Source: Chthoniobacterales bacterium (GTDB lineage Bacteria; Verrucomicrobiota; Verrucomicrobiia; Chthoniobacterales; JACTMZ01). From it: DNA of 64,000 bases. Position 1 is the stretch's first letter, and the number at the start of each line of letters is the position of its first letter. The position numbers were made by a program, and so were the translations under genes. A model generated the notes under the pieces. That model did not search any database and was not told the origin of the DNA. It saw nothing but the letters and a program-made list of their open reading frames with translations. The stretch lies in contig JBMOJP010000001.1 in NCBI GenBank assembly GCA_049315725.1, positions 27,690 to 91,689 on the forward strand, written 5' to 3'. Below are positions 1 to 64,000 of this stretch, piece after piece.

Positions 1-126
1 GTCGGAATAGCCGGTCGCGCCGTCGTCAAAGTCGAGCTTGAGCAGCGCCCCGCGTCGTGCGGCGGCGGCGGCGCGCGCGGGATCAGGGCCGGGCCTCAGT
101 TCGTAGTGGTGAATCCCGATTTTCAC
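1..126 (-). CDS. partial CDS (first 42 codons; continues past window start), possibly o-succinylbenzoate synthase / enolase-superfamily
   Basis: GTG at 126-124 overlaps the menA stop (GTGA). The open frame reads VKIGIHHYELRPG...GALLKLDFDDGATGYSD to the window edge. The functional guess rests only on its position downstream of menA. Confidence 0.35.
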   Translation of the reverse strand, partial: MKIGIHHYELRPGPDPARAAAAARRGALLKLDFDDGATGYSD

Positions 127-1007
127 GGCAGCAGAAATCCGAATGTCAGGGCAAGACCGAACGCCGCATGGAGCGCGGCAGCTTGGGCGAGCAACTGGTT
201 GACCGAGCGGTCTGGTCCGGTGGTCAGGCAGGCCCTCGCCAGCCAATGAGCCAGCGGCAGGGCCAAGAGAGGGAGCATGAAAGCCCAAAAATAGCCGAGG
301 GGCAGCCAGGCGAGTCCAATGACGAAGGGAGCAAGCACGAGGACTGCATTCTCCCGGCGGGCGAAGGCCAGACCGAAGCGCACCGCGAGCGTCCGCTTGC
401 CCGCTGCACGATCGCCCTCCAGGTCGCGCAGGTTATTGACCGCGAGGAGGACGCTGGCGTGCAGGCCGATCTGCAGCCCGGCGAGGAGAGCCGCCAAGGA
501 AAACCCCCCCGCATTGAGAAAATACGTGCCGGCCACGGCGATAACGCCGAAGAAAAGAATGGCAAAAATCTCGCCCAGTCCGAGGTAGGCGAGCGCAAAG
601 GGGCCGCCGGTGTATAGATAGGCGCAGAGCAGGGAGGCGGTTCCGATGGCGAGGATAACCCACCCGCCGGCGAGGAGGAGAGGAAGGGAACACAATGCGG
701 CGAGGACAAGGCAGACCAACCCTCCGGCCATCAAGCGTGAGGCAGGCAGCAGCCTTGCCGCGGTGACCCGCACCGGGCCTAGGCGCTCGGCAGTGTCCGC
801 GCCTTTCGCATGGTCGAGGGCATCGTTGAAGTAGTTGGTCGCGATCTGGATAAGGATGGCGCAGGCGAGGATGAGCGCAGAGAGGAATGGATCAAAGCGA
901 TCGCGGGAGCAGGCCAGCGCCGCCCCGGCAGTCACGGGGATGACGGCAGCGCCGAGGGTGCGCGGGCGGGCGGCGAGGATCCACGGACTCATGGCCTGCC
1001 ATGCCAC
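123..1007 (-). CDS. menA: 1,4-dihydroxy-2-naphthoate polyprenyltransferase (UbiA family)
   Basis: 294-aa polytopic ORF with the UbiA-type motif NYFNDALDHAKGAD and a MenA-like N-terminus (WILAARPRTLGAAVIPV). Confidence 0.85.
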   Translation of the reverse strand: MAWQAMSPWILAARPRTLGAAVIPVTAGAALACSRDRFDPFLSALILACAILIQIATNYFNDALDHAKGADTAERLGPVRVTAARLLPASRLMAGGLVCLVLAALCSLPLLLAGGWVILAIGTASLLCAYLYTGGPFALAYLGLGEIFAILFFGVIAVAGTYFLNAGGFSLAALLAGLQIGLHASVLLAVNNLRDLEGDRAAGKRTLAVRFGLAFARRENAVLVLAPFVIGLAWLPLGYFWAFMLPLLALPLAHWLARACLTTGPDRSVNQLLAQAAALHAAFGLALTFGFLLP

Positions 1008-1049
1008 GCGGGACGCGGGGTCAGGTCAATCTTTTGCGCGGGATGAGGA

Positions 1050-1430
1050 TTGACCGCGGATGGTTCGGTGGGCACAGAGGGTGGGCTGGTTTCGCTCTGG
1101 CTCGGATTGAACACGGATGCGTTCGGTGCGGCCGGTGTTTTTTCACCGGCGTTTTGGACGAGTCCGAATTGCATGAAATCGGTGATGGAAGGAACGAAGA
1201 AGGATGGATTGCGCGTCTACATGGACATGGGCACGGCGGAGAAAGGGAATCTTAGCGGTGATTACTGGAGGGATGCGTTCGCAGTGCGCGAGGCCTTGCT
1301 CAAGCAGGGTCACATCGAGGGACAGGATTTTCTCTGGAATCCGGGGGAAGGCGACGAGCACAACGAGAAGGCATGGGCCAGGCGGTTGCCGGTGGCGTTG
1401 CGGTTTTTGCTGCGGCCGGGTGGTTCGTAG
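1050..1430 (+). pseudogene. C-terminal remnant of a putative-esterase (esterase D / enterochelin esterase-like) alpha/beta hydrolase
   Basis: The 126-codon frame opens only at 1047, just after an in-frame TGA at 1044-1046, and starts at TTG. It contains GGLVSLWLGL..FGAAGVFSPAFW and a C-terminal DEHNEKAW block typical of the distal half of this family. The ~150 N-terminal residues and the GxSxG nucleophile are absent. Confidence 0.45.
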
Positions 1431-1610
1431 GATGATCGGCCTTCGCGCAGAAACCTCGCGATGGTCGTAGACCGCTGCATTTCCATGGAGATGGCCCGCC
1501 CTCGGGCCATTTGATTTGCTTCCGCGCTGCGCGCGCTGCCGGATCGTGTGGGACGAGGGCGTCCCACTTCCTTGGGGGCGCGGTGACGGGCTATGGTCGT
1601 CGTGACAAGA

Positions 1611-2630
1611 TCAGGAAATGCCCAGCGCGGCGGCGATGGTGTCGGGGGAATTGCCCTCCAGACGGTTGTTCACGAAGATGTAGGATGGACGCTTGGTCGG
1701 GGTCTGCTCGCTCCGCTGGACCAGTGACTTCAATGCCTCCCGCGCTTCGAGATTTATCTCCTGCGTTTCGCGGTAGGGGGAGAATTTCTCCACGGCCTGC
1801 TGATACGCTCGTCCGGGCCGCAGGAGGAAACGGGCGGCGAAGAAATCGGCGGTGAAGGCGCCGGGCATCTGCATTTGCTCCCCGACCGGGGGCATCTTGG
1901 TCCAACTGTTGAAGACATGCGCGACGCGGTGGCGCCGAAGCATGTCGAAATACTCCGTGCGCAACAGCGACGCGTTGCGCACTTCGATGCCGTAGGACCA
2001 GTCGGGAGGAAGCTGGCTGAGGAATTGATCCAGCGCGGTCATAAAATCGCGTCCGCGGGGAAAGTGCGATGGATGAAAGGCGGAAAACTCAAAAATCAGC
2101 AGGCCGGCCTTGGAGCGGTGCGGGGCCAACGGGGCGAGAAACGCGTCGGCAAAAAGCTGCGCGTTGAGGAAATTACCGTTATCCCGGCCGGCTCGGGCGC
2201 CGAAACGGTCGAGCTGGGGAAACCTCTTCACCGTGATTTCGTCGGTGACTTTGAAGCACAGTCGAAAACCCTCAGGCACCTGCGCGGCGAGGCCGGCGAG
2301 ATAAAGCTCGGTGGGGAAGCGATAGTAGCCGGCATCAACGCAGACGGCGGGAAAAACCCCGGCGTATTCCTCCAGGCAGGTGGACTCGAATTTTTTCTGC
2401 GAGAGGCGTCCGCGCACGAGGTAGCGCTGTTCGTCGTATACTTGGCCGAGCCAGCCCTCGTATTTCCAAGAGGAGGTGCCGAGGAACAGATTGCGCTCCC
2501 GGGCCAGTGCGGCGGTGGCGCGGGCCACGCCGTTGAGGGGGAAAGCGGGCGCGGTTGAGAGTTGCAGGGCGGGGGTTGGGAGGCTGGAGGAATCGGCACC
2601 GGGAGGGCGGTCTTTTCCCTCAACGCTCAT
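1611..2630 (-). CDS. DUF72 (UPF0759) family protein
   Basis: 339-aa ORF with LGTSSWKYEGWLGQVY and downstream blocks typical of DUF72. Confidence 0.8.
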   Translation of the reverse strand: MSVEGKDRPPGADSSSLPTPALQLSTAPAFPLNGVARATAALARERNLFLGTSSWKYEGWLGQVYDEQRYLVRGRLSQKKFESTCLEEYAGVFPAVCVDAGYYRFPTELYLAGLAAQVPEGFRLCFKVTDEITVKRFPQLDRFGARAGRDNGNFLNAQLFADAFLAPLAPHRSKAGLLIFEFSAFHPSHFPRGRDFMTALDQFLSQLPPDWSYGIEVRNASLLRTEYFDMLRRHRVAHVFNSWTKMPPVGEQMQMPGAFTADFFAARFLLRPGRAYQQAVEKFSPYRETQEINLEAREALKSLVQRSEQTPTKRPSYIFVNNRLEGNSPDTIAAALGIS

Positions 2631-2648
2631 CCCCCATCACTCAACTTC

Positions 2649-2978
2649 CTACATCAATCCCTTGAGCCGACTGAGCAAATCGGCCTCGCCCTGCAGCCCG
2701 ACCACCTGTTCGCGCACCTCGCCGTCCTTGAAGAAAAGCAGGGTGGGAATCGAGGAGACGCCGAAGCGGCTGGCCACCCCGGGCGCTTCATCCACGTTGA
2801 CTTTGGCCACGACAGCCTGGCCAACTGTGGCGTCGGCAATTTTGTCAAGAATCGGCGCGATCATCCGGCAGGGACCGCACCAAGGAGCCCAGAAATCGAC
2901 GAGCATGGGCGTGGCCGCCTTTTTGATCTCGGTGTCGAAGGTTGAGTCGTTGAGTTGCAGAATGTTTGCGCTGGCCAT
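2649..2978 (-). CDS. trxA: thioredoxin
   Basis: 109 aa with the WAPWCGPCR active site and a typical thioredoxin fold sequence. Confidence 0.95.
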   Translation of the reverse strand: MASANILQLNDSTFDTEIKKAATPMLVDFWAPWCGPCRMIAPILDKIADATVGQAVVAKVNVDEAPGVASRFGVSSIPTLLFFKDGEVREQVVGLQGEADLLSRLKGLM

Positions 2979-3014
2979 GGATTTGATCGGGTGTTTGAGA
3001 GTTTGGTGGTTAGA

Positions 3015-4091
3015 TTAGAGATACATCCAGAGCTGGACTCCGAGCGCGGCGAGAGCAACGACAGTTGCCGCAATGGCCAGCAGGCCGGTGAGCTGGTCGG
3101 GAGCTGCTTCGGTCGCATCCTCCGCAGTCGCGGCTGGCTTGATCGTTGCCGCAGGTTTGGCTGCGGGGGCCGACGAGCCAATTTTGACCGTGGCCTGAGG
3201 GGCTGGACGGCTCGGTGGCGTGACGGTGACTTTGGAAGTTTCTTTTTTCGCCGCATCGCCGGGGGCGGCGGGCTTGATCGCGGCTGGTGCTGCGGTGGCC
3301 GGGCGCGGAGCACCGACTGGGGCCGGCACGGCCGGGGCTGCCGGATTCTCCGCGGCAACAGGCTTGGGTCCGGGCGCGGCCGGAGCGGTGGGCGCTCCTC
3401 CGGCAGGCATGGGAGGCTTTGGTGCCATGGGGGCCGGGATTGCTGCGCCGGCAGGCGGCAAGGGAGGCTTTGGCGCCATGGGGGCCGGGGCTGCTGCGCC
3501 GGCAGGCATGGGAGGTTTGGGCGGCATGGGGGCCGAGGTTGCTGCGCCGGCAGGCAAGGGAGGCTTTGGCGGCATGGGGGCCGGGGCTGCTCCGCCCGCA
3601 GGCATGGGAGGTTTGGGAGCCATGGGCGCTCCGGGTGCAGCTGCCACCGGTGGTTTCGGAGCAAACGGGGCGGCTGGTGGTGCGCCCACAGGGACGGGAG
3701 GCTTGGGAGCCATGGTGGTGCCAGGCACGGCGGTTTTGGGCGCCATCGCGACCGGCGCGGCAGGTGCCGGGACGGCGGGGCGGGGTGCCATGGGCGCGGC
3801 GCTCGGCACGGCCAACTTTGGTGCCATGGGTGCAGCGCCGCGGGCCGCAGGAATACCCGGTGGCTTGGGGGCCAGACTCGGGGCGGGCGCTGACGGCACG
3901 GCCATGCCTGGGGATGTTGGCATCACGGGCTTCGGCGGTGGTGGCATGCTGGTCGGCGCGACCGCGGCTGTCGGCAAAGGCTTGGGCGGGAGATTGATCA
4001 TCGCCGCCTCGCGGGGATTGGCCGCGCCGGGTTTCCCGTCGCGTTGCGGTGGGAGGACGATGCGGACAGTTTCTTTCTTTGGTTCGTTCAT
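3015..4091 (-). CDS. Pro/Ala-rich repeat protein with a C-terminal transmembrane anchor
   Basis: 358-aa ORF. The N-terminus is MNEPKKETVRIVLPP with no signal peptide. About 300 aa are P/A/K/M-rich with APKPP motifs. The only hydrophobic helix is at the C-terminus (LTGLLAIAATVVALAALGVQLWMYL). The boundaries are tidy, ending 36 nt upstream of trxA. Confidence 0.65.
   Translation of the reverse strand: MNEPKKETVRIVLPPQRDGKPGAANPREAAMINLPPKPLPTAAVAPTSMPPPPKPVMPTSPGMAVPSAPAPSLAPKPPGIPAARGAAPMAPKLAVPSAAPMAPRPAVPAPAAPVAMAPKTAVPGTTMAPKPPVPVGAPPAAPFAPKPPVAAAPGAPMAPKPPMPAGGAAPAPMPPKPPLPAGAATSAPMPPKPPMPAGAAAPAPMAPKPPLPPAGAAIPAPMAPKPPMPAGGAPTAPAAPGPKPVAAENPAAPAVPAPVGAPRPATAAPAAIKPAAPGDAAKKETSKVTVTPPSRPAPQATVKIGSSAPAAKPAATIKPAATAEDATEAAPDQLTGLLAIAATVVALAALGVQLWMYL
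3387..3629 (-). repeat. five tandem in-frame repeats of 48 nt (one copy 51 nt), encoding the unit APM(A/P)PKPP(M/L)PAG(G/A)A(A/T)(P/S)
   Basis: Direct reading of consecutive units, e.g. ggcaggcatgggaggctttggtgccatgggggccgggattgctgcgcc. They correspond to aa 155-235 of the 3015..4091 protein. Confidence 0.85.
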
Positions 4092-4271
4092 GTCTGGAAG
4101 GGTTTTGCTCAGTGATGGGAGGTTGGATCGCCCTTGGAGCGCGGGCCAGAATTATCCGCCGGGGCAGGGCTGTCAACCGTTTCGAAGGGGGCCGTGGTTT
4201 TTCGCTGCGGGCCAAATAAGGGCTTGCCTCCGGCGGCTCGATCGACCATGTTAACTCATTGTTTTTATTAT

Positions 4272-4541
4272 ATGGCTAAGACTTCATGGATAGAGCGCGA
4301 GAAGCGCAAGCGTAAGACGGTGGCGAAATTCGCCGGGCTGAGGGCGGAGCTGAAGCAAAAGGGTGAATACCTCGCCCTTTCGCAATTGCCGCGCAATGCC
4401 AGTCCGGTGCGCTTGTCGAACCGTTGCCGCGTCTCGGGCCGCAAGCGCGCTTTCCTGCGCGAGTTCCAAATGTCCCGCCTGACCTTCCGCGAGCTGGCCT
4501 GCGCCGGCCTCATTCCCGGGGTCACCAAGGCAAGCTGGTAA
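4272..4541 (+). CDS. rpsN: 30S ribosomal protein S14 (long, non-zinc form)
   Basis: [20 protein letters not shown]...[39 protein letters not shown], 89 aa. The ATG at 4272 was chosen inside the longer ORF 4134..4541. Confidence 0.93.
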
Positions 4542-4654
4542 TCCAAGGGCTTCCTGCGGCCCCGTCCCGGTGCCGCCGGTCAAGCAGCGACGTGCCGGAA
4601 ACGTTGCCTTCCGCGCAGTCCGCCTCGTCGGCGTAATGTGTCTCCTTTTCTTCG

Positions 4655-6028
4655 ATGAATTCTCTCCTTGCTTCCGCATCCGTGAACGCCGGCTTTCCGT
4701 CGGTCGATGCGGTTTTGTTCCAGGTCTTCGTGGTCACCGCCTTGGTGTTGCTCAATGGCTTTTTCGTCGCGTTCGAGTTTGCCGTAGTCAAGGTGCGCTC
4801 GGCGCAGCTGGGAGAGAGCGACCTTAACGGCCACCGCAGTGCCCGCCGGGCCAAGGAGATTCTGGCCAACATGGACGCCTATCTGTCCGCGGCCCAACTG
4901 GGCATCACGCTGACCAGCCTGGGGCTGGGGTGGGCGGGTGAGCCGTTCGTGGCGCGGCTGCTCGGACCGGTCCTGGCCTCGTTCGGCCTTGAGCAACCAG
5001 AGGTGCTAAGAGTGCTTTCCTTTGCCGTGGCTTTCGCCTTGATCACTTTTCTGCACATCGTGGTGGGGGAGCAGGCTCCGAAGATTCTCGCCATCCGCCG
5101 GGCTCTGCCGACCCTGCTTTTCTGCGCGGGACCGATGTGGTTTTTCTGCCGTATTTTCCGCCCGTTCATCTTCGTGATCAACGTTTCGTCCGGCTGGTTG
5201 CTGCGCAAAGTTTTCCGACTGGAGGGTTCGGCGGCCCATGAGTCGGCCCACACGACCGAGGAGCTGCGGGCCATCCTGGAAGCCGGAGTCACCGGGGAGG
5301 GGGCACCGGTCAGCCAACTAGGACGCGAGATTCTCATCAACGCCCTCGACATGCGCAAGCGGGTCGTGCGCGACATCATGACCCCGCGGGGCGAGGTTGT
5401 GTTCCTCGATTTGGAGGACGACTTCGACCACAACCTGCGGGTGGCGCGGGATTCTGGTCACACCAGGTTTCCGCTCTGTCGCGGGCATCTCGACGATGAG
5501 GCAGGGTTGATCCACATCAAGGACTTGCTGGCCCTGATCCGGGAGAAGAAGGAGGACCTGCTTTCGATCAAGCGCGAGTTGGTCCACGTGCCGGAGCTGA
5601 TGCCGCTCGAGCGCTTGCTCAAGTTTCTTCTCGGCAAGCGGGCCCACCTCGCTCTTGTGCTCGATGAATACGGCGGAGCCGTCGGCGTGGTCACCCTGGA
5701 CAATGTGCTGGCGGAATTGGTCGGCGATATCCAGGACGAGTTTGATGAGGCCCAGAGCGAGTGCCGGCAGGTTGGCGAAGGCGAATACCTCCTCGACGGT
5801 GCCGTGGCCCTGCACGATCTCGACGACCTGATCGGCCTGCGGGTGGAGAGCACGGATGTCAGCACGGTGGGTGGTTATCTGACTCATCTGCTGGGGCATC
5901 TGCCCCGCCAGGGCGAGAGGGTGTTCTGTGAGGGCTTCGAGTTCACCGTGAACAAGACGGATGGTCGCCGCGTGGTTAGCGTCCAGGCGAAGCGTCGGTC
6001 TCCGCTGCCCGCTAGTCGTGCGGTCTAA
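4655..6028 (+). CDS. CNNM/DUF21-CBS-CorC_HlyC family membrane protein (hemolysin-C/CorC-like divalent-cation efflux family)
   Basis: 457 aa. It has an N-terminal multi-TM DUF21 region (NGFFVAFEFAVVKVR), a CBS pair and a C-terminal CorC/HlyC transporter-associated domain. Confidence 0.85.
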   Translation: MNSLLASASVNAGFPSVDAVLFQVFVVTALVLLNGFFVAFEFAVVKVRSAQLGESDLNGHRSARRAKEILANMDAYLSAAQLGITLTSLGLGWAGEPFVARLLGPVLASFGLEQPEVLRVLSFAVAFALITFLHIVVGEQAPKILAIRRALPTLLFCAGPMWFFCRIFRPFIFVINVSSGWLLRKVFRLEGSAAHESAHTTEELRAILEAGVTGEGAPVSQLGREILINALDMRKRVVRDIMTPRGEVVFLDLEDDFDHNLRVARDSGHTRFPLCRGHLDDEAGLIHIKDLLALIREKKEDLLSIKRELVHVPELMPLERLLKFLLGKRAHLALVLDEYGGAVGVVTLDNVLAELVGDIQDEFDEAQSECRQVGEGEYLLDGAVALHDLDDLIGLRVESTDVSTVGGYLTHLLGHLPRQGERVFCEGFEFTVNKTDGRRVVSVQAKRRSPLPASRAV

Positions 6029-6079
6029 CCGGCCAGACACCCCTTGCGGGGTGGCCGCCCCCGCTGTTTATTGCCAGCC

Positions 6080-7579
6080 ATGTCACTTTCCGAGATCTCC
6101 TCCGCCAGCACTCCGCTTGAGTCACCGCACCTGCGTGACCACGACTACGCCCTGTCTGAGGCGCGGTGGATGCTCAATTTGGTCAAGACCCCGACGTCGG
6201 AGATTTCCCTCGAGGCGCGCCAGAATATCAGTGAGCAGACGGTCGACAACTTCGCCAACCACATCAACGCCGGCTTCCTCGAACACCGCAAGTCGGCCAC
6301 TTTGGGCGGCGAGTTTGCCTTCACCGAGTGGGAGGGTCAGGGGTCTTTGATTCGCGATGCCCTCGGTCGTGAGTTCATCGACATGCTGGGGGGATTTGGT
6401 CTTTACAGCTACGGCCTGCGGCACCCGAAAATCGTCGAGGCCGTGCGGGCCCAACTCGACCGGTCGCCGCAATACTCGCAGGAGATGCTCGATCCGCTCC
6501 GCGCCCAGTTGGGCCGGGTCCTGGCGCACCTCACCCCCGGCGACATCCAGAAGGGCTTTTTTGCCAACAGCGGGACCGAGGCCATCGAGGGCGCACTCAA
6601 ACTGGCCAAGTTTTACACCGGCAAGAGGGGCATCATTTCGATGCAAAAAGGTTTCCACGGCAAAACGCTTGGGTCGCTCTCGGTCACGGGCAAAAGCGTG
6701 TTCCGTGAGCCCATCCTGCCGCTGCTGGAGGGTGTCCGCTTCGTTCCCTACGGCTGCGCCTGCGCCGTCGAGCAGGAGTTGGAGGCGGCCCAGGTTGTGG
6801 GGGACGGCATGGCCGCGGTCATCATCGAGCCGGTCCAAGGCGAGGCGGGCGCGATTGTCCCGCCACCGGATTTCCTCCCGCGTCTGCGTGAGATTTGCGA
6901 CTATTACAAAGTCCTGCTCATCGCCGACGAGGTGCAAACCGGCTTCGGCCGCACGGGGAAAATGTTCGGCGTGGACCATGCCGGGATTGCCCCCGACATC
7001 ATGTGCTTCGGCAAGGCTCTGGGCGGTGGCGTGGTGGCCTGCAGCGCATTTTTTGCCACGGCCAAAATCTGGAGCGTGCTCGAGCCGAACCCGTTCATGC
7101 ACACGACCACGACCGGGGGTAACCCGCTGGCCTGCGCCGCAGCGCTTGCGGCTGTCGAAGTCATGCTTGAGGAGGACACTCCGCGGCAGGCGGCCGAGAA
7201 GGGCGATTACATGATGGTCAAGCTCAATGAGTTGAAGGCGCGGTATCCGGACGTTCTCAAGGAGGTGAGCGGGCAGGGGCTCCTGATCGGCATGAGGTTC
7301 CCGTCTTCGACCGTCGGCTACAAGGTGGCTTCCGGATTGTTCCAGCGCCGGGTTCTGACTGCCGGCACCTTGATCAGCGCCGAAAGCATTCGCATCGAGC
7401 CCGCGCTCAATGTGCCCATGGATTTGCTCGACGAGGTGCTCAACCGGTTGGAAGACACGCTCAAGAGCGTGAAACTCGAACCCGGGGACGTGCGGCCCGC
7501 GGTCCAGGAGCACAGTTTTTCCAAGCCCGAGTGTTACGGCCCCTGCGCCTGGGGCACCAAGTGCCTGGCGAAAAAGTAA
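6080..7579 (+). CDS. class-III PLP aminotransferase (putrescine / acetylornithine aminotransferase-like)
   Basis: Contains FANSGTEAIEGALKLAK, FHGKTLGSLS, LIADEVQTGFGRTGKMF and GKALGGG blocks. The start is taken at ATG 6080 (MSLSEIS), and the ORF extends to 6044. It ends in an unusual Cys-containing tail, ECYGPCAWGTKCLAKK. Confidence 0.85.
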   Translation: MSLSEISSASTPLESPHLRDHDYALSEARWMLNLVKTPTSEISLEARQNISEQTVDNFANHINAGFLEHRKSATLGGEFAFTEWEGQGSLIRDALGREFIDMLGGFGLYSYGLRHPKIVEAVRAQLDRSPQYSQEMLDPLRAQLGRVLAHLTPGDIQKGFFANSGTEAIEGALKLAKFYTGKRGIISMQKGFHGKTLGSLSVTGKSVFREPILPLLEGVRFVPYGCACAVEQELEAAQVVGDGMAAVIIEPVQGEAGAIVPPPDFLPRLREICDYYKVLLIADEVQTGFGRTGKMFGVDHAGIAPDIMCFGKALGGGVVACSAFFATAKIWSVLEPNPFMHTTTTGGNPLACAAALAAVEVMLEEDTPRQAAEKGDYMMVKLNELKARYPDVLKEVSGQGLLIGMRFPSSTVGYKVASGLFQRRVLTAGTLISAESIRIEPALNVPMDLLDEVLNRLEDTLKSVKLEPGDVRPAVQEHSFSKPECYGPCAWGTKCLAKK

Positions 7580-7614
7580 CACGCTCGTGCTGCCAGCCGC
7601 ATCGCGCAGCGTAA

Positions 7615-8028
7615 CTACCAACCGCGTTTGACGGCGAACTTTCGCGCTTCGAGCAGCGGGAGCAGGCGTTCCGCGAGTTCGCCTTGAAGCTCGAGTTGAC
7701 GTCCTTCGATTTTGCCGCCGCAGCCGAGTGAGGTTTTTAACTCGTGCAGCAGGTCTTGCAATTTCGTTGCGGACCACGCGGGCGAGAATCCTTCGAGCAC
7801 GAGGACAGTTTTGCCGCCACGGTGCGCGGTGGAGCGGCGCAGGAGGAGACGCTCGATCCGGGTTTTCTTGTTGTTCGGCAACCCCTGAACGGACGGGGCG
7901 CCCGTTCCCCCTGGTTGGGCGCAGGCCGGTTCAGCGGGCAGCAGCCCGAGGTCAAGCGCGGCGAAGGGATTGGCCCAGGCGGCTGGGGCAGCGTCGGTCG
8001 GGATCCGTCTTTTTTTCTCCCGGGCCAC
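7615..8028 (-). CDS. SUI1/eIF1-family translation initiation factor (YciH-like)
   Basis: The C-terminal 85 aa (GGKTVLVLEGF...LKTSLGCGGKIEG..LELQGE) match the SUI1 fold signature. Confidence 0.8.
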   Translation of the reverse strand: MAREKKRRIPTDAAPAAWANPFAALDLGLLPAEPACAQPGGTGAPSVQGLPNNKKTRIERLLLRRSTAHRGGKTVLVLEGFSPAWSATKLQDLLHELKTSLGCGGKIEGRQLELQGELAERLLPLLEARKFAVKRGW

Positions 8029-8034
8029 GGATGG

Positions 8035-9000
8035 TCAGCGCAGCCAGCGCTTTTTCTTGATGTAGATGAGCGGCAGGATGGCCGAGAGGAAGGTGAGGAG
8101 GATGGTCACGGGAAAACCCCATTTCCACGACAGTTCGGGCATGTAGGCGAAGTTCATGCCATACATCGTGCCGACCAAGGTGGGGGGGAGGAACACGGCG
8201 GTGAGGATGGTGAAAACCTTGACGATCTGGTTTTGTTGCATGTTCAGGATGCCCATGGAGGCCTGTTGCAGGTAGCGGACCTTGTCGTGCTCAAAGGCGA
8301 GGTGGTCCTTGATGCCGGCGACGTCGGCCGCGAGTTCGTTGACCCGGGCCTGCAGTTCGGCCTCGGTAAAGCCGTCCACCTCGGCATTGAAATACCGGAC
8401 GACACGCGCCAATTGCAGCACGCTCTCCCCGCTCTGCGAAATGAAGTCCTCGTAGCGCGACAACTCGGCCAGCAATTCGCTGATCTCGGTCATGGTTCCG
8501 GTCTGCCCGGTGCCGAGTTCGGTCGGCATTTCTGCGATCGTCTTGGACAATTTCTCCAAGTCCGTGCCCACCGCCTCGACGCGGTCGGCCACCGTTTCGC
8601 TCAGGCTGAAGAGGAGGCCCCAGAGGATTTTTTGGGGTGAGCCATAGAGGTGTGACTTGCGCCGGATGCGCTGGGCAAAGACCGCGACCGGCATGAGCTC
8701 GATGTCATGCAAGGTGACCACGCAGTCCTCGTGGAGGATGAAGGTGAGTTTGTTGACTTTGATCGCGTTCTCCTCGTCCTTGCTGACCAGGCCCATGGTC
8801 ATAAAGAGCGTGTCGTCCTCGTGGTAGATCGTCGGGTGCTGGAGGGTCAGTTCGATGTCGAGGGCGGTTCGCAGGATGTCCTTCTCCTCCGGCGTCGGTC
8901 GCAGCACATCAATCCACAAGGCCTGCGGCAATTCCTCCGCCGTCTGCACCTCGCGGGTGAAACGGAAACTTTCGCCGTCCTTGAAGAAAGCCGTGATCAT
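8035..9000 (-). CDS. corA: magnesium/cobalt transporter CorA
   Basis: YGMNF (GMN) motif followed by two C-terminal TM helices. The start is taken at ATG 9000 (MITAFFKDG), which gives a typical 321 aa. The longer ORF to 9264 is Arg/Ala-rich junk. Confidence 0.9.
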   Translation of the reverse strand: MITAFFKDGESFRFTREVQTAEELPQALWIDVLRPTPEEKDILRTALDIELTLQHPTIYHEDDTLFMTMGLVSKDEENAIKVNKLTFILHEDCVVTLHDIELMPVAVFAQRIRRKSHLYGSPQKILWGLLFSLSETVADRVEAVGTDLEKLSKTIAEMPTELGTGQTGTMTEISELLAELSRYEDFISQSGESVLQLARVVRYFNAEVDGFTEAELQARVNELAADVAGIKDHLAFEHDKVRYLQQASMGILNMQQNQIVKVFTILTAVFLPPTLVGTMYGMNFAYMPELSWKWGFPVTILLTFLSAILPLIYIKKKRWLR

Positions 9001-9239
9001 GGCTCCTGATCGGCGGTTGGTCGCACCGCGTGTGATTGCCCTCCGGGCACGTCGTAATGCGAGGCGTGGCTGGGCGAGGGCGAGGAGGTGTGTGTTGCCG
9101 TGCCCTCGGGCTGCAGATGGTGGATGAGCAGCAGCAGGCCCATGATGAAAATATAGAGCCCGATAACCGCCCAGATGACCTCGGTCTCCAAGGCGAAGCG
9201 TGGGCGGTGCGGGGCGGATTTTTTCGGCGACTCGTTCAT
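8997..9239 (-). CDS. small single-TM protein with a His/Ser/Pro-rich tail (hypothetical)
   Basis: 80 codons from ATG 9239 (MNESPKK...VIWAVIGLYIFIMGLLLLIHHLQPEG..HTSSPSPSHASHYD). Its TGA overlaps the corA ATG (ATGA at 9000-8997). Confidence 0.45.
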   Translation of the reverse strand: MNESPKKSAPHRPRFALETEVIWAVIGLYIFIMGLLLLIHHLQPEGTATHTSSPSPSHASHYDVPGGQSHAVRPTADQEP

Positions 9240-9294
9240 TAGCAGCCGTGGGCGGCACTGGCACCAGAGCACGAAGCGAGGGGCGGACGGAAGC

Positions 9295-9321
9295 AAAAAG
9301 GGCGTCCCTCGCGGGACGCCC
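9295..9321 (-). terminator. rho-independent terminator downstream of pnp
   Basis: Read on the minus strand: GGGCGTCCC-GCGA-GGGACGCCC, a 9-bp stem, followed by TTTTTG. Confidence 0.7.
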
Positions 9322-9344
9322 TTGGTGTGATTAGTTCTTGCGCC

Positions 9345-11480
9345 TCAGGCGTTGGCCGGCACCGCTTCCTGATCACGGTCTTTCATCGCGGCCTTGCGGC
9401 TGAGTTTGACCTTGCCGCGGTCATCGACCCCGATGCACTTGACCCAGATTTGTTCGCCGACCTTGACCACGTCTTCCACGCGATTGACGCGGAAGTCAGC
9501 CAGCTCGGAGATGTGAACGAGGCCATCCTTGCCCGGCATGACTTCGACGAAGCAGCCGAACTCCTTGATCGTAACGACGGTGCCCTGGTAGAGCTCGCCG
9601 ACTTCGATTTCCTTGGCCATGCCGGAGATGATCTCCTTGGCGCGGCGCAGGCTTTCGCCGTTGCTCGAGTAAATGTGCACGGAGCCGTCGTCCTCGATGT
9701 TAATTTCGGCGCCGGTTTCAGCCACGATGCCTTTGATGGTCTTGCCGCCGGGGCCGATGAGCAGGCCGATCTTGTCCACCGGGATCTTGAGCGTCTCGAT
9801 GCGCGGGGCATAAGGGCTCATTTCTGTGCGGTGGCTCGGGAGCGCTGCGTTCATGACCCCGAGGATGACGCCGCGGGCTTCGGTCGCCTCGTCGATCGCC
9901 AGCTTGAGGATGTCGAGGCTCAGGCCCGGCAGTTTGAGATCGAGCTGAAAGCCGGTCACGCCCTGCGAGGTGCCGCAAAGTTTGAAGTCCATGTCGCCGA
10001 AGTGATCCTCGGAGCCGAGGATGTCGGTCAGCGTGGTGTAGCGCTTAAGCGCACCGCTGTCGTCGAACTCGGTTACGAGCCCGACCGAGATCCCGGCGAC
10101 GGGCCGCTTGAGCGGCACACCGGCGTCGAGCAGGGCGAGCACGCCCGAGCAGACGCTGGCCATGGAGGTAGAACCGTTGGATTCCATCACTTCGCTCGTC
10201 ACGCGGATGGCGTAGGGGAATTCGTTCTCTGGTGGGATGACCGGGCGGACCGAGCGTTCGGCCAGGGCGCCGTGTCCGATTTCGCGGCGGTTCATGCCGC
10301 CGAAGCGTCCGGTTTCACCGACGCTGAACGGCGGGAAGTTGTAATGCAGAATGAAGCGCTTGGTCCCTTCGCCGCCGGCGTAGGTGTCGAGGCTTTGCGC
10401 CTCGTCGGCCGGGGCCAGCGTGGCCAGGGCCATGGCCTGGGTTTCGCCGCGCTGGAAAAGCGCGGAGCCGTGGGCGCGGGGGAGGATGCCGACTTCGGCT
10501 TCGAGTTTGCGCAGTTCGTGCAACCCGCGGCCGTCGCAGCGCTGCTGGCGGTCGAGGATGCTGATGCGGAAGGCTTTCTTCTGCAGGTAATCAAAGGCCT
10601 GCCCGACGGCGAACCCGGTGGCTTCGGGGAATTTGGCCAGGATGGCCGCCTCCACTTCCTTGCGCAGCGTGCCGACCGCCTTGGAGCGGGCGACTTTGCC
10701 GTTGGTGTAGAGGGCGGCCTCGATGCGGTCGCCAGCCACGGCGTAGGCGACTTCGAGCAGGCCGCTGTCCACCGCGAGCGGGGCGTATTCACGCTTGGGC
10801 TTGGCTGACTTGGCGGCCAGTTCGCGCTGCATGGCCACAAGTTTGGCCACCGGCTCCTGCGCGGCGTCGAGGGCGGCCTTGAAATCGGCTTCGCTCATCT
10901 CGTCGGCTGCGCCTTCGATCATGATGACTTCGTTTTCCTTGCCGACATACACGAGGTCGAGGTCGCTGTAGGCGCGCTCCGCATGGGTCGGGTTGATGAC
11001 AAACTTCCCGTCCACGCGTCCGATGCGCACCGCGCCGATCGGGCCGTCGAAGGGGATGTCCGAGACGGTCAGCGCGGCCGAGGCGCCGTTGATGCTGAGG
11101 ATGTCCGGATCGATCTCGCCGTCCGCGCTGAGCAGGAGGGTGATGATCTGGGTCTCGTAGAAATAATCTTTCGGGAAGAGCGGGCGCAGGGGGCGGTCGG
11201 TCATGCGCGCGGTCAGGGTTTCCTTTTCCGACGGGCGGCCTTCACGCTTGAAGTATCCGCCGGGGAACTTGCCGGCGGCAGCAGCCTTTTCCTTGTAGTC
11301 CACGGTGAGCGGGAAGAAGTCCTGCCCGTCGCGGAGTTTGGTCGCCGAGACGGCGCTGACCATGATGATGGTTTCGCCCGAGGTGACCATGACGGCGCCG
11401 TCGGCGAGTTTGGCAATTTTGCCGGTTTCGATCGTGATCTCGTTTTCGCCGATGAGGCCTGAGACAGTTTGGTGTGACAT
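9345..11480 (-). CDS. pnp: polyribonucleotide nucleotidyltransferase (PNPase)
   Basis: 711 aa with two RNase PH domains, a KH domain (IPVDKIGLLIGPGGKTIK) and an S1 domain (GELYQGTVVTIKEFGCFVEV). The start is taken at ATG 11480 (MSHQTVSG). Confidence 0.95.
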   Translation of the reverse strand: MSHQTVSGLIGENEITIETGKIAKLADGAVMVTSGETIIMVSAVSATKLRDGQDFFPLTVDYKEKAAAAGKFPGGYFKREGRPSEKETLTARMTDRPLRPLFPKDYFYETQIITLLLSADGEIDPDILSINGASAALTVSDIPFDGPIGAVRIGRVDGKFVINPTHAERAYSDLDLVYVGKENEVIMIEGAADEMSEADFKAALDAAQEPVAKLVAMQRELAAKSAKPKREYAPLAVDSGLLEVAYAVAGDRIEAALYTNGKVARSKAVGTLRKEVEAAILAKFPEATGFAVGQAFDYLQKKAFRISILDRQQRCDGRGLHELRKLEAEVGILPRAHGSALFQRGETQAMALATLAPADEAQSLDTYAGGEGTKRFILHYNFPPFSVGETGRFGGMNRREIGHGALAERSVRPVIPPENEFPYAIRVTSEVMESNGSTSMASVCSGVLALLDAGVPLKRPVAGISVGLVTEFDDSGALKRYTTLTDILGSEDHFGDMDFKLCGTSQGVTGFQLDLKLPGLSLDILKLAIDEATEARGVILGVMNAALPSHRTEMSPYAPRIETLKIPVDKIGLLIGPGGKTIKGIVAETGAEINIEDDGSVHIYSSNGESLRRAKEIISGMAKEIEVGELYQGTVVTIKEFGCFVEVMPGKDGLVHISELADFRVNRVEDVVKVGEQIWVKCIGVDDRGKVKLSRKAAMKDRDQEAVPANA

Positions 11481-11541
11481 GTGGTTTTCTTGCGTTTGGT
11501 TGGTTGGGTGAACCGCCTTCCCCGCGTCATTCCAAAGCACA

Positions 11542-11575
11542 GGATTCAAGGCTCCCCGAAGGAAGGCCTGAATCC
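11542..11575 (-). promoter_or_regulatory. imperfect hairpin in the pnp 5' leader (candidate processing/autoregulation element)
   Basis: Minus strand: GGATTCAGGC-cttccttcgggga-GCCTTGAATCC, a stem of about 10 bp with one bulge. It lies between the rpsO terminator and the pnp ATG. Confidence 0.35.
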
Positions 11576-11619
11576 CAGGCTGCGGCATGAGTGGCGGGGT
11601 CGGACGGTTCGATGGCAGT

Positions 11620-11650
11620 AAAAAAAAACGCCGCGAAAGCGGCGCTTTTT
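11620..11650 (-). terminator. rho-independent terminator after rpsO (bidirectional A-run/T-run)
   Basis: Minus strand: AAAAAGCGCCGC-TTTC-GCGGCG followed by T9, immediately 3' of the rpsO stop. Confidence 0.8.
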
Positions 11651-11652
11651 GG

Positions 11653-11904
11653 TTACTTGCGAAGATTGAGGCTGTCGATGAGCTTGGTGTAACGCTCGTT
11701 CGCGGTGCCCTTGAGGTAGTCGAGGAGGCTGCGGCGTCGTGCCACCATCTTGAGCAGGCCGCGGCGCGAGGAATGGTCCTTCGCGTGGCCCTTGAGGTGC
11801 TCGGTCAGATGGTTGATGCTGTGGGTCAGACGCGCAATCTGCACGTCCGCACTTCCGGTGTCTTTGTCATGCAGCGCCATGCTGCTTACGGCGTCCTTGG
11901 TCAT
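11653..11904 (-). CDS. rpsO: 30S ribosomal protein S15
   Basis: ...[48 protein letters not shown]... The start is taken at ATG 11904 (MTKDAV). Confidence 0.93.
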
Positions 11905-11980
11905 AAAATTAGTTGGCCGTGCAGGATAGCCGGGGAATGGCCCGAGGCAAGGGCGAAATTCCACCCGGACCGCGCCGACG

Positions 11981-13654
11981 TTAGCCGAGGCCCTGCGCTT
12001 GCGAGGACGGTCGCACTTCGGGAGACGATGGCTCCAGCTTCGCTCCGTCCGGCGGCGCTATTTGGCCCAGCTCGACTCCGGGATGTTTCTGCCGGAAAAA
12101 TTTCAACGCCCACTCGCTGTCGAAGAGCAAGACCGGCCGGTTCTCTGCGTCGGTGGCCCGGGCCACGCCCGTCGGCAGCAACATTTTTGCGCTGTCCAAA
12201 CCCGCCGGCCCGGGTAACCAGCGAACCATGTTCCATCCGGCCGTCTCGAGGCGGCACTCGGCCCCGTATTCCGTGAGCAAGCGATGGCGCAGCACGTCGA
12301 ACTGCAGGGGCCCGACCGCCCCGAGCAGCGGAACGGCCGTAACCGAGCCGTCCTGATGGAAACGTTGGGCCACGCCCTCCTTGAGCAGTTGATCGATGCC
12401 GGCGCGGAATCGTTTCTGCATCGCGGAGCTGCCACAATGGACGAACGCGAAACATTCCGGCGGGAAGCGCGGGATCTCGTGGTAAACGACCGACGGGTCC
12501 TCGCTCAGCGTGTCGCCAATCTGGAGGTCGTGGTTGCCGACCAGGCCGACCACGTCTCCGGGCCATGCGTCGTCCATCGTTTCACGCTCCCGCGCGAAAA
12601 GGCGCTGCGCGTTGGACAAGCGCAGGTCGCGGCCCGTGCGCGGGTTGTGCGCGGTCATGTCGCGCCGGAAACGCCCGGCGACGACCCGCACGAAGGCCAC
12701 GCGGTCGCGGTGGCGGGGATTCATGTTGGCCTGCACTTTGAAAACGAACCCGGAAAAAGCGGGCGCGGCAGGTTCGACCAACCCGCGGGCCGCCATCCGG
12801 CCCGTCGGCGGGGGAGCGAACTCAAGGAAGCGGTCGAGCAGGAGGCGCACCCCGAAATTGTTCATCGCGCTCCCGAAAAAAACCGCCGTCTGCCGCCCCG
12901 CCCGCAAGGCGTTCATCTCGAACCCCACGCCGGCGCCGTCGAGCAGGTCGATCTCCTCAAGGAAGCGCGCGTGCACGTCGGGAGCCAGCACCCGCTGGAC
13001 CAGTTCGTCGTCTGTCCCGGCGACTTTCTCCGGCGCGCGGAAGGCGCCTTGCGGTGTCTTCTCGAAGAGGTGGACCTCGCGCGCGAGCCGGTCATAGACG
13101 CCGCGGAAGGCGGGTCCGTCGCCGAGCGGCCAGTTGCACGGGGCGGCATGGATGCCGAGCACGGTCTCCAACTCGTCGAGCAATTGGAGCGGGGCGCGCG
13201 CCGGACGGTCGAGCTTGTTCATGAACGTGAAGATCGGCACGCCGCGCTGGCGGCAGACCTCGAAAAGTTTGCGCGTCTGCGGCTCGATTCCCTTGGCCGC
13301 GTCAATGACCATGACCGCCGCATCGACCGCCGTCAGCACCCGGTAGGTGTCCTCGGAGAAATCCTGGTGGCCCGGGGTGTCGAGCAGGTTGACGACATAC
13401 CCGCCGTAGTCGAATTGCAGCACCGTGGAGGAGACCGAGATGCCCCGCTGTTTCTCCAATTCCATCCAGTCGCTCGTTGTGGCCCGCTGGTTGCGCCGCG
13501 CCGTCACGCTCCCGGCCAACTGCACTGCCCCGCCGTAGAGCAGGAACTTTTCCGTCAGCGTCGTCTTCCCCGCATCCGGGTGCGAAATGATGGCAAACGT
13601 GCGCCGCCGCGAGATTTCGCGGACGGCCTTATCGTTGGCGCTGTGATCACTCAT
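11981..13654 (-). CDS. prfC: peptide chain release factor 3
   Basis: [28 protein letters not shown]-domain and RF3-type domain order. About 30 aa of C-terminal Pro/Ser-rich extension. Confidence 0.92.
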
Positions 13655-13827
13655 GGTTGTGCCGGCGCGTTGACCCGGATGCCCGTCATTCGCCGCTTCT
13701 CCGTTCGCGCGCGCCCCCGACCTTCAAACGGGTGCCTTCATGGCCCCCGCCAAGTCGTCGTTGTCATGACGGTCGGCAAGATAGCGTGGGTTACACCGCC
13801 GCGGGCAGCAATTTTTTTGCTCCCCGA

Positions 13828-14514
13828 CTACGCCCTGCGGGCCAGTCGTTGGCCGACCGTGGTGAAGACGAGCACCCAAAAGCACTGGATGGTGACGGCG
13901 ATCGGAATCTGGAGCAACTGCGGCATCGAATAGACAACCGTGACGCCGGGAACCCAAATCATCCACCCGGCGACCACGATCGGGACAACCTGCTCGATGT
14001 AAAACCCGATCTGCAGAACCTCCCTCCATGCCTCCCGCCGGAATCGCCCCGCGCAGAGGGCGAAGTAGCCGACCATGACCGGGTTGGAGAAAAGCGGACT
14101 GAAGAGGAATTGATCGACGAGCACCTTCGGCACCACCGAGGCAAGGGAGGCCTCGTGGCCGAACCAGGCCGCTTGGTATCGATAAAAAACATCCACGACC
14201 ATCCCCATCAGCCCCCAGCCCGCACCGGCGGCAAGGAAGTTGAAAAAATTGCGGCGCACCAGCCGGCCAGACTGGAAGAAGACGATGCGCAAGATCTCCG
14301 GCAGCAGCGCGGCCGCCAGCACGTAGGAAAAAAAGGCAAAGGCCAAGCCGGATTCCTGCTTCACCCCGGCGACCGCGGACAGAAACCGCCTGGTTCCGTC
14401 GTGGGTGAAATAGGCGAAGAGAAACATCGCCATCAATCCTTGGAGGACGAGGCCGGGAACTATGTTGGCCCGGATCGCCGCGGTGACCGTCCGCTGGATG
14501 GACCGCCACCTCAT
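13828..14514 (-). CDS. polytopic membrane protein, Mpv17/PMP22-like (family call tentative)
   Basis: 228 aa from ATG 14514. It has 4-5 hydrophobic helices and the block VLVDQFLFSPLF...AGWMIWVPGVTVVYSMP, which resembles the Mpv17/PMP22 signature. The longer ORF to 15054 is Arg-rich and overlaps the neighbouring gene. Confidence 0.6.
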   Translation of the reverse strand: MRWRSIQRTVTAAIRANIVPGLVLQGLMAMFLFAYFTHDGTRRFLSAVAGVKQESGLAFAFFSYVLAAALLPEILRIVFFQSGRLVRRNFFNFLAAGAGWGLMGMVVDVFYRYQAAWFGHEASLASVVPKVLVDQFLFSPLFSNPVMVGYFALCAGRFRREAWREVLQIGFYIEQVVPIVVAGWMIWVPGVTVVYSMPQLLQIPIAVTIQCFWVLVFTTVGQRLARRA

Positions 14515-14631
14515 CGGTTCTTCGCCGCCAGAAAAGCCCGCGTCCCGCGCAAGAACTCTGATTTTGCGTAAGGCATCAACCCGGAGTGTTCCAGAAGCTG
14601 CCCGAGTCGGCGAGATGCGTTCCGCAGCACC

Positions 14632-15297
14632 GTGCCAGCGGGGGCGTGGAGCGGCAACCAGCCAGCGGCAAATATTAACTGGTATGAGGCTGCGGCGTTT
14701 GTCAACTGGCTCAACACGAGCACGGGCAAGACGGCGGCCTATGATCTGGCATGGGACGGTTCCGCATGGAGCATGAACCTGTGGAGCAGAGGGCAGGCGT
14801 GGACGGCGGGCGGAACCAACCTCTACCGGAACAAGGACGCCTTTTATTTTCTGCCGAGCGAGAACGAGTGGTATAAGGCGGCGTATTACAACCCGGCCGG
14901 GTCGAACTATTTCCTTTATCCCACGGCGAGCAGCAGTGTCCCGGCGGCGGTGTCCAGCGGGACCAACGCAGGGACGGCGGTTTACAATGGCGCCTCGGTT
15001 CCGGCCATAGTGGACAGCGCTGGAGGCCTGAGCCCGTATGGAACAATGGGCCAAGGCGGCAATGTGTGGGAGTGGAACGAGAGTGCCTGGGGTGAGGGTC
15101 GCGCGATCCGCGGTGGCTTCTGGGGCGACTTCGAGGGCTGGTTGCGCTCCTCGAACCGGGACGCCCTCTTCCCGTCGAGCGAGTTCCGCAGCATCGGTTT
15201 TCGTGTCGCGAGTGTCCCTGAACCCTCGACCTACGCGCTGGTGTTGCTGGGAGCGGGAGCAGTGTATCTCTGGAAGCGTCGGAAGAGTTCCCTTTGA
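14632..15297 (+). CDS. FGE-sulfatase/SUMF1-like domain protein with a PEP-CTERM anchor; N-terminally truncated (possible pseudogene)
   Basis: Contains NINWYEAAAFVNWLN, GNVWEWNES and RGGFWG blocks. The C-terminus is VPEPSTYALVLLGAGAVYLWKRRK, i.e. PEP-CTERM. The frame opens only at 14572 after a TAA, the first start is GTG 14632, and no signal peptide is present. Confidence 0.6.
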   Translation: MPAGAWSGNQPAANINWYEAAAFVNWLNTSTGKTAAYDLAWDGSAWSMNLWSRGQAWTAGGTNLYRNKDAFYFLPSENEWYKAAYYNPAGSNYFLYPTASSSVPAAVSSGTNAGTAVYNGASVPAIVDSAGGLSPYGTMGQGGNVWEWNESAWGEGRAIRGGFWGDFEGWLRSSNRDALFPSSEFRSIGFRVASVPEPSTYALVLLGAGAVYLWKRRKSSL

Positions 15298-15367
15298 TCC
15301 TGGGCCGGGGCAGGCTCAAGAGCGCTGCGGTGTTGCCAGTCTGACGGCTTGGGCGTAGCTTCCCCGC

Positions 15368-15592
15368 ATGCATGCGGTGGTCAACATCGAGGAAACGATC
15401 GGCAAAACGGTGGGCCGGCGGCGTGTGGCCGACCCGCTGGTCGCACCCCCCGGTGACCGTGAACGGCAGCGTGCCTGGCGGGAGGCTGGATTTTTCCCGA
15501 ACATCAAGAAGGGTGTTTACCGTTTCAAGACCTTCGAGGAGGCGGATGACCATTGGATGAAAGCACTGACAGCGGCTCGCCCTCAGAGCTGA
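15368..15592 (+). CDS. small hypothetical protein, candidate partner of the downstream nucleotidyltransferase
   Basis: 74 codons from ATG, ending ...KKGVYRFKTFEEADDHWMKALTAARPQS. It overlaps the next ORF by 40 nt if that ORF starts at TTG 15553. Confidence 0.4.
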   Translation: MHAVVNIEETIGKTVGRRRVADPLVAPPGDRERQRAWREAGFFPNIKKGVYRFKTFEEADDHWMKALTAARPQS

Positions 15593-16074
15593 CCCCGCGC
15601 GACCCGTCGGTCGAGGACGTGGTGGCGCTCTGCCGGGAGTTGAATTCGCGGGGTGCCCGTTACCTCGTCGTCGGAGGATTTGCCATCAAACACGCGGGCT
15701 TGGCGAGGAACACGCAAGACATCGATCTCCTCGTTGATCCGTCACTCGAGAATGAGGCCAGGGTTTTCGAGGCCCTGGCCACGCTGCCGGACGGATGCGT
15801 GCGCGAGCTTGATGCGGGGGACATTAGCCGATTCATCGTGGTCCGTGTGGCCGATGAAGTGCTGGTGGACCTGATGGCGCGGGCCAGCGGGATCGATTAC
15901 GAGGAGGCCCGGCATCATGTGTGCGTGCGGGAACTCGATGGGGTGGAGATTCCGTTCGCCTCGCCCGAGCTGCTTTGGCGGATGAAGCGCCACACCCACC
16001 GAGCCAAGGATCAGGGTGATCTCGCCTTTCTGCGTGAGCTCTTCGCCGCCCAAGGCCGCCAGCCGCCCGAGTAG
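15553..16074 (+). CDS. nucleotidyltransferase-fold protein (MNT/AbiEii/DUF6036-like)
   Basis: ARYLVVGGFAIKHAGLARNTQDIDLLVD (G..G..DxD) and C-terminal LLWRMKRHTHRAKDQGDLAFL. The start is ambiguous: TTG 15553 or GTG 15619. Confidence 0.65.
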   Translation: MDESTDSGSPSELTPRDPSVEDVVALCRELNSRGARYLVVGGFAIKHAGLARNTQDIDLLVDPSLENEARVFEALATLPDGCVRELDAGDISRFIVVRVADEVLVDLMARASGIDYEEARHHVCVRELDGVEIPFASPELLWRMKRHTHRAKDQGDLAFLRELFAAQGRQPPE

Positions 16075-16117
16075 CCGCGACGCGAGAAAACGTTGTCCTG
16101 AGCCCCGCCCCGCGGGC

Positions 16118-16927
16118 ATGTTGTGGGGCATGGTCAAAGTTGCTCTTCCTGCCAAGGCGCTCATCGGCATGGTGCATGTCGGGGCGTTGCCCGGGACGCC
16201 GCGCGGGGAGCGGACGGTGGAGGAATTGGTGCGGGCGGCTGTGCAGGAGGTCTGGACGCTGGCCGAGGGCGGGTGTGATGCCGTGCTGGTCGAGAACATG
16301 CATGATGTGCCGTATCTGCGGCGGGAAGTGGGACCGGAAGTGGTGGCGGCGATGACGGTCATCTGCCGCGCGGTCAACGAGGCGACCGACCTGCCCTGCG
16401 GCGTGCAGATTCTCGCCGGCGCCAACGAAGCCGCGCTCGCCGTGGCCCTGGCCGCGGGGCTTGATTTTATCCGCGCGGAGGGATTTGTCTTTGGGCACGT
16501 GGCCGACGAGGGCTGGATGGACGCCTGCGCCGGGCCGTTGTTGCGCTATCGGCGCCAGATCGGTGCCGGGCACATTGCGGTCTGGGCCGACGTGAAGAAA
16601 AAGCACGCGGCCCACGCCATGACCGCCGATCTCAGTTTGGCCGAGACAGTCCGCGCGGCGGAGTTCTTTGCCGTCGATGGCGTGATCGTGACCGGCGAGG
16701 CCACCGGACGCGAAACTTCCTTCGACGACCTCGCCGCCGCCCGCGGGGCCACCGGGCTGCCCGTCATGGTCGGGTCGGGGGTCACGGCGGAGAATGTCGC
16801 CTCCATGCTGGCGCAGGCCGATGCGGTGATTGTCGGATCGGCCCTCAAGGCGGGTGGACATTGGTCCGCCCCGGTCGATCTCGAGCGGGTCAAAGCACTG
16901 GCCGCCGCGGTGCGGTCCGTCCGCTAA
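16118..16927 (+). CDS. BtpA/SgcQ family (TIM-barrel) protein
   Basis: LIGMVHVGALPGTP..., ENMHDVPY, VQILAGAN and GSGVTAENV blocks typical of BtpA. ATG 16118 is chosen within ORF 16016..16927. Confidence 0.8.
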   Translation: MLWGMVKVALPAKALIGMVHVGALPGTPRGERTVEELVRAAVQEVWTLAEGGCDAVLVENMHDVPYLRREVGPEVVAAMTVICRAVNEATDLPCGVQILAGANEAALAVALAAGLDFIRAEGFVFGHVADEGWMDACAGPLLRYRRQIGAGHIAVWADVKKKHAAHAMTADLSLAETVRAAEFFAVDGVIVTGEATGRETSFDDLAAARGATGLPVMVGSGVTAENVASMLAQADAVIVGSALKAGGHWSAPVDLERVKALAAAVRSVR

Positions 16928-16936
16928 GTTTTCGCC

Positions 16937-18016
16937 ATGGCCCGCATTTTGGTCGCCATGTCCGGCGGGGTGGACAGCTCGGTCGCCGCCCTGCTCCTGC
17001 GCGAGCAGGGGCACGAGATCGAGGGAGCCTACATGAAAAATTGGATGGCCGAGCGCGATCCCTTCGGCCAGTGCCCTTGGGAGGACGATGTGGCCGACGC
17101 GCGTGCGGTGGCGGAAAAACTCGGCATTCCCTTTCGCGTCATCAACCTCATCGAAGACTACCGCAAGCACGTGGTGGATTATCTGCTGCGCGGATATGCC
17201 GCCGGCGTGACGCCGAACCCGGATGTTTTTTGCAACCGTGAGATAAAATTCGGGGTCTTTCTCGATTTGGCGCGGCGGGAGGGATTCGACGGCGTCGGCA
17301 CGGGGCATTACGCCAGAATTGCTGCGGGACCGGACGCCACGCGGGGCCTTTTCGAGGGCCGGGATCCGGGCAAGGACCAATCCTATTTTTTGTCCATGCT
17401 GCGTCCGGAGCAGATTGCGCACGCCTGGTTTCCCGTCGGCGAACTGCTCAAGCGCGAGGTCCGGGCCAAGGCAACGGATGCTGGCTTGGCCACGGCGGCG
17501 AAGAAGGACAGCCAGGGCATCTGCTTCATCGGCAAGGTGCGTATGGCGGATTTTCTCCGGGAGTATCTGCCGGAAAAACCGGGTGCGATCGTTGACCCCG
17601 CTGGTCGCGTGCTCGGCGAGCATCGCGGGCTGCACTACTACACCCTGGGCCAGCGCCGTGGTATTCGTGTCGCTTCACCGGAGCCACACACCGCTTATGT
17701 GGTGGTGGAGAAACGGATCGCGACAAACGAGCTCGTCATCGGCTACGACCGTCCCGAGACGGCGGGTCTCTATGCCCGCCGTGCGGTGCTCACCAGCCTG
17801 AGCGCGGCCGGCGCGGCACTGCCCGAGCATGCTCTGATCGAGGCGCGCCCGCGCTACCGCGCCCCGCGGGTCGGGATCGAGTTCAGGTCTCGCGGCGACG
17901 GCTCGGCGGAGGTGGAGTTTTCCGTGACCCAGCGCGCCTTGGCTCCGGGGCAAATCTGCGCCTTGTATGACGGGACGCAGCTGCTCGGCGGCGGGGTTTT
18001 TTCCGAGATCGGTTGA
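16937..18016 (+). CDS. mnmA: tRNA 2-thiouridine(34) synthase
   Basis: ILVAMSGGVDSSVAA PP-loop, PNPDVFCNREIKF and DQSYFL motifs; 359 aa. Confidence 0.93.
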   Translation: MARILVAMSGGVDSSVAALLLREQGHEIEGAYMKNWMAERDPFGQCPWEDDVADARAVAEKLGIPFRVINLIEDYRKHVVDYLLRGYAAGVTPNPDVFCNREIKFGVFLDLARREGFDGVGTGHYARIAAGPDATRGLFEGRDPGKDQSYFLSMLRPEQIAHAWFPVGELLKREVRAKATDAGLATAAKKDSQGICFIGKVRMADFLREYLPEKPGAIVDPAGRVLGEHRGLHYYTLGQRRGIRVASPEPHTAYVVVEKRIATNELVIGYDRPETAGLYARRAVLTSLSAAGAALPEHALIEARPRYRAPRVGIEFRSRGDGSAEVEFSVTQRALAPGQICALYDGTQLLGGGVFSEIG

Positions 18017-18108
18017 AGTTGTTTTCTGCGGAAAACGTCGTGGGCCCCGATCCGAGGGAACAAGAATTGCGTTGGCGCGGGCGGCCGCCCCGCTCTTTAC
18101 TTTGCTGG

Positions 18109-18627
18109 ATGGAACTCCGGAGTATCGACGCGATCGTGCGGGCGCTCAATGACGCCGAGGTTCGCTATCTCGTGGTCGATGGACTCGCGGTTAACGCGCA
18201 CGGATATGCCCGAATGACGCGGGATGTCGACCTGGTCATCCAACTGGAGCAATCGAATATCAAACGCGGATTGCATGCGTTGCTTTCAGTTGGTTACCAG
18301 CTGATGATTCCAGAGGTCCTGGAAGCTTTTGCGGATGCCCATCAGCGCGAAAAATGGCGGGTCGAGAAAGGGATGATCGTCCTCAAGCTCTGGAGCGATC
18401 TGCATCGGCGCACCCCGGTGGATGTCTTCGTTTACGAGCCCTTCCCCTTTGACTTGGAGTATTCCGCCGCGGTGTGGGTGGAGATTTCCCCGGGTCTCCA
18501 GGCCTCGATCGTTTCCCTCCCGACCTTGCTGCAAATGAAGCGTGAGGCTGGGCGACCCCGTGATATTGATGACATCAACGAACTCGCTCCCAATGAAAAA
18601 AGCGGAAAAAGCCACACCGAAGCCTGA
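18109..18627 (+). CDS. nucleotidyltransferase-fold protein, paralogous to 15553..16074
   Basis: VRYLVVDGLAVNAHGYARMTRDVDLVIQ and LLQMKREAGRPRDIDDINEL align by eye with the first copy. ATG 18109 is chosen within ORF 18013..18627. Confidence 0.65.
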   Translation: MELRSIDAIVRALNDAEVRYLVVDGLAVNAHGYARMTRDVDLVIQLEQSNIKRGLHALLSVGYQLMIPEVLEAFADAHQREKWRVEKGMIVLKLWSDLHRRTPVDVFVYEPFPFDLEYSAAVWVEISPGLQASIVSLPTLLQMKREAGRPRDIDDINELAPNEKSGKSHTEA

Positions 18628-18793
18628 CTGGCGCTGGGGCACGCCCGAAGGTAGCAGGGAGTTCGATCGCCTGATCGACCGCTCAATGACCTTTCGTGAG
18701 TGTTTGGAGTGGTTGGAGGAGGCCGAGACGCTCGCTTTGCGTCTGGCGACCGAGCGAAGTCTTCGGGTGAGCGAGGCCGCTGAGAAATTCTAG
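18593..18793 (+). CDS. small hypothetical protein, candidate partner of the upstream nucleotidyltransferase
   Basis: 66 codons from ATG 18593 (MKKAEKATPKPDWRWGTPEG...MTFRECLEWLEEAETLALRL...). It overlaps the 3' end of the NTase gene by 35 nt. Confidence 0.4.
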   Translation: MKKAEKATPKPDWRWGTPEGSREFDRLIDRSMTFRECLEWLEEAETLALRLATERSLRVSEAAEKF

Positions 18794-18887
18794 GGGCTGA
18801 TCCCGGCCCGATGTTTTCTTTTCAGGTTGTTTCCAGGTTGTGTGCATCCGGGTAGGCTGTGATAGCTTGCGTTGACTGAACACCACC

Positions 18888-20432
18888 ATGTCCGACCGAG
18901 TCATCATCTTCGACACCACCCTGCGCGACGGCGAGCAATGCCCTGGCGCGTCCATGAATCTGCGCGAGAAGCTGGAGGTGGCCCGTCAGCTCGCTCGACT
19001 CAACGTCGATGTGATCGAAGCAGGTTTTCCGGTCATCAGCGACGGGGACTTCGAGGCGGTGCAGCGCATCGCCACCGAAATACGCGGCCCGATCATCGCC
19101 GGCCTCTGCCGTTGTGTGCCCAAGGACATCGAGGCGGCGGCGGCGGCGGTCAAACCGGCCGGTGAGCGCGGACGCATCCATGTGTTCCTCGCCACCTCCA
19201 AAATCCATCGCGAGCACAAGCTGAAGAAAGCGCACGAGGAAATTCTGCGGCTGGCTTCGGATGGTGTGAGGCTGGCGAAATCGCACAACCACGATGTGGA
19301 GTTTTCGCCCGAGGACGCCTCGCGCACCGAGCCGGAATTTCTCGCCCAGGTGGTCGAAGCGGCCATCGCGGCCGGGGCGACGACGGTCAACATTCCCGAC
19401 ACCGTAGGCTATGCCGTGCCGGACCAATACGGGGCGCTGATCAAGTATCTCAAGGACAACGTCCGCAACATCGGCGACGCCATCATCAGCGTGCATTGCC
19501 ATAACGATCTCGGGCTGGCCGTGGCCAACTCTCTCGCCGCGGTGCAAAATGGCGCACGGCAGATCGAGGGGACGATCAACGGCATCGGCGAGCGGGCTGG
19601 CAACGCCGCCCTCGAGGAGGTCATTATGGCGATGAAAACCCGCCCCGATGTTTTCGGCCACCTGGTCACCGGCGTGAACACGAAGGAGATCCTTAAAACC
19701 TCGCGCATCGTTAGCCGCATGAGCGGGCTTCACGTCCAGCGGAGCAAGGCCATCGTGGGCGAGAATGCCTTTGCCCACAGCTCGGGCATTCACCAGGACG
19801 GCATTTTGAAAAAGCGCGAGACCTACGAAATCATGGACCCGGTCGAGGTGGGCTGGGGCGGCACGGAGCTGCCCTTGACCAAACACAGCGGCCGCCACGC
19901 CATGGCCGCGCGCCTCGAGCACCTCGGCTTCAATTTGAGCGAGGCCGAACTGGCGGCCGTCTTCACGCGTTTCAAGGACATCGGGGACAAGAAAAAGTTT
20001 GTCTACGACGACGATCTTTCCGCCCTCGTGGACGATTCGATGATGCCGGAGGCGGAGGGCTGGCAATTGCAGACCCTCGAGGTCGGGGTGGCCACGGGCC
20101 AAAAACCGCACGCCCGCGTTCTGCTCGCTCGTGAGGGCGGGACCCGCGAGGGGAACGCTGATGGCAATGGCGCGGTCGATGCCAGCATGCGAGCAATCGA
20201 TGCCGTCGTCGGGCGGTCGGGCAACCTCTTGGAATACAATGTGCAGGCGGTCACGCAGGGTCATGACGCGCTGGGCGAAGTCACGCTCAAGGTGGATTTC
20301 GGCGACGGCCGTCTCATCACCGGCAAGGGCGCCAGCACCGACGTGGTCGAGGCCAGTGCCCGCGCCTACCTCAACGCGATCAACCGCACCTTCATCCGCC
20401 GCGAACTCGGCGGTCAGGCTGCGGGCATTTGA
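18888..20432 (+). CDS. leuA: 2-isopropylmalate synthase
   Basis: [32 protein letters not shown] and a C-terminal LeuA dimerisation/regulatory domain; 514 aa. Confidence 0.94.
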
Positions 20433-20507
20433 TTTGCCAGGTTGGCGCGGAGGTCTGTGACCGCCGGTGCCGGACAAATCCAAGGCTCCGACAGTCATAG
20501 ACTGCCG

Positions 20508-21491
20508 CTACATCCTCCGGGACAAGGTCAGCGCGCGGAAGGCTGCGCCCGCATCGCGCAGTTCAGCCCCGCCGACGAACTCGCCCAGACTTTTGCTTGG
20601 GCCTACGCTCCATCCGAGTTCACTCGCCCATTGCGCCAAGTCCTCGAAGTTCACGTCGGCGGTGATGTCCTGGCGCCCGGGCATGTCGCAGACGGCCTCG
20701 CCCGTCAGCCTTTGTTGTCCGCGATAAGCCCGCAGGGTTCCGCCCGGGCGGCGGTGGAAGATCTCGGCCGTCGTTCCGCCGTAGTCGAGGGCCAGCATGG
20801 CGCCCGCGTGCCACGAAGCGGAAAGCTCGCGCATCCAATCACGCGCGGAGGCGAAGACCTCAACACGTTGTTCCTCGGGCCAGTCACGACGGAAGACACC
20901 GGAGTCGGGTCGCGGCCGCTGCGGCGAAAGGAAAGCCTCCGTCAACCTGCCACCGGCAACTTTCAGATGAAGCTCCGTCCAGGCACCGGCCTGCCGGCGG
21001 AAAACCCGGCAGGGAAAGGCGTCGAAAAACTCGTTGTGGTAGATGAGCGCTCGGCCGTCGCATGCTGCGAGGGCCTCAGCGATCGTCTCGTGCCACACGG
21101 CTTTGCGTCCAAGCCTCCGAGCCTGCTGCGTGCGCAAGGGATTCGATGTTTCGACCAGATGCAGTGAGAGACGACGTCTTTCGAGCCAGCCGAAACTTTT
21201 CATCACGCCCTCGGCCAGTGATCCATCTCCCGGCCCGCATTCAATGACCGCATAAGATTTCCAGCCGCGCGCTGCCGCCTCGGCGCGGAGCCATCCGGTC
21301 ACGGCGTGGCCTAGCGCCGGTGTGACCTGTGGCACGGTGGTGAAATCACCGCGGGTGCCGATCCCGCGGATGTTGCGCGCATAGTAGCCATCCCCGGCAT
21401 GGTGCAGCGCGATCCCCATGAACACGTCGAAGGGCATGGCGCCTCCGCTTTCATCGAGGACTGATTGCAAGGCTTGGCGGACGGTGGACAT
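20508..21491 (-). CDS. SAM-dependent methyltransferase, MidA/NDUFAF7 (DUF185) family
   Basis: MPFDVFMGIALHHAGDGYY..GDFTTVPQV...IECGPGDGSL pattern. Confidence 0.75.
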   Translation of the reverse strand: MSTVRQALQSVLDESGGAMPFDVFMGIALHHAGDGYYARNIRGIGTRGDFTTVPQVTPALGHAVTGWLRAEAAARGWKSYAVIECGPGDGSLAEGVMKSFGWLERRRLSLHLVETSNPLRTQQARRLGRKAVWHETIAEALAACDGRALIYHNEFFDAFPCRVFRRQAGAWTELHLKVAGGRLTEAFLSPQRPRPDSGVFRRDWPEEQRVEVFASARDWMRELSASWHAGAMLALDYGGTTAEIFHRRPGGTLRAYRGQQRLTGEAVCDMPGRQDITADVNFEDLAQWASELGWSVGPSKSLGEFVGGAELRDAGAAFRALTLSRRM

Positions 21492-21509
21492 CGCGGGCAG
21501 AGTGGCGGG

Positions 21510-24035
21510 GTGAATCCGCGGGAGCTGCCAATTTACGAGATCAGCGAGCGCATCGTCGAGGCAGCGAAAGTCGGGGGACGTTTGATTTTGCGCGCGCCCA
21601 CCGGCTCGGGGAAATCAACACAGGTTCCGCAGATGCTCCTCGACGAGGTTCTGCCGGGGAACGGCCAGATCGTTGTGCTCCAGCCGCGACGCATGGCCGC
21701 GCGCATGCTGGCGGCGCGGGTGGCGGCGGAACGCGGGGAGCCGCTGGGCGGCACGGTTGGCTACCAAGTGCGCATGGAGGGGAAGAGTTCCGCGCAGACG
21801 AGGATTCTTTACGTCACCGAGGGAATTCTCCTGCGCCGGCTGATCGGCGATCCCGAATTGCGCGGCGTCTCCGCCATCGTGTTCGACGAGTTCCACGAAC
21901 GACACCTTTACGGCGACATCACCTTGGCGCGGACTCTCGATCTCCAACTTTCTGTCCGACCGGACCTAAAGGTTGTGGTCATGTCCGCGACCCTGGAGCT
22001 GGGCGACCTTGAGTCGTATCTCGCGCCTTGCTCCGTGCTTGAGTCGGCCGGCCGGACCTTTCCCGTGGCCATCGAGTATCTCGAACGCTCGCCGGGAGAA
22101 CGTCCGCCGTGGGAGCTCGCGGCCGAGGCTCTGGCGGCCCACGTGCCGGCGTCCGGCCACGCGCTCGTCTTCATGCCGGGAGCCTACGAGATTCAGCGCA
22201 CGATCAGCGAAATCCGCGCGACTTCCGGCCTGCGCGATTTCGCGGTCTTTGCCCTGCACGGGGAAATGCCGCCCCGCGAGCAGGACGAGGCGGTCGCGCC
22301 CGGCGCCGGACGCAAGATCATCGTCTCGACCAATGTGGCCGAGACTTCGCTGACCATCGAGGGGGTCACGCTCGTGGTGGACAGCGGCCTCGCCCGCCTG
22401 GCCCGCTACGACGCACGGCGCGGAATCAACACGTTGCTGATGGAGAAAATCAGCCGCTCTTCCGCCGACCAGCGGGCCGGACGCGCGGGTCGCACGGCGC
22501 CGGGGCGCTGCGTGCGGTTGTGGATGCAGAAGGACCATGAGCAACGGCCCGAAGCGGAATTGCCCGAGGTCAAACGTCTCGACCTCGCCGAGGTGGTGCT
22601 GTCCCTCAAGGCTGCCGGGGTGGGGGATTTGGAGAAGTTCCGCTGGCTCGAGCCGCCCGAGCCGCGCGCACTGAGCCGGGCCGGAGAGTTGCTGCACGAT
22701 CTTGGTGCGCTCGACCCAGCCGGGAGCATCACGGGGCTTGGTCGGCAGATGCTCGCGTTTCCGGTGCATCCGCGTTATGCGCGCCTGCTCCTCGAGGCGG
22801 AGAAACTTGGTGGGGTCAAGGCGGCTTGCTTGCTCGCCGCGCTGACCCAGGGGCGCGGTCTGCTGCGCAAGAGCACCTCGCGCGAGATGGACCGCCTGCG
22901 CGACGACCTTCTGCGCGATGGAGCCCGGTCGGACGTGACGGTGCAGCTGCGGGCCTTCTCCGTCGCGCGGAAGTCCGACTTCGATCCCGCCCGCTGCCGC
23001 TCGCTCGGGATTCATGCGCAGTCGGCCCGGCAGGCCGCGCAGCTGGCCGGAAAGTTCGAAGATATCGCCCACGCCGAGGGGCTCAACGTGGCGGACAGTC
23101 CGCCGCCCGAGGATGCCATGGAGAGATGCATGTTGGCGGCGTTTCCCGACCATCTGGCCAGGCGTCTCGATCGTGGCACCCTTCGCTGCGAGTTGGTTCA
23201 CGCGCGTCGCGGCACGCTGGCGCGGGAAAGCGTGGTGACCGACGAACTCTTCGTGGCCGGTGAGATCACCGAGATTGGCGGGCGCGAGGGCGAAGTGCAG
23301 ACGCTGCTGACGCTGGCCTCGCCCGTGCGCGAGGAGTGGCTGCGCGAAATGTTTCCGGCCGCATGGAGGGAAGAGACCGCAACTTTGTTTGATCCGGTGA
23401 CCCGCGGCGTGACCGCGCGGCGCGCCGTGAGGTTTCACGACCTCGTGCTGCGTGCCGGGCCGGGGGGTGAGCCTGATCCCGCCGCGGCGGCGGCGATTTT
23501 CGCCGCCCGGGTGGCCTCGGGGGACCTGACCCTTCCGCAGTGGAACGAGTCGGTCGCCCACTGGATCGCCCGGGTGAACTGTCTCGCGGCCTGGTGCCCC
23601 GAGTGGGAGCTTCCGGCTTTGGGCGCCGCGGATCGCGTTTTTCTTCTCGAACAACTCGCCCACGGCGTGACGAACTATCGCGCCTTGAAGGACCGCGATC
23701 CCTGGCCGGTGCTGCGGGCCTGGTTGTCCGCAGCGCAGGCGGCGATGCTCGACGAGCATGCGCCGGAGAAAATCAAATTGCCCGGCGGCCGCGCCGCGCG
23801 AGTCACTTACGCCGAAGGTCAGGCCCCGGTCTTGGCCGCGCGGGTGCAGGATCTTTACGGGGTGGAAAAGCCGCTGACCGTGGCGGATGGCCGCGTGCGG
23901 GTGCGGGTGGAGGTTCTGGCACCGAACCAAAGACCGATCCAAGTGACGGATGATTTGGGAAGTTTCTGGCGCAACACTTACCCGGAAATCCGTCCTGAAT
24001 ACGCCCGCCGCTATCCCAAGCATGAGTGGCGGTGA
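21510..24035 (+). CDS. hrpB: ATP-dependent RNA helicase HrpB (DEAH-box)
   Basis: APTGSGKST, DEFHER, SATL, TNVAETSLTIEGV and QRAGRAGR motifs plus an HrpB C-terminal domain. The start is set at GTG 21510 to avoid overlap with the divergent gene, and is uncertain. Confidence 0.9.
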   Translation: MNPRELPIYEISERIVEAAKVGGRLILRAPTGSGKSTQVPQMLLDEVLPGNGQIVVLQPRRMAARMLAARVAAERGEPLGGTVGYQVRMEGKSSAQTRILYVTEGILLRRLIGDPELRGVSAIVFDEFHERHLYGDITLARTLDLQLSVRPDLKVVVMSATLELGDLESYLAPCSVLESAGRTFPVAIEYLERSPGERPPWELAAEALAAHVPASGHALVFMPGAYEIQRTISEIRATSGLRDFAVFALHGEMPPREQDEAVAPGAGRKIIVSTNVAETSLTIEGVTLVVDSGLARLARYDARRGINTLLMEKISRSSADQRAGRAGRTAPGRCVRLWMQKDHEQRPEAELPEVKRLDLAEVVLSLKAAGVGDLEKFRWLEPPEPRALSRAGELLHDLGALDPAGSITGLGRQMLAFPVHPRYARLLLEAEKLGGVKAACLLAALTQGRGLLRKSTSREMDRLRDDLLRDGARSDVTVQLRAFSVARKSDFDPARCRSLGIHAQSARQAAQLAGKFEDIAHAEGLNVADSPPPEDAMERCMLAAFPDHLARRLDRGTLRCELVHARRGTLARESVVTDELFVAGEITEIGGREGEVQTLLTLASPVREEWLREMFPAAWREETATLFDPVTRGVTARRAVRFHDLVLRAGPGGEPDPAAAAAIFAARVASGDLTLPQWNESVAHWIARVNCLAAWCPEWELPALGAADRVFLLEQLAHGVTNYRALKDRDPWPVLRAWLSAAQAAMLDEHAPEKIKLPGGRAARVTYAEGQAPVLAARVQDLYGVEKPLTVADGRVRVRVEVLAPNQRPIQVTDDLGSFWRNTYPEIRPEYARRYPKHEWR

Positions 24036-24080
24036 AAATCGCTTGCGCCCCGCGTCCCGGCGGCGGAGTTTCAGGGCTTC

Positions 24081-24314
24081 ATGGCCACCTACGTTTACGA
24101 AACGATCCCGGCGAGTCAGGGCCAGCCGACCCGGACGTTTGAAATCCGACAAAGCATGAAGGAGGCCGCGCTGACCCATGACCCGGAGACGGGCGAGCCG
24201 GTTCGGCGCGTCATCACTGGTGGCCTTGGCCTCATGACTTCCTCCAAAGGCGCGCCGGGTCCGGTCGTTTCATCCGGCGGCCACTGCTGCGGCGGGGGCT
24301 GCGGTTGCGGCTGA
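24081..24314 (+). CDS. FmdB-like small protein lacking the CxxC zinc-ribbon ligands, with a Cys/Gly C-terminal tail
   Basis: MATYVYETIP..TFEIRQSMKEAALTHDPETGEPVRRVITGG parallels the FmdB consensus (YEYxCxxCG..F....S....L..CPxCG..v.R.i), but all four Cys are replaced. It ends GGHCCGGGCGCG. Confidence 0.6.
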   Translation: MATYVYETIPASQGQPTRTFEIRQSMKEAALTHDPETGEPVRRVITGGLGLMTSSKGAPGPVVSSGGHCCGGGCGCG

Positions 24315-24348
24315 AGCCGTTCTCGACGCGGGACCCGCGGCGCGTTAT

Positions 24349-25509
24349 ATGGCGCGGATGATGTTTCGCTTGATGGCTTTGATGGTGGCGTTGGCTGGGG
24401 CGATGGCCCCGGTGTTGGCGCAGGACACGCCCACGATCACCGTGCGCAAGGGCGACCGGGTTTCGCTGGCCCTCGCGCCGCTCGGCGGCGGCTCGGGCCC
24501 TGCGGTGACGAAGGTTCTGCAACACGACCTCGATCTCGCCGGTTGGTTCCAACTCGTGCCTGCGGCTCAAGCATCCTACACGGTTGGCGGCACGGCTGGC
24601 GGCGGTTCGCTGCAGGGCAAGGTGACCGATGGCGCTGGCTCGGTTGTTCTCTCCAAGACCTACACCGGTGATGACCGTTCGATGGCCCATGAGTTTGCCG
24701 ATGACATCGTCGAAACCCTCACGGGCAACAAGGGCATCGCCACGACCAAGATCGCCTTCGTCGGCACGGGCAGCGGGGCCAAGGAAATTTACCTCGCCGA
24801 CTACGATGGCGACAATTCACGCCGCCTGACCAGCGATCGCAGCATCAGTGTGGCGCCTTCCCTCGGGCCCGGCGCCCGCAACTTGGCCTACACCGGCTAC
24901 CAGGGCGGATACCCTGACGTTTACGTCATCGACGTAGCCACGGGCGCGCGCAACTGCGTGATCAACGCCCCAGGCACCAACTCCGGCGCAGCCATCTCGC
25001 CCGACGGCGGGCGCATGGCCCTGACCATGAGCAAGGACGGCAACCCGGAAATTTACGTGACCGGCCTGCGCGGCGGCGGGGCCAAGCGACTGACCCGCAC
25101 CAGCGGGGTTGAGTCTTCGCCGACCTGGTCGCCCGACGGCGGCGAGCTGATTTATTCCTCGGACGAAGGCGGCAGCCCGCAGCTTTATCGCATCAGCGCC
25201 GGCGGTGGCTCACCCCGTCAGATCCCGACGGGCCAGGGCTACTGCACCGATCCCTCCTGGTCGCCGGATGGGAAAAAAGTGGCTTTCACCGTGCGCACGG
25301 GGGGAGGGTTCTCCGTGGCGGTCATGGATGTGGCCGGCGGCGAAGCGCGCATCGTGGCCTCCGGACAAAACCCCGTGTGGGGTCGCGGCGGTCGGCACCT
25401 CATTTTCAGCAGCGGCCCCAGCCTCATTCTCCTTGACGTTCCTAGCGGGCGAACCACAACTATTGTCAGTGGTCTGGGCAAGGTCAGCGAACCAACATGG
25501 TCCTTCTAA
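24349..25509 (+). CDS. tolB: Tol-Pal system beta-propeller protein TolB
   Basis: Signal peptide, then repeated ...SPDG..(L/I)A(F/Y).. propeller blades (AISPDGGRMALT, TWSPDGGELIYS, SWSPDGKKVAFT). Confidence 0.85.
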   Translation: MARMMFRLMALMVALAGAMAPVLAQDTPTITVRKGDRVSLALAPLGGGSGPAVTKVLQHDLDLAGWFQLVPAAQASYTVGGTAGGGSLQGKVTDGAGSVVLSKTYTGDDRSMAHEFADDIVETLTGNKGIATTKIAFVGTGSGAKEIYLADYDGDNSRRLTSDRSISVAPSLGPGARNLAYTGYQGGYPDVYVIDVATGARNCVINAPGTNSGAAISPDGGRMALTMSKDGNPEIYVTGLRGGGAKRLTRTSGVESSPTWSPDGGELIYSSDEGGSPQLYRISAGGGSPRQIPTGQGYCTDPSWSPDGKKVAFTVRTGGGFSVAVMDVAGGEARIVASGQNPVWGRGGRHLIFSSGPSLILLDVPSGRTTTIVSGLGKVSEPTWSF

Positions 25510-25531
25510 CCCCGCACCCGTAGCGCGTCCC

Positions 25532-26038
25532 ATGAGACTTTCTTTTTTTCTTCAGCTTTTCGCCGCACTCGCCCTGGCCCTCGGCACGGTGTCCTGCAAA
25601 ACAAACCCCAAGGACCAATACGCGGGCGTCGATGGCGATTTCGTCAGCGGCGTTCCCCTGCCCAGTCGGCAGGATGGCGCGGCCTTCATGGGCGGCAATG
25701 TCTCCAAGGGCCAGTTCCCGCCCGTGCAGTTCGGCTACGACAGCTTTGCCGTCGGTTCCTCCGAGATGGGCAAAGTTGAGGCGGTAGCCGAAGCGCTGAA
25801 GGGCTCCCGCAATGACATGATTATCGCCGGCTTCACCGATGAGCGTGGCACGGAGGAATTCAACCGCGGTTTAGGCGAGCGTCGTGCTTTGGCCGTCCGC
25901 GAGGCGCTCATCGCCAAAGGAATCAGCGGCGGCCGGATTCAAACCGTCAGTTTCGGCGAGGAAATGCCGGTCGATTCCGGCGGCGGTGAAGCGGCTTGGG
26001 CAGCCAATCGCCGCGCCGAGTTCGGCGTGATCCGCTGA
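25532..26038 (+). CDS. pal: peptidoglycan-associated lipoprotein (OmpA-family, Pal)
   Basis: MRLSFFLQLFAALALALGTVSC lipobox. OmpA-like domain FGYDSF..., TDERGTEEFNRGLGERRA, NRRAEFGV. Confidence 0.88.
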   Translation: MRLSFFLQLFAALALALGTVSCKTNPKDQYAGVDGDFVSGVPLPSRQDGAAFMGGNVSKGQFPPVQFGYDSFAVGSSEMGKVEAVAEALKGSRNDMIIAGFTDERGTEEFNRGLGERRALAVREALIAKGISGGRIQTVSFGEEMPVDSGGGEAAWAANRRAEFGVIR

Positions 26039-26047
26039 TTTTTTCCC

Positions 26048-27238
26048 GTGGCGGTTCCCCTGCTGGATTTGCGCCTGCAATACGGGCAGGTGAAAGACGA
26101 CGTGCGCCGTCGCCTTGATGCCCTGCTCGAGAACCAGCATTTCATCCTCGGCCCGCCGGTGGATGAACTTGAAGCCGCGGTGCGCGATTACACCGGCTGC
26201 GGCCACGCCATCGGCACCTCGTCCGGCACCGACGCCCTCCTCGCCATTCTCATGGCCATGGGCATTGGCCGCGGGGACGCCGTCATCACCACGCCCTACA
26301 CGTTTTTCGCCACCGCCGGCTGCATCCACCGGGTCGGGGCCGAGCCCGTCTTTGTCGACATCGATGCGGCGACCTACAACCTTGATCCCGCGCAGCTCGA
26401 AGTCTGCCTGCGCAAGAAGTGCCGCAGCGGCCCGGATGGCCGGCTGCTCACCACGGCGGGCAATCGCGTGCGCGCCATCATGCCGGTGCACCTTTTCGGC
26501 TGCGTGTGCGACATGGATCGGATCAATGCCCTCGCGCAGGAGTTCGATCTTCCCGTCATTGAGGACGCGGCCCAAGCCATCGGGGCGGACTATCCCTCGG
26601 CCAGCGGTCGGACCTGGCGGGCCGGGGCCATCGGAGAGGCCAGCTACTTTAGTTTTTTCCCCTCGAAAAATCTCGGGGCTTTCGGCGATGCCGGGATGGC
26701 GACCTGCCGTGACGCCGCGCTGGCCGCCGAAATCAAACTCATGCGCAACCACGGCATGGGCACGCAATACCATCATGAGAAAGTCGGCGGTAACTTCCGC
26801 CTCGATGCCATGCAGGCCGTCATTCTCTCGGCCAAGCTGCCGCATCTCGACGCGTGGCACGGCGCACGGCGGCGCAATGCCGCGATCTATCGTGAGGAGT
26901 TCACGCGGTTGGGGTTGCTCGATCGCGTCACCCTCCCGGTCGAGCCTCACGTGGCGTCGGGTCTGGTCAATCACCACATCTACCACCAATACGTCGTGCG
27001 CGTGCCGGACCGGGACCGGGTGCGTCAGGCTCTGACCGCGGCGGGCATCGGCTGCGCGGTTTATTATCCCGTGCCGCTCCACCTGCAGGAATGCTTCGCC
27101 CCGCTCGGACACGGGGAGGGGGATTTTCCGCAGGCCGAAAAAGCGTCCCGTGAATCCCTCGCCCTTCCGATCTATCCCGAGTTGACCGAAGGACAAATCC
27201 GCAAGGTGGCCGAGGGCTTGGCGCGGGTGCTGGGCTGA
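26048..27238 (+). CDS. DegT/DnrJ/EryC1/StrS family sugar aminotransferase
   Basis: LDLRLQYGQVKDDV..., FILGPPVDELE and FFPSKNLGAFGDAG blocks; GTG start. Confidence 0.88.
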   Translation: MAVPLLDLRLQYGQVKDDVRRRLDALLENQHFILGPPVDELEAAVRDYTGCGHAIGTSSGTDALLAILMAMGIGRGDAVITTPYTFFATAGCIHRVGAEPVFVDIDAATYNLDPAQLEVCLRKKCRSGPDGRLLTTAGNRVRAIMPVHLFGCVCDMDRINALAQEFDLPVIEDAAQAIGADYPSASGRTWRAGAIGEASYFSFFPSKNLGAFGDAGMATCRDAALAAEIKLMRNHGMGTQYHHEKVGGNFRLDAMQAVILSAKLPHLDAWHGARRRNAAIYREEFTRLGLLDRVTLPVEPHVASGLVNHHIYHQYVVRVPDRDRVRQALTAAGIGCAVYYPVPLHLQECFAPLGHGEGDFPQAEKASRESLALPIYPELTEGQIRKVAEGLARVLG

Positions 27239-27562
27239 TGCGGCCAGCCGCGCTTCGCAGCCTTTCTTTCTGGCCAGGTTCGACCAAGGGATGCCCCAAG
27301 GATACTTGATCGCGGCCCGGGTTAGCCCGGCGGGAACTTCGAGCAGCGCGCGCTATCCAGCGCTGGAAATGGCCGCTTGAGCCCTCCCGAGGCCGATGTA
27401 TCCTGATCGGAGCGGTGAGCAAAGCACCCGCACTCTTGCGCTCGGCGGCTCTGCGGTCGGCCGAAAAATTACGGTCGGAGATTTTTTCAGAAATTCTCTT
27501 GCGGTGAGTCAGTGTTCGGCTAATCTCTTGCCTCCCGCACACTGACGGGGGTTCGCGAAAAG

Positions 27563-27585
27563 ACCACGATCGCGTGGTTTTTTTG
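27563..27585 (+). terminator. terminator-like hairpin plus U-tract 32 nt upstream of the rpsL ATG (attenuator or sRNA / 3'-UTR terminator)
   Basis: ACCACG-ATCG-CGTGGT followed by TTTTTTT, read directly. A second inverted repeat, GTCAGTGT (27508-27515) / ACACTGAC (27539-27546), lies just upstream. Confidence 0.55.
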
Positions 27586-27616
27586 TCGCCTGAAAAGGCA
27601 CCGAATTTTCTAGCAC

Positions 27617-28012
<396 letters not shown>

Positions 28013-28031
28013 ACCCCTGATTTTTTAGACC

Positions 28032-28505
28032 ATGGCACGCAGACGCACAGCAACAAGACGCACGGTCCTCGGAGACAGCCGCTACGGCAGTTTGATGGTG
28101 ACCCGCCTGATCAACACGGTCATGCGCGATGGCAAAAAGTCCACCGCGGAAGGCATCGTTTACACCGCGATCGAGAAATGCCGCGAGGGCAGCGACGCCG
28201 TCGACCCGCTCGACGTGCTGACCAAGGCGCTGGACAACGTTCGCCCGCGCCTCGAGGTGAAATCCCGCCGCGTCGGCGGTGCCACTTACCAGGTGCCGAT
28301 GGAAGTGCCGGCCGACCGGCAATACGCCCTGGCCATGCGCTGGATCGTGACTTTTGCGGCGAAGCGCAAGGCCGTGCCGATGAAAGAGGCTCTGGCGACC
28401 GAGCTCAAAGACGCGGCCAACGGCCAGGGCAACGCGATCAAGAAGCGCGACGAAATGCACAAGATGGCCCAGGCCAACCGCGCCTTTGCCCACTTCCGCT
28501 GGTAA
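28032..28505 (+). CDS. rpsG: 30S ribosomal protein S7
   Basis: Typical S7 sequence, ...[15 protein letters not shown]...[14 protein letters not shown]...; 157 aa. Confidence 0.97.
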
Positions 28506-28513
28506 TCACCAAG

Positions 28514-30685
28514 ATGTCTGCCACTGCCACAGCCGCCGCCGCCGCGGCCAATCCAAACTCGCCCGACCGTGCGTTTCCGCTGGAGAAGACGCGGAACATC
28601 GGCATCTGCGCCCACATTGACGCGGGCAAAACGACGCTGACCGAGCGCATTCTTTTTTACACCGGCATGATCCACAAGATCGGCGAGGTGCACGAGGGAA
28701 CGACGGTGACCGACTGGATGGAGCAGGAGCGCGAGCGCGGCATCACCATCACCTCGGCCGCGACCACCTGTGCGTGGTTGCAGAAGCCGGAAAAGGATGT
28801 CTTCAAGCTCTACGAAGGCATCAACATGCGGGTCAACATCATCGACACGCCGGGCCACGTGGATTTCACCGCCGAGGTGGAGCGTTCGCTCCGTGTGCTC
28901 GACGGCGCCATCGCCGTGTTCTGCGGCGTGGCCGGGGTGCAACCGCAGTCCGAGACGGTCTGGCGTCAGGCCACCAAATACAACGTCCCGCGTATTGCCT
29001 TCGTCAACAAGATGGACCGCACCGGTGCCGATTTCAATGCGGCGGTCGAAAGTATGAGGACCAAGCTGGGCGCCAACGTCTGGCCGATCCTCATTCCCCT
29101 TGGCAAGGAAGACCATCTGACGGGCCAGATTGACGTCATCAACCAGAAGGCCGTCATTTTCTCCGATAGCGACGTGATGGGTTCAGTCTACGAGGTCACC
29201 GATATTCCGGCCGATCACCAGGACTTGGCCAGAAAAGCTTACGACGACCTCGTCACCCAGATGACCGACCTCGACGAGGAAATCGGCATGATGTTCCTCG
29301 AGGAAAAGCCCATCACCAAACAGGACCTCAAGGCCGCTATCCGCCGCCAGACCATCGCCAACCGCTTCGTCCCCGTCGCCGGGGGTTCCGCCTTCAAGAA
29401 CAAGGGCGTGCAATACCTGGTTGATGCTGTGATTGATTACCTGCCCGGCCCGCTGGACATCCCGCCGGCCAAGGGCCAGGACCCCGATGACGCGACACCG
29501 ATCGACGCGCCAGCCAACGACCACGCCAATTTTTCCTCGCTCGCCTTCAAGCTGTGGAGTGATCCCTTCGTCGGCAAACTGGTTTTTTTCCGCGTCTATT
29601 CCGGCAAGCTCTCCAAGGGCGACACGGTTTATAACCCGCGCACGCGCAAGCGCGAACGCATCAGCCGCCTCATCCAGATCCAGGCGGACAAGCGCGAGGA
29701 TATCGACACCTGTTACGCCGGCGACATTGCGGCGATCGTCGGCATCCGCAACATCACCACGGGTGACACCCTTTGCGACGAGGACCACGCGATTCTGCTC
29801 GAACCCCCCTCGTTTCCCGACCCGGTCATCTCCATGGCCATCGAGCCGAAGACCAAGGTTGATCAGGAGAAAATGAGCGTCGCGCTCCAGCGACTGGCCG
29901 AGGAGGACCCGACCTTCCGCGTCTTCACCGACGTGGAAACCGGACAGACCATCATCGCCGGCATGGGCGAGTTGCACCTCGAGATCATTCGCGACCGCAT
30001 GATGCGCGAGTTCAAGGTGGATGCGAACGCGGGCAAACCGCAGATCGCCTACAAGGAAACGATCCTGGTCCCGGCGGACGGCGAGGGCAAATTGATCAAG
30101 CAATCCGGTGGACGTGGACAATACGGTCACGTCATCGTCAAGATTCAGCCCAACGAACGCGGCAAGGGCCTGACGATCGAAAACAAGATCGTCGGTGGGA
30201 CCATCCCCAAGGAATACATCCCCGCCTGCATCAAGGGCGTCGAGGAAGCGGTGATCAACGGCATCATTGGCGGCTACCCGGTGATCGACGTGCACGTTGA
30301 CATCGTCGACGGCTCGTTCCACGAGGTGGATTCCAACGAAATGGCTTTCAAGCTCGCCGCCATCTTCTCGTTCAAGGACGCCATGAAGAAGGCCAAAGCC
30401 ATCCTCCTTGAGCCTATCATGAAGGTGGAAAACATCACGCCGGACGAGTTCCAGGGCGACATTATGGGCGATCTCAACCGCCGCCGCGCCAAGATCCTCG
30501 GGATCGACACCAAGGGCAATCTCTGCACCATCACAGCCGAGGTTCCGCTGGCCGAAATGTTCGGCTACGCCACGGCCATCCGGTCGCTTTCCAAGGGACG
30601 CTCATCCTACTCGATGGAGCCCTCACACTTTGAGCAGGTGCCATCGCAGGTCCTTGCCGCTGTCCTCGACAGCCAGAAAAAATAA
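28514..30685 (+). CDS. fusA: elongation factor G
   Basis: [32 protein letters not shown] and NKMD. The start is at ATG 28514, with an Ala-rich N-terminal tag; 723 aa. Confidence 0.96.
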
Positions 30686-30690
30686 CCGCC

Positions 30691-30999
30691 ATGGCCACCC
30701 AAAAAATTCGCATCCGCCTCAAAGCTTTCGACCACACGTTATTGGATCGCTCTGTTCTCGAGATTGTTGAGACGGCCAAGCGCAGTGGATCGCAGATTGC
30801 CGGTCCCGTGCCCCTCCCGACCAAGATCGAGCGCTGGACGGTCAACCGCTCGCCCCACGTGGACAAGAAATCCATGGACCAATTTGAGCGCCGCACGCAC
30901 AAGCGCCTGCTCGATATCATCGACCCGACGGCCAAAACGGTGGACGAACTCCGCCGCCTTAATCTCCCGGCCGGCGTGGACATCAACATCCAAATTTAG
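30691..30999 (+). CDS. rpsJ: 30S ribosomal protein S10
   Basis: [18 protein letters not shown]...[23 protein letters not shown]; 102 aa. Confidence 0.97.
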
Positions 31000-31007
31000 C
31001 TACGACC

Positions 31008-31643
31008 ATGAGCATAGGATTACTCGGAAAAAAACTCGGGATGACCCGGGTCTACGACGACAAGGGCGTTTCCACGCCGGTCACCGTCATTGCCGCCGCC
31101 GGCAACAAGGTTCTCCAGGTCAAGACGGCAGAAACCGATGGCTACGTGGCTGTGCAAGTCGGCTTTGACGATCAGAAGCCGTCGCGTGTTCCCAAGGCCC
31201 AGACCGGACATTTCGCCAAGACCTCCGCCACGCCCAAGCGGTTCATTCGCGAGTTTCGCCACGGCGCCGCCGAGGCCGGAACGGACCTCCCGGTCACAAC
31301 TTTCGCAGTCGGCCAGTTCGTTGACGTCATCGGCCAGTCCAAGGGCAAGGGCTTTCAGGGAGCCATGAAAAAGCACAATTACGAGGGCCAGCCCATGAGC
31401 CACGGCTCAATGATGCACCGCCGCACCGGGGCCATCGGCAACCGCTCGACCCCGGGTCGGGTGTGGAAAAACATGGGCATGCCGGGCCACATGGGCGACG
31501 AGCGTGTCACCGTGCAGAATCTGCAGATCGTCCAAGTCCGCGAAGAAGACGGCATCCTCCTCGTCAGCGGGGCCATCCCCGGGGCCAAGGGCACCTACGT
31601 GGTGGTCCGCCCGTCCAAGAAAAAGTCTGCCCCGAACAAGTAA
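31008..31643 (+). CDS. rplC: 50S ribosomal protein L3
   Basis: GLLGKKLGMTRVYDDKG...GKGFQGAMKKHN; 211 aa. Confidence 0.97.
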   Translation: MSIGLLGKKLGMTRVYDDKGVSTPVTVIAAAGNKVLQVKTAETDGYVAVQVGFDDQKPSRVPKAQTGHFAKTSATPKRFIREFRHGAAEAGTDLPVTTFAVGQFVDVIGQSKGKGFQGAMKKHNYEGQPMSHGSMMHRRTGAIGNRSTPGRVWKNMGMPGHMGDERVTVQNLQIVQVREEDGILLVSGAIPGAKGTYVVVRPSKKKSAPNK

Positions 31644-31644
31644 C

Positions 31645-32259
31645 ATGAGCGCGAAAATTCTCACCGCCGACGCGGCCCGTCAGGCCAACATCAATCTGAT
31701 CGAGAACGGCAAGGGCACGCAGGCCGTCCACGACGTGGTCGTGGCGCTGCGCGCCAACCGCCGTTCCGGTTCGGCCAACACCAAGACCAAGGCTGAGGTC
31801 AGTTTTTCCGGGGCCAAGCCCTGGCGGCAAAAAGGCACGGGCCGGGCCCGCGCCGGCTACAAGTCCTCGCCCGTCTGGCGGGGCGGCGGCGTGGTCTTCG
31901 GACCAAAGCCTCGCGACTATGCCAAGAAGACACCCAAGTCCGTGCGTCGTCTCGCCCTGCGCAAGGCCCTCAGCGCCCGTATCCTCTCCGGGGATGTTTT
32001 CCTCGTCGATGCTCCCGCGATCCCGGATGGCAAAACGACCAAGTTTCTGGCCTACGTCGAGAAGAACGCCAAGGACGCTCGCAAGGTGCTGGTGGTTTCG
32101 CCCTCCTTTGACGAAACGACCTGCCGCGCCGCCCGCAACCTCGGCCATGTGCTGCTCATGACCGCAGCCGACGTCAACGCCGAGCATATTCTCGCCTTCG
32201 ACAAAATTCTCCTGACCGGCGACGCGCTGGCCAAAATCTCCGAAAGGATGGCAGCATGA
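31645..32259 (+). CDS. rplD: 50S ribosomal protein L4
   Basis: ...KPWRQKGTGRARAGYKSSPVWRGGGVVFGPKPRDY...; ATG 31645. Confidence 0.96.
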   Translation: MSAKILTADAARQANINLIENGKGTQAVHDVVVALRANRRSGSANTKTKAEVSFSGAKPWRQKGTGRARAGYKSSPVWRGGGVVFGPKPRDYAKKTPKSVRRLALRKALSARILSGDVFLVDAPAIPDGKTTKFLAYVEKNAKDARKVLVVSPSFDETTCRAARNLGHVLLMTAADVNAEHILAFDKILLTGDALAKISERMAA

Positions 32260-32540
32260 AAGAGCCCTTTGACATCATCCGCACGGTCCGCCTGACCGAA
32301 AAAGCCACCCTCCTGACGGAGAAAAGCAATAAATACGTCTTCGAAGTCAACCCCGCGGCGAACAAGCTCGAAATCAAGGCGGCGATCGAAAGTCTCTTCC
32401 AGAAAAAAGTCGTCTCGGTCAACACGTCCAATTACGCGGGCAAGAAAAAGCGCGAACGTCGTCCGGACTTTGGTCGCCGCCCGCATTGGAAGAAAGCCAT
32501 CGTCACCCTCAAAGCCGGCGAGAAACTCGATCTCGTCTAA
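32256..32540 (+). CDS. rplW: 50S ribosomal protein L23
   Basis: ...[11 protein letters not shown]...[20 protein letters not shown].; ATGA overlap with rplD. Confidence 0.95.
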
Positions 32541-32554
32541 ACTCTTTCCACGCC

Positions 32555-33394
32555 ATGGCCCTTAAAACTTTCCGCCCTCTCACGCCTTCCGCACGCTTCA
32601 AGGCCCTTCCAAGCTTTGAGGAAATCACGAAGAAAAGTCCCGAGAAGAGTCTTGTCACCACCCGCAAACGCACGGGCGGCCGCAACAACCAGGGACGTCT
32701 GACCTGCCGTCACATTGGCGGCGGACACAAACGCAAGTTGCGCCTCATTGATTTCAAGCGTCGCAAGCACGGCGTGAGCGCCGAGGTCATCGCGATCGAA
32801 TACGACCCCAACCGCACCGCCCGCATTGCCCTCGTGCAGTATCCGGACGGCGAGAAGGCCTACATTCTGGCCCCCGACGCATTGAAAGTAGGCATGCAGG
32901 TGTCGGCCGGACCCGAGGCTGCTCCGCAGGTCGGCAACGCCCTTCCGCTGGCCAACATTCCCCCGGGGTCGGCCATCCACAACATCGAACTTATGCCCGG
33001 CCGCGGCGGCCAGATCGCCCGCAGTGCCGGCCAGCAGGCCTTCCTCAACAACCGCGAGGGCGGCTACGCCCTGGTCAAACTGCCTTCCGGCGAAATCCGC
33101 AAGATCAAGGAGACCTGTTACGCAACTATGGGCCAGGTGGGCAACAGCGAGCACATGAACGTCTCCGGCGGCAAGGCCGGGCGTTCCCGCTGGCTCGGCA
33201 TCCGACCGACCGTTCGCGGCATGGTCATGAACCCGGTGGACCACCCGATGGGCGGCGGTAACGGCAAGAGCAAAGGCGGCGGCGGACGTCACCACCCGAT
33301 GAGTCCCTGGGGACAACTTTCCAAGGGGTTCAAGACCCGCAAAAAACACAAACCGTCGGATCGCTTCATCGTGGAGCGCCGCAAGAAGAAGTAA
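32555..33394 (+). CDS. rplB: 50S ribosomal protein L2
   Basis: [15 protein letters not shown]...[15 protein letters not shown]...[10 protein letters not shown]. Confidence 0.97.
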
Positions 33395-33397
33395 GCC

Positions 33398-33676
33398 ATG
33401 GGTAGATCGCTCAAAAAGGGCCCGTTCGTCGAGGCCCACCTGCTGGAGAAAATCGACCGCCTGAATGAAGGCGGGGCGAAAAAGCCAATTAAAACCTGGT
33501 CCCGCCGGTCGATGATCACCCCGGATTTCGTCGGGCACACCTTCCTCGTGCACAACGGGAAAATTTTCAATTCAGTTTTCGTCACTGAGAATATGGTCGG
33601 GCACAAGCTCGGCGAGTTCTCGCCCACGCGCATCTTTAAGAAACACGGATCGCATACGGCGAAAGTGACGAAATAA
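33398..33676 (+). CDS. rpsS: 30S ribosomal protein S19
   Basis: [16 protein letters not shown]...[23 protein letters not shown]...; 92 aa. Confidence 0.97.
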
Positions 33677-33678
33677 AA

Positions 33679-34560
33679 GTGGCCTTGATCGGCAGGTTGG
33701 CCCTGGCCGGGTGTCTTTGGATCACCCTGGCCGGAGTCACCTCCGCCCAAAGCCGCAGTTCTTTGACAGACCGAGATTCTGGAGACGCCGCCTCAGTGGC
33801 GCGTCTCAACGAGCAGTTATTGCTCGCACGCGAGTCTATCCGCAGTTTGACCGAAAGTCTGGCCCTCGCCAACAGCGAGGCGGAAATTTTCAAACGCCAG
33901 GCGGAAGACGTGCAGGCAAAATTCGACGCCTTGGCCCCAACGGCCGAGAACGGAGGAGAGGTTGGCGAGCGCCTTCTGGCGACGATCAACGAACTCACAC
34001 GGCAGCAGAAAGAAAACGCCCTGCTTCTGGAGCGGCTGCTGGCTGTGTCCGAGGGAGTGCAAATTTTTCTCAAGAGTGTCGAATCCGCCGACAACGAGGA
34101 ACGCGAGGCTTTCGAGAAGGGTTTGCAGACGCAAGCGTCGGATCCATCGGATCCCGAAGCCCAAGCCGAAGCCAAATCGCTCCTGGAAATAGTGACAAGG
34201 TCACGCACAGCGCAGGCGGAGGCACGCGCCCGGCTCGAGGGAGAACTTCGCGCTGTGGACCGCCTCGTTGGAGTCGGCGCCGCCGACGAAGTCGAGGCCA
34301 ACGCGGGGGGACCAACCCTCACCGATGCCTCCATCGTCGAGGTCAAGCCCGAGTTTTCGCTGACGGTGGCCAATATTGGCCGCGCCGCCGGGGTGCGGGT
34401 CGGAATGCCTTTCCAAGTGTGGCGCGGCAACCGCCGCGTGGGAGAAGTTCGTGTCATTGACGTGCGGGACCGCATCAGCGGGGCCGTCGTCCAGAATCTT
34501 GTGTCCGAAGAGGATCCAATCCAAGTCGGCGACCGCCTCCGGGTGGACGCCCGCCGCTAG
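33679..34560 (+). CDS. non-ribosomal secreted (or lipo-) protein with signal peptide, long coiled coil and C-terminal beta-rich domain, embedded in the S10 operon
   Basis: GTG at 33679, 3 nt after the rpsS TAA. The 293-codon frame ends 28 nt before the rplV ATG. N-terminus MALIGRLALAGCLWITLAGVTSA|QS, about 170 aa of heptad-like E/L/A/R/Q sequence, and C-terminus VEVKPEFSLTVANIGRAAGVRVGMPFQVWRGNRRVGEVRVIDV...IQVGDRLRV. Third codon positions are mostly G/C in this frame. There is no terminator at either junction. Confidence 0.7.
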   Translation: MALIGRLALAGCLWITLAGVTSAQSRSSLTDRDSGDAASVARLNEQLLLARESIRSLTESLALANSEAEIFKRQAEDVQAKFDALAPTAENGGEVGERLLATINELTRQQKENALLLERLLAVSEGVQIFLKSVESADNEEREAFEKGLQTQASDPSDPEAQAEAKSLLEIVTRSRTAQAEARARLEGELRAVDRLVGVGAADEVEANAGGPTLTDASIVEVKPEFSLTVANIGRAAGVRVGMPFQVWRGNRRVGEVRVIDVRDRISGAVVQNLVSEEDPIQVGDRLRVDARR

Positions 34561-34588
34561 CCAATACAAAAGAAAAAATTTTAATAAC

Positions 34589-35059
34589 ATGGAAACCAGA
34601 TCGATTTACCGGTTCGCCCGCATATCGCCGTTCAAGGCGCGCGAGGTGACGCGCGAGATCCAGGGGCTGCCCGTCAAGCAGGCCCTCGATTTGCTGGCCT
34701 TTACCCCGAAGAAGGCGGCCGGTCTCATCGCCAAGACGCTCAAGAGCGCCGTGGCCAACGCGGAGAACAATCACCAAGCCCGCGTCGAGACTCTGGTCGT
34801 GCGTGAAGCCGTGGTGGGTGAGGGGCCAACCCTCGATCGTTTCCAACCGAAGGCCCGCGGCAGCGCCGGCCCGATCCGCAAACGCAGCAGCCACATCCGC
34901 ATCATCGTGACGGACGAGATCGAAATCTCGACCCGCGAGACCCGACGGGCCGCGAAGAAAAAGACTTCCGCCAAGAAACCCGCAGCGAAAAAAGCTGCGG
35001 TCAAGAAGCAGGCCGCACCGGCCGAAGAAACCGCGCCCGCGGCGGAAGAAACCAAATAA
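34589..35059 (+). CDS. rplV: 50S ribosomal protein L22 with a Lys/Ala-rich C-terminal extension
   Basis: ...ARISPFKAREVTREIQGLPVKQALDLLAFTPKKAA...GPTLDRFQPKARGSAGPIRKRSSHI, followed by a ~45 aa AKK/PAEE tail; ATG 34589. Confidence 0.96.
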   Translation: METRSIYRFARISPFKAREVTREIQGLPVKQALDLLAFTPKKAAGLIAKTLKSAVANAENNHQARVETLVVREAVVGEGPTLDRFQPKARGSAGPIRKRSSHIRIIVTDEIEISTRETRRAAKKKTSAKKPAAKKAAVKKQAAPAEETAPAAEETK

Positions 35060-35063
35060 GACC

Positions 35064-35756
35064 ATGGGACAAAAAGTTCATCCGATCGGCTTCCGCCTCC
35101 CCCTGACCCGCGACTGGGGCTCCAAGTGGTATGCTCCCCGCAAGGATTTTGCCGACCACCTGCACGCCGATCTCAAAATCCGCGAGTATCTCAAAGCCAA
35201 GCTCCGCCAGGCTGCCGTCTCCAAGATCGTCATCGAGCGAGCCTGGAACAGCGTCCGCGTGACCATTTATACGGCCCGTCCTGGGCTCGTCATTGGCCGG
35301 AAAGGCTCGGAGATCGAGAACATGACCCGCGAAGTCTCGGGCATCTCCGGGGACAAGCAGGTCAAAATTGATATCCAGGAAATCCGCTCTCCTGAGACCA
35401 CGGCGCAACTCGTGGCCGAGAGCGTCGGCGGCCAGCTCGAGCGCCGTATTTCCTTCCGCCGTGCGATGAAGAAAGCCGTCCAGATTGCCATGGAACAGGG
35501 TGCTCTCGGCATCAAGATTCGTTGCGCCGGCCGTCTCGGCGGCGCAGAAATCGCGCGCACCGAGCAGTATCGCGAAGGCAAAGTGCCCCTGCACACCATG
35601 CGCACCCCGATCGACTATGGTTTTGCCGAAGCCAAGACCATCGCCGGCACCGTGGGGATCAAATGCTGGATTTGCAAGGCCGAGGAGGCCGCCCCGGCCA
35701 AACCCGCCGAACAGGAGGCCTCGCTGCCTCCCCCGGCTCCCGCCGCCAACGTCTGA
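35064..35756 (+). CDS. rpsC: 30S ribosomal protein S3
   Basis: [12 protein letters not shown]...KH domain...[12 protein letters not shown]; Ala/Pro-rich C-terminal tail. Confidence 0.97.
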
Positions 35757-35778
35757 CAACTTTTAGGAGATACCTGCC

Positions 35779-36198
35779 ATGCCCTTGATGCCCAAACGCG
35801 TGAAGTTCCGGAAATCCCAGCGGGGAAGCCGCAAGGGAACCGCTTCGCGTAACACCAACATCGATTTCGGCGAGTTCGGTCTGCAGACCCTCGAACGCGC
35901 CTGGATCACCAACATCCAGATCGAAGCCGCCCGCGTCGCCCTCACGCGCAACATGAAGCGCAAGGGCAAACTCTGGATCCGTATTTTCCCCGACAAGTCC
36001 GTGACCTCGCGTCCGCCGGAAACCCGCATGGGCAAAGGCAAGGGCGCGCCCGAATACTGGGTTGCCGTGGTCCGTCCGGGAAACATCTTGTTCGAGCTCG
36101 ACGGTGTGACGGAAAGCGTCGCCCGCGAATCCCTGCGCCTCGCCGCCGACAAGTTGCCTATCCGCACCAAGTTCATCTCCCGGCACCACGCCGCCTGA
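35779..36198 (+). CDS. rplP: 50S ribosomal protein L16
   Basis: [20 protein letters not shown]...[19 protein letters not shown]. Confidence 0.97.
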
Positions 36199-36202
36199 CG
36201 TT

Positions 36203-36403
36203 ATGAAAACCAAGGAAATTTCCCAACTCACGCCGGCTGAACTTCTCAGCCGCAAGCGCGAGCTTCGCCACGAGATCTTCAACCTTCGCCTCCAGCAGCA
36301 GAGCGGGCAATTGGAGAAGCCCTCCCTCATCCGCGCGCTGCGCCGCGAGGCCGCCCGGGTCGAGACCTTCCTCACGCAGAAATTGAAAGCAGCCCAATCA
36401 TGA
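36203..36403 (+). CDS. rpmC: 50S ribosomal protein L29
   Basis: 66 aa, ...[34 protein letters not shown]. Confidence 0.93.
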
Positions 36404-36681
36404 GCGATACCGCCACCACCACCGCCCCCGCACCAACCCGCGGGATCCGCAAATCCCTCGTCGGCGAGGTCGTCTCGGACAAAATGGACAAGACCGTCGT
36501 TGTTCGCACGGTCAACCGCGTCCCGCACCCCCGTTTCGGGAAAATCGTCAAGCAAATCGCCAAGTTCCATGCCCACGACGAGAAGAACGAGGCCAAGCTC
36601 GGGGACAAGGTTCGCATCACGGAAACCCGCCCCCTCAGCCGCCTGAAACGCTGGCGTTTGGTCGAGATCCTCAAACACTAA
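36400..36681 (+). CDS. rpsQ: 30S ribosomal protein S17
   Basis: ...[30 protein letters not shown]...[22 protein letters not shown]. Confidence 0.96.
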
Positions 36682-36688
36682 GACTGCC

Positions 36689-37054
36689 ATGATCCAGCTC
36701 CGCTCCCGTCTCGATGTCGCCGATAATACCGGCGCCCGCATGGCCACCATGATCGGTGTCATCGGCAAGAAATCAGCCTTCGCCGGTGTGGGCGACGTCA
36801 TCACGGCCAACGTCCGTGAAGCCTCGTCCGGCGGCACGGTGAAGAAAGGCGATGTCGTTCGCGCCGTCATCGTGCGCACCCGCCAGCCGCTCAAGCGTCC
36901 GGACGGTTCCGCCCTGCGGTTCGACAGCAACGCCATTGTCATCATCGATAAGGATCTCAATCCCCGCGGCACCCGCATCTTCGGACCGGTGGCCCGCGAA
37001 CTGCGGGAGAAAAATTTCATGAAAATCGTCTCCCTGGCTCCGGAGGTCCTATGA
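36689..37054 (+). CDS. rplN: 50S ribosomal protein L14
   Basis: [17 protein letters not shown]...; 121 aa. Confidence 0.97.
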
Positions 37055-37332
37055 ACCGGCTAAAATCACACGTTAACAAAGGCGATCTCGTCCGCGTCAT
37101 CACCGGCAACCACCGGGGCGCCGAGGGTAAGGTGCTGCAGGTCGTGCGCGGCAAAAATCAGGTTCTCATCGAGGGCGTGCGCATGGTCAAGAAGCACACG
37201 CGCAAATCCCAGGATCACCCCAATGGCGCCATCATCGAGCGCGAGGGTCCGATCCATCTATCCAACGTCAAGCGGATTGAAGCCGCCGAAAAAAAGAAGG
37301 AGACCGCCAAGGCCAAGCCCAAGGCGAAGTAA
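37051..37332 (+). CDS. rplX: 50S ribosomal protein L24
   Basis: [25 protein letters not shown] motif; Lys-rich tail. Confidence 0.95.
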
Positions 37333-37335
37333 CCC

Positions 37336-37914
37336 ATGGAAGTCGAACTCTACAAGGAATACACCGCCCGCGTCGTGCCGGCGCTCAAGACCAAACACGG
37401 CTACGCCAATCCCCACCAGGTGCCGCGCGTCGACAAGGTCGTGGTCAACACCTCGATCGGGTCCTCCCCGGATACGAAGGAGGCGCTCGAAATCGCCGTG
37501 ACCGAGTTGCGGACCATCACCGGCCAGAACCCGGTGCGGACGCGCTCGAAGAAGGCCATCTCGAATTTCAAACTGCGCAAGGATCAGCCCATCGGGGCCA
37601 AAGTGACCCTGCGCGGACGCAACATGTATGAGTTTCTGGAACGACTGATCAAGACGGCCCTGCCGAAAATCCGCGACTTTCGCGGCATTTCACCCAAAGC
37701 CTTCGACGGCCAGGGCAATTACACCCTCGGCGTCTCCGACCAGAGCATCTTTCCCGAAATCGAGCTCGACAAAATCAAGCGCAACGTCGGTTTCGACGTG
37801 ACCATTGTCACGACCGCCCGGACCGACGAGGAGGCCAAGTCGCTTCTCGGCGAGTTGGGCATGCCCTTCACCGACCGCGCCAAGCCCGTGGCCAGCGTGG
37901 CCAAGAAAGACTGA
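37336..37914 (+). CDS. rplE: 50S ribosomal protein L5
   Basis: ...NPHQVPRVDKVVVNTSIG...FRGISPKAFDGQGNYTLGV. Confidence 0.97.
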   Translation: MEVELYKEYTARVVPALKTKHGYANPHQVPRVDKVVVNTSIGSSPDTKEALEIAVTELRTITGQNPVRTRSKKAISNFKLRKDQPIGAKVTLRGRNMYEFLERLIKTALPKIRDFRGISPKAFDGQGNYTLGVSDQSIFPEIELDKIKRNVGFDVTIVTTARTDEEAKSLLGELGMPFTDRAKPVASVAKKD

Positions 37915-37919
37915 ACTGA

Positions 37920-38309
37920 ATGAACACCGATCCTATCGCCGATCTTCTCACCCGCATCCGCAACGCCACCCGCGCGGGCAAGGCCGAGCTGCTCGTGCCC
38001 TATTCCCGCCTCAAAGCCGACATGGCCGCCATCCTCAAGAAAGAGGGCTACATCAACGACTTCGAGGTGAAGTCGGAGGGACGCGCGCAACTGCGCATCG
38101 TCAACAAATTCGCCGGCAAGACCCCGGCCATCACCGGGCTCAAGCGCGTCAGCCGTCCCGGTCTGCGCCGTTACGTGGGCGCGACCGAGATTCCCCGCGT
38201 CCTCGGTGGCATGGGCATCTCTATTTTGTCCACCCCGCGCGGGGTGCTCAGCGGCCGCGACGCCCGTCGGCAAAAAGTCGGCGGCGAATTGCTGGCCTAC
38301 GTTTGGTAA
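37920..38309 (+). CDS. rpsH: 30S ribosomal protein S8
   Basis: DPIADLLTRIRNA......GGELLAYVW. It follows rplE directly, with no S14 gene between them. Confidence 0.97.
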   Translation: MNTDPIADLLTRIRNATRAGKAELLVPYSRLKADMAAILKKEGYINDFEVKSEGRAQLRIVNKFAGKTPAITGLKRVSRPGLRRYVGATEIPRVLGGMGISILSTPRGVLSGRDARRQKVGGELLAYVW

Positions 38310-38319
38310 GGAGAAAATT

Positions 38320-38859
38320 ATGTCCCGCATCGGCAAAAAACCCGTTCCGCTTCCGCCCAAGGTCAAGGTCAACCTTTCTCCCGACCGCTCCGTTCAGGTT
38401 GAGGGGCCGAAAGGCAAACTCTCCTGGCGTCTGCCCGAGGGCATCGAGGGCAAAATGGAAGGGGAGACCGTCCAGCTCGAACGCAAGTCCGAGACCCGTC
38501 AGGTCCGCGCCCTTCATGGTCTGGCCCGCGCCCTGCTCAACAACATGGTCACCGGCGTGAGCACCGGCTTCACCCGCCAGCTGGAGATTCAGGGCGTCGG
38601 GTTCAAGGCCGCCGTGCAGGGGCAGAAGCTGAATCTTTCCCTCGGATTTTCCCATCCCGTAGTCTTCGACATCCCGCAGGAGATCAAGATCACGGTCAAC
38701 GAGAACACCAAGCTCCTCATCGAGGGCATCGACCGCCAGCTGGTCGGCCAGGTTGCGGCCAACATCCGCGCCTACTACCCGCCGGAACCCTACAAGGGCA
38801 AGGGCGTGCGCTACTCCGACGAGCAGGTCCGCCGCAAGGAAGGCAAGACCGTCCAGTAA
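38320..38859 (+). CDS. rplF: 50S ribosomal protein L6
   Basis: [17 protein letters not shown]...; AAGGAG Shine-Dalgarno sequence upstream; ATG 38320. Confidence 0.97.
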
Positions 38860-38864
38860 CCGCC

Positions 38865-39209
38865 ATGACACGTTCCGAAAAAACCAAGATTCGCCACAAG
38901 CGCCTCCGGAAAAAAGTTTCCGGCACGCCCGAGCGTCCCCGTCTCGCCGTCCACTTTTCCGGCCGCCACATCCGCGCCCAGGTCATCGACGACACAAAGG
39001 GGGAGACCCTCGCCGCGGCCAGCACACAGGAAAAGGCCACCAAGGCCGGAGCCAATGTGGCCAACGCCCAGGCCGTCGGGAAGTTGCTGGCCGAACGCTC
39101 GAAGAAAAAATCCGTCTCCAAAGTCGTCTTCGACCGCGGTGGTTTTGAATACCACGGCAAGGTCAAGGCGCTGGCCGAGGCCGCGCGTGAAGCCGGCCTT
39201 GATTTTTAA
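38865..39209 (+). CDS. rplR: 50S ribosomal protein L18
   Basis: ...[34 protein letters not shown]...[25 protein letters not shown]. Confidence 0.96.
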
Positions 39210-39220
39210 AGAATACGCTC

Positions 39221-39790
39221 ATGCCTCCTAATGCCCGCAATACCGGCCGCCGCGACAACCGCGGCCGCAACGAACCCAAGCAACCTTCCGACACGGTCGA
39301 GAAAGTCGTCTTCATCAACCGCTGCGCCAAGGTCGTCAAGGGCGGCCGCCGCTTCAGTTTCAGCGCCCTCATCGTGACCGGCGACCACAAGGGTCGGGTC
39401 GGCTGCGGCTTCGGCAAGGCCAAGGAGGTCTCCGAGGCCATCCGCAAGGCCTCGGATTCGGCCCGCAAGGCGATGAAAAATTTCTCGCTCGCGCAGAACA
39501 CCATCCCGCACGAAGTCACCGGCGAGTTCGGGGGCGGCCGCGTGCTCCTGCGTCCCGCTTCACCCGGCACCGGCATCATCGCCGGCGGCGGCGTCCGCGC
39601 CGTCTGCGAGGCGGTCGGCATCCGTGATGTCCTGGCCAAGTCTCTCGGCTCGAACAATCACGCCAACGTGGTTAAGGCCACGCTCGAAGCCCTCTCCAAA
39701 CTCCGTCCGCGCGAGGAAATTTTCCGCCTCCGCGGCCTCAAGATGAAACCCACCAAAGCGGAGGCCGCCCTCGAAGTGGCCACGTCCTGA
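39221..39790 (+). CDS. rpsE: 30S ribosomal protein S5
   Basis: ...[39 protein letters not shown]... Confidence 0.97.
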
Positions 39791-39795
39791 CGACC

Positions 39796-40233
39796 ATGCG
39801 ACTGCACTCTCTCTCACCCCGGCCCGGCGCGAAAAAGCGCCGCAAGCGCCTCGGTTCCGGCGAAAGCTCGGGCCACGGCAAAACCAGCGGCAAGGGCCAC
39901 AAGGGCCAGAAGGCCCGCTCCGGCGGCAGCATCCGTCTCGGCTTTGAGGGCGGGCAGATGCCCCTCATCCGCCGTTTGCCCAAGCGCGGGTTCAACAACG
40001 CCAATTTCAAGACACGCTTCGGCATCGTCAACCTCGATGATCTCAATGAGTTCGCCGACGGCGCCACGGTGGATGAAACCGTGCTGCGCAAGGCCGGCCT
40101 GGTTCGTGGCAAGGTGGACGCCATCAAGATTCTCGGTCGCGGGGAGCTGACGAAAAAAGTCGCTATCGTCGGGGCCAAGTTCAGTGAGACGGCCAAGCGC
40201 AAGATCGAGGCCGCGGGCGGCAGCATTTCCTAG
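39796..40233 (+). CDS. rplO: 50S ribosomal protein L15
   Basis: ...GSGESSGHGKTSGKGHKGQKARSGG...; it follows rpsE directly, with no L30 gene. Confidence 0.96.
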   Translation: MRLHSLSPRPGAKKRRKRLGSGESSGHGKTSGKGHKGQKARSGGSIRLGFEGGQMPLIRRLPKRGFNNANFKTRFGIVNLDDLNEFADGATVDETVLRKAGLVRGKVDAIKILGRGELTKKVAIVGAKFSETAKRKIEAAGGSIS

Positions 40234-40251
40234 GGTCCGCCCGGACTCCGC

Positions 40252-41754
40252 ATGATCTCCGCGTTTACCAACATCTTCAAGATTCCGGAGCTGCGGCAAC
40301 GCGTGCTCTTCACGCTCGCGATGATCGTCATCGTGCGCGCGGGCTCGGTCATTTCCACGCCCGGGGTCAACGCGGAGGTTTTGCGCCAGTGGTTCCTCAA
40401 CGTAGCCGACGCACAAACCGGCGGAGGGGTCGCGGCGCTGTTCAATCTCTTCAGCGGCGGCGCCCTCGGCCATGCAGCTATCTTCGCCCTCGGCATCATG
40501 CCTTTCATCAGCGCCTCGATCATGCTGCAACTCATGACCGCGGTCGTTCCGCAGCTTGGACGCCTGGCCCGCGAGGACGGCGGACGGCAGAAGATCTCGC
40601 AATACACTCGCTACCTCACGCTTATCCTCTGCGTTTTCCAGGGTTACCTGCTGGCCCTCTCGTTCGAGAGCCCGCAGTCGAACCCCTTCCTGCCGGGGAT
40701 CACGGACACGATCAACCGCATCGGCATCCCGCTGGTCTCCGATCCGGGGCTGGGCTTCCGTCTCCTGACCGTCATCACCCTTACCTCGGGCACGATGTTT
40801 CTCGTCTGGCTGGGCGATCAGATCACCGAGCGGGGCATCGGCAACGGCATCTCCGTCATCATCACCGTCGGCATTCTGGCCCAATTGCCGGCCGGCTTGA
40901 TCCAGGCGTGGCGCACTTTTGTTCCCTCCGGTGGCCAGGCTGCCGCGGTCAGTCCGGTGGTCCTCGTTCTCCTCATTGCCTTCCTCATCATTGTGATTGC
41001 GGCCGTCATTGCCGTGACCCAGGCAACCCGACGGGTCACCGTGCAATATGCCAAACGCGTGGTCGGGCGGAAGGTCTATGGCGGGCAGTCGCAATACATG
41101 CCGCTCAAGGTCAATTATGCCGGCGTCATGCCGATCATCTTTGCCCAGGCCATCCTGCTTTTCCCCTCGACGATTTTGAGCATGGCCTTCCCGACGCAGC
41201 GTTGGGCCAATGAACTTTCCGCCATGCTGGCCACCGGCTGGCCGCACTACGTGCTTTTCGGCGGCATGATTTTCTTCTTCAGCTACTTCTGGGTCGCAAC
41301 CCAGTTCCAACCGGCGCAAATCGCGGACGACCTCAAAAAGTATGGCGGCTTCATTCCCGGGGTGCGTCCGGGCAAGCCGACGGCCGATTTTCTTGATTAC
41401 ACCATGACGCGGCTGACTTTTGCCGGCGCGATTTTCCTCACCCTCATCGCCGTGCTTCCGCAACTTCTCTCGCAAGGCATGAATGTGCCTTACATGACGG
41501 CGCAGTTTTTTGGTGGCACTGGCGTGCTCATCATCGTGGGTGTGACCCTCGATACCATGAGGCAGGTCGAAACCTACCTCCTGCAACGCCATTACGACGG
41601 GTTCTTGCGCCGCGGCAAACTTCGCGGACGCTTTGAGCGCACGGCCGGCGGCACCGGCAACGTCATCTCGTCCTCCGCCCTCGTCTGGATCTACGCCGTC
41701 ATCGGCCTTATTGTCATCGCGGGCATGGCCGCTTACCTCGCCAGCGGTCATTAG
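40252..41754 (+). CDS. secY: preprotein translocase subunit SecY
   Basis: 10-TM protein, ...LFSGGALGHAAIFALGIMPFISASIMLQL... and GIGNGISVII; 500 aa, slightly long. Confidence 0.96.
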   Translation: MISAFTNIFKIPELRQRVLFTLAMIVIVRAGSVISTPGVNAEVLRQWFLNVADAQTGGGVAALFNLFSGGALGHAAIFALGIMPFISASIMLQLMTAVVPQLGRLAREDGGRQKISQYTRYLTLILCVFQGYLLALSFESPQSNPFLPGITDTINRIGIPLVSDPGLGFRLLTVITLTSGTMFLVWLGDQITERGIGNGISVIITVGILAQLPAGLIQAWRTFVPSGGQAAAVSPVVLVLLIAFLIIVIAAVIAVTQATRRVTVQYAKRVVGRKVYGGQSQYMPLKVNYAGVMPIIFAQAILLFPSTILSMAFPTQRWANELSAMLATGWPHYVLFGGMIFFFSYFWVATQFQPAQIADDLKKYGGFIPGVRPGKPTADFLDYTMTRLTFAGAIFLTLIAVLPQLLSQGMNVPYMTAQFFGGTGVLIIVGVTLDTMRQVETYLLQRHYDGFLRRGKLRGRFERTAGGTGNVISSSALVWIYAVIGLIVIAGMAAYLASGH

Positions 41755-41798
41755 CCGTGGCTGACTGCGTGTTCGACCATTTCCCCTTTCTCTCCGCG

Positions 41799-42563
41799 AT
41801 GATTCCCATCAAGAACGAGCGCGAAATCTCGCAGATGCGCGCCGCCTGCCAGGCCGCGGCCCACGTGCTGGACCGGTTGGAGAACCTCGTCGCTCCGGGC
41901 CTGAGCACCCGGGAGATTGACGAAGCGGCCGCTCAGTTCATCGCCGAAGAGGGGGCCAAGAGCGCGTTCCTCGGCTACCGCAAGTTTCCCGGTCATCTCT
42001 GCGTTTCCGTCAACGAGGAAGTCGTGCATGGCATCGGCGGCGATCGTCGGCTCGCTTACGGTGATATCCTCAAGCTGGATGTCGGCGTGATCAAGGACGG
42101 CTGGATTGGGGACAACGCCACGACCATCCGCATCGGTGTCGTGCCCCCGGCGGTTGACCGCCTGGTCGAGGACACCTCGCGCATTCTCGAGGACGTCATT
42201 CCCCACGTGGCCCATGGGCGTCGGGTGGGAGACATTTCCTCGTTCGTTGAACGGGCTGCTCTGGCCCGGGGCTACTCCGTCGTCCGCGAGTTTGTCGGCC
42301 ACGGGGTGGGGCGAAAATTGCACGAAGACCCGCAAATTCCGAATTTTGGCCGGGCCGGACGTGGTCCCAAGCTCAAGGCCGGAATGACCCTGGCGATTGA
42401 GCCGATGATCAATCTCGGGGGCAGCGCGATCAAGATTTTGGGGGACAAATGGACAGTCGTAACGGCCGACGGACTCCCCTCGGCTCATTTTGAACACACG
42501 GTTCTGGTCACAAAAGATGAACCGGAAGTTTTGACATGGCGAAAAAAGACGCTATTGAAGTAG
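41799..42563 (+). CDS. map: type I methionine aminopeptidase
   Basis: [16 protein letters not shown]..., [23 protein letters not shown] and LAIEPM metal-site blocks. ATG 41799 is preferred over GTG 41757. Confidence 0.93.
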
Positions 42564-42754
42564 AAGGTAAAGTGGTCGAGCTGCTGCCGAACACGATGTT
42601 CCGGGTTGAATTACCCAATGGACATCGTCTTCTCGCGCACATCTCGGGTAAGATGCGCCTGCACTTCATTCGCATCCTGCCCGGTGATACGGTCATGCTC
42701 GAGTTGTCCCCCTACGACTTGAGTAAAGGCCGCATCACCTATCGCCGCAAATAA
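42536..42754 (+). CDS. infA: translation initiation factor IF-1
   Basis: [41 protein letters not shown]...; 72 aa. It overlaps the map 3' end by 28 nt. Confidence 0.96.
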
Positions 42755-42768
42755 AAGAACACAAACCG

Positions 42769-42882
42769 ATGAAAGTTAGAGCCTCAGTCAAACGCCTTTG
42801 CGAAAGTTGCCGGGTCATCCGGCGGAACAACGTGGTCCGCGTTGTTTGCAAAAACCCGCGCCACAAACAAAGACAAGGATAA
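42769..42882 (+). CDS. rpmJ: 50S ribosomal protein L36
   Basis: Hand-translated; below the ORF-track size cutoff. [37 protein letters not shown], 37 aa. Confidence 0.93.
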
Positions 42883-42889
42883 CACAGCC

Positions 42890-43285
42890 ATGCCACGACT
42901 CCTCGGGGTGGAAATCCCACCCAACAAACGTATCGAAGCCTCCCTTCCGTATATCTACGGGATCGGGCCCGCCGTCGCCAAGCGCGTCCTCGCCGAGGCG
43001 TCCATCGACCCGAACACCCGCGCGAAGGATCTCTCCCCGGAGCAGATCTCGCAGATCGTTCACATCATCGGCAACAACGGCATCCTCATCGAGGGTGACC
43101 TGCGCCGTGAACTGCAGGGCAACCTCAAACGTTTGCAGGCCATCAATTGCTACCGTGGCATCCGCCACCGTCGCGGCATGCCCGTGCGCGGCCAGCGCAC
43201 CCAGACCAACGCCCGCACCCGCAAGGGACCGCGCAAGACGGTCGGCGTGCAGAAGAATCCCGACGCCAAAGCGGGGAAAGTTTAA
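42890..43285 (+). CDS. rpsM: 30S ribosomal protein S13
   Basis: [26 protein letters not shown]...; ATG 42890. Confidence 0.97.
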
Positions 43286-43297
43286 CCACCAAGAAGT

Positions 43298-43960
43298 ATG
43301 AGCGACGAAAAGCACGAAACGCCGGGCGAATCCCAGGACGCGCACCGCAAGGAAGAAACGGCCGGGCACCATCCGGACGCCCCGGAAGTCAAAGCGGTCG
43401 AGGCCAAGGAAGAGGCTGCAGCTGCCCCGACGGCCGAGGCCGCACCTGCGGCGGTAAAGAAAGCCGCCAAACCCAAGGCGGCCAAGGGCAAAACGGCCAA
43501 GAAAAAGGAGGGCGAGGCGAAAGTCGAGTCTGCTCCTGCTCCGGTCGAAGATCTGCTCTCGCTCGACGCGCCGATCCTCCCCGCCAAGGTCGTCAAGGCC
43601 AAGGGCAGCAAGAACGTCTCTCAGGGCATCGCCCATGTGCTCGCCACCTTCAACAACACCATCGTCAGCATCACGGACCAGCGCGGGGCCGTTCTCGGCG
43701 CCTCCAGCGCCGGCAAGGTCGGCTTCAAGGGCTCCCGCAAGAGCACGGCCTACGCCGCACAACTCGTCGCGCAGGATGCCGCCCGCCAGGCCATGGGCCA
43801 CGGTCTCAAGGAGGTCGAGGTCCGGGTCAAGGGCCCCGGCGCCGGACGCGAGTCGGCCATTCGTGCCCTTCAGGCCATCGGCCTGGAAATCACTGTCATC
43901 AAGGACGTCACCCCGGTGCCGCACAACGGCTGCCGTCCGCCCAAGGCGCGTCGCGTTTAA
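43298..43960 (+). CDS. rpsK: 30S ribosomal protein S11 with a ~90-aa acidic/Ala/Lys-rich N-terminal extension
   Basis: The core [22 protein letters not shown]...[13 protein letters not shown]... is preceded by [20 protein letters not shown]...[18 protein letters not shown]. No in-frame ATG/GTG/TTG closer to the core was seen. Confidence 0.93.
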
Positions 43961-44004
43961 TGCGGTCAACTGAACACTGAACATCGTCAACCGAACAATT
44001 TTTC

Positions 44005-44616
44005 ATGGCTAGATACACCGGACCCAAGACCAAACTGAGCCGCCGCTTCGGGGTTTTCCTCGTCGGCTCACCCAAGCATTTCGAACGCCGCAGTTACCCG
44101 CCTGGTATGCACGGCCAGAAGGGCATGCGCCGGAAAGTTTCCGAATACGGTCTCGCCCTCGCGGAGAAGCAGAAACTCAAAGTGCAATACGGCGTGCTCG
44201 AGCGGCAGTTCCGCCGCTATTTCGAGACGGCCCTTTCCCGCCGCGGCATCACCGGCGTGACCTTGCTCCAGTTGCTGGAGACACGTTTGGACAACGTGGT
44301 TTACCGCCTCGGCTTTGCCCGCACCCGCACCGCGGCTCGCCAGATGGTTTCGCACGGACATGTGCAGATCAATGGGCGCAAGAACAACATCTCCTCGGCC
44401 AACCTCAAGCCGGGTGACGTCGTGACGATCAAGGACGCCGCCAAGCCCCGCGCGCTGGCCGCGCGTCAGATGGAAGCCACGCAGATCCGCACCGTGCCCG
44501 AATGGCTGGTGGTCGACCGCGAGAATTTCTCCGGCTCGGTCTCCCGCATCCCCACCCGCGAGGAAATCGCCCCGGTGGTCAACGAGCAGCTCGTGGTCGA
44601 ACTCTATTCGCGCTAA
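44005..44616 (+). CDS. rpsD: 30S ribosomal protein S4
   Basis: MARYTGPKTKLSRRFG...S4 domain...; 203 aa. Confidence 0.97.
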   Translation: MARYTGPKTKLSRRFGVFLVGSPKHFERRSYPPGMHGQKGMRRKVSEYGLALAEKQKLKVQYGVLERQFRRYFETALSRRGITGVTLLQLLETRLDNVVYRLGFARTRTAARQMVSHGHVQINGRKNNISSANLKPGDVVTIKDAAKPRALAARQMEATQIRTVPEWLVVDRENFSGSVSRIPTREEIAPVVNEQLVVELYSR

Positions 44617-44634
44617 GCGAACTCCGCTCCCAAC

Positions 44635-44670
44635 CGCCGCCGGCACGAGCAATCGCCCGGCGGCGTTTTG
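44635..44670 (+). terminator. rho-independent terminator closing the ribosomal-protein cluster
   Basis: CGCCGCCGG (44635-44643) pairs with CCGGCGGCG (44657-44665), followed by TTTTG. Confidence 0.75.
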
Positions 44671-44912
44671 CTTTGCCCCTGTGGTCTGCGGGCAGCCGCC
44701 CGCCCCCGGGGAAAAAATCGACCAGACACCTGGTCGTGCCCTCCGGGCCTTCCTCCGGCTCCGCTTCGCGGCCGGAAGACCCGGCGTGCGTCAGTCAGGC
44801 AGAACCACTTTTACAGACGGAATGTTGCACTACCGAAAGCGTGCGGGCGGTCGCCGCGGCGACCGCTCCGACCAGGTGATCTGAAAAGTCCAAGATCACG
44901 GGGACTTTGGTC

Positions 44913-46013
44913 TTACGCCGGGAGGCACTCGCTCATCCAGCCGAGCAATTCGCCGATCGTCGCCTCGCTTTCGTCGCCCATGTTGGAGACGCGAAATGTT
45001 GTGCCCTTGATCTTGCCGTAGCCGCCGTTGATCGCGACCTTGTGCTTCTTCTTCAAGGCGGAGCAGTAGGCGGAAACATCGATGTTGCGGTTGTTCTTGA
45101 TGCAGACGAGGGACTTCGAGCGGTAACCTTCACGGGCAAAATGTTCGAAGCCATTGGCCGCGACCCAGGCGGAGATCATCGCGTTGAGTTGGGCGTGTCG
45201 CGCGTGGCGCGCGTTGACCCCCTCCTCGAAGATGTCATCGAGCTTGGAGGCCAGCGCGTAGATGTGCCCGGTGGTCGGCGTGCTCGGGGTCATGAACTTC
45301 TCCCAGTTTTTGTGAAACTCGATGAAGTCAAAGTAGTAGCCGCGATCGGGTGTGGTGGCGGCCCGGGCGCGGGCGCGCTCGCTCGCACTGAACAAGGCCA
45401 GCCCCGGCGGCAGGGCCAAGGCTTTCTGGCTGCCGGTCAGCAGGACGTCGATGCCAAGTTCATCCATCGGAATCGGCACGGTCGAGAACGAGGAGACGCT
45501 GTCCACGATGAACATGACTTCCGGATATTTTCTCACCACCGCGGCGATGTCCGCGAGGGGACTGAGCACCCCGGTGGAGGTTTCGTTGTGGATGAGGGTG
45601 ATGGCGTCGAATCCGCCTTGGGCGAGTTTCGCGTCGATGAGTTCCGGGAGGATGGGCTCGCCCCATGCGACCTGCAGGCCCTCGGCCTGCTTGCCGCAAC
45701 GCTTGCTCACGTCGAGCCACTTGTCCGAAAACGCGCCGCACATGCAGTTGAGGACCTTCTTTTGCACGAGGTTCCGCAGAGCCCCTTCCATCACGCCCCA
45801 GGCGGACGAGGTGGCGAGGTAGACCGGGCCGGTGGTGCCGAAGAGGGTTTGCAGGCGCGGGTGCATCGACTCATAGAGCGAGGAAAACTCGCTGCCGCGG
45901 TGCCCGATCTGCGGATGGCAGAAGGCGCGGAAGGTCTTGTCCGAAACTTCGACCGGACCGGGAATGAAGAGTTTCACGTGTCCGTCGGCGGTGGTGTTGG
46001 TGGTGTTGAGCAT
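44913..46013 (-). CDS. class-V PLP aminotransferase (serine-pyruvate / alanine-glyoxylate aminotransferase-like)
   Basis: LFIPGPVEVSDKTF..., LIHNETSTGV and TGSQKALALPPGLA blocks; 366 aa. Confidence 0.85.
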   Translation of the reverse strand: MLNTTNTTADGHVKLFIPGPVEVSDKTFRAFCHPQIGHRGSEFSSLYESMHPRLQTLFGTTGPVYLATSSAWGVMEGALRNLVQKKVLNCMCGAFSDKWLDVSKRCGKQAEGLQVAWGEPILPELIDAKLAQGGFDAITLIHNETSTGVLSPLADIAAVVRKYPEVMFIVDSVSSFSTVPIPMDELGIDVLLTGSQKALALPPGLALFSASERARARAATTPDRGYYFDFIEFHKNWEKFMTPSTPTTGHIYALASKLDDIFEEGVNARHARHAQLNAMISAWVAANGFEHFAREGYRSKSLVCIKNNRNIDVSAYCSALKKKHKVAINGGYGKIKGTTFRVSNMGDESEATIGELLGWMSECLPA

Positions 46014-46018
46014 GGTGT

Positions 46019-48433
46019 TTAGTTTTCCCAGATGAAATGTTCGAGGCGCAGGCGGCGTGCGCGCTGCGTCAACTCTTCGCGCTGCGGGCCGTTGGCGGAT
46101 GCCAATTTATCATAGATGGTAATAGCCGCAGGCCAATCCTGTTGATCCTCGAGCAGCCGGGCGGCCTCGAGCCCGGCCTTGTAGAACCAAAACTGGTCCG
46201 CCTGACTTCCCGGCGGCCGGGTCAGCACTTCGCGGTAAACCGCGAGGGCTTCGTCGGTCCGACCAGTGCGGGTCAGCGCCGTGGCGCGCTTGCACGCCGC
46301 CTGATCGCGCCAATCGGCCGGCGCAGCGATACTGGCGGCCAGGCTGGCGTAAACCGCGGCGGCCTCGCGGAACTTATCCGGGCTGTCCGCCGCGAGAGCG
46401 AAGAGGGTGTCGCCTTTTTCCATCAGCGCGGCGTAGCGAACCTCGTCCGGTGGTTTGGCCGCGAGAATTCGCTCATAAAGGGTGAGGGCGTCGTCAAAGC
46501 GGCGGGCGCGGATGAGCAGTGAGGCCTGTTCGAATCGCGCCCGGTAGCGGAGTGAAGAGGTGGTCTGGGCGATCTCGTCGAACCAGGCGAGTGCCCGCTC
46601 GTTGCCCTCGGTGCTCATGCTGCGGGAGGCAGACTGGGCGGCGAGAAATTTGGCGAGGGAGGCGGCCTCCGGGTTGGGCAGCTTGGCGGCGAGCCCGGTG
46701 AAGACGGACTCCGCCGCCGCATGGTTGCCGGCCCGGGAGTGCAATTCGCCAAGTTTGAAGGAAACATCCGTCGCTTCGGGCGCCGCAGGATAATCAGTCA
46801 AGAACTTGGTGCCGGCGGCCTCAAGCTCCTCCCGGGAAAGCGACCCTGCGCTGTCGGCCGCGAAAATTTCGGCGGCCCGCAGGGCGGCATCCCGTGGCGG
46901 AGTGTCCACTTCGTCGCGGGCCGTGCGAAGAATGCGTTCGGCGGCGGAAGGTTCGCCCCGGGCCAGACGCCATTCCGCCAAGGCGAGCTTGGCCAGGAAG
47001 GCGTATTCCACCGAGGGGGCGCGTCGGGCCAGCGCACCGAGACCATCGATGCGATCCTCCCGGGCCTCGGCGGTCGCGAGGAGAAACGACCAGCGCACCA
47101 ACTCGGGACTGGCCGGATCGGCCTGGCGCAGCACCTCGTAGGATCGGCGGGCGAGGGGAAGATCATCGGCGGCCAATGCGGTGATGAGGCCATTGGCCGC
47201 GGCGGCAGCGGTTTCCTGAGGAGTGGAAGCAAAGGAGAGAGCGGTGGCAAATGCTTCGTAGGCTCGGCGGTAGGCACCGTCGGCCGCGAGAGCGCGGCCG
47301 CGAAGGTCGGCCAGCAGGTATTGCGAGGCGGCCCCCGAGGACGCGGCGGGCATGCCATCGAGCAGTTGGAGCGCGGCGGAGGTCTGCCCGGCGGCAATCC
47401 GTGTCTCCGCCAGCAAAAGGCGGACGCGCAGGCTGTCTGCCGGCGACAGGCTCGGATCGGCCACCAACGGTTCGAGGGATTCGGCCGCGGCATCCGGGCG
47501 TTTGCGGGCCAGATCGAGTCTGGCCAGTTGCAGACGCGCTTCGAATCCGCGCCGCGTGTCTTTTTCGGCGGCCCAGGCGCGGAGCTCCGTCGAGGGATCC
47601 GTGCCAAGCTTGCCCTCGAGCAGTATCCATTGCTCCATCGTTTCGCGCATGACCCCGGAGTCCGGAGCTTCGGCGATGCCTTCGCGCAGCGTGTCGCGGG
47701 CGCGGTTGTCCACCCCAAGGGCGATGAGGGAACGGGCCAGTCCGAGGCGCGCGTTCTCCCGCACCCGCACGGGTGGGTTCTTGCTGGTCAGCACCGCACG
47801 GAAAAGTTCTGCCGCCTCGGATGGCCGGCTCTGCGCGAGGCGCAACCGGCCGAGCATCGTGTCGAGCTCGTCTGCCGGGAGTAAACCTTGATCTCGCGTG
47901 GTGGTTAGAGCCGCCTCGCTGGCGGGCAGGTCTCCGGCGGATAGTTGCAGGTCAAGGAACAGCCGCAGGGCATTTGGTTCCGTGGGTGGAGCGGCCCCCG
48001 CCGCGGCCAGGAGTCCGCGGGCCGCTGCCGTCTGCCCCTGCTCGAACCGGATGCGGGCGAGGAGCAGGGCCGCCTCGGATGACCGGGGGGCCAGCGGCTC
48101 GAGAATTTTGGCCGCATCCTGCAACCCCCCTTGGGCCGAAAGGGCCGCGGCGCGGAGCAGGAGAGCATCGGACGAGGTCCGGTCGGTCGGCCCATCCAAT
48201 GTGCGCAAGGCATCAGCTGGCCGCCCTGCGGCCAACTGGGCGCGGCCGAGCAGCAGCACGAGCGAGGGTTTGCCGGTCGCCGACGCGGTGCGAAGCGCTT
48301 CTTCGAGAGGTGCGATCGCGGCTTGCGGAAAGCCTTCCCGGATCGAAGCCTCGGCCTTTTCGGCGACGGTGGATTGGGCGGGCAGCGCGTGAACCGAGGC
48401 GAAGAGAAGGAGGATGGCGGCGGCTGTCTTCAT
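46019..48433 (-). CDS. large secreted TPR-like repeat protein
   Basis: 804 aa from ATG 48433 ([21 protein letters not shown] signal peptide). The Ala/Leu/Arg-rich helical repeats are TPR-like throughout. Its ATG overlaps the uvrA stop (ATGA). Confidence 0.75.
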   Translation of the reverse strand: MKTAAAILLLFASVHALPAQSTVAEKAEASIREGFPQAAIAPLEEALRTASATGKPSLVLLLGRAQLAAGRPADALRTLDGPTDRTSSDALLLRAAALSAQGGLQDAAKILEPLAPRSSEAALLLARIRFEQGQTAAARGLLAAAGAAPPTEPNALRLFLDLQLSAGDLPASEAALTTTRDQGLLPADELDTMLGRLRLAQSRPSEAAELFRAVLTSKNPPVRVRENARLGLARSLIALGVDNRARDTLREGIAEAPDSGVMRETMEQWILLEGKLGTDPSTELRAWAAEKDTRRGFEARLQLARLDLARKRPDAAAESLEPLVADPSLSPADSLRVRLLLAETRIAAGQTSAALQLLDGMPAASSGAASQYLLADLRGRALAADGAYRRAYEAFATALSFASTPQETAAAAANGLITALAADDLPLARRSYEVLRQADPASPELVRWSFLLATAEAREDRIDGLGALARRAPSVEYAFLAKLALAEWRLARGEPSAAERILRTARDEVDTPPRDAALRAAEIFAADSAGSLSREELEAAGTKFLTDYPAAPEATDVSFKLGELHSRAGNHAAAESVFTGLAAKLPNPEAASLAKFLAAQSASRSMSTEGNERALAWFDEIAQTTSSLRYRARFEQASLLIRARRFDDALTLYERILAAKPPDEVRYAALMEKGDTLFALAADSPDKFREAAAVYASLAASIAAPADWRDQAACKRATALTRTGRTDEALAVYREVLTRPPGSQADQFWFYKAGLEAARLLEDQQDWPAAITIYDKLASANGPQREELTQRARRLRLEHFIWEN

Positions 48434-51330
48434 GCCGGCAAGAGACGGCGGAGGTATTGTCCGGTCTGGCTGGCCGCCGCCTCGGCCACGATTTCCGGGG
48501 GGCCTTCCGCCACAACCAGGCCGCCGTGTTCTCCGCCATCCGGGCCGAGATCCACGATCCAGTCTGCACATTTGATCACATCCATGTTGTGCTCGATGAC
48601 AATGAGGGTGTTGCCGGCGTCGCGCAACTTCACCAGCACCTGCAGGAGAGTATCCACATCGGAAACGTGCAGTCCCGTCGTGGGTTCGTCCAGCAGGTAA
48701 AGGGTCTTGGAGCCACCGCGTTTCGACAACTCGGTTGAGAGCTTGATCCTCTGCGCCTCGCCGCCGGAGAGTGTGCTGGCCGATTGTCCGAGCCGGACGT
48801 AGCCGAGCCCGACCTCCTGCATGGTCGAGAGCTTGTCCGCCACGGTCGGAACGGCCCGGAAAAAGGAAAGGGCCTCGTCAACCGTCAGATTGAGGATGTC
48901 CGCGATGTTCTTACCCTTGTAGGTGATCTCGAGGGTTTCGCGGTTGTAGCGTCGCCCGGCGCAGACGTCGCAGGTCACATAAACGTCGGCCAAAAAATGC
49001 ATTTCAACCTTGAGCACGCCGTCGCCCTCGCAGTGTTCGCAGCGTCCGCCTTTGACGTTGAAGCTGAACCGCCCGGCGGAATAGCCGCGGACCCGCGCGG
49101 CGGCAACTTGGGAAAAAAGCTCACGGATGGGCCCGAAAGCGCCGGTGTAGGTTGCGGGGTTCGAGCGCGGGGTTCGACCGATGGGTGATTGGTCGACAAC
49201 GACGAGCCGGTGGACCTGGTCGGCGCCGAGGATGGCGTCGTGGGCACCCGGTGAATCTTTGGCCCGGTAGAGGTCGCGGGCGAGCGCGGCGCGCAGGATG
49301 TCGTTGACCAGCGTGGATTTGCCGCTGCCGGAGACACCGGTGACGCAAACGAGGCAACCAAGAGGAAAATGCGCGTCGGTGTTTTGCAAATTATTCTCGC
49401 GGGCGCCGATCACGCTGAGCCATCCCTCGCTCGGTCCGGCGACGAGCGCGCGCGGCGTGAGGGGCTGATGGCGGCGGGCCGGCGGCCTGATGCGCAACTG
49501 CCCGCTGAGGTAGCGTCCGGTCAAGGACTGGGGCGCCGCGGCAATCTCAGCAAAGGTCCCCTGCGCGACAATCTTCCCGCCGAGGGGGCCGGCGCCGGGG
49601 CCGATATCGATGATATGGTCGGCTGCGGCGATGGTGTCGTGATCATGTTCGACGACGAGGACGGAGTTGCCGAGGTCGCGCAGGCGTTTGAGCGTGGCGA
49701 TGAGGCGTTCGTTGTCCCGCTGGTGCAGGCCGATGCTCGGTTCGTCGAGAACGTAAAGGACCCCGGCCAGCCCGCTGCCGATTTGCGTGGCTAACCGGAT
49801 GCGTTGGGCTTCGCCGCCGGAGAGGGTTCCACTTTCGCGGCTGAGTGAAAGATAGCCGAGGCCCACCTCCTGCATGAAAGCCAGGCGATGCGAGATTTCC
49901 GCGACCACCTCTCCCGCGATGGCTTCATCCTGGGAGGAGAGACGGAGCTGAGCGATGAGCTCCGCCGCCCGGCTGATCGTCAGATCGCAGAACGCCTGAA
50001 TGTTGAATTCCTCCCCCGCGGTGCTGGTGAGGGTGACGCCAAGAATTTCCGGGCGCAGCCTTGCTCCCTGGCAGCGGGCGCAGCGGCGGCGATTCATCAG
50101 GGCCTTGAGGCGCTGGCGAAGGGACTCACCCTTGACCCGGGCCAGCATGTGCTCGAGGTGGGCCAGCAGGCCCTCGAACGGGCGGTTGATCGTCTGGCGC
50201 GCGGCTCCGGTGCCGAACTTCAGTTCCATCGCCCGGTCTCCCGAGCCCTGGAGCAAGAGTTCGCGGAAGGTGGCTGGGAGCTTGCCGAGAGGCACGTCCG
50301 TGCGCACGCCGGCATCGGCGGCCAGCGCGGTCGTCAGGGCGGCATAGTAAGTCTGCATTTTCGGCGTGCTCTTTCGCCAAGCCACGATCGCTCCGTCATC
50401 GAGCGATTTGTCTCCGTCAAGAATCAGATCGGGATCAAAGTAAGGCTCGGTGCCGAGGCCATGGCAGGCCGGGCACGCGCCGAGGTGGCTGTTGAAGGAA
50501 AAATGCTGCGGGGTCAGCCGGGGGAGGCGGAAGCCGGTTCGTGGATTGGTGAAGGCCGTCGAGAAAGGGTGGTCGGAAAAATGTTTTTCGCCCGGCGCCT
50601 GGACGGACACGAGAAGGAGTCCCTCGCCCCAGCGCAGGGCGGTTTCCACGGAGTCGGCCAGGCGCTGGAGCAGGCCGTCCTTGAGCACGAGCCGGTCCAC
50701 CACGGCCTCAATGTGGTGGCGGCGCCTCTTGTCCAGCTTGATGCGCTCGCTCGTGCCAAGGTCGGTGATCTGGCCGTCAAGGCGTGCGCGCACGAAACCC
50801 TCACGTTGAAGTTTCTCGATGATGTCGCGGAACTCCCCGACCTCGCCGCGCACCACCGGGGCGAGGAGGATGATCTTCGCGCCCGGGGGGAAGGCGAGAA
50901 TGGCGTCGGTGATCTGTTGGGCGGTCTGACGGCGCACGACCTCGCCCGTCTCCGGGTCGTGGGGCACGCCGAGCGCGGAGTAGAGGAGTCGGAGATAATC
51001 GTAGATTTCGGTCGTCGTGGCGATGGTCGAGCGCGGGCCGGCGGATGAGGTGCGCTGCTCGATGGCAATGGCGGGGGAGAGTCCCTCGACGAAATCCACA
51101 TCAGGGCGTTGCAGGCGGTCAAGGAACTGCCGCGCGTAGGCCGAGAGGCTTTCGACGTATTTGCGCTGGCCCTCGGCATAAAGGGTGTCGAAGGCGAGCG
51201 ACGATTTGCCCGAGCCGCTCGGACCGGTCAAGACGACGAACCGATTGCGCGGAATGACCACGTCAATGTTCTTCAGATTGTGCTGACGTGCGCCTTTGAC
51301 GCGGATGCTGGCGGGTTCAAGCGAAGGCAT
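48430..51330 (-). CDS. uvrA: excinuclease ABC subunit A
   Basis: [37 protein letters not shown], a second [10 protein letters not shown] Walker A and zinc-finger CxxC pairs; 966 aa. Confidence 0.97.
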
Positions 51331-51413
51331 AATCGACCATCGGCAAGAATAACCGGACCGACCACCAAGGCGGAAGGGTATTGTCGTCCCTTGGAAACAT
51401 CCGCGAAGCGGCT

Positions 51414-53342
51414 ATGCTGGGAGCTGTGACTCCGACAGTGCGTTTTCTCCTCCTTGGCGGACTCTTCCTGGGCGGCGACGTTCAGGCCGCCTTTGATGTG
51501 CAGCGGCCGCCGCTTCCCCACGATGTGCAGACGATTCGCGCGGCCGGGTGGTCTGCCTCGGCTGCCGCCCTCGAGGAGCAGTTGGTGCAAGCCTATCGAC
51601 CCGCGCATGTCTCTCAGGTCGGGAGCACCTCGGAGCAGGCCTTCCGCCAGTGGCAGCGGCTCGCCCAATGGTCACGGCTGCTCGGCACACCGGAGCCAGA
51701 GGCATTGCGCGCCTATCTCGGGCGCCGGGTGCTGCTGAATCCCGAGAAAGAGAATGCCCTCCTCATTGTCCCGCCAGGGATGGCCCTGCCGAGCGACCGC
51801 AGCGGGCGGCCCTTGCCGACGGCCGCCGATAGACTGACCGACGCCCGGATTCCGGCGGAGATTTTGCAGCTGCTGTTGCCCGATGATTACACGCCGCAGG
51901 ATGGTCCGGTTGCGGCTCGGGCCAAGGAAGGGTTTTTAGCGCAGCTGGCCGGGGACCAGGAGTTCCTGCGGCAATTTTTCGGTCTTCTCTCGGCGGACGA
52001 TTTTCCGCCGGTGGCGTTGACGAGGCTGGAGCAAATCTACTCGGCTTATCCGCAGAGATGGACGGACTACCGATCCCTCATGCTGGCTTTCGCCCTGGTC
52101 TACGACCAGCGCGCGCCGTCTTTCTGGCCGCACCATCAAGTCGATCCTGCAGCCGTCCCTCGCCTGGACGAAACCCTGGCCGGACGCTTCGACTACTTTG
52201 TCCAGGCCAACGAGGGCCGGCGATTGGAGCACGATCTGCGCCGGCTCAGCGCGGCCGAATTGAAATTCCTTGTCGATGCGCCCGTGGCGCGGTCGGAGCT
52301 GGAGTGGGCGGCGAAAAATGTCCGGCCGCGGCGGGAGCAGTTCGAGCGTGTCCTTGACATGGTGACCTACGACCACCGCCGGATCGAAAAAGGCGTGTTC
52401 ATGTGGCCGCATGGAGTCTACCGGTTGGGCAACATTGAGCTGATGGGTGGTATTTGCACGGATCAGGCCTACTTCGCGTGCGTGGCCGGGAAGGCCAAGG
52501 GCATCCCCACGCTTTACTTCGCGGGGCAGGGGACAGATGGCGGGCACGCATGGTTCGGTTTCCTTGGCGGCAATGGAAAATGGCAGCTCGATGCGGGCAG
52601 GTATCGAACCCAAAATTACTCGGTCGGCGGGGCTCTCGACCCCCAGACATGGCTGCCCATTTCCGACCATGAATTGGAATACCTCTCCGGGGTCGCGACG
52701 CAGTCTTCCGAGATGGATGCAGCCATGGGCGACCTCGCCATGGCAGGCATTTTCGTCCGTCAAGGTCAGGTCGAGCCGGCCTTGGCCGCGACGGAGAGCG
52801 CGCTCTATCGGGCTCCTCGGCTGGTGGCTGCGTGGGAGGCCAACGAGAACGCCCTGATCTTGGCGGGACGGAGCAGCCAACTGGGCGAGTTTTACGCGCG
52901 GGCCATTGATTTCTTCCGTCGGGAGGAGGACCTGCGGGTGCGCTACCAGACGAGGCTGGCGGCCTGGCAGCGGGACGGCGGAAATGCCGCTGGCGCTCAA
53001 AAGATCGAGGAGCGCATGGTTCGGGAGAATCGCGTGGAGCGGGCGGACCTCAGCGCCGCGGCGGGGGCTGATGCCGTGCTGGGGCGCATTCGGGCGGGCG
53101 ATTACGAGGGCGCGATGAGGGAATACCGCTCGCTGGCCACAAAAATCGGCCGCACCGGCGGGGGGAATTTTTTCTACGGGGTGGTGCGGCCGCTGGTCCT
53201 CGAACTGCGCGCGGCGGGAAAAACGAAGGAGGCTGAGCGGGCTTTGGAGCAGGCCCGCCGCGCCATGACATTCGAGGCGGACAGCATTATCGCCCGCGAG
53301 TTTTCCGAGTTGGAAAAAGGTGCGACCAAGCCAGTTCAGTAG
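51414..53342 (+). CDS. secreted transglutaminase-like (Cys-His-Asp core) protein with a helical-repeat C-terminus
   Basis: Signal-like N-terminus. GGICTDQAYFACVAGKAKGIPTLYFAGQGTDGGHAWFGF resembles a transglutaminase-core Cys...His arrangement. ATG 51414 lies within ORF 51381..53342. Confidence 0.6.
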   Translation: MLGAVTPTVRFLLLGGLFLGGDVQAAFDVQRPPLPHDVQTIRAAGWSASAAALEEQLVQAYRPAHVSQVGSTSEQAFRQWQRLAQWSRLLGTPEPEALRAYLGRRVLLNPEKENALLIVPPGMALPSDRSGRPLPTAADRLTDARIPAEILQLLLPDDYTPQDGPVAARAKEGFLAQLAGDQEFLRQFFGLLSADDFPPVALTRLEQIYSAYPQRWTDYRSLMLAFALVYDQRAPSFWPHHQVDPAAVPRLDETLAGRFDYFVQANEGRRLEHDLRRLSAAELKFLVDAPVARSELEWAAKNVRPRREQFERVLDMVTYDHRRIEKGVFMWPHGVYRLGNIELMGGICTDQAYFACVAGKAKGIPTLYFAGQGTDGGHAWFGFLGGNGKWQLDAGRYRTQNYSVGGALDPQTWLPISDHELEYLSGVATQSSEMDAAMGDLAMAGIFVRQGQVEPALAATESALYRAPRLVAAWEANENALILAGRSSQLGEFYARAIDFFRREEDLRVRYQTRLAAWQRDGGNAAGAQKIEERMVRENRVERADLSAAAGADAVLGRIRAGDYEGAMREYRSLATKIGRTGGGNFFYGVVRPLVLELRAAGKTKEAERALEQARRAMTFEADSIIAREFSELEKGATKPVQ

Positions 53343-53836
53343 TGGGTCTTGTCCGGCTTGGCCTCATAGCGCCGCCAAAGATCCAGCATCTCCTCCCGCA
53401 GGCACTGCGCGGCGGGCACCAATCGTTCGCCAATGGGCTTGGCCAGGTCTTCGTAAATCGGCTGATCGTCAAACTGCCCGTAGTTAAGGGCGTCCGCGAT
53501 GGTTGAGGCATAGACGACGCGGTCGATTCGCGCCCAAAAAATTGCCCCGGCACACATCGGGCATGGTTCACCCGTGGTGTAGAGCGTGCAACCGGAGAGA
53601 TTGAATGTTCCGAGGTTCCCGGCCGCGGTGCGAATGGCCTCCATTTCGCCATGCCAGGTCGGATCGTTTTCGGTCACCACATGGTTCGAGCCCTCGGCGA
53701 CGATTTTTCCGTCTTTGACAATGACACAACCGAAGGGGCCGCCGGTGCCCTCAACGAGCGCAGCCTTTTCGCCCAGGCTAATGGCGCGACGCATGAACGC
53801 CTCGTCTTCGGTGGTGGGAGAGCGGAAATCCATCAC
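53336..53836 (-). CDS. CMP/dCMP-type zinc deaminase (guanine deaminase / nucleoside deaminase-like)
   Basis: HGEMEAI ... PCPMCAGAI zinc-binding motifs; 166 aa. Confidence 0.85.
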   Translation of the reverse strand: MMDFRSPTTEDEAFMRRAISLGEKAALVEGTGGPFGCVIVKDGKIVAEGSNHVVTENDPTWHGEMEAIRTAAGNLGTFNLSGCTLYTTGEPCPMCAGAIFWARIDRVVYASTIADALNYGQFDDQPIYEDLAKPIGERLVPAAQCLREEMLDLWRRYEAKPDKTHY

Positions 53837-53845
53837 CTCGGATGT

Positions 53846-54124
53846 TCAGGCTTGCGCCCTCACAACTTCCTTCTCCCGGTCGCGCTTTTCCTCGAAGCGG
53901 CGGATTTCGTCCGCGAGCTGCCGTTGCAGCTGGCTGAGTTCCTCGGTGGCCCCGGTGGCTCGGGCCTTGGCGATCTCGGCCTGGAGGAGAAGCTCCTTGG
54001 CGGCGATGTCGGCCCGGCACTTGGCCTCGAGTGCGGCGATGCGTTCTTTTTGATCGTCGTTCAGTTGTGTGCCCGGAGACTCGGCTTCGAGGCGACCCAT
54101 GGCAATTTCGTAGGCGGATTTCAT
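53846..54124 (-). CDS. small coiled-coil protein (hypothetical)
   Basis: 92 codons from ATG 54124 (MKSAYEIAMGRLEAE...EKRDREKEVVRAQA), entirely helical and charged. Confidence 0.5.
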   Translation of the reverse strand: MKSAYEIAMGRLEAESPGTQLNDDQKERIAALEAKCRADIAAKELLLQAEIAKARATGATEELSQLQRQLADEIRRFEEKRDREKEVVRAQA

Positions 54125-54203
54125 GGTTGTATCGTAGTTCCCGGACGGCCGGCTGGCAACCGCGGCTGGCTCGCCGGCTGGGGTTGGGGTAAAAGAAAAG
54201 GGT

Positions 54204-54977
54204 ATGGCCATCCGACTGCTCAGCACCGACTTCGATGGAACGCTCATCGGCCATCATCCCGATGCCCGCACGGCCGCCTCCCTCGGCACGGCCCTCAAGG
54301 ATTTGCGAAAGCATGGGGCCATCTGGGCGGTCAACACGGGGCGTCAACTTTGGTTTGCTCTTGAGGGACTCGAGCGATCCCACCTGCCGCACGATCCGGA
54401 TTATGTTCTGGCCAGCGAGAAGGATATTTTTCACCGCGTAGAGGAGGGGAGCTGGGAGGCCTTCGGCGATTGGAATGCTCGCATAGAGGAACGCACCGTG
54501 GCCCTCTTCGGGCGGGCTGGCCATGTGCTCACCGCGATCGAGAACATGGTGGAGAGGGAGGATGGTATCGAGGTCCTTTACGAGGACACCCGCATGACCG
54601 GGTTGATGACAGCGGACACCGCGACGATGGACCGTGCGGTCGAGATGATCCGCGCCGTCTCCTCGGACGTGCCTGAATTTTCCTTCAATCGCAACGATGT
54701 GTGGATGCGGTTCGCCCATCGCGAGATTCACAAGGGATCATCCCTTGGGGAGTTGGCCCGTTTGCTCGGGATTGACCGACGGGAGGTGCTGGCCGTGGGT
54801 GATCACCACAATGACATTCCGATGTTGGACGGCTCAGCCGCCGGAATGGTGGCCTGCCCGTCGAATGCCGTCGAGGAGGTCAAGCGCGTGGTGCGGGCCG
54901 CCGGCGGCTATGTCAGCCCGCATCCCTGGGGCGAGGGGGTGGCGGATGCGATTCGCCACTTTGCTTCGATCAGTTGA
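54204..54977 (+). CDS. HAD-superfamily (Cof-like, IIB) phosphatase
   Basis: LLSTDFDGTLIG (DxDGT) and AVGDHHNDIPML motifs. Confidence 0.8.
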   Translation: MAIRLLSTDFDGTLIGHHPDARTAASLGTALKDLRKHGAIWAVNTGRQLWFALEGLERSHLPHDPDYVLASEKDIFHRVEEGSWEAFGDWNARIEERTVALFGRAGHVLTAIENMVEREDGIEVLYEDTRMTGLMTADTATMDRAVEMIRAVSSDVPEFSFNRNDVWMRFAHREIHKGSSLGELARLLGIDRREVLAVGDHHNDIPMLDGSAAGMVACPSNAVEEVKRVVRAAGGYVSPHPWGEGVADAIRHFASIS

Positions 54978-56091
54978 TCAGGCCCCAGCGCCCAAGGAAG
55001 GGCCAGTAGACCACGAGGCCGCGCCCGACCACGTTCTCGGCCGGGACCGGTCCGAAATAGCGGCTGTCACTGCTGTTGTAACTGTTGTCGCCGAGGGCAA
55101 AGTAGGCGTGCGGCGGGACGGTGAATGTCTCATCGGGTGAGCCGAGCATGGGGAAAGCCCCGCCGCCCGCACTGGCGTTAGAATAACCCTCGTAGCCGTC
55201 CCGGGCGGCCATGACCCGACGAAAGGGCGGCTGCGTGGGTATCTCTCCGTCGATGTAGAGGTTCGGCGGGCCGATGCGGAGGGTCTGTCCGCTCAGGGCG
55301 GCCAGTCTCTTGATGTAGTATTGCGAGCCCATGCCCGGTGCGATGCTGGCTTCGATCCGGCGAATGCCCGTGGTGCGGAAGACGAAGACATCCGCCGCGG
55401 CGGGCCGGACAAAATTGTAACTTACTTTGTCCACGAAAAGCTGGTCGCCTGAATCCGCGTGACCCCGCACGATGGGTTGGCCGGCATGCAGCTGGCGGCC
55501 GGGGGCAATCTTGAAGTCGCGCCGGACGACGTCCAGCGGCGCGGGGACGCGGTAGGTGCGGCTGCGCGTAATGATCTCCGTCGAGGTGAAGAAATGGAAC
55601 TGGGAGATTTCGCGCAGCCCGATAATGGCGTCATCCTCCTGCGCGGTGACGTCGATGTAGGTCCGGCCGCGCAGGATGAATTCAGCCGCCTGCCGTGGCC
55701 ACGAGGGCGGCGGATCGACCGTCGGGGTTCCCGTCACGCCGTAGAGCGTCGGCTGCATCGAGCCCGTCGGGATTTTGAAGGGCTGCAGGAAATAGGCGCG
55801 GACCCCGAGGGCAATGACGAGGGCGACAAGGATAACCTCGGTGTTTTCGCGCAACCCGGCCAGGTTCGGTCGCGGCGCCGCCTGGTCGAAAAGGTCGTGC
55901 AGCTTCCGCGTCGATTGCTCGATGTCCTCGCGCGAAAGCATGCGGAGGGCGACCTCCAGGCGGGTGATGCCTTCGCGCAGTCCGATGATTTGCTTCTCCG
56001 GCAACACATCACTGCGGTAGCGGAGGAGCTTGCGGGCCGCCCGCAGGACCAACTTGGCTTCCTTGCGGTGGCGGGAGGTGAGAAAAAACAT
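54970..56091 (-). CDS. lepB: signal peptidase I with a long cytoplasmic N-terminal extension
   Basis: IPTGSMQPTLYG (catalytic Ser), YIKRL and FALGDNSYNSSDSRYFGPVP boxes. ATG 56091 is chosen (MFFLTSRHRK). Confidence 0.88.
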   Translation of the reverse strand: MFFLTSRHRKEAKLVLRAARKLLRYRSDVLPEKQIIGLREGITRLEVALRMLSREDIEQSTRKLHDLFDQAAPRPNLAGLRENTEVILVALVIALGVRAYFLQPFKIPTGSMQPTLYGVTGTPTVDPPPSWPRQAAEFILRGRTYIDVTAQEDDAIIGLREISQFHFFTSTEIITRSRTYRVPAPLDVVRRDFKIAPGRQLHAGQPIVRGHADSGDQLFVDKVSYNFVRPAAADVFVFRTTGIRRIEASIAPGMGSQYYIKRLAALSGQTLRIGPPNLYIDGEIPTQPPFRRVMAARDGYEGYSNASAGGGAFPMLGSPDETFTVPPHAYFALGDNSYNSSDSRYFGPVPAENVVGRGLVVYWPFLGRWGLIN

Positions 56092-56149
56092 AAGGAACAG
56101 TAACGGTGGCCAGTCTCTCTGCCGCGGACAAAAAGGCAATCCCGCGCCG

Positions 56150-56377
56150 TCAGACCATTTCGTCCGGCTCGAGGCGCGCGCGGTCGAGCAAGGCAGAGGC
56201 TTCGTCAATCGTCCCGAGCGCGGATGAGATTTCGTCAAGCGCGGCGGATACAGGCGACAAGCCCGAGCGGGGCAAATCCTGCAAGGCCAACTGGGCGCCC
56301 TGCAGGGCGTTGCGGGCCTGTTGCAGGGAGCGGTCGGCTGCGCGGAGGCGCTTGGCCCGCGGGTCAAGGGAGTTCAC
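56150..56377 (-). CDS. hypothetical 75-aa helical protein, GTGA-coupled to the upstream Cys-rich peptide gene
   Basis: GTG 56377 overlaps the TGA of the peptide ORF. VNSLDPRAKRLRAADRSLQQARNALQGAQLALQDL...IDEASALLDRARLEPDEMV. There is no family recognition, and in this GC-rich DNA the frame could be fortuitous. Confidence 0.3.
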   Translation of the reverse strand: MNSLDPRAKRLRAADRSLQQARNALQGAQLALQDLPRSGLSPVSAALDEISSALGTIDEASALLDRARLEPDEMV

Positions 56378-56508
56378 CCGTCGGCTTTTTTCTGCGGGCA
56401 GCCGCAATTCTCGGAGCACTTCTTTTTGCAGCCGCAATCTTTGCAGGCCGCCTGCGCGTAGCTGGTGCCGAGAGAGAAGGCGACGAGGAGGGTGAGGAGG
56501 ATTCGCAT
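56374..56508 (-). CDS. 44-aa secreted Cys-rich peptide precursor (not in the ORF track)
   Basis: Hand-translated: MRILLTLLVAFSLGTSYAQA|ACKDCGCKKKCSENCGCPQKKADG. It has a canonical n-h-c signal peptide with an AQA cleavage site, and the mature 24-mer carries 6 Cys. A GGTGAG purine tract lies 4 nt upstream of the ATG, and the gene sits just downstream of the OMP gene terminator. Confidence 0.55.
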   Translation of the reverse strand: MRILLTLLVAFSLGTSYAQAACKDCGCKKKCSENCGCPQKKADG

Positions 56509-56560
56509 AGTCTCACCCTATCGCAGATTATGACGGTTGCAAAGCAGAGGTCAGGCGCAC

Positions 56561-56595
56561 AAAAAAAAACGGCGCCGGATTGCTCCGGCGCCGTT
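56561..56595 (-). terminator. rho-independent terminator of the OM beta-barrel gene
   Basis: Minus strand: ACGGCGCCGG-AGCAAT-CCGGCGCCGT followed by T9. Confidence 0.8.
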
Positions 56596-56619
56596 GTGAG
56601 TGGTTTTAGTCGGATGAAC

Positions 56620-57324
56620 TTAGAACGCGAAGCGCAGGCCATAGCGCCACATGAGCTGGTTGTTGGCCAAGCCATCAACACCGCTGAACATGTAACGGGC
56701 GTCGCTGAAGACACCGATATTCTTGGTCACGCGATACTCGAGACCGCCGCCGACATGGCCGAAGCCCTGACCAGCCATGCGGTAACGAGTGCCTGCTGTG
56801 GCAGGACGCCCATTGATCGCCGGGGTGGCCGGAGTAAGTTGCAGGTTGGGCACGTTGCCGTAGTTGGCGCCGCCACCGACCATGATGTAGGGGGCGAGGT
56901 TCCATTGGCAGATCGGGTAACGCAGGAAGAGGTTACCGATCGTGGCCCAACGGGTGTAGCCATAATTGCCTAGGTCGTAATTGCGGGCCTGGGCTGCTGT
57001 GGTGGGTGTCTTCTGCACGGACTCGCGACCGTAGAGGTCCTGCTCGATGCCGACGCCGACATACTTCATGAAGAAGTAGTTGAGGCCGACGCCGCCGCCC
57101 CAAGCGGGACGACCGGAGAACGAGCGCACAGAGGTTCCACCAAATTGGTCGCTGGCACCTTTGTAGAACTGTCCGAGGCCGAACAGGTCGAGTTGGATTT
57201 CCTGATCGCGGAAGAGGCAAGGATCCTCAGGGACGATCACTTCTTTGACCACTTTGCTGGGGCCGGCGATGGCCGACGTCGCAGCAACGGCTGCCACAAG
57301 GCTGGTAACAATGTATTTTTTCAT
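56620..57324 (-). CDS. outer-membrane beta-barrel protein (OmpA-like barrel / porin family)
   Basis: Signal peptide MKKYIVTSLVAAVAATSAIA, alternating aromatic/Gly beta-strand pattern, C-terminal ...WRYGLRFAF. Confidence 0.75.
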   Translation of the reverse strand: MKKYIVTSLVAAVAATSAIAGPSKVVKEVIVPEDPCLFRDQEIQLDLFGLGQFYKGASDQFGGTSVRSFSGRPAWGGGVGLNYFFMKYVGVGIEQDLYGRESVQKTPTTAAQARNYDLGNYGYTRWATIGNLFLRYPICQWNLAPYIMVGGGANYGNVPNLQLTPATPAINGRPATAGTRYRMAGQGFGHVGGGLEYRVTKNIGVFSDARYMFSGVDGLANNQLMWRYGLRFAF

Positions 57325-57432
57325 GATTGGATTTTAGGTTTGTTTGCGTGCGAGGTTTGCCTCGCGATCGCTAGTTAGAACAATCGTTCAATCTTCGGCA
57401 AGAAGTTTTTTTCAAAAGATGACAGGTGCTTC

Positions 57433-58449
57433 TCAGTGGGGTCCGGACGAAGCCCGGCCTGACACGCGAAGGTCGGGGCCGATTCGTTGCCAGGTTGCAT
57501 CCGCAATTCTGATTGATCGGCTCGTTCCGCGACCAGCGATGGCAACAACCTTTCCGCCGGACAGCATCGGCGCAATGTAGAAGATGAACTCATTGACCAA
57601 TCGTGCGTCGAACAATTTTCCCAAAGTATGGCCCCCGCCTTCCACCAGCAGCGACTGCACGCCCCGCTGGCCCAGCGAGCGCAGGGCACTACGCAGAGTG
57701 CGGTGGGTGAGCACAAGGGTGCGGTCTTTTGCTTCGTCGTGAAAAAGCCGAGCCTTGGCCGGCGGTCTCCGTCGCGGAGCCCAGATAGCCCGCCATGGTT
57801 GCGCCGCCCCAGGCAGGCCCCGCACGGTCAGCGCCGGGTCGTCCGCCCGGACCGTGGCCGCACCAACAAGGATGGCATCCACCCGGCCGCGCAACTTCAT
57901 GGCATCGCGTCGCGCCGCCGGCGAGGTGATCCACTGCCCTTCGCCGGCAGGCCGGGTCAGGCGCCCGTCGAGAGACATCCCGCATTTGGCGATGACCCAC
58001 GGAAGGCCGGTTGACATGAAATGATGGAATTCCGGGTTCAGCGCCGCGCACTCTGCCGACAGCACTCCTGAGGTCACGCGGATGCCGGCGCGGCGCAGAA
58101 GGCGAAGGGCGCGGCCCCGGTGGGCTGGATTCGGGTCAATGGTGCCGATCACGACCCGGGAGATGCCAGCCTCGATCAAGGCAGTCACACAAGGCGGCGT
58201 GCGTCCGTGGGTCGAGCACGGCTCGAGGGTCACATAGGCCGTGGCGCCGCGGGCCAGCTTTGGTGTTTTGAGCGACCGCAGGGCCTCGATCTCAGCGTGG
58301 GGTGCGCCAGCCCGGCGGTGCCAGCCTCGGCCGATCACTTTACCCTGTCGGGTCAAAACACACCCGACGGCCGGGTTCGGTCGCGTCCGCCCCGCGCCTC
58401 GGGCGGCGAGTTGCAGCGCCTCGCGCATGAATTTTTCGTCGATCGACAT
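57433..58449 (-). CDS. ribD: bifunctional riboflavin biosynthesis protein RibD (deaminase/reductase)
   Basis: FMREALQLA...NPAVGCVL...HAEIEAL...TLEPCSTHGRTPPC deaminase, plus a C-terminal reductase domain; ATG 58449. Confidence 0.92.
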   Translation of the reverse strand: MSIDEKFMREALQLAARGAGRTRPNPAVGCVLTRQGKVIGRGWHRRAGAPHAEIEALRSLKTPKLARGATAYVTLEPCSTHGRTPPCVTALIEAGISRVVIGTIDPNPAHRGRALRLLRRAGIRVTSGVLSAECAALNPEFHHFMSTGLPWVIAKCGMSLDGRLTRPAGEGQWITSPAARRDAMKLRGRVDAILVGAATVRADDPALTVRGLPGAAQPWRAIWAPRRRPPAKARLFHDEAKDRTLVLTHRTLRSALRSLGQRGVQSLLVEGGGHTLGKLFDARLVNEFIFYIAPMLSGGKVVAIAGRGTSRSIRIADATWQRIGPDLRVSGRASSGPH

Positions 58450-58480
58450 GGCGGGGCAGCGCGGCACTAAGAGGGGAAAG

Positions 58481-58553
58481 GGTGGCCGACGGGACTCGAA
58501 CCCGCAACAACCGGAATCACAATCCGGGGCTCTGCCATTGAGCTACGGCCACC
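58481..58553 (-). tRNA. tRNA-His (anticodon GTG)
   Basis: Minus strand: GGTGGCCGTAGCTCAATGGCAGAGCCCCGGATTGTGATTCCGGTTGTTGCGGGTTCGAGTCCCGTCGGCCACC. It folds as a cloverleaf by hand with anticodon loop TTGTGAT. The extra 5' G(-1) pairs with C73 as expected for tRNA-His, and CCA is not encoded. Confidence 0.9.
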
Positions 58554-58651
58554 ATTGTCAGCGTCCGCATGCTTAAAGGAGCCGCGCCCCGCTGTCAAAC
58601 GCCCGTGCGTGGCGGTTGCGTCCTCGCGGCGTCGGGTGTAGCAAGGAGGTT

Positions 58652-59182
58652 GTGCCGAAAGTCTGGCTTCTGCCCCTGGCCGCGGTTCTGGCCGCCTGCT
58701 CCCCCCTGCGTGAGACGGAGGTTTTTTACACGCCGGTGGACGGACGCCAGTTTGCCCCGGCCCCGCGTGATGCCGATGTTCCCGTGCTGGCGGTGCCCCC
58801 AGCCTGGAAATACGAGGTCATCGGGCACTTCGCGGTCGTCTCGGATCGCGGATATCCCTTCCTTTACCGTGCCATGCGGCACAACGCGCGGCGGCAGGGG
58901 GCGGACGCCGTGATCCTGCGCAAGCTGGCCTTTGACGTGCGGCGGACGGTCAACCGTATTCCGGCCCGCTGGGAGCAGGTTCCGCAAACCAGCTACTACT
59001 ATGAGACAATCCGGGATAGCCAGGGCCAGACGAGAACGGTGCCGCGGGTTTACACGAGGTTTGTTCCGATCTTCCGGCCCGCGCAGGAGTTTGTCAGCGA
59101 TGTGCAGTGGACCGATTTGTCTGCTGATATGATCATCCGTCGGGGCAAGCCTGCACTGGCGGCCCCGGGCCCCGCGTCCTAA
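58652..59182 (+). CDS. putative lipoprotein (hypothetical)
   Basis: VPKVWLLPLAAVLAAC lipobox. The start is uncertain: GTG 58652 lies only 2 nt after AAGGAGG, and the ORF opens at 58616. Confidence 0.55.
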   Translation: MPKVWLLPLAAVLAACSPLRETEVFYTPVDGRQFAPAPRDADVPVLAVPPAWKYEVIGHFAVVSDRGYPFLYRAMRHNARRQGADAVILRKLAFDVRRTVNRIPARWEQVPQTSYYYETIRDSQGQTRTVPRVYTRFVPIFRPAQEFVSDVQWTDLSADMIIRRGKPALAAPGPAS

Positions 59183-59186
59183 GCCC

Positions 59187-60602
59187 ATGGAAGAAACCCA
59201 CCTGCGCAAACGCCGGCAAACCGTCAAACTCGGTCTGATCAAGGCCGCCGGAGAGTTGTTCCCCGAGGATCGGCTGAAGACATCCTATTCGATCCAGGAG
59301 GGCGTGGTCTGGAATCTCGCCGGCTCGGTGCTCTCCGAGCGGGAGGTTCGGCAAATTGCGCAGCGACTTGACCAGTGGGTGCGCGAGGACCGGCCGATCC
59401 AGTTTCTCCGTCATCAGGATGGCTACTACCACTATGATGTTGATGGTCTTCTCACGCGGGTTCTTTACCCGGCGGAGAACCGTTCGTCGCTGGTCGAGGC
59501 CTTCAAAATCATTCCCTATGCCGCGGGCTTCATTGTCGATTTTGGCGAGGAGGAAGGTGCGGGCGAATCACTCTTGGTGCCCCCGGCCAAGCTGGCTGAG
59601 GCCTACGACAAGACCCAGCGCTGGCTGCACAACCTCGGGGTCGAGTTGGTCGCCGATGTGAATGCCTTCGTCGATTCGGGCCGGAGCCTGGAGTTGCTCA
59701 CCATCGCCGAGGCGCTGCAGGAAAAGGAAATTTCCGACATCGCCGACCTCATTCTGTCCCAGCGCCGCGCCCTGCGCGTGCTGCTCATCTCCGGGCCCTC
59801 GGCCTCGGGCAAAACCAGTTTCGCCCAGCGCCTCGCCACCCAGCTGCGGGTCAACGGCCTGCGGCCGGTCCCGCTCTCGCTCGACAATTACTTTCTCAAT
59901 CGCGAGGACACGCCGAAGGATGCCGCCGGGCGTCCCGATTTCGAGAGCCTCCATGCGCTGGATCTTCCGCTGCTCCAAGATCAGGTCAGCCGGCTGATCA
60001 ACGGCGAAACGGTCGCGGGTCCGAGATTCGACTTTGTGCACGGACGTCGTCTGGATGAAGTGGACACGCTGCGGCTCGCCCCCGACGAGATTTTGGTCAT
60101 CGAAGGCATCCACGCTCTCAACCCGGGCCTTCTCCCCGGGATCAGGCGCAACCTTTGTTGGCGGGTCTACATCAGCGCGCTCTTCCTCCTCAACGTCGAT
60201 CTGGTCAACCGCATCCCCACCACCGAGGTGCGGCTGATCCGTCGCATTGTGCGGGGCGACAAATTTCGCGGCACGCACCCGGAGAAAACGATCGATCAAT
60301 GGCCCAGCGTCCGCCGGGGCGAGCGCCATCATGTTTTCAGATACCAGGAAGAGGCCGATGCGATGTTCAACTCCAGCATGCTCTACGAGATGCATGCCCT
60401 GCGCCCGGCGGCCGAGCAGGCTCTGCGGAAAATTGCGGACGACAGCCCGCATGCGGCGGCCCGCGATCGCTTGCTCAATCTGCTGGGATTTTTTCATCCG
60501 ATGGACGACGCGAGGGTTCCCTACAACTCCATCCTGCGCGAATTCATTGGCGGGAGCATTTACTTTGACGCGGGTCTGGCGGGCAACCGCCTGCCGCATT
60601 GA
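59187..60602 (+). CDS. uridine-kinase/phosphoribulokinase-family P-loop nucleoside kinase with a ~200-aa N-terminal domain
   Basis: VLLISGPSASGKTSFAQRL Walker A, LSLDNYF, ILVIEGIHALNP and RRIVRGDKFRG blocks of the Udk/PRK family; 471 aa. Confidence 0.75.
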   Translation: MEETHLRKRRQTVKLGLIKAAGELFPEDRLKTSYSIQEGVVWNLAGSVLSEREVRQIAQRLDQWVREDRPIQFLRHQDGYYHYDVDGLLTRVLYPAENRSSLVEAFKIIPYAAGFIVDFGEEEGAGESLLVPPAKLAEAYDKTQRWLHNLGVELVADVNAFVDSGRSLELLTIAEALQEKEISDIADLILSQRRALRVLLISGPSASGKTSFAQRLATQLRVNGLRPVPLSLDNYFLNREDTPKDAAGRPDFESLHALDLPLLQDQVSRLINGETVAGPRFDFVHGRRLDEVDTLRLAPDEILVIEGIHALNPGLLPGIRRNLCWRVYISALFLLNVDLVNRIPTTEVRLIRRIVRGDKFRGTHPEKTIDQWPSVRRGERHHVFRYQEEADAMFNSSMLYEMHALRPAAEQALRKIADDSPHAAARDRLLNLLGFFHPMDDARVPYNSILREFIGGSIYFDAGLAGNRLPH

Positions 60603-60616
60603 GGCGTTCTGTTGGG

Positions 60617-61597
60617 ATGATGGATCGAGCGCACAATTGCCTCCTCGGTGCCTTGCTCGGCGATGCGTTGGCCATGCCGGTGCATTGGTATTACGACTTG
60701 GCGCGGCTGCAAAAAGACTACGGCCGCGTGAAGGACCTGCTCGCACCGCAGCCGGTGCATGCGGACAGCATCCTCTGGCGCTCGACCTACACGGCGTTGA
60801 ACGAGCGCGGGGAAATTCTTCATGACCAAGCGGCCTATTGGGGGCGTCGCGGGGTGCATTACCATCAGTTTTTGTCGGCGGGGGAGAACACGATCAACTT
60901 GCAACTTGCGGTCGAGTTGCGCGCCTCGCTCGTGGTCCTCGGTCGTTATGATCGCGACGACTACCTGCGGCGCTACATCGCGTTCCTGACCACGCCCGGG
61001 CGTCACCGCGACACCTACCTTGAGGAGTGTCACCGCAACTTTTTCACCGCCTACGCCCGCGGCCGGAAGGCCGAGGATTGCGGGAGTGAAGACATTCACA
61101 TCGGCGGCCTGGCTCACGTTCCGGTGTTGGCGGCGTGGTTTGCGGACGACGAGGAGGCAGCGCTCGCCGCCGTGCGGGAGCATGTCCGCGTGACTCATCG
61201 CGGAGAATTGGTCGAGAACGCCGCGCGCGATTTCACCAAGATGCTTTTGGCCATTCTCGCGGGTGGCGGCGTTCGCGAGAGCATCGAGGCGCACGGGGGT
61301 GGCTGGGTCGGTCGGCGCAAGCTCGAGCAGTGGGCGGCGCGTCGCGATAGCGAAGTGATCGGCCGCATTCTCAGCCCCGCCTGTTATCTGCAGGATGCCT
61401 TCCCCGCCGCGCTCTATCTCGCCTGGAAGTATGCGGACGATCCCGAGTCCGCTCTCATCGCCAACACCAACCTCGGCGGCGACAACTGCCATCGCGGAGT
61501 TGTCGTCGGGGCCTTGGTCGGGGCCAGCGGTGCCGCGTGGCCGGAGCGATGGGTGCGCGGACTCAAAGCCCGGGAGTTCCTCGCCGCTGCGGCCTGA
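60617..61597 (+). CDS. ADP-ribosylglycohydrolase-family protein
   Basis: CLLGALLGDALAMPVHWYY and C-terminal NLGGDNCHRGVVVGALVGA motifs. An alternative TTG start at 60599 would overlap the kinase stop (TTGA). Confidence 0.8.
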   Translation: MMDRAHNCLLGALLGDALAMPVHWYYDLARLQKDYGRVKDLLAPQPVHADSILWRSTYTALNERGEILHDQAAYWGRRGVHYHQFLSAGENTINLQLAVELRASLVVLGRYDRDDYLRRYIAFLTTPGRHRDTYLEECHRNFFTAYARGRKAEDCGSEDIHIGGLAHVPVLAAWFADDEEAALAAVREHVRVTHRGELVENAARDFTKMLLAILAGGGVRESIEAHGGGWVGRRKLEQWAARRDSEVIGRILSPACYLQDAFPAALYLAWKYADDPESALIANTNLGGDNCHRGVVVGALVGASGAAWPERWVRGLKAREFLAAAA

Positions 61598-61651
61598 TTG
61601 CGACCTCCTGGCATTGGCTTCCAGCCCATGTTCCAAACAAATGAGAAAAAT

Positions 61652-61690
61652 CAGGTTTCGCGCCAAGGACGCCAAGGGCGCAAAGGATTC
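61652..61690 (+). repeat. 39-nt repeat copy A (CAGGTTTCGCGCCAAGGACGCCAAGGGCGCAAAGGATTC)
   Basis: 37/39 identical to 62534..62572. It has internal 9-nt periodicity (CCAAGGACG CCAAGGGCG). About 35 nt downstream lies an imperfect inverted partner, CTTGGTGCTCTTGGCGATCTTGGTGCG. Confidence 0.85.
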
Positions 61691-61791
61691 AGCGGAGCGC
61701 GGGTGGCTACTTTTCCCACTTGGTGCTCTTGGCGATCTTGGTGCGAGTCATTTTTGCGGATTTTTACCGTGATCACCCCGAGCTTTGATTT

Positions 61792-62208
61792 TCAAAGGGC
61801 TTCCAATGCAGCGCGGTCGAGATACTCGACCTGCAGCGGCAGATGCGAGGCCATCCGGACAAAATCTTCGTCGAACGTGACCAGGCACGCCCGGTGATGC
61901 ATGGCCACGGTGGCGATGAGGAGGTCGATCGTCGACGGCGCGAGTCCGCCCTTGGTGCAGGCTTGCGCGTGTTGGAGTGCATCCGACCACAGCTCGCGCG
62001 GCGTGGCCAGCAAGGGCAGGGTGGCGAGCAACCGCGCCGGACGGTCATGGTCTTTGGCTGACACCCCGCGGAGCAACTCCAACCACACGGGCTCGCAGAC
62101 CACCGCGCCCGGTCGGTTGATCGCGGCGTGGGCCATCGCCCTCACGGGAGCAGGTGTTTTCGGGCGGAAAAAATCCACCCACACGCAGGTGTCGATCAGC
62201 GCTTCCAT
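61792..62208 (-). CDS. vapC: PIN-domain ribonuclease toxin VapC
   Basis: MEALIDTCVWVDFF..., ..CEPVWLELLRG.., STIDLLIA and TFDEDF give the four acidic PIN positions; 138 aa. Confidence 0.85.
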   Translation of the reverse strand: MEALIDTCVWVDFFRPKTPAPVRAMAHAAINRPGAVVCEPVWLELLRGVSAKDHDRPARLLATLPLLATPRELWSDALQHAQACTKGGLAPSTIDLLIATVAMHHRACLVTFDEDFVRMASHLPLQVEYLDRAALEAL

Positions 62209-62423
62209 GGATCACGAGCCCGCTCGCGCGACCGCGAAGCCGGCCACGCCTCCACTGCAACCTGCCATTCTCCCGACAGGACTTTTTCCGAAAGGTCCCG
62301 CCGACGTTTGAGCATCAAGCTATCGGCCAATAGCTTGGCGATGGCTGGTCCTTTCTTCTTCTCGCCGGAAAAACGTAGGATGTCTGGAAGATCTTTGTCG
62401 GATATTTCAACCGTGATTTTCAT
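62196..62423 (-). CDS. vapB: VapB-type antitoxin (DUF2191-like)
   Basis: MKITVEISDKDLPDILRFSG...; 75 aa. It overlaps vapC by 13 nt. Confidence 0.7.
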   Translation of the reverse strand: MKITVEISDKDLPDILRFSGEKKKGPAIAKLLADSLMLKRRRDLSEKVLSGEWQVAVEAWPASRSRERARDPWKR

Positions 62424-62533
62424 TCTTTAAAGATAGAACAATGCGACAGCGAAACAAGGGAAATCTGACAAAACGAGCGCACCCTCGCTAAATGCTATGA
62501 TCATGTTTCGCGGGGCGATTGCAGCAGATTGAC

Positions 62534-62572
62534 CAGGTTTTGCGCCAAGGACGCCAAGGGCGCGAAGGATTC
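62534..62572 (+). repeat. 39-nt repeat copy B (CAGGTTTTGCGCCAAGGACGCCAAGGGCGCGAAGGATTC)
   Basis: A direct repeat of copy A, on the other side of vapBC. Confidence 0.85.
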
Positions 62573-62635
62573 CCAACAACGTCTAAAGCGTGCGCGCAAA
62601 GCGTGTCGAGGTTCAGTGGACTGCGCGGCTCGTAT

Positions 62636-63622
62636 TTAGTCTACAACGCCCTTCGCATAATGAATCTTGATGTCGCCTGGGCCAGTGCGCTCGATGAGGC
62701 CTTCCAGCGTGACAATCTCCCCTTCAGTATGCACCACACGGTCTAACGTCGTGAAAGTGCCCTTCCCCCTGCGTTTCTCGACTGTCACATACATCATAAG
62801 TCTTGTGCCGGATTTGACGAGCTTGTAGCCATAGCTTTGCTTTCCAGTGTGGAGCGTGTTGTATCTACTGTAGTCTGTAGAGAATACAACATCCTTTGTC
62901 GGAGTGCCCACAAGATCAATATCCATGTCAGCAGCATCAATGCCTCTCACCCATAGCTGCTTAATTTGTCCGCTTACTGTAATCTGTTTTCCTTTCAATA
63001 GGTCATTCGATTCCGAGGGGAACTGCGTGCACAGAGTCGCAAGTCTTGTTGAATCGACGGGCAGCTTGCTAATCATGGCCTCTATTTGCTCTTTTGCTGT
63101 AGGTGGAGGAGTAGCTGACGGCGGGGGCGGCGTTGGTGTTGGTGCGATAAGCGCAATCAGTCCCGCTGCCTGATCCGACAAGGACGGCTGTGGAGATCCA
63201 GTGGGCTCAATTATGCCTGGTGCTTCCTTCGCTTGTTCTCTTCCTGCTTGCGTTGCTATATCTGCTTTGTATTGGGCATGCGAAGCTTTCAAGGAAGCAT
63301 ACTCTGCCGCATAGACAGGATCATAATTGTATCTTGTTTGAATCTCCTTGGGGGCGTCAGCAAGCGGAATGGTGATCGCTCCGTCACTGTGGATAATGGA
63401 AAGTGAATCGGGATAAACCATTCTGACAGTTACATCACTATAGGTTGTTCCCCCGACAATCAGGGATTTATATGTGTCGCTCACTGCCTTGCCAGTTGGC
63501 AGTGGCGCAGGCTGAGGCAGAGCCGCTGGTGTTGAAGTTCCGCGCTGGCTCGGCTTCGTGCTGTATTGCCAGAGAAAGAACCCGGCTACACAGATAACAA
63601 TGAGGTAAAGTAAGGCTTTCAT
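62636..63622 (-). CDS. N-terminally membrane-anchored hypothetical protein in a lower-GC segment
   Basis: 328 aa. MKALLYLIVICVAGFFLWQY anchor, Pro-rich linkers (PTPTPPPPSATPPPT), a module GGTTYSDVTVRMVYPDSLSIIHSDGAITIPLADAPKEIQTRYNYDP, and a beta-rich C-terminal domain. Codons are visibly more A/T-ending than in neighbouring genes. Confidence 0.7.
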   Translation of the reverse strand: MKALLYLIVICVAGFFLWQYSTKPSQRGTSTPAALPQPAPLPTGKAVSDTYKSLIVGGTTYSDVTVRMVYPDSLSIIHSDGAITIPLADAPKEIQTRYNYDPVYAAEYASLKASHAQYKADIATQAGREQAKEAPGIIEPTGSPQPSLSDQAAGLIALIAPTPTPPPPSATPPPTAKEQIEAMISKLPVDSTRLATLCTQFPSESNDLLKGKQITVSGQIKQLWVRGIDAADMDIDLVGTPTKDVVFSTDYSRYNTLHTGKQSYGYKLVKSGTRLMMYVTVEKRRGKGTFTTLDRVVHTEGEIVTLEGLIERTGPGDIKIHYAKGVVD

Positions 63623-63775
63623 ATCATTCTCTTGGCAGCCCCGTGGGACTTGGTGTGGTTCCTAACATTTTCACCGACAATCTTTTCTCACCAACGGCAT
63701 TCGGGTGGCAACCACAAATCCGCCTGCTCAGGGCATACGGCTCGCGAGGACTCTCGCCCTCCGAAAATTGACGGT

Positions 63776-63903
63776 GGTGGATCGCGATGTCCCCATCGCG
63801 ATGAGAGCGTGTGGCGCTTGCGCCCTGACTGAAACAGTAAGTAAATTGTTGCCGCCGAACGTCGGTGCCTGGTCGTATCGCGATGGGGACATCACGATCC
63901 ACC
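63776..63903. repeat. 27-bp inverted repeat (1 mismatch) separated by 74 nt
   Basis: GGTGGATCGCGATGTCCCCATCGCGAT (63776-63802) versus ATCGCGATGGGGACATCACGATCCACC (63877-63903). Each arm contains the palindrome ATCGCGAT. Confidence 0.8.
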
Positions 63904-63940
63904 TTGGGCAGAAGCTTGGAGGCCGCGACCGGCGCAACCG

Positions 63941-64000
63941 CTACGCCAGCCGTCGCAGAATCTCGGTTTCTTCGGCCTTCAGCGCGGCGGGGAATTTGTC
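63941..64000 (-). CDS. partial CDS (C-terminal 19 codons; gene continues past window end)
   Basis: Minus-strand frame ...DKFPAALKAEETEILRRLA* ending at TAG 63943-63941. GC content returns to the background level. Function unknown. Confidence 0.3.
   Translation of the reverse strand, partial: DKFPAALKAEETEILRRLA

Follow-up and report, generated by a model that had tools for sequence, protein, structure and literature searches.

Two putative MenAT1-type nucleotidyltransferase cassettes on either side of btpA and mnmA in a Chthoniobacterales genome

The window, meaning the whole 64,000-nucleotide stretch of DNA that was analyzed, contains two cassettes that each pair a minimal nucleotidyltransferase (NTase) gene with a small gene. 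All features described here lie on the plus strand. Cassette 1 contains P1 (15368..15592), an open reading frame (ORF) recognized by its conserved upstream pairing. P1 encodes a 74-aa putative antitoxin, the small partner of NT1. NT1 (15553..16074) begins with TTG and encodes a 173-aa MenT1-like minimal NTase, a putative toxin identified from the ORF, profiles, and a structural model. A Shine-Dalgarno-like GAGGAGG (15536..15542) was read from the sequence 10 nt ahead of the NT1 TTG and lies inside the conserved FEEAD codons of P1. The two Glu codons read GAGGAG in 36 of 69 P1 family members and are purine-rich in nearly all others.

Two context genes follow. The first is btpA (16130..16927), of the BtpA/SgcQ family (Pfam BtpA, E 6e-66; TIGR00259). 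It most likely starts at ATG 16130 and not at the longer ORF start, because the orthologue in locus L001 points there. The second is mnmA (16937..18016), which encodes tRNA 2-thiouridine(34) synthase (NCBIfam NF001138, MnmA, E 2e-116). Neither gene is part of either module. A terminator-like GC hairpin with a T-rich tail (18077..18095) lies downstream of the mnmA stop and ahead of the NT2 start. Cassette 2 contains NT2 (18109..18627), which encodes a 172-aa MenT1-like minimal NTase and putative toxin (homologues, profile), and P2 (18593..18793), which encodes its 66-aa small partner and putative antitoxin (conserved downstream pairing). Another terminator-like hairpin (18794..18809) lies directly 3' of the P2 stop. 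Both hairpins come from a consensus scan and are pattern matches only. A sequence-only reading had placed the four cassette ORFs here, on either side of btpA and mnmA and with overlaps of 35 to 40 nt. All four are present, and the overlaps are 40 nt for P1/NT1 and 35 nt for NT2/P2.

The two NTases are related over their full length. BLASTP aligns NT1 and NT2 with 41% identity over 54 aa (E 3e-10). Their family profiles align in hhalign over 147 columns with a probability of 98.6%, E 7e-16, and about 28% identity. This alignment takes in the C-terminal MK...R.(K/R)D..D motif. The NTase core and C-terminal motifs proposed as common to both proteins are borne out. Judged by these alignments, NT1 and NT2 are homologues and not recent duplicates. 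P1 and P2 have no detectable similarity to each other. The description of the cassettes as paralogous holds loosely for the NTases and fails for the partners.

The closest structural relative of both NTases is MenT1, a tRNA-blocking toxin of M. tuberculosis. Searches of the PDB with the family profiles placed MenT1 (8AN4/8AN5) first for NT1 (E 3.8e-9) and for NT2 (E 3.8e-10), in both cases over nearly the whole protein. The AF2 model of NT1 (pLDDT 86.5) gave MenT1 chains (8AN5_B, 8AN4) as the top Foldseek matches, with TM scores of 0.55 to 0.62. The MenT1 catalytic residues used for comparison were R37, T39, D41, D43, K137, and D152 (PMC10435456, PMC11375011). They align with R52, T54, D56, D58, K145, and D156, the catalytic set of NT1, and with R35, T37, D39, D41, K144, and D155 of NT2, all of which are invariant or near-invariant in their families. 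The phospho-acceptor Ser/Thr, T39 in MenT1 and S78 in MenT3, precedes the first catalytic Asp by two residues (PMC11375011). T54 of NT1 and T37 of NT2 both align with T39. The C-terminal Lys/Asp pairs, K145/D156 in NT1 and K144/D155 in NT2, align with K137/D152 of MenT1 in HMMER.

Matches to named families were weaker. NT1 matches Pfam DUF2204 (PF09970) at 25.5 bits, which is over the gathering score. Neither NT1 (15.4 bits) nor NT2 (13.4 bits) reached the gathering score of 22.5 bits for PF08843 (AbiEii/DUF1814). Matches to PF08843 at E <0.01 were found for 18 of 26 NT2 relatives and 1 of 23 NT1 relatives. PADLOC gave only weak AbiEii matches. NT1 and NT2 could instead modify antibiotics (small molecules), like the ANT(2'')/Lnu nucleotidyltransferases, each with an accessory peptide. 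Foldseek matches to LnuA and ANT(2'')-Ia (E 2e-4 to 4e-3) and weak matches to Pfam Aminoglyc_resit point this way. We consider this very unlikely. MenT1 scores better by sequence and by structure, the MenT-specific Thr and C-terminal K...D are kept, and each NTase is paired with an overlapping small gene. An overlapping small gene with obligatory pairing is a hallmark of toxin-antitoxin (TA) systems and not of resistance genes.

NT1 had 3,805 homologues. The family motif is VVGGFA...x13...DIDLL, in which G41, G42, D56, and D58 are invariant in the family alignment. T54 is near-invariant, and K145 and D156 are invariant. Across the 120 clusters listed, identity to NT1 is at least 66%, which is unusually high for a TA toxin. 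P1 carries an N-terminal motif, (V/I)N.EE.IGK.VGRR, and a C-terminal motif, GVYRF.(S/T).EEAD.W. Two family alignments show G16, R18, G49, F53, and A59 of P1 as invariant. P1 had no match in Pfam, NCBIfam, PADLOC, PHROGs, or the PDB. Its AF2 model has a coil N-terminus and two short helices; it is of moderate confidence (pLDDT 71) and had no Foldseek match in the PDB.

NT2 had 1,125 homologues, some of them annotated as the AbiEii/AbiGii toxin family. Between 12 and 18 of 26 family members match Pfam AbiEii, DUF6036, or DUF2204. The family motif is VGGLA...DVDLV, and T37, K144, and D155 are invariant in the family alignment. The Pol-beta motif hG[GS] x9-13 Dh[DE]h, which binds metal and nucleotide, is present in NT1 and in the NT2 family, and the window copy of NT2 deviates from it. 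This copy reads VVDGLA. Its codon 24 is GAT (18178-18180), and the resulting G24D change falls in hG[GS], which is nearly invariant. GG occupies the site in 116 of 120 clusters, including P0121, which is 97% identical to NT2. G24D probably attenuates the putative toxin NT2 of the window. P2 has the conserved core PDW.WGT.EGSR..DRL.DR..TFRE.LEWLEEAETL.L. The P2 family includes 57 distinct sequences, and an exhaustive phmmer search gave 74 representative clusters. P2 had no match in Pfam, NCBIfam, PADLOC, PHROGs, or the PDB.

The pairing of NTase and small gene is conserved in both families. In 78 of 80 species-level genome loci, spread over Verrucomicrobiota, Acidobacteriota, and others, the gene directly upstream of the NT1 relative is a P1 homologue. 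For NT2 relatives, the next gene downstream is a P2 homologue in 13 of 13 loci and in 76 of 80 metagenome loci. P1 and NT1 overlap by 31 to 46 nt in all 77 pairs (77/77), and NT2 and P2 share a 4-nt ATGA overlap in 57 of 72 pairs. No third conserved neighbor was found, the largest neighbor clusters covering 6/80 and 9/80 loci. P1 and P2 are real genes, since their homologues occur at a conserved position with conserved motifs. Among NT1 relatives, the NTase retains 55 to 84% identity and the partner 33 to 76%. The greater conservation of the NTase fits the usual pattern of toxin and antitoxin. The suggestion of an NTase-based TA or defense pair with a new small partner is supported by pairing in about 97% of relatives, by kept overlaps, and by partners that match no family; all of this is comparative sequence evidence. 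On these searches, P1 and P2 are undescribed small proteins that resemble neither each other nor MenA1, nor any known antitoxin or searched family.

The same pairing could be read with the roles reversed, as in MNT-HEPN systems (type VII HepT/MntA), with the NTase as antitoxin or modifier and the small protein as the toxic component. Minimal NTases are antitoxins in MntA/HepT systems, and P1 and P2 have no known function. This reading is improbable. The C-terminal Lys/Asp motif of MenT/DUF1814 proteins is present in NT1 and NT2, whose nearest match, MenT1, is a toxin. The partners, at 66 to 74 aa, are partly unstructured. They have no Pfam match to HEPN, and no conserved HEPN Rx4-6H was found in the P1 or P2 alignments. 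In the P1 motif RF.SH, many relatives and the window copy itself have Phe in place of His.

The two cassettes appear to have different histories. Nine related loci, which differ in their upstream genes, keep the block P1-NT1-btpA-mnmA, and none of them has cassette 2. In these loci NT1 is 66 to 79% identical and BtpA and MnmA are 80 to 85% identical. Six of the loci have no insertion between NT1 and btpA, and their gap is 15 to 57 nt; in L018, L019, and L055 it is about 0.8 kb. Locus L055 has an NT1 orthologue with a premature stop and a pilin-like gene inserted before btpA; its btpA and mnmA are intact. Judged from these loci, cassette 1 is an old resident, inherited with btpA-mnmA in one Chthoniobacter-like lineage. 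Cassette 1 lies upstream of btpA-mnmA in that lineage and at other sites in most lineages.

Instead of being a selfish TA module, cassette 1 might have been domesticated as a functional part of a P1-NT1-btpA-mnmA operon, for example with NT1 acting on tRNA alongside the tRNA thiolase MnmA. The kept block and its short gaps favor this, as does the slow divergence of NT1, which is about that of BtpA and MnmA. tRNA is also the substrate of MenT-type enzymes (PMC10435456). Domestication is nevertheless unlikely. The link to btpA-mnmA occurs in only 5 of 80 genome loci, with unrelated contexts and no recurrent neighbor elsewhere. NT1 is broken in L055 beside an intact btpA-mnmA, and the insertions in L018 and L019 separate NT1 from btpA.

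Cassette 2 appears to have entered the mnmA-leuA spacer recently, because its GC content is lower and it is absent from all nine related loci. Its GC content is 0.57 to 0.59 and its GC3 is 0.67 to 0.70; the neighbors have values of 0.64 to 0.69 and 0.78 to 0.83. Similarity between the window and L004 ends at the mnmA stop codon and returns just before leuA. A search of plasmids returned one distant match to NT1 and none to NT2. An Azospira IncP conjugative plasmid carries an NTase 34% identical to NT1 with a P1-like partner. Neither module was found in viral contigs. With so few plasmid matches and none in viral contigs, there is little direct evidence that the modules move.

Another proposal of the sequence-only reading was a mobile unit that had taken up btpA-mnmA, with the two cassettes as remnants of its duplicated ends. 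It is true that the housekeeping genes btpA and mnmA have a homologous NTase gene on either side, all on one strand. The 15.3-18.8 kb block is not bordered by direct or inverted DNA repeats, the cassettes have no DNA repeats in common, and the interval contains no transposase or integrase ORF. The NTases are only about 28% identical, the partners are unrelated, and the GC content of the cassettes differs. The comparative loci, with cassette 1 and btpA-mnmA but without cassette 2, refute the proposal, which we regard as hardly credible. The flanking of btpA-mnmA by two cassettes is coincidental.

We consider it likely that the window holds two independent two-gene TA-type modules of the MenAT1 kind, with the toxin and antitoxin roles and the tRNA target assigned by analogy. 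NT1 and NT2 would be MenT1-like enzymes that add nucleotides to the 3'-CCA acceptor ends of tRNA. Extension of the 3'-CCA would block aminoacylation and arrest translation. P1 and P2 would be translationally coupled cognate protein antitoxins of NT1 and NT2, respectively, that neutralize them by direct binding. Neutralization may involve induced auto-phosphorylation of the active-site Thr, T54 in NT1 and T37 in NT2. We infer the antitoxin role of P1 and P2 from two things only, their position and their conservation. A non-toxin role of NT1 is possible because of its unusually strong conservation and its stable synteny with housekeeping genes in one lineage.

Several known systems share features with the cassettes. 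Many members of the NT1 and NT2 families match Pfam DUF2204 (PF09970) or DUF6036 (PF19502), entries that carry no function or partner information. In a full-text literature search, DUF2204 came up only in passing and DUF6036 not at all. MNT-HEPN systems (MntA-HepT, type VII TA) are also two-gene modules with overlapping genes and a minimal pol-beta NTase. There a HEPN RNase is paired with an NTase that acts as the antitoxin; the NTases here have MenT-type C-terminal motifs and no HEPN partner. AbiE (AbiEi-AbiEii), MenAT3, and MenAT4 (COG5340-DUF1814) share the NTase superfamily and the four-motif catalytic core, and they form bicistronic TA or abortive-infection modules. Their toxins are about 250 to 300 aa, against about 170 aa here. 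Their antitoxins are large winged-helix COG5340 proteins, in contrast to partners of 66 to 74 aa with no detectable domain; P1 and P2 match nothing, COG5340 (AbiEi) included, in Pfam, NCBIfam, or PADLOC.

MenAT1 (Rv0078B-Rv0078A; PDB 8AN4, 8AN5, 8RR5) is the nearest system and was missed in the sequence-only reading. Its toxin is an NTase of the DUF1814 superfamily of less than 200 aa. MenT1 is the best match for NT1 and NT2 in both sequence and structure, and they keep its active-site Thr, DxD, Lys, and Asp. MenA1, of 68 aa, is encoded upstream of the toxin, has no DNA-binding domain, and neutralizes MenT1 (PMC10435456), so a small non-HEPN partner is in itself not unprecedented. The small partner of about 70 aa likewise adjoins the toxin gene here, upstream in cassette 1 as in MenAT1 (PMC10435456). 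The systems also differ. Identity to MenT1 is just 24 to 29% in Foldseek alignments, and NT1 and NT2 are 172 to 173 aa against 196 aa. MenT1 has a four-helix bundle (PMC10435456), whereas the NT1 model has two helices after the beta-sheet (138-146, 151-166). F38 of MenT1 makes contact with MenA1; NT1 has Asn at this position and NT2 has Met. MenA1 has a long N-terminal helix (PMC10435456) in place of the coil modeled for P1, and the P1 and P2 profiles did not match 8AN5 in the PDB at E up to 10. Given the moderate confidence of the P1 model, a remote structural resemblance to MenA1 is possible. The gene order of cassette 2 is reversed, with the small gene downstream of NT2. Only 21 MenA1 homologues were reported (PMC10435456). 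MenAT1 is from Actinobacteria, whereas the hosts here are Verrucomicrobiota and Acidobacteriota. We regard the two cassettes as a modest extension of a known system and not as a new kind of element.

The nucleotidyltransferases (NTases) NT1 and NT2, each with the small protein encoded beside it (P1 and P2, respectively), probably form two modules of a MenT1-like toxin and a small antitoxin. MenT1 is a tRNA-modifying NTase toxin of Mycobacterium tuberculosis, and MenA1 is its 68-aa antitoxin. The four genes lie on one strand in the window. Cassette 1 contains P1 (15368-15592, +, 74 aa) followed by NT1 (15553-16074, +, 173 aa). Cassette 2 contains NT2 (18109-18627, +, 172 aa) followed by P2 (18593-18793, +, 66 aa). 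The ORF list and the sequence bear out these four ORFs and their overlaps as the sequence-only reading had them, with 40 nt between P1 and NT1 and 35 nt between NT2 and P2. The genes between the cassettes are btpA (Pfam BtpA, E 6e-66) and mnmA (NCBIfam MnmA, E 2e-116), again as first read. Comparison with orthologues most likely places the btpA start at ATG 16130.

NT1 has a TTG start. The Shine-Dalgarno-like GAGGAGG ahead of it (15536-15542, +) is made of the codons for the P1 FEEAD motif. In 36 of 69 family members the Glu codon pair of this conserved motif reads GAGGAG, which may reflect a dual constraint, coding and ribosome binding, on the stretch. Terminator-like hairpins lie just ahead of NT2 (18077-18095) and just past P2 (18794-18809). 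A sigma-70 promoter scan upstream of both cassettes returned nothing usable. The options for NT2-P2 transcription are read-through from mnmA or a noncanonical promoter. The ORF upstream of P1 (14632-15297, +) encodes a C-terminal PEP-CTERM-like sorting motif (VPEPSTYALVLLGAGAVYLWKRRK). It overlaps a 408-aa minus-strand ORF (13828-15054), so the pair probably includes one spurious ORF.

NT1 and NT2 are genuine but distant homologues that do not stem from a recent duplication. BLASTP aligned their N-terminal 54 aa at 41% identity (E 3e-10). The family profiles aligned over 147 columns in hhalign (probability 98.6%, E 7e-16, 28% identity). This upholds the NTase relationship first proposed for the two ORFs, and the C-terminal MK...R.(K/R)D..D motif noticed in both falls inside the 147 columns. 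NT1 scored above the Pfam threshold for DUF2204 and weakly matched DUF6036, AbiEii, and Aminoglyc_resit. NT2 weakly matched AbiEii and DUF2204 and nothing else in Pfam. Many NT2 relatives match AbiEii, DUF6036, or DUF2204, and some carry the NCBI name "AbiEii/AbiGii toxin family." No functional work on DUF2204 or DUF6036 was found in the literature searched.

MenT1 (Rv0078A; 8AN4, 8AN5, and 8RR5) ranked first for both families when their profiles were searched against all PDB sequences. The matches covered nearly the full protein (E 3.8e-9 for the NT1 family and 3.8e-10 for the NT2 family). In a Foldseek search of the PDB, the AlphaFold model of NT1 (pLDDT 86.5, pTM 0.83) matched MenT1 chains best (TM ~0.6). 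The next matches were TM1012, LnuA, and ANT(2'')-Ia. With these and the weak Aminoglyc_resit match on one side and the first rank of MenT1 on the other, the reading of NT1 and NT2 as antibiotic NTases is the weaker one. Published MenT1 residues (PMC10435456, PMC11375011) were placed on both proteins via HMMER alignments. MenT1 R37, T39, D41, D43, K137, and D152 correspond to R52, T54, D56, D58, K145, and D156 in NT1 and to R35, T37, D39, D41, K144, and D155 in NT2. These six catalytic or regulatory residues are invariant or near-invariant within the two families, and the catalytic set is intact in both. MenT1 F38, which contacts MenA1, is not kept; it is Asn in NT1 and Met in NT2, which fits a different partner.

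NT1 has 3805 database homologues; identity is 66% or higher for each of the 120 matches listed. Scanning one genome per GTDB species gave 80 loci. They were mostly from Verrucomicrobiota (Chthoniobacterales, Terrimicrobiaceae, Opitutales, and Limisphaerales), and others, at 55 to 73% identity, included Acidobacteriota (Vicinamibacterales). A P1 homologue was found by tblastn directly 5' of the NT1 relative in 78/80 loci. The P1 stop and NT1 start overlapped in all 77 of 77 pairs, by 31 to 46 nt with a mode of 40. P1 relatives share the motifs (V/I)N.EE.IGK.VGRR and GVYRF.(S/T).EEAD.W. A second divergent NT1/NT2-like NTase (~30 to 40% identity) was seen on the opposite strand, 1 to 2 kb upstream of P1-NT1, in L024 (2836-3249, -) and L068 (3782-4027, -). 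These two loci suggest that the NTase modules cluster.

NT2 has 1125 database homologues. Its loci were collected by exact-protein look-up (13 loci) and from metagenomes (80 loci). A P2 homologue lies directly 3' of the NT2 relative in 13/13 and 76/80 of these, respectively, and two of the four metagenome loci without P2 have less than 100 nt of contig remaining. The overlap of the NT2 stop and P2 start is 4 nt (ATGA) in 57 of 72 pairs. P2 relatives share the core PDW.WGT.EGSR..DRL.DR..TFRE.LEWLEEAETL.L. An exhaustive phmmer search with P2 gave 74 representative clusters, nearly all of 55 to 100 aa. Two high-scoring long repeat proteins (P0280 and P0337) were rejected as composition or repeat artifacts. 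Another hit (P0313, 195 aa) is a single ORF in which a degraded NT2 C-terminal half runs into P2-like sequence, and it probably represents an NT2-P2 module that has decayed or shifted frame. The NTase and small-ORF pairing that the sequence-only reading had proposed to survey is consistent, and the small ORFs are conserved, with family motifs and a kept position beside the NTases.

The plasmid search gave one distant NT1 match, the sole plasmid-borne relative found. It is a 34%-identical NTase on pAZI09, an IncP conjugative plasmid of Azospira sp. I09 (L178, 2259-3001), and the ORF ahead of it, of 75 aa, carries the P1 signature IGRR...KGLYRFKSFEEAN. Each of the two is annotated as hypothetical. 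No NT2 relatives were found on plasmids, and a search of viral contigs turned up no relative of NT1 or NT2. All-against-all clustering of flanking ORFs gave no third conserved gene near either module. The commonest neighbor occurred in 6/80 NT1 loci and 9/80 NT2 loci. With no third gene and with varied surroundings, both modules are self-contained, translationally coupled two-gene units.

P1 and P2 are not homologous to each other. BLASTP gave no alignment between them, and the hhalign probability was 0.2%. Neither matched Pfam, NCBIfam, PADLOC, or PHROGs, which agrees with the first view of them as new small partners. The 35 database matches of P1 are all "hypothetical protein" or unnamed. 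Profiles of P1 and P2 found nothing credible among PDB sequences, including MenA1 in 8AN5, so membership in the MenA1 family is not supported. MenA1 has a long N-terminal helix and a short helix (PMC10435456). The P1 model is unlike this, with 29 nonregular N-terminal residues and then two short helices. Its confidence is moderate (pLDDT 71) and Foldseek gave no match in the PDB, so a fold-level link to MenA1 is not shown. A functional analogy to MenA1 is supported, as P1 and P2 are small, contain no DNA-binding domain, and adjoin a MenT1-like toxin. Reversed roles of NTase and small partner, which would make the small protein the toxin, are a weaker reading.

The two cassettes appear to have separate histories. 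The P1-NT1-btpA-mnmA block was found only in a Chthoniobacter-like subset of loci (L001-L004, L018, L019, L022, L055, and L063). Its upstream neighbors vary among them, and cassette 2 is absent from all of them. The NT1-btpA gap is ~0.8 kb in L018, L019, and L055. In L055 (5001-6300), from a Chthoniobacter flavus MAG, the gap holds a minus-strand 188-aa ORF with a prepilin-like N terminus. The NT1 orthologue there has a premature stop that leaves a 125-aa ORF, with similarity running on beyond it. L004 shares mnmA, leuA, and Methyltransf_28 with the window downstream, and DNA similarity ends at the mnmA stop codon and returns ~60 nt before leuA. The spacer in L004 contains a different 64-aa ORF (7450-7644, -) with no Pfam match. 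The mnmA-leuA spacer looks like a site where insertions vary. Cassette 2 has a GC content of 0.57 to 0.59 and a GC3 of 0.67 to 0.70; its neighbors have 0.64 to 0.69 and 0.78 to 0.83. Cassette 1 is read as an old, vertically inherited resident beside btpA-mnmA, and cassette 2 looks like a later insertion in the spacer. The mirrored bracket around btpA-mnmA is coincidental. The sequence-only reading had offered a mobile unit whose duplicated ends captured btpA-mnmA. A repeat search over 14.5 to 19.5 kb gave only short chance matches and nothing on the flanks of the single cassettes or of the unit as a whole, and relatives carry the cassette 1 block without cassette 2. This captured-gene, composite mobile unit was rejected. 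A domesticated operon function with MnmA, for which the conserved block in the Chthoniobacter-like subset speaks, is a weaker account; most P1-NT1 pairs lie in other surroundings.

Codon 24 of NT2 in the window (GAT, 18178-18180) encodes Asp for the first Gly of the nucleotide-binding motif hG[GS] (VVDGLAV). GG is present in 116/120 NT2 clusters, including the 97%-identical P0121. The P0121 contig has the same gene spacing as mnmA-NT2-P2-leuA in the window and looks like the same locus. The Gly-to-Asp change also occurs in a distant NT2 group at ~62% identity (L118, L121, L125, L126, L128, L129, L130, L177, and P0184), so it has at least two independent origins. Gly-to-Arg, Gly-to-His, and GV were each seen once. 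The repeated Gly-to-Asp change hints at natural toxin attenuation, which may be recurrent.

By analogy with MenT1 (PMC10435456), NT1 and NT2 would be toxic by adding nucleotides to tRNA 3' ends and halting translation. P1 and P2 would be the antitoxins that bind and neutralize them, possibly by promoting autophosphorylation of the conserved Thr (PMC11375011). A more specific joint reading is unlikely in our estimation. It holds that P1 and P2 are mutually unrelated, so far undescribed antitoxin families, widespread in Verrucomicrobiota and Acidobacteriota, with a mode unlike the MenA1 helix clamp. For example, the unstructured, conserved P1 N-terminal peptide (IGK.VGRR) might reach into the active site or set off Thr autophosphorylation. 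It also holds that P1-NT1 was co-opted as a btpA-mnmA leader in a Chthoniobacter-like lineage, so that a toxin acting on tRNA acceptor ends is coupled to the expression of an enzyme for tRNA thiolation.

To our knowledge, nearly all study of MenT-type toxins to date has been in M. tuberculosis. Here one minimal toxin scaffold extends to two families from the environment, both large (3805 and 1125 database homologues), each with its own unannotated partner. As antitoxins, P1 and P2 would be two new, compact neutralizers with which to test how general antitoxin-induced autophosphorylation of the active-site Ser/Thr is across the superfamily. In soil and freshwater metagenomes, a functional label would become available for thousands of "hypothetical protein / nucleotidyltransferase" pairs. 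The use lies in annotation and in testing the generality of MenT regulation; the finding extends known toxin-antitoxin partner swapping, adds no new principle, and would not surprise specialists. MenA1 is the one small antitoxin known for MenT-type toxins, with just 21 reported homologues (PMC10435456). The toxin scaffold and the small-protein-antitoxin principle are already known from MenAT1. Both partner families, the large environmental distribution, and the toxin-first order of NT2-P2, which is reversed relative to MenAT1, are apparently undescribed.

Follow-up and report, generated by a model that had tools for sequence, protein, structure and literature searches.

A conserved gene pair of Chthoniobacterales encodes a predicted exported six-cysteine peptide, a candidate metallothionein-like family, and a probably coupled two-helix partner

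The window analyzed here, a stretch of 64,000 nucleotides, carries on its minus strand an open reading frame of 44 codons for a cysteine-rich precursor, and it is as good as certain that this is a real gene for an exported peptide. The gene belongs to the Chthoniobacterales (Verrucomicrobiota), where it is vertically inherited. It comes first in a unit of two genes under a sigma-70-type promoter, and a bicistronic operon, translationally coupled and with its own promoter, is very probable. As to the function of the product, the best single guess is that the mature part is a periplasmic metal-thiolate, metallothionein-like peptide. This assignment is read from composition only and is offered tentatively, at somewhat less than even confidence. 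The features of the locus are as follows.

54970..56091, minus strand: lepB, signal peptidase I, 373 aa (TIGR02227 at 5e-31, PF10502), start ATG at 56091
56150..56377, minus strand: partner gene, 75 aa, conserved hypothetical protein with no signal peptide and no Cys
56374..56377, minus strand: GTGA overlap, in which the peptide TGA shares 3 bases with the partner GTG start
56374..56508, minus strand: peptide gene, 44 codons plus TGA, exact sequence as NCBI MFZ4482436.1
56377..56448, minus strand: mature 24-residue peptide, Cys6 core C-x2-C-G-C-x3-C-x3-C-x-C and a Lys-rich tail
56449..56508, minus strand: Sec-type signal peptide, residues 1-20, cleavage site AQA/A
56515..56543, minus strand: promoter at the family position, TTTGCA-17-TAGGGT, ending 6 nt before the ATG
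56527..56554, minus strand: promoter-like site CTGACC-16-CATAAT, a window-specific candidate whose -10 box ends 18 nt before the ATG
56568..56595, minus strand: intrinsic terminator of the upstream OMP gene, a 12-bp GC-rich stem followed by a T run, which ends the upstream transcription unit

The peptide ORF reads ATG-MRILLTLLVAFSLGTSYAQAACKDCGCKKKCSENCGCPQKKADG-TGA, and the precursor consists of the signal part MRILLTLLVAFSLGTSYAQA followed by the mature part ACKDCGCKKKCSENCGCPQKKADG. The first-pass annotation had described this ORF, a Sec signal peptide with an A-x-A site and a 24-residue mature part with six Cys and six Lys; its coordinates and reading, the n/h/c layout and both counts were confirmed. 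It had also called the peptide unannotated and likely to be missed by gene callers. The former does not hold, as NCBI carries the exact peptide of the window as a hypothetical protein. The latter is right only in part: 46 peptide clusters are called in the public protein collection, every one named 'hypothetical protein', while about half of the partner calls are over-extended, most of them across the peptide ORF.

Related loci were gathered via the partner family; the 27 genome loci are all from MAGs, with no isolate among them, and the peptide family is confined to one order. Of 29 Chthoniobacterales loci, 24 carry a peptide homologue at the equivalent position. The other five have lost the peptide, which is thus dispensable in some lineages. 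In the peptide frame the Cys core shows a pN/pS of 0.27, compared with 1.35 and 1.03 in the shifted frames, and variation is concentrated at third codon positions; the peptide frame is under purifying selection. The signal-peptide region (pN/pS = 0.75, typical of relaxed signal-peptide evolution) evolves fast yet stays hydrophobic. The homologues, the purifying selection and an Ala at -1 in all 61 precursors together support the reading as a genuine gene whose Cys-rich product is exported in the Sec manner. The window and each related locus contain the framework C-x2-C-x-C-x3-C-x3-C-x-C a single time, in every case at the peptide gene, and it was absent from 60 composition-matched simulated windows. 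A chance ORF was rejected in view of this absence, the frame-specific selection and the presence in 24 of 29 loci. The two near-repeats CxxCGC and CxxxCGC noted earlier are peculiar to the window peptide, whose second 'CGC' is not conserved; across the family this motif is CxC.

Synteny across the loci was assessed by tblastn, ORF-based synteny being confounded by antisense ORFs in GC-rich DNA. The locus is single-copy, with a fixed chromosomal position and stable synteny, on which grounds a mobile element was rejected; its neighbours in 28 loci include aminotransferase, XdhC, lepB, DeoC, 6PGD and UvrA. Profile searches of Pfam, NCBIfam and PDB with the peptide or the partner returned nothing specific, and on these sequence comparisons the peptide is without homology to any known family. 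A metagenome DNA scan with the back-translated Cys framework gave no family member among the 80 loci listed; TGC/GC simple repeats fit this pattern, and the scan is uninformative on family breadth. An example of a family-specific DNA pattern is TGYAARGAYTGYGGNTGYAAR.

The precursors, 44-50 residues long across the family, have an M-[KR] n-region, an uncharged h-region (mean 14 residues, minimum 11) and A, V, T or L at -3, and by sequence rule they would be substrates of Sec and signal peptidase I. The 44-residue precursor would be exported through Sec, and export must be post-translational, since translation ends before so short a chain can emerge from the ribosome. Cleavage by signal peptidase I after the invariant A-x-A would then free a periplasmic peptide of 24-28 residues, nearly always 24 or 26. 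The new N-terminus after the predicted cleavage is Gln in most family members, and N-terminal Gln is prone to pyroglutamate formation. Gln directly precedes the first Cys in about 50 of 61 precursors; the window has A-Q-A-A-C around the cleavage site, with Gln at the lipobox -3 position. A lipoprotein processed by signal peptidase II was considered and rejected, the lipobox [LVI]-[ASTVI]-[GAS]-C being absent. LPAM_1 matched weakly (E = 0.06) in 2 of 41 family members.

The strong terminator of the OMP gene, already noted just before the peptide gene, was confirmed at 56595..56568; sub-threshold sRNA matches were the only Rfam hits, and all of them fell on this hairpin. A promoter belonging to the peptide gene had also been proposed, as CTGACC-N18-TAATCT. 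The site exists (1 found against 0.1 expected in shuffles), but its boxes had been read 2 nt off and the correct form is CTGACC-16-CATAAT. The prediction of an own promoter is strengthened by the relatives: a family promoter, TTGCCA-17-TAnnnT, ends 5-8 nt before the start codon and scores at least 8/12 in 17 of 24 loci, compared with 0.8% of random positions. TTTGCA-17-TAGGGT in the window is a weakened copy (7/12) of it. The closeness of the promoter to the start codon in most relatives suggests that the mRNA is leaderless or nearly so.

The stretch between the peptide gene and lepB, given in the first-pass annotation only as a distance of about 280 nt, is not empty and holds the partner gene; the distance itself (282 nt, same strand) was nearly right, and the lepB start lies 58 nt after the partner. 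An RTGA stop/start overlap was found in 24 of 24 loci, which by sequence would make the two genes a bicistronic unit. The partner starts with a non-ATG codon (GTG or TTG) in 20 of 24 loci with the peptide and with ATG in five of five without it (p = 0.001), and a purine-rich tail directly precedes its start. Since this start is usually GTG and overlaps the peptide stop, translation of the partner is probably coupled to that of the peptide.

The partner family comprises 46 clusters at 59-87% identity, with a pN/pS of 0.36 and an N-terminal stretch of 37 residues almost invariant across the order. AlphaFold2 predicts a confident two-helix hairpin (pLDDT 88; helices 6-32 and 42-69). The partner is a cytoplasmic, soluble two-helix protein without a membrane segment. 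Profile searches of Pfam, NCBIfam, PDB, PADLOC and PHROG placed it in no known family, and Foldseek against PDB returned generic coiled-coil hairpins only (best E = 0.64). Tat export of the partner was rejected, there being neither a twin-arginine motif nor an h-region. The true length of the protein is 72-76 aa, but 25 of 46 public calls are at least 80 aa, most of these (92-101 aa) running over the peptide ORF. Over-extension of the partner start upstream is thus a systematic annotation error affecting about half of the public calls.

This arrangement bears on whether the peptide product matters at all. The ORF could be regulatory, either a substrate monitoring secretion or LepB, or a mere coupling ORF for the partner (and for lepB where present), its product being unimportant. 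The invariable 4-nt overlap, the weak GTG/TTG starts and the purine-rich tail just 5' of them agree with such an ORF; lepB follows in 12 of the 28 loci with readable downstream sequence, and no terminator was predicted between partner and lepB in the window. SecM, VemP and MifM provide precedent for signal-peptide ORFs upstream of secretion genes, and the peptide shares with them a small ORF with an N-terminal export signal, translationally linked upstream of genes that include lepB in some genomes. These monitors are longer, however (95-170 residues), and have a conserved C-terminal arrest motif, whereas the peptide conserves its Cys core and its tails vary (ADG, SDA, KAP, KAQ, PQ, TTR); neither a conserved arrest motif nor sufficient length was found. 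A length of 44-50 residues is about that of the ribosome exit tunnel. In a chain of 44 residues the signal peptide stays hidden until termination, so that export cannot relieve a stall, and a chain still inside the tunnel cannot report co-translational export by a pull as SecM, VemP and MifM do. The purifying selection on the Cys core, with its invariant Cys, Gly and Lys, implies that the peptide product matters. Further, 16 of 28 loci have no lepB downstream, the peptide gene and lepB are in every case separated by another gene, and the partner stands without the peptide in five loci. Hence the linkage to lepB proposed for checking was only partial, and the suggested model LepB substrate tuning lepB expression is unlikely, a 44-residue chain being almost wholly inside the tunnel at termination. 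In all, a regulatory ORF is very improbable.

Two small, tightly coupled genes could also encode a bacteriocin with its immunity protein or a toxin with its antidote, the exported cationic peptide attacking competitors and the partner protecting the producer. The cationic charge of the predicted exported peptide and the occurrence of the partner alone, like 'orphan immunity' genes, agree with such a pair. The nature of the partner does not: this cytoplasmic hairpin is soluble and lacks a membrane segment, and its near-invariant N-terminal 37 residues are unlike fast-evolving immunity proteins. The peptide lacks hydrophobic residues for membrane attack, and the locus is single-copy at a fixed chromosomal position with no linked export/processing ABC transporter. 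PADLOC and PHROG models gave no match to the peptide, and for the partner only a match at E-value 0.18 to a coiled-coil tape-measure protein. We therefore consider a bacteriocin or toxin pair very improbable.

The mature peptides follow the signature [Q/A]-C-K-D-C-G-C-K-x-K-C-x3-C-x-C, succeeded by a K/P/E-rich tail, and the family-consensus mature 26-mer is pyroGlu-CKDCGCKEKCSPTCQCKHDEKPKAQ. Over 60 distinct mature peptides, the composition is 23.4% Cys, 20.9% Lys and 0.66% LIVMFWY, with a mean net charge of +2.4. All six Cys are kept in 56 of the 60; the remaining four sequences, from four lineages, show a single unpaired Cys loss, one of them on 14 contigs. Between the cysteines K23, D24, G26 and K30 are nearly invariant. 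His occurs in 41 of the 60, in many cases beside the last Cys, and the subclade of the window is without it. AlphaFold2 left the mature part unstructured, with no fold predicted confidently (pLDDT about 62-67, mean 64.5). Absence of a predicted fold is expected if folding needs metal and is also common for tiny disulfide peptides. A ferredoxin-like Fe-S motif was rejected: the Cys spacing is wrong and Sec exports an unfolded chain.

The 60 distinct peptides have the composition of the metallothionein class, that is low mass, a Cys content of about 15-30%, C-x-C/C-x-x-C motifs and few aromatics. Because of this composition, metal binding stays the best single guess. The mature peptide would be a set of thiolate ligands: its six Cys fall within 16 residues and follow one another in the spacings C-x2-C, C-x-C, C-x3-C, C-x3-C and C-x-C, and the conserved Lys around them could balance the negative charge that a metal-thiolate cluster carries. 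Such a peptide would enclose soft metal ions in the periplasm (two Zn(II)/Cd(II), say, or a small Cu(I) cluster) and would act as a buffer, store or chaperone. With metallothioneins (SmtA/BmtA of PF02069, mycobacterial MymT and the 25-residue Cu-MT of Neurospora crassa) the peptide shares tiny size, about 25% Cys, C-x-C and C-x-x-C motifs, abundant Lys, a lack of aromatic and hydrophobic residues and no predicted fold without metal. Its 'DCGC' string is also present in the N. crassa Cu-MT. It differs from them in its cleavable Sec signal, which would place its action outside the cytoplasm, its Cys framework, the absence of sequence homology and the coupled partner gene.

The Pfam metallothionein families (PF02069, PF00131, PF12749, PF12809 and others) gave no match to the window peptide. 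In the family, PF12809 matched one of 41 precursors below threshold (E = 0.0013) and PF12749 one of 10 mature peptides (12 bits against a cut-off of 22); these two sporadic matches were found with metallothionein models only. Known bacterial metallothioneins (SmtA, MymT) are cytosolic, and Csp1 is a precedent for an exported Cys-based metal binder (PMC7558416). Literature searches on the motif, on Verrucomicrobia metallothioneins and on exported bacterial metallothioneins found nothing relevant. MerP, a Sec-exported periplasmic Hg(II)-binding protein, is another precedent. Csp1 and MerP share with the proposed role the binding of soft metals by Cys thiolates outside the cytoplasm, and this chemistry is thus possible in the periplasm. 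Csp1, however, a copper storage protein of about 120 residues, passes through Tat as an already folded bundle of four helices, and MerP has a 72-residue ferredoxin-like fold with a single CxxC and is found in mer operons, whereas the peptide, at 24-28 residues, has no predicted fold and lies in no metal operon.

Several observations weigh on the other side of the metal-binding reading, namely the lack of homology to metallothionein families, the absence of His in the window's subclade, a partner whose role it does not explain and the loss of the peptide in 5 of 29 loci. Neither metal-homeostasis genes (transporter, sensor) nor a metal-responsive operator were linked in the 28 loci. In addition, the periplasm of aerobes is oxidising, so that six exported Cys would by default become disulfides. 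The main rival is a disulfide-locked secreted mini-protein with three disulfides formed by DsbA-type oxidation, which is possible though unlikely. Here the product would be a rigid, cationic, protease-resistant peptide (pyroGlu N-terminus) that acts by binding a target, whether as signal, as inhibitor of an enzyme or protease or as envelope-associated factor, with no metal involved. Disulfide bonding is nearly universal among secreted peptides of 20-30 residues with six Cys, eukaryotic and bacterial alike (STa, conotoxins, defensins). The even number of Cys and its retention, the export to an oxidising compartment predicted from the signal peptide, a possible binding surface made by K23, D24, G26 and K30, and the absence of metal genes nearby would all fit.

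The unpaired single Cys losses, one of them in a widespread lineage, are easier to accommodate for a thiolate cluster than for a three-disulfide fold. The scarcity of hydrophobic and aromatic residues is likewise unusual for target-binding or membrane-active disulfide peptides. Housekeeping-level conservation with stable single-copy synteny argues against a fast-evolving toxin or bacteriocin, and the locus has no linked receptor, transporter or membrane protein of the immunity type. The heat-stable enterotoxin STa and similar compact secreted peptides with three disulfides resemble the family in having a Sec signal, six Cys packed into under 20 residues and a mature product of small size. STa differs in its pro-region, its hydrophobic residues, its framework CC-x2-CC-x3-C-x2-C and its plasmid- or transposon-borne gene in enterobacteria, whereas the peptide has another framework, is fully hydrophilic and is encoded by a chromosomal, syntenic gene.

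A third use of the cysteines would be that of a RiPP precursor, SCIFF- or ranthipeptide-like, in which the N-terminal half serves as leader and the Cys-rich half is modified by enzymes encoded elsewhere. Its size and six Cys in about 45 residues recall SCIFF (TIGR03973), whose precursors are of similar length (about 45 residues) and likewise carry their six Cys in the C-terminal half, and the C-x3-C spacing has Ser/Thr between the cysteines. The N-terminal half, however, is a canonical cleavable Sec signal and not a RiPP leader, and SCIFF has no signal peptide, is always found beside a radical-SAM maturase and occurs in Clostridia. No conserved radical-SAM or other maturase adjoins the gene in 28 loci, and NCBIfam gave no match to TIGR03973 or another RiPP family. 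A RiPP precursor is the kind of product we would scarcely expect here.

Metal binding thus remains the preferred reading. In its fullest form it would give bacteria their first family of metallothionein-type peptides exported by Sec. Genetically encoded, unmodified and 24-28 residues long, such a peptide would form a metal-thiolate cluster in freshwater and soil Verrucomicrobiota, either in the periplasm or outside the cell, and there buffer or store trace metals or serve as a metallophore. A leaderless mRNA would encode it together with a dedicated cytoplasmic hairpin protein, which, co-translated in stoichiometric amount, would handle the very short precursor before post-translational export. 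So complete a picture is rather unlikely to be right in every part.

Whatever its function, the peptide offers a clean natural case of a very short predicted Sec substrate (44 residues), and the locus combines a conserved leaderless-type promoter with obligatory stop/start coupling, while exposing the over-extended partner starts among public calls. The family is a candidate for the first exported metallothionein-like peptide in bacteria. If metal binding is true, metallothionein chemistry would be extended to the bacterial cell envelope, and the peptide would be a minimal genetically encoded soft-metal ligand of 24-28 residues. Coming from abundant, little-studied bacteria of lakes and soils, it would then bear on trace-metal ecology and on peptide design.

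The short ORF upstream of lepB, the signal peptidase I gene, encodes a real, conserved peptide confined to one order, with a function that we infer. The features of the window considered here are as follows.

56595..56568, minus strand: strong terminator of the upstream outer-membrane (OMP) beta-barrel gene; the peptide ORF comes after it
56554..56527, minus strand: promoter-like site CTGACC-16-CATAAT, between the OMP terminator and the ATG
56543..56515, minus strand: TTTGCA-17-TAGGGT, weakened promoter at the family position
56374..56508, minus strand: peptide ORF, reading MRILLTLLVAFSLGTSYAQAACKDCGCKKKCSENCGCPQKKADG, then TGA
56150..56437, minus strand: 95-aa TTG ORF, counterpart of over-extended partner calls
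56150..56377, minus strand: partner gene, 75 aa, whose GTG start overlaps the peptide TGA, giving GTGA

The reading of the ORF and its placement after the strong OMP terminator agree exactly with the first-pass annotation. The peptide had been called unannotated there; it is identical to NCBI MFZ4482436.1 ('hypothetical protein ACOYOL_00470 [Chthoniobacterales bacterium]') and is thus annotated though uncharacterised. No description was found in the searched literature, and no Pfam or NCBIfam model matched. Translated in six frames, the window contains the framework C-x2-C-x-C-x3-C-x3-C-x-C once; none of 60 simulated windows matched to its second-order composition contains it. A 44-aa protein 93% identical to the peptide is present in an unrelated assembly, and most nucleotide changes separating these copies are synonymous. 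The rest of the family was reached via the small downstream ORF, the partner, whose homologues form 46 clusters and lie at 27 genome loci, every one in a MAG from Chthoniobacterales or elsewhere in Verrucomicrobiota. An ORF with a signal peptide and six Cys was found directly upstream of the partner in 24 of 29 related loci (window and L001 included). A peptide profile search gave 46 called clusters, all labelled 'hypothetical protein' and devoid of Pfam domains. Only six representatives turned up when 1.84 billion representative proteins were scanned exhaustively with HMMER; the family is therefore small and limited to this lineage. Selection acts on the gene: across 24 loci, pN/pS of the 17-codon Cys core was 0.27, against 1.35 and 1.03 in two shifted frames, and entropy at third codon positions was 2-3 times that at positions 1 and 2. 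By these sequence measures the ORF is a real gene.

The distance of about 280 nt reported between peptide and lepB stands, but the stretch holds the partner gene. The peptide stop and partner start overlap as RTGA in 24/24 loci. The partner's start codon is GTG or TTG in 20 of the 24 peptide-bearing loci and ATG in all 5 peptide-less ones (Fisher p = 0.001, uncorrected for phylogeny), a pattern that fits translation by coupling to the peptide. A pure regulatory or monitoring uORF is unlikely, given the purifying selection on the Cys core. The partner is itself under purifying selection (pN/pS 0.36), its N-terminal 37 residues being nearly invariant. It lacks both a signal peptide and Cys and is confidently predicted as a two-helix hairpin (pLDDT 88); sequence and structure searches gave no meaningful relatives. 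Gene callers often start it too far upstream, across the peptide ORF in another frame, to give 92-101 aa. This systematic annotation error affects many public calls (P0004, P0007, P0009 and P0033 included), which carry fake N-termini such as 'MQRLRLQSQVLGNLPVP', the CGC-rich core read out of frame. In one protein, P0051 (79 aa; NCBI/JGI), an intact peptide running through C-K-C-P is joined in frame to the partner's C-terminal half, which reflects either a genuine deletion or misassembly.

The promoter first read as CTGACC-N18-TAATCT is the same site, with hexamers two bases off; the spacing is 16 and the -10 box CATAAT. Shuffles are expected to yield 0.1 such sites; one was observed. Most relatives carry a TTGCCA box and, 17 nt further on, a TAnnnT that ends 5-8 nt before the start codon; 17/24 loci reach 8/12 or more at that position, compared with 0.8% of positions picked at random. 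Transcription normally begins about 7 nt past the -10 box, and a leaderless or nearly leaderless mRNA is therefore predicted in most relatives. In the window the weakened family-position promoter coincides with a rearranged upstream region, where RibD and the OMP gene replace aminotransferase and XdhC, and a better -10 box, CATAAT, is found 18 nt before the start codon. At one locus (L005:5855-5866) ATA stands where ATG is expected, perhaps through an error in sequencing or as an unusual start codon; the sole in-frame ATG there falls within the predicted -10 box (TAAAATG). In L004, L009, L011, L014, L024 and L028 the conserved TTTGCCA box is flanked by short GC-rich inverted repeats whose sequences differ; they were found by eye and lie roughly 55 to 25 nt upstream of the ATG (e.g. 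CCCGGC-atttgccaac-GCCGGG; AGGCCA-cgcgtttgcca-TGGCCT). These could be chance in GC-rich DNA, a read-through-transcript hairpin or a regulator site. The 58-nt partner-lepB spacer (56092..56149, minus strand) folds to -17.1 kcal/mol with no T run after the stem; as this is no canonical terminator, lepB may be co-transcribed with the pair.

By tblastn, the synteny backbone is aminotransferase - XdhC - [peptide] - partner, with three arrangements downstream.

12 loci including the window: lepB - HAD - w133 - deaminase - w653 - UvrA
7 loci: DeoC - 6PGD
8 loci: 6PGD directly

The lepB linkage noticed initially is clade-specific. Three arrangements behind one backbone make the pair a fixed, vertically inherited chromosomal feature; this contradicts a mobile cassette. 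The peptide is absent from 5 loci. In two of these (L012, L022) the upstream gene's stop overlaps the partner ATG instead. Between XdhC and partner at L008:3866-3958 lies a decayed remnant, MKIIFLSPLDRHLSVRHRHPAGRCCRDQTR (93 nt against about 135), lacking the Cys framework, suggesting that this lineage lost the gene recently. No metal, redox, RiPP-maturase, transporter or defence genes were linked to the pair in the loci compared; a RiPP precursor is an unlikely identity for the peptide, as is a bacteriocin-immunity role for the pair. In the window (56620..58467, minus strand), RibD and then the 234-aa OMP beta-barrel gene stand upstream in place of the aminotransferase-XdhC of most relatives (e.g. 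L002), and the order OMP-peptide-partner-lepB recurs in other samples. In the mechanical ORF list lepB appears as a 465-aa TTG ORF (54970..56367, minus strand) beginning within the partner; homologues and other assemblies place the real start at ATG 56091 (373 aa). The 3' ends of lepB and the convergent 257-aa HAD-hydrolase gene (plus strand) overlap by 8 nt (54970..54977), as conserved in relatives. A 1.4-kb contig of an 'uncultured Microbacteriaceae' MAG (L020, CAYWZI010000301.1) carries XdhC-peptide-partner-6PGD; it has almost certainly been misbinned from a Chthoniobacterales genome.

[quoted passage not shown] The cleavage site is conserved, Ala at -1 being invariant (61/61 precursors). 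Gln mostly precedes the first Cys, which rules out a lipobox and hence a lipoprotein. The precursor would be exported via Sec post-translationally, since a chain of 44 residues has hardly emerged from the ribosome tunnel at termination; signal peptidase I would then cleave it and the mature peptide would form pyroGlu. The mature consensus is QCKDCGCKxKCSPTCxCKHDEKPKAQ, with C25, G26, C27, C31 and C37 invariant and C22, K23, D24, K30 and C35 more than 90% conserved. The CxxCGC/CxxxCGC pattern described for the window is present there, but the family keeps only CxC at the second CGC. In the 60 distinct mature peptides Cys makes up 23.4%, Lys 20.9% and hydrophobic or aromatic residues 0.66%; the mean net charge is +2.4, and 41 of them contain His. 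Exactly one Cys is lost in four distinct sequences (C1 to G, C1 to R, C2 to R, C5 to Y), the last on 14 contigs.

Composition and Cys spacing, the Lys residues conserved around the cysteines, the fact that single Cys losses are tolerated and the lack of a predicted fold favour, tentatively, a metallothionein-like metal-thiolate peptide. Csp1 is a precedent for an exported Cys-based metal binder (PMC7558416). Serious arguments stand against this reading: export leads to an oxidising compartment, metal genes are not linked, profile searches found no homology to metallothioneins, and the cytosolic partner is left without an explanation. The main rival, possible but doubtful, is a peptide with three disulfides that acts on some target. 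The peptide falls within the descriptive definition of metallothioneins but fails every sequence-family test and differs in being exported. It resembles STa-type peptides as a tiny exported Cys6 product but has neither their framework nor their composition. SCIFF and arrest peptides were rejected as identities. Among the metagenome matches listed, short non-repetitive Cys-rich ORFs on L066, L032, L067, L085, L037 and L040 have no signal peptide and begin C-x-[K/R/E]-C-G-C (e.g. MVKCEKCGCDCDCKDNCQCTNCECKKEEK); they may be cytosolic metallothionein-like peptides, a likeness that arises by construction from the search pattern, and they have no significant Pfam match. The window's product is thus best described as a putative small exported Cys-rich peptide of metallothionein-like make-up, and the architecture of the peptide-partner operon is distinctive and conserved.
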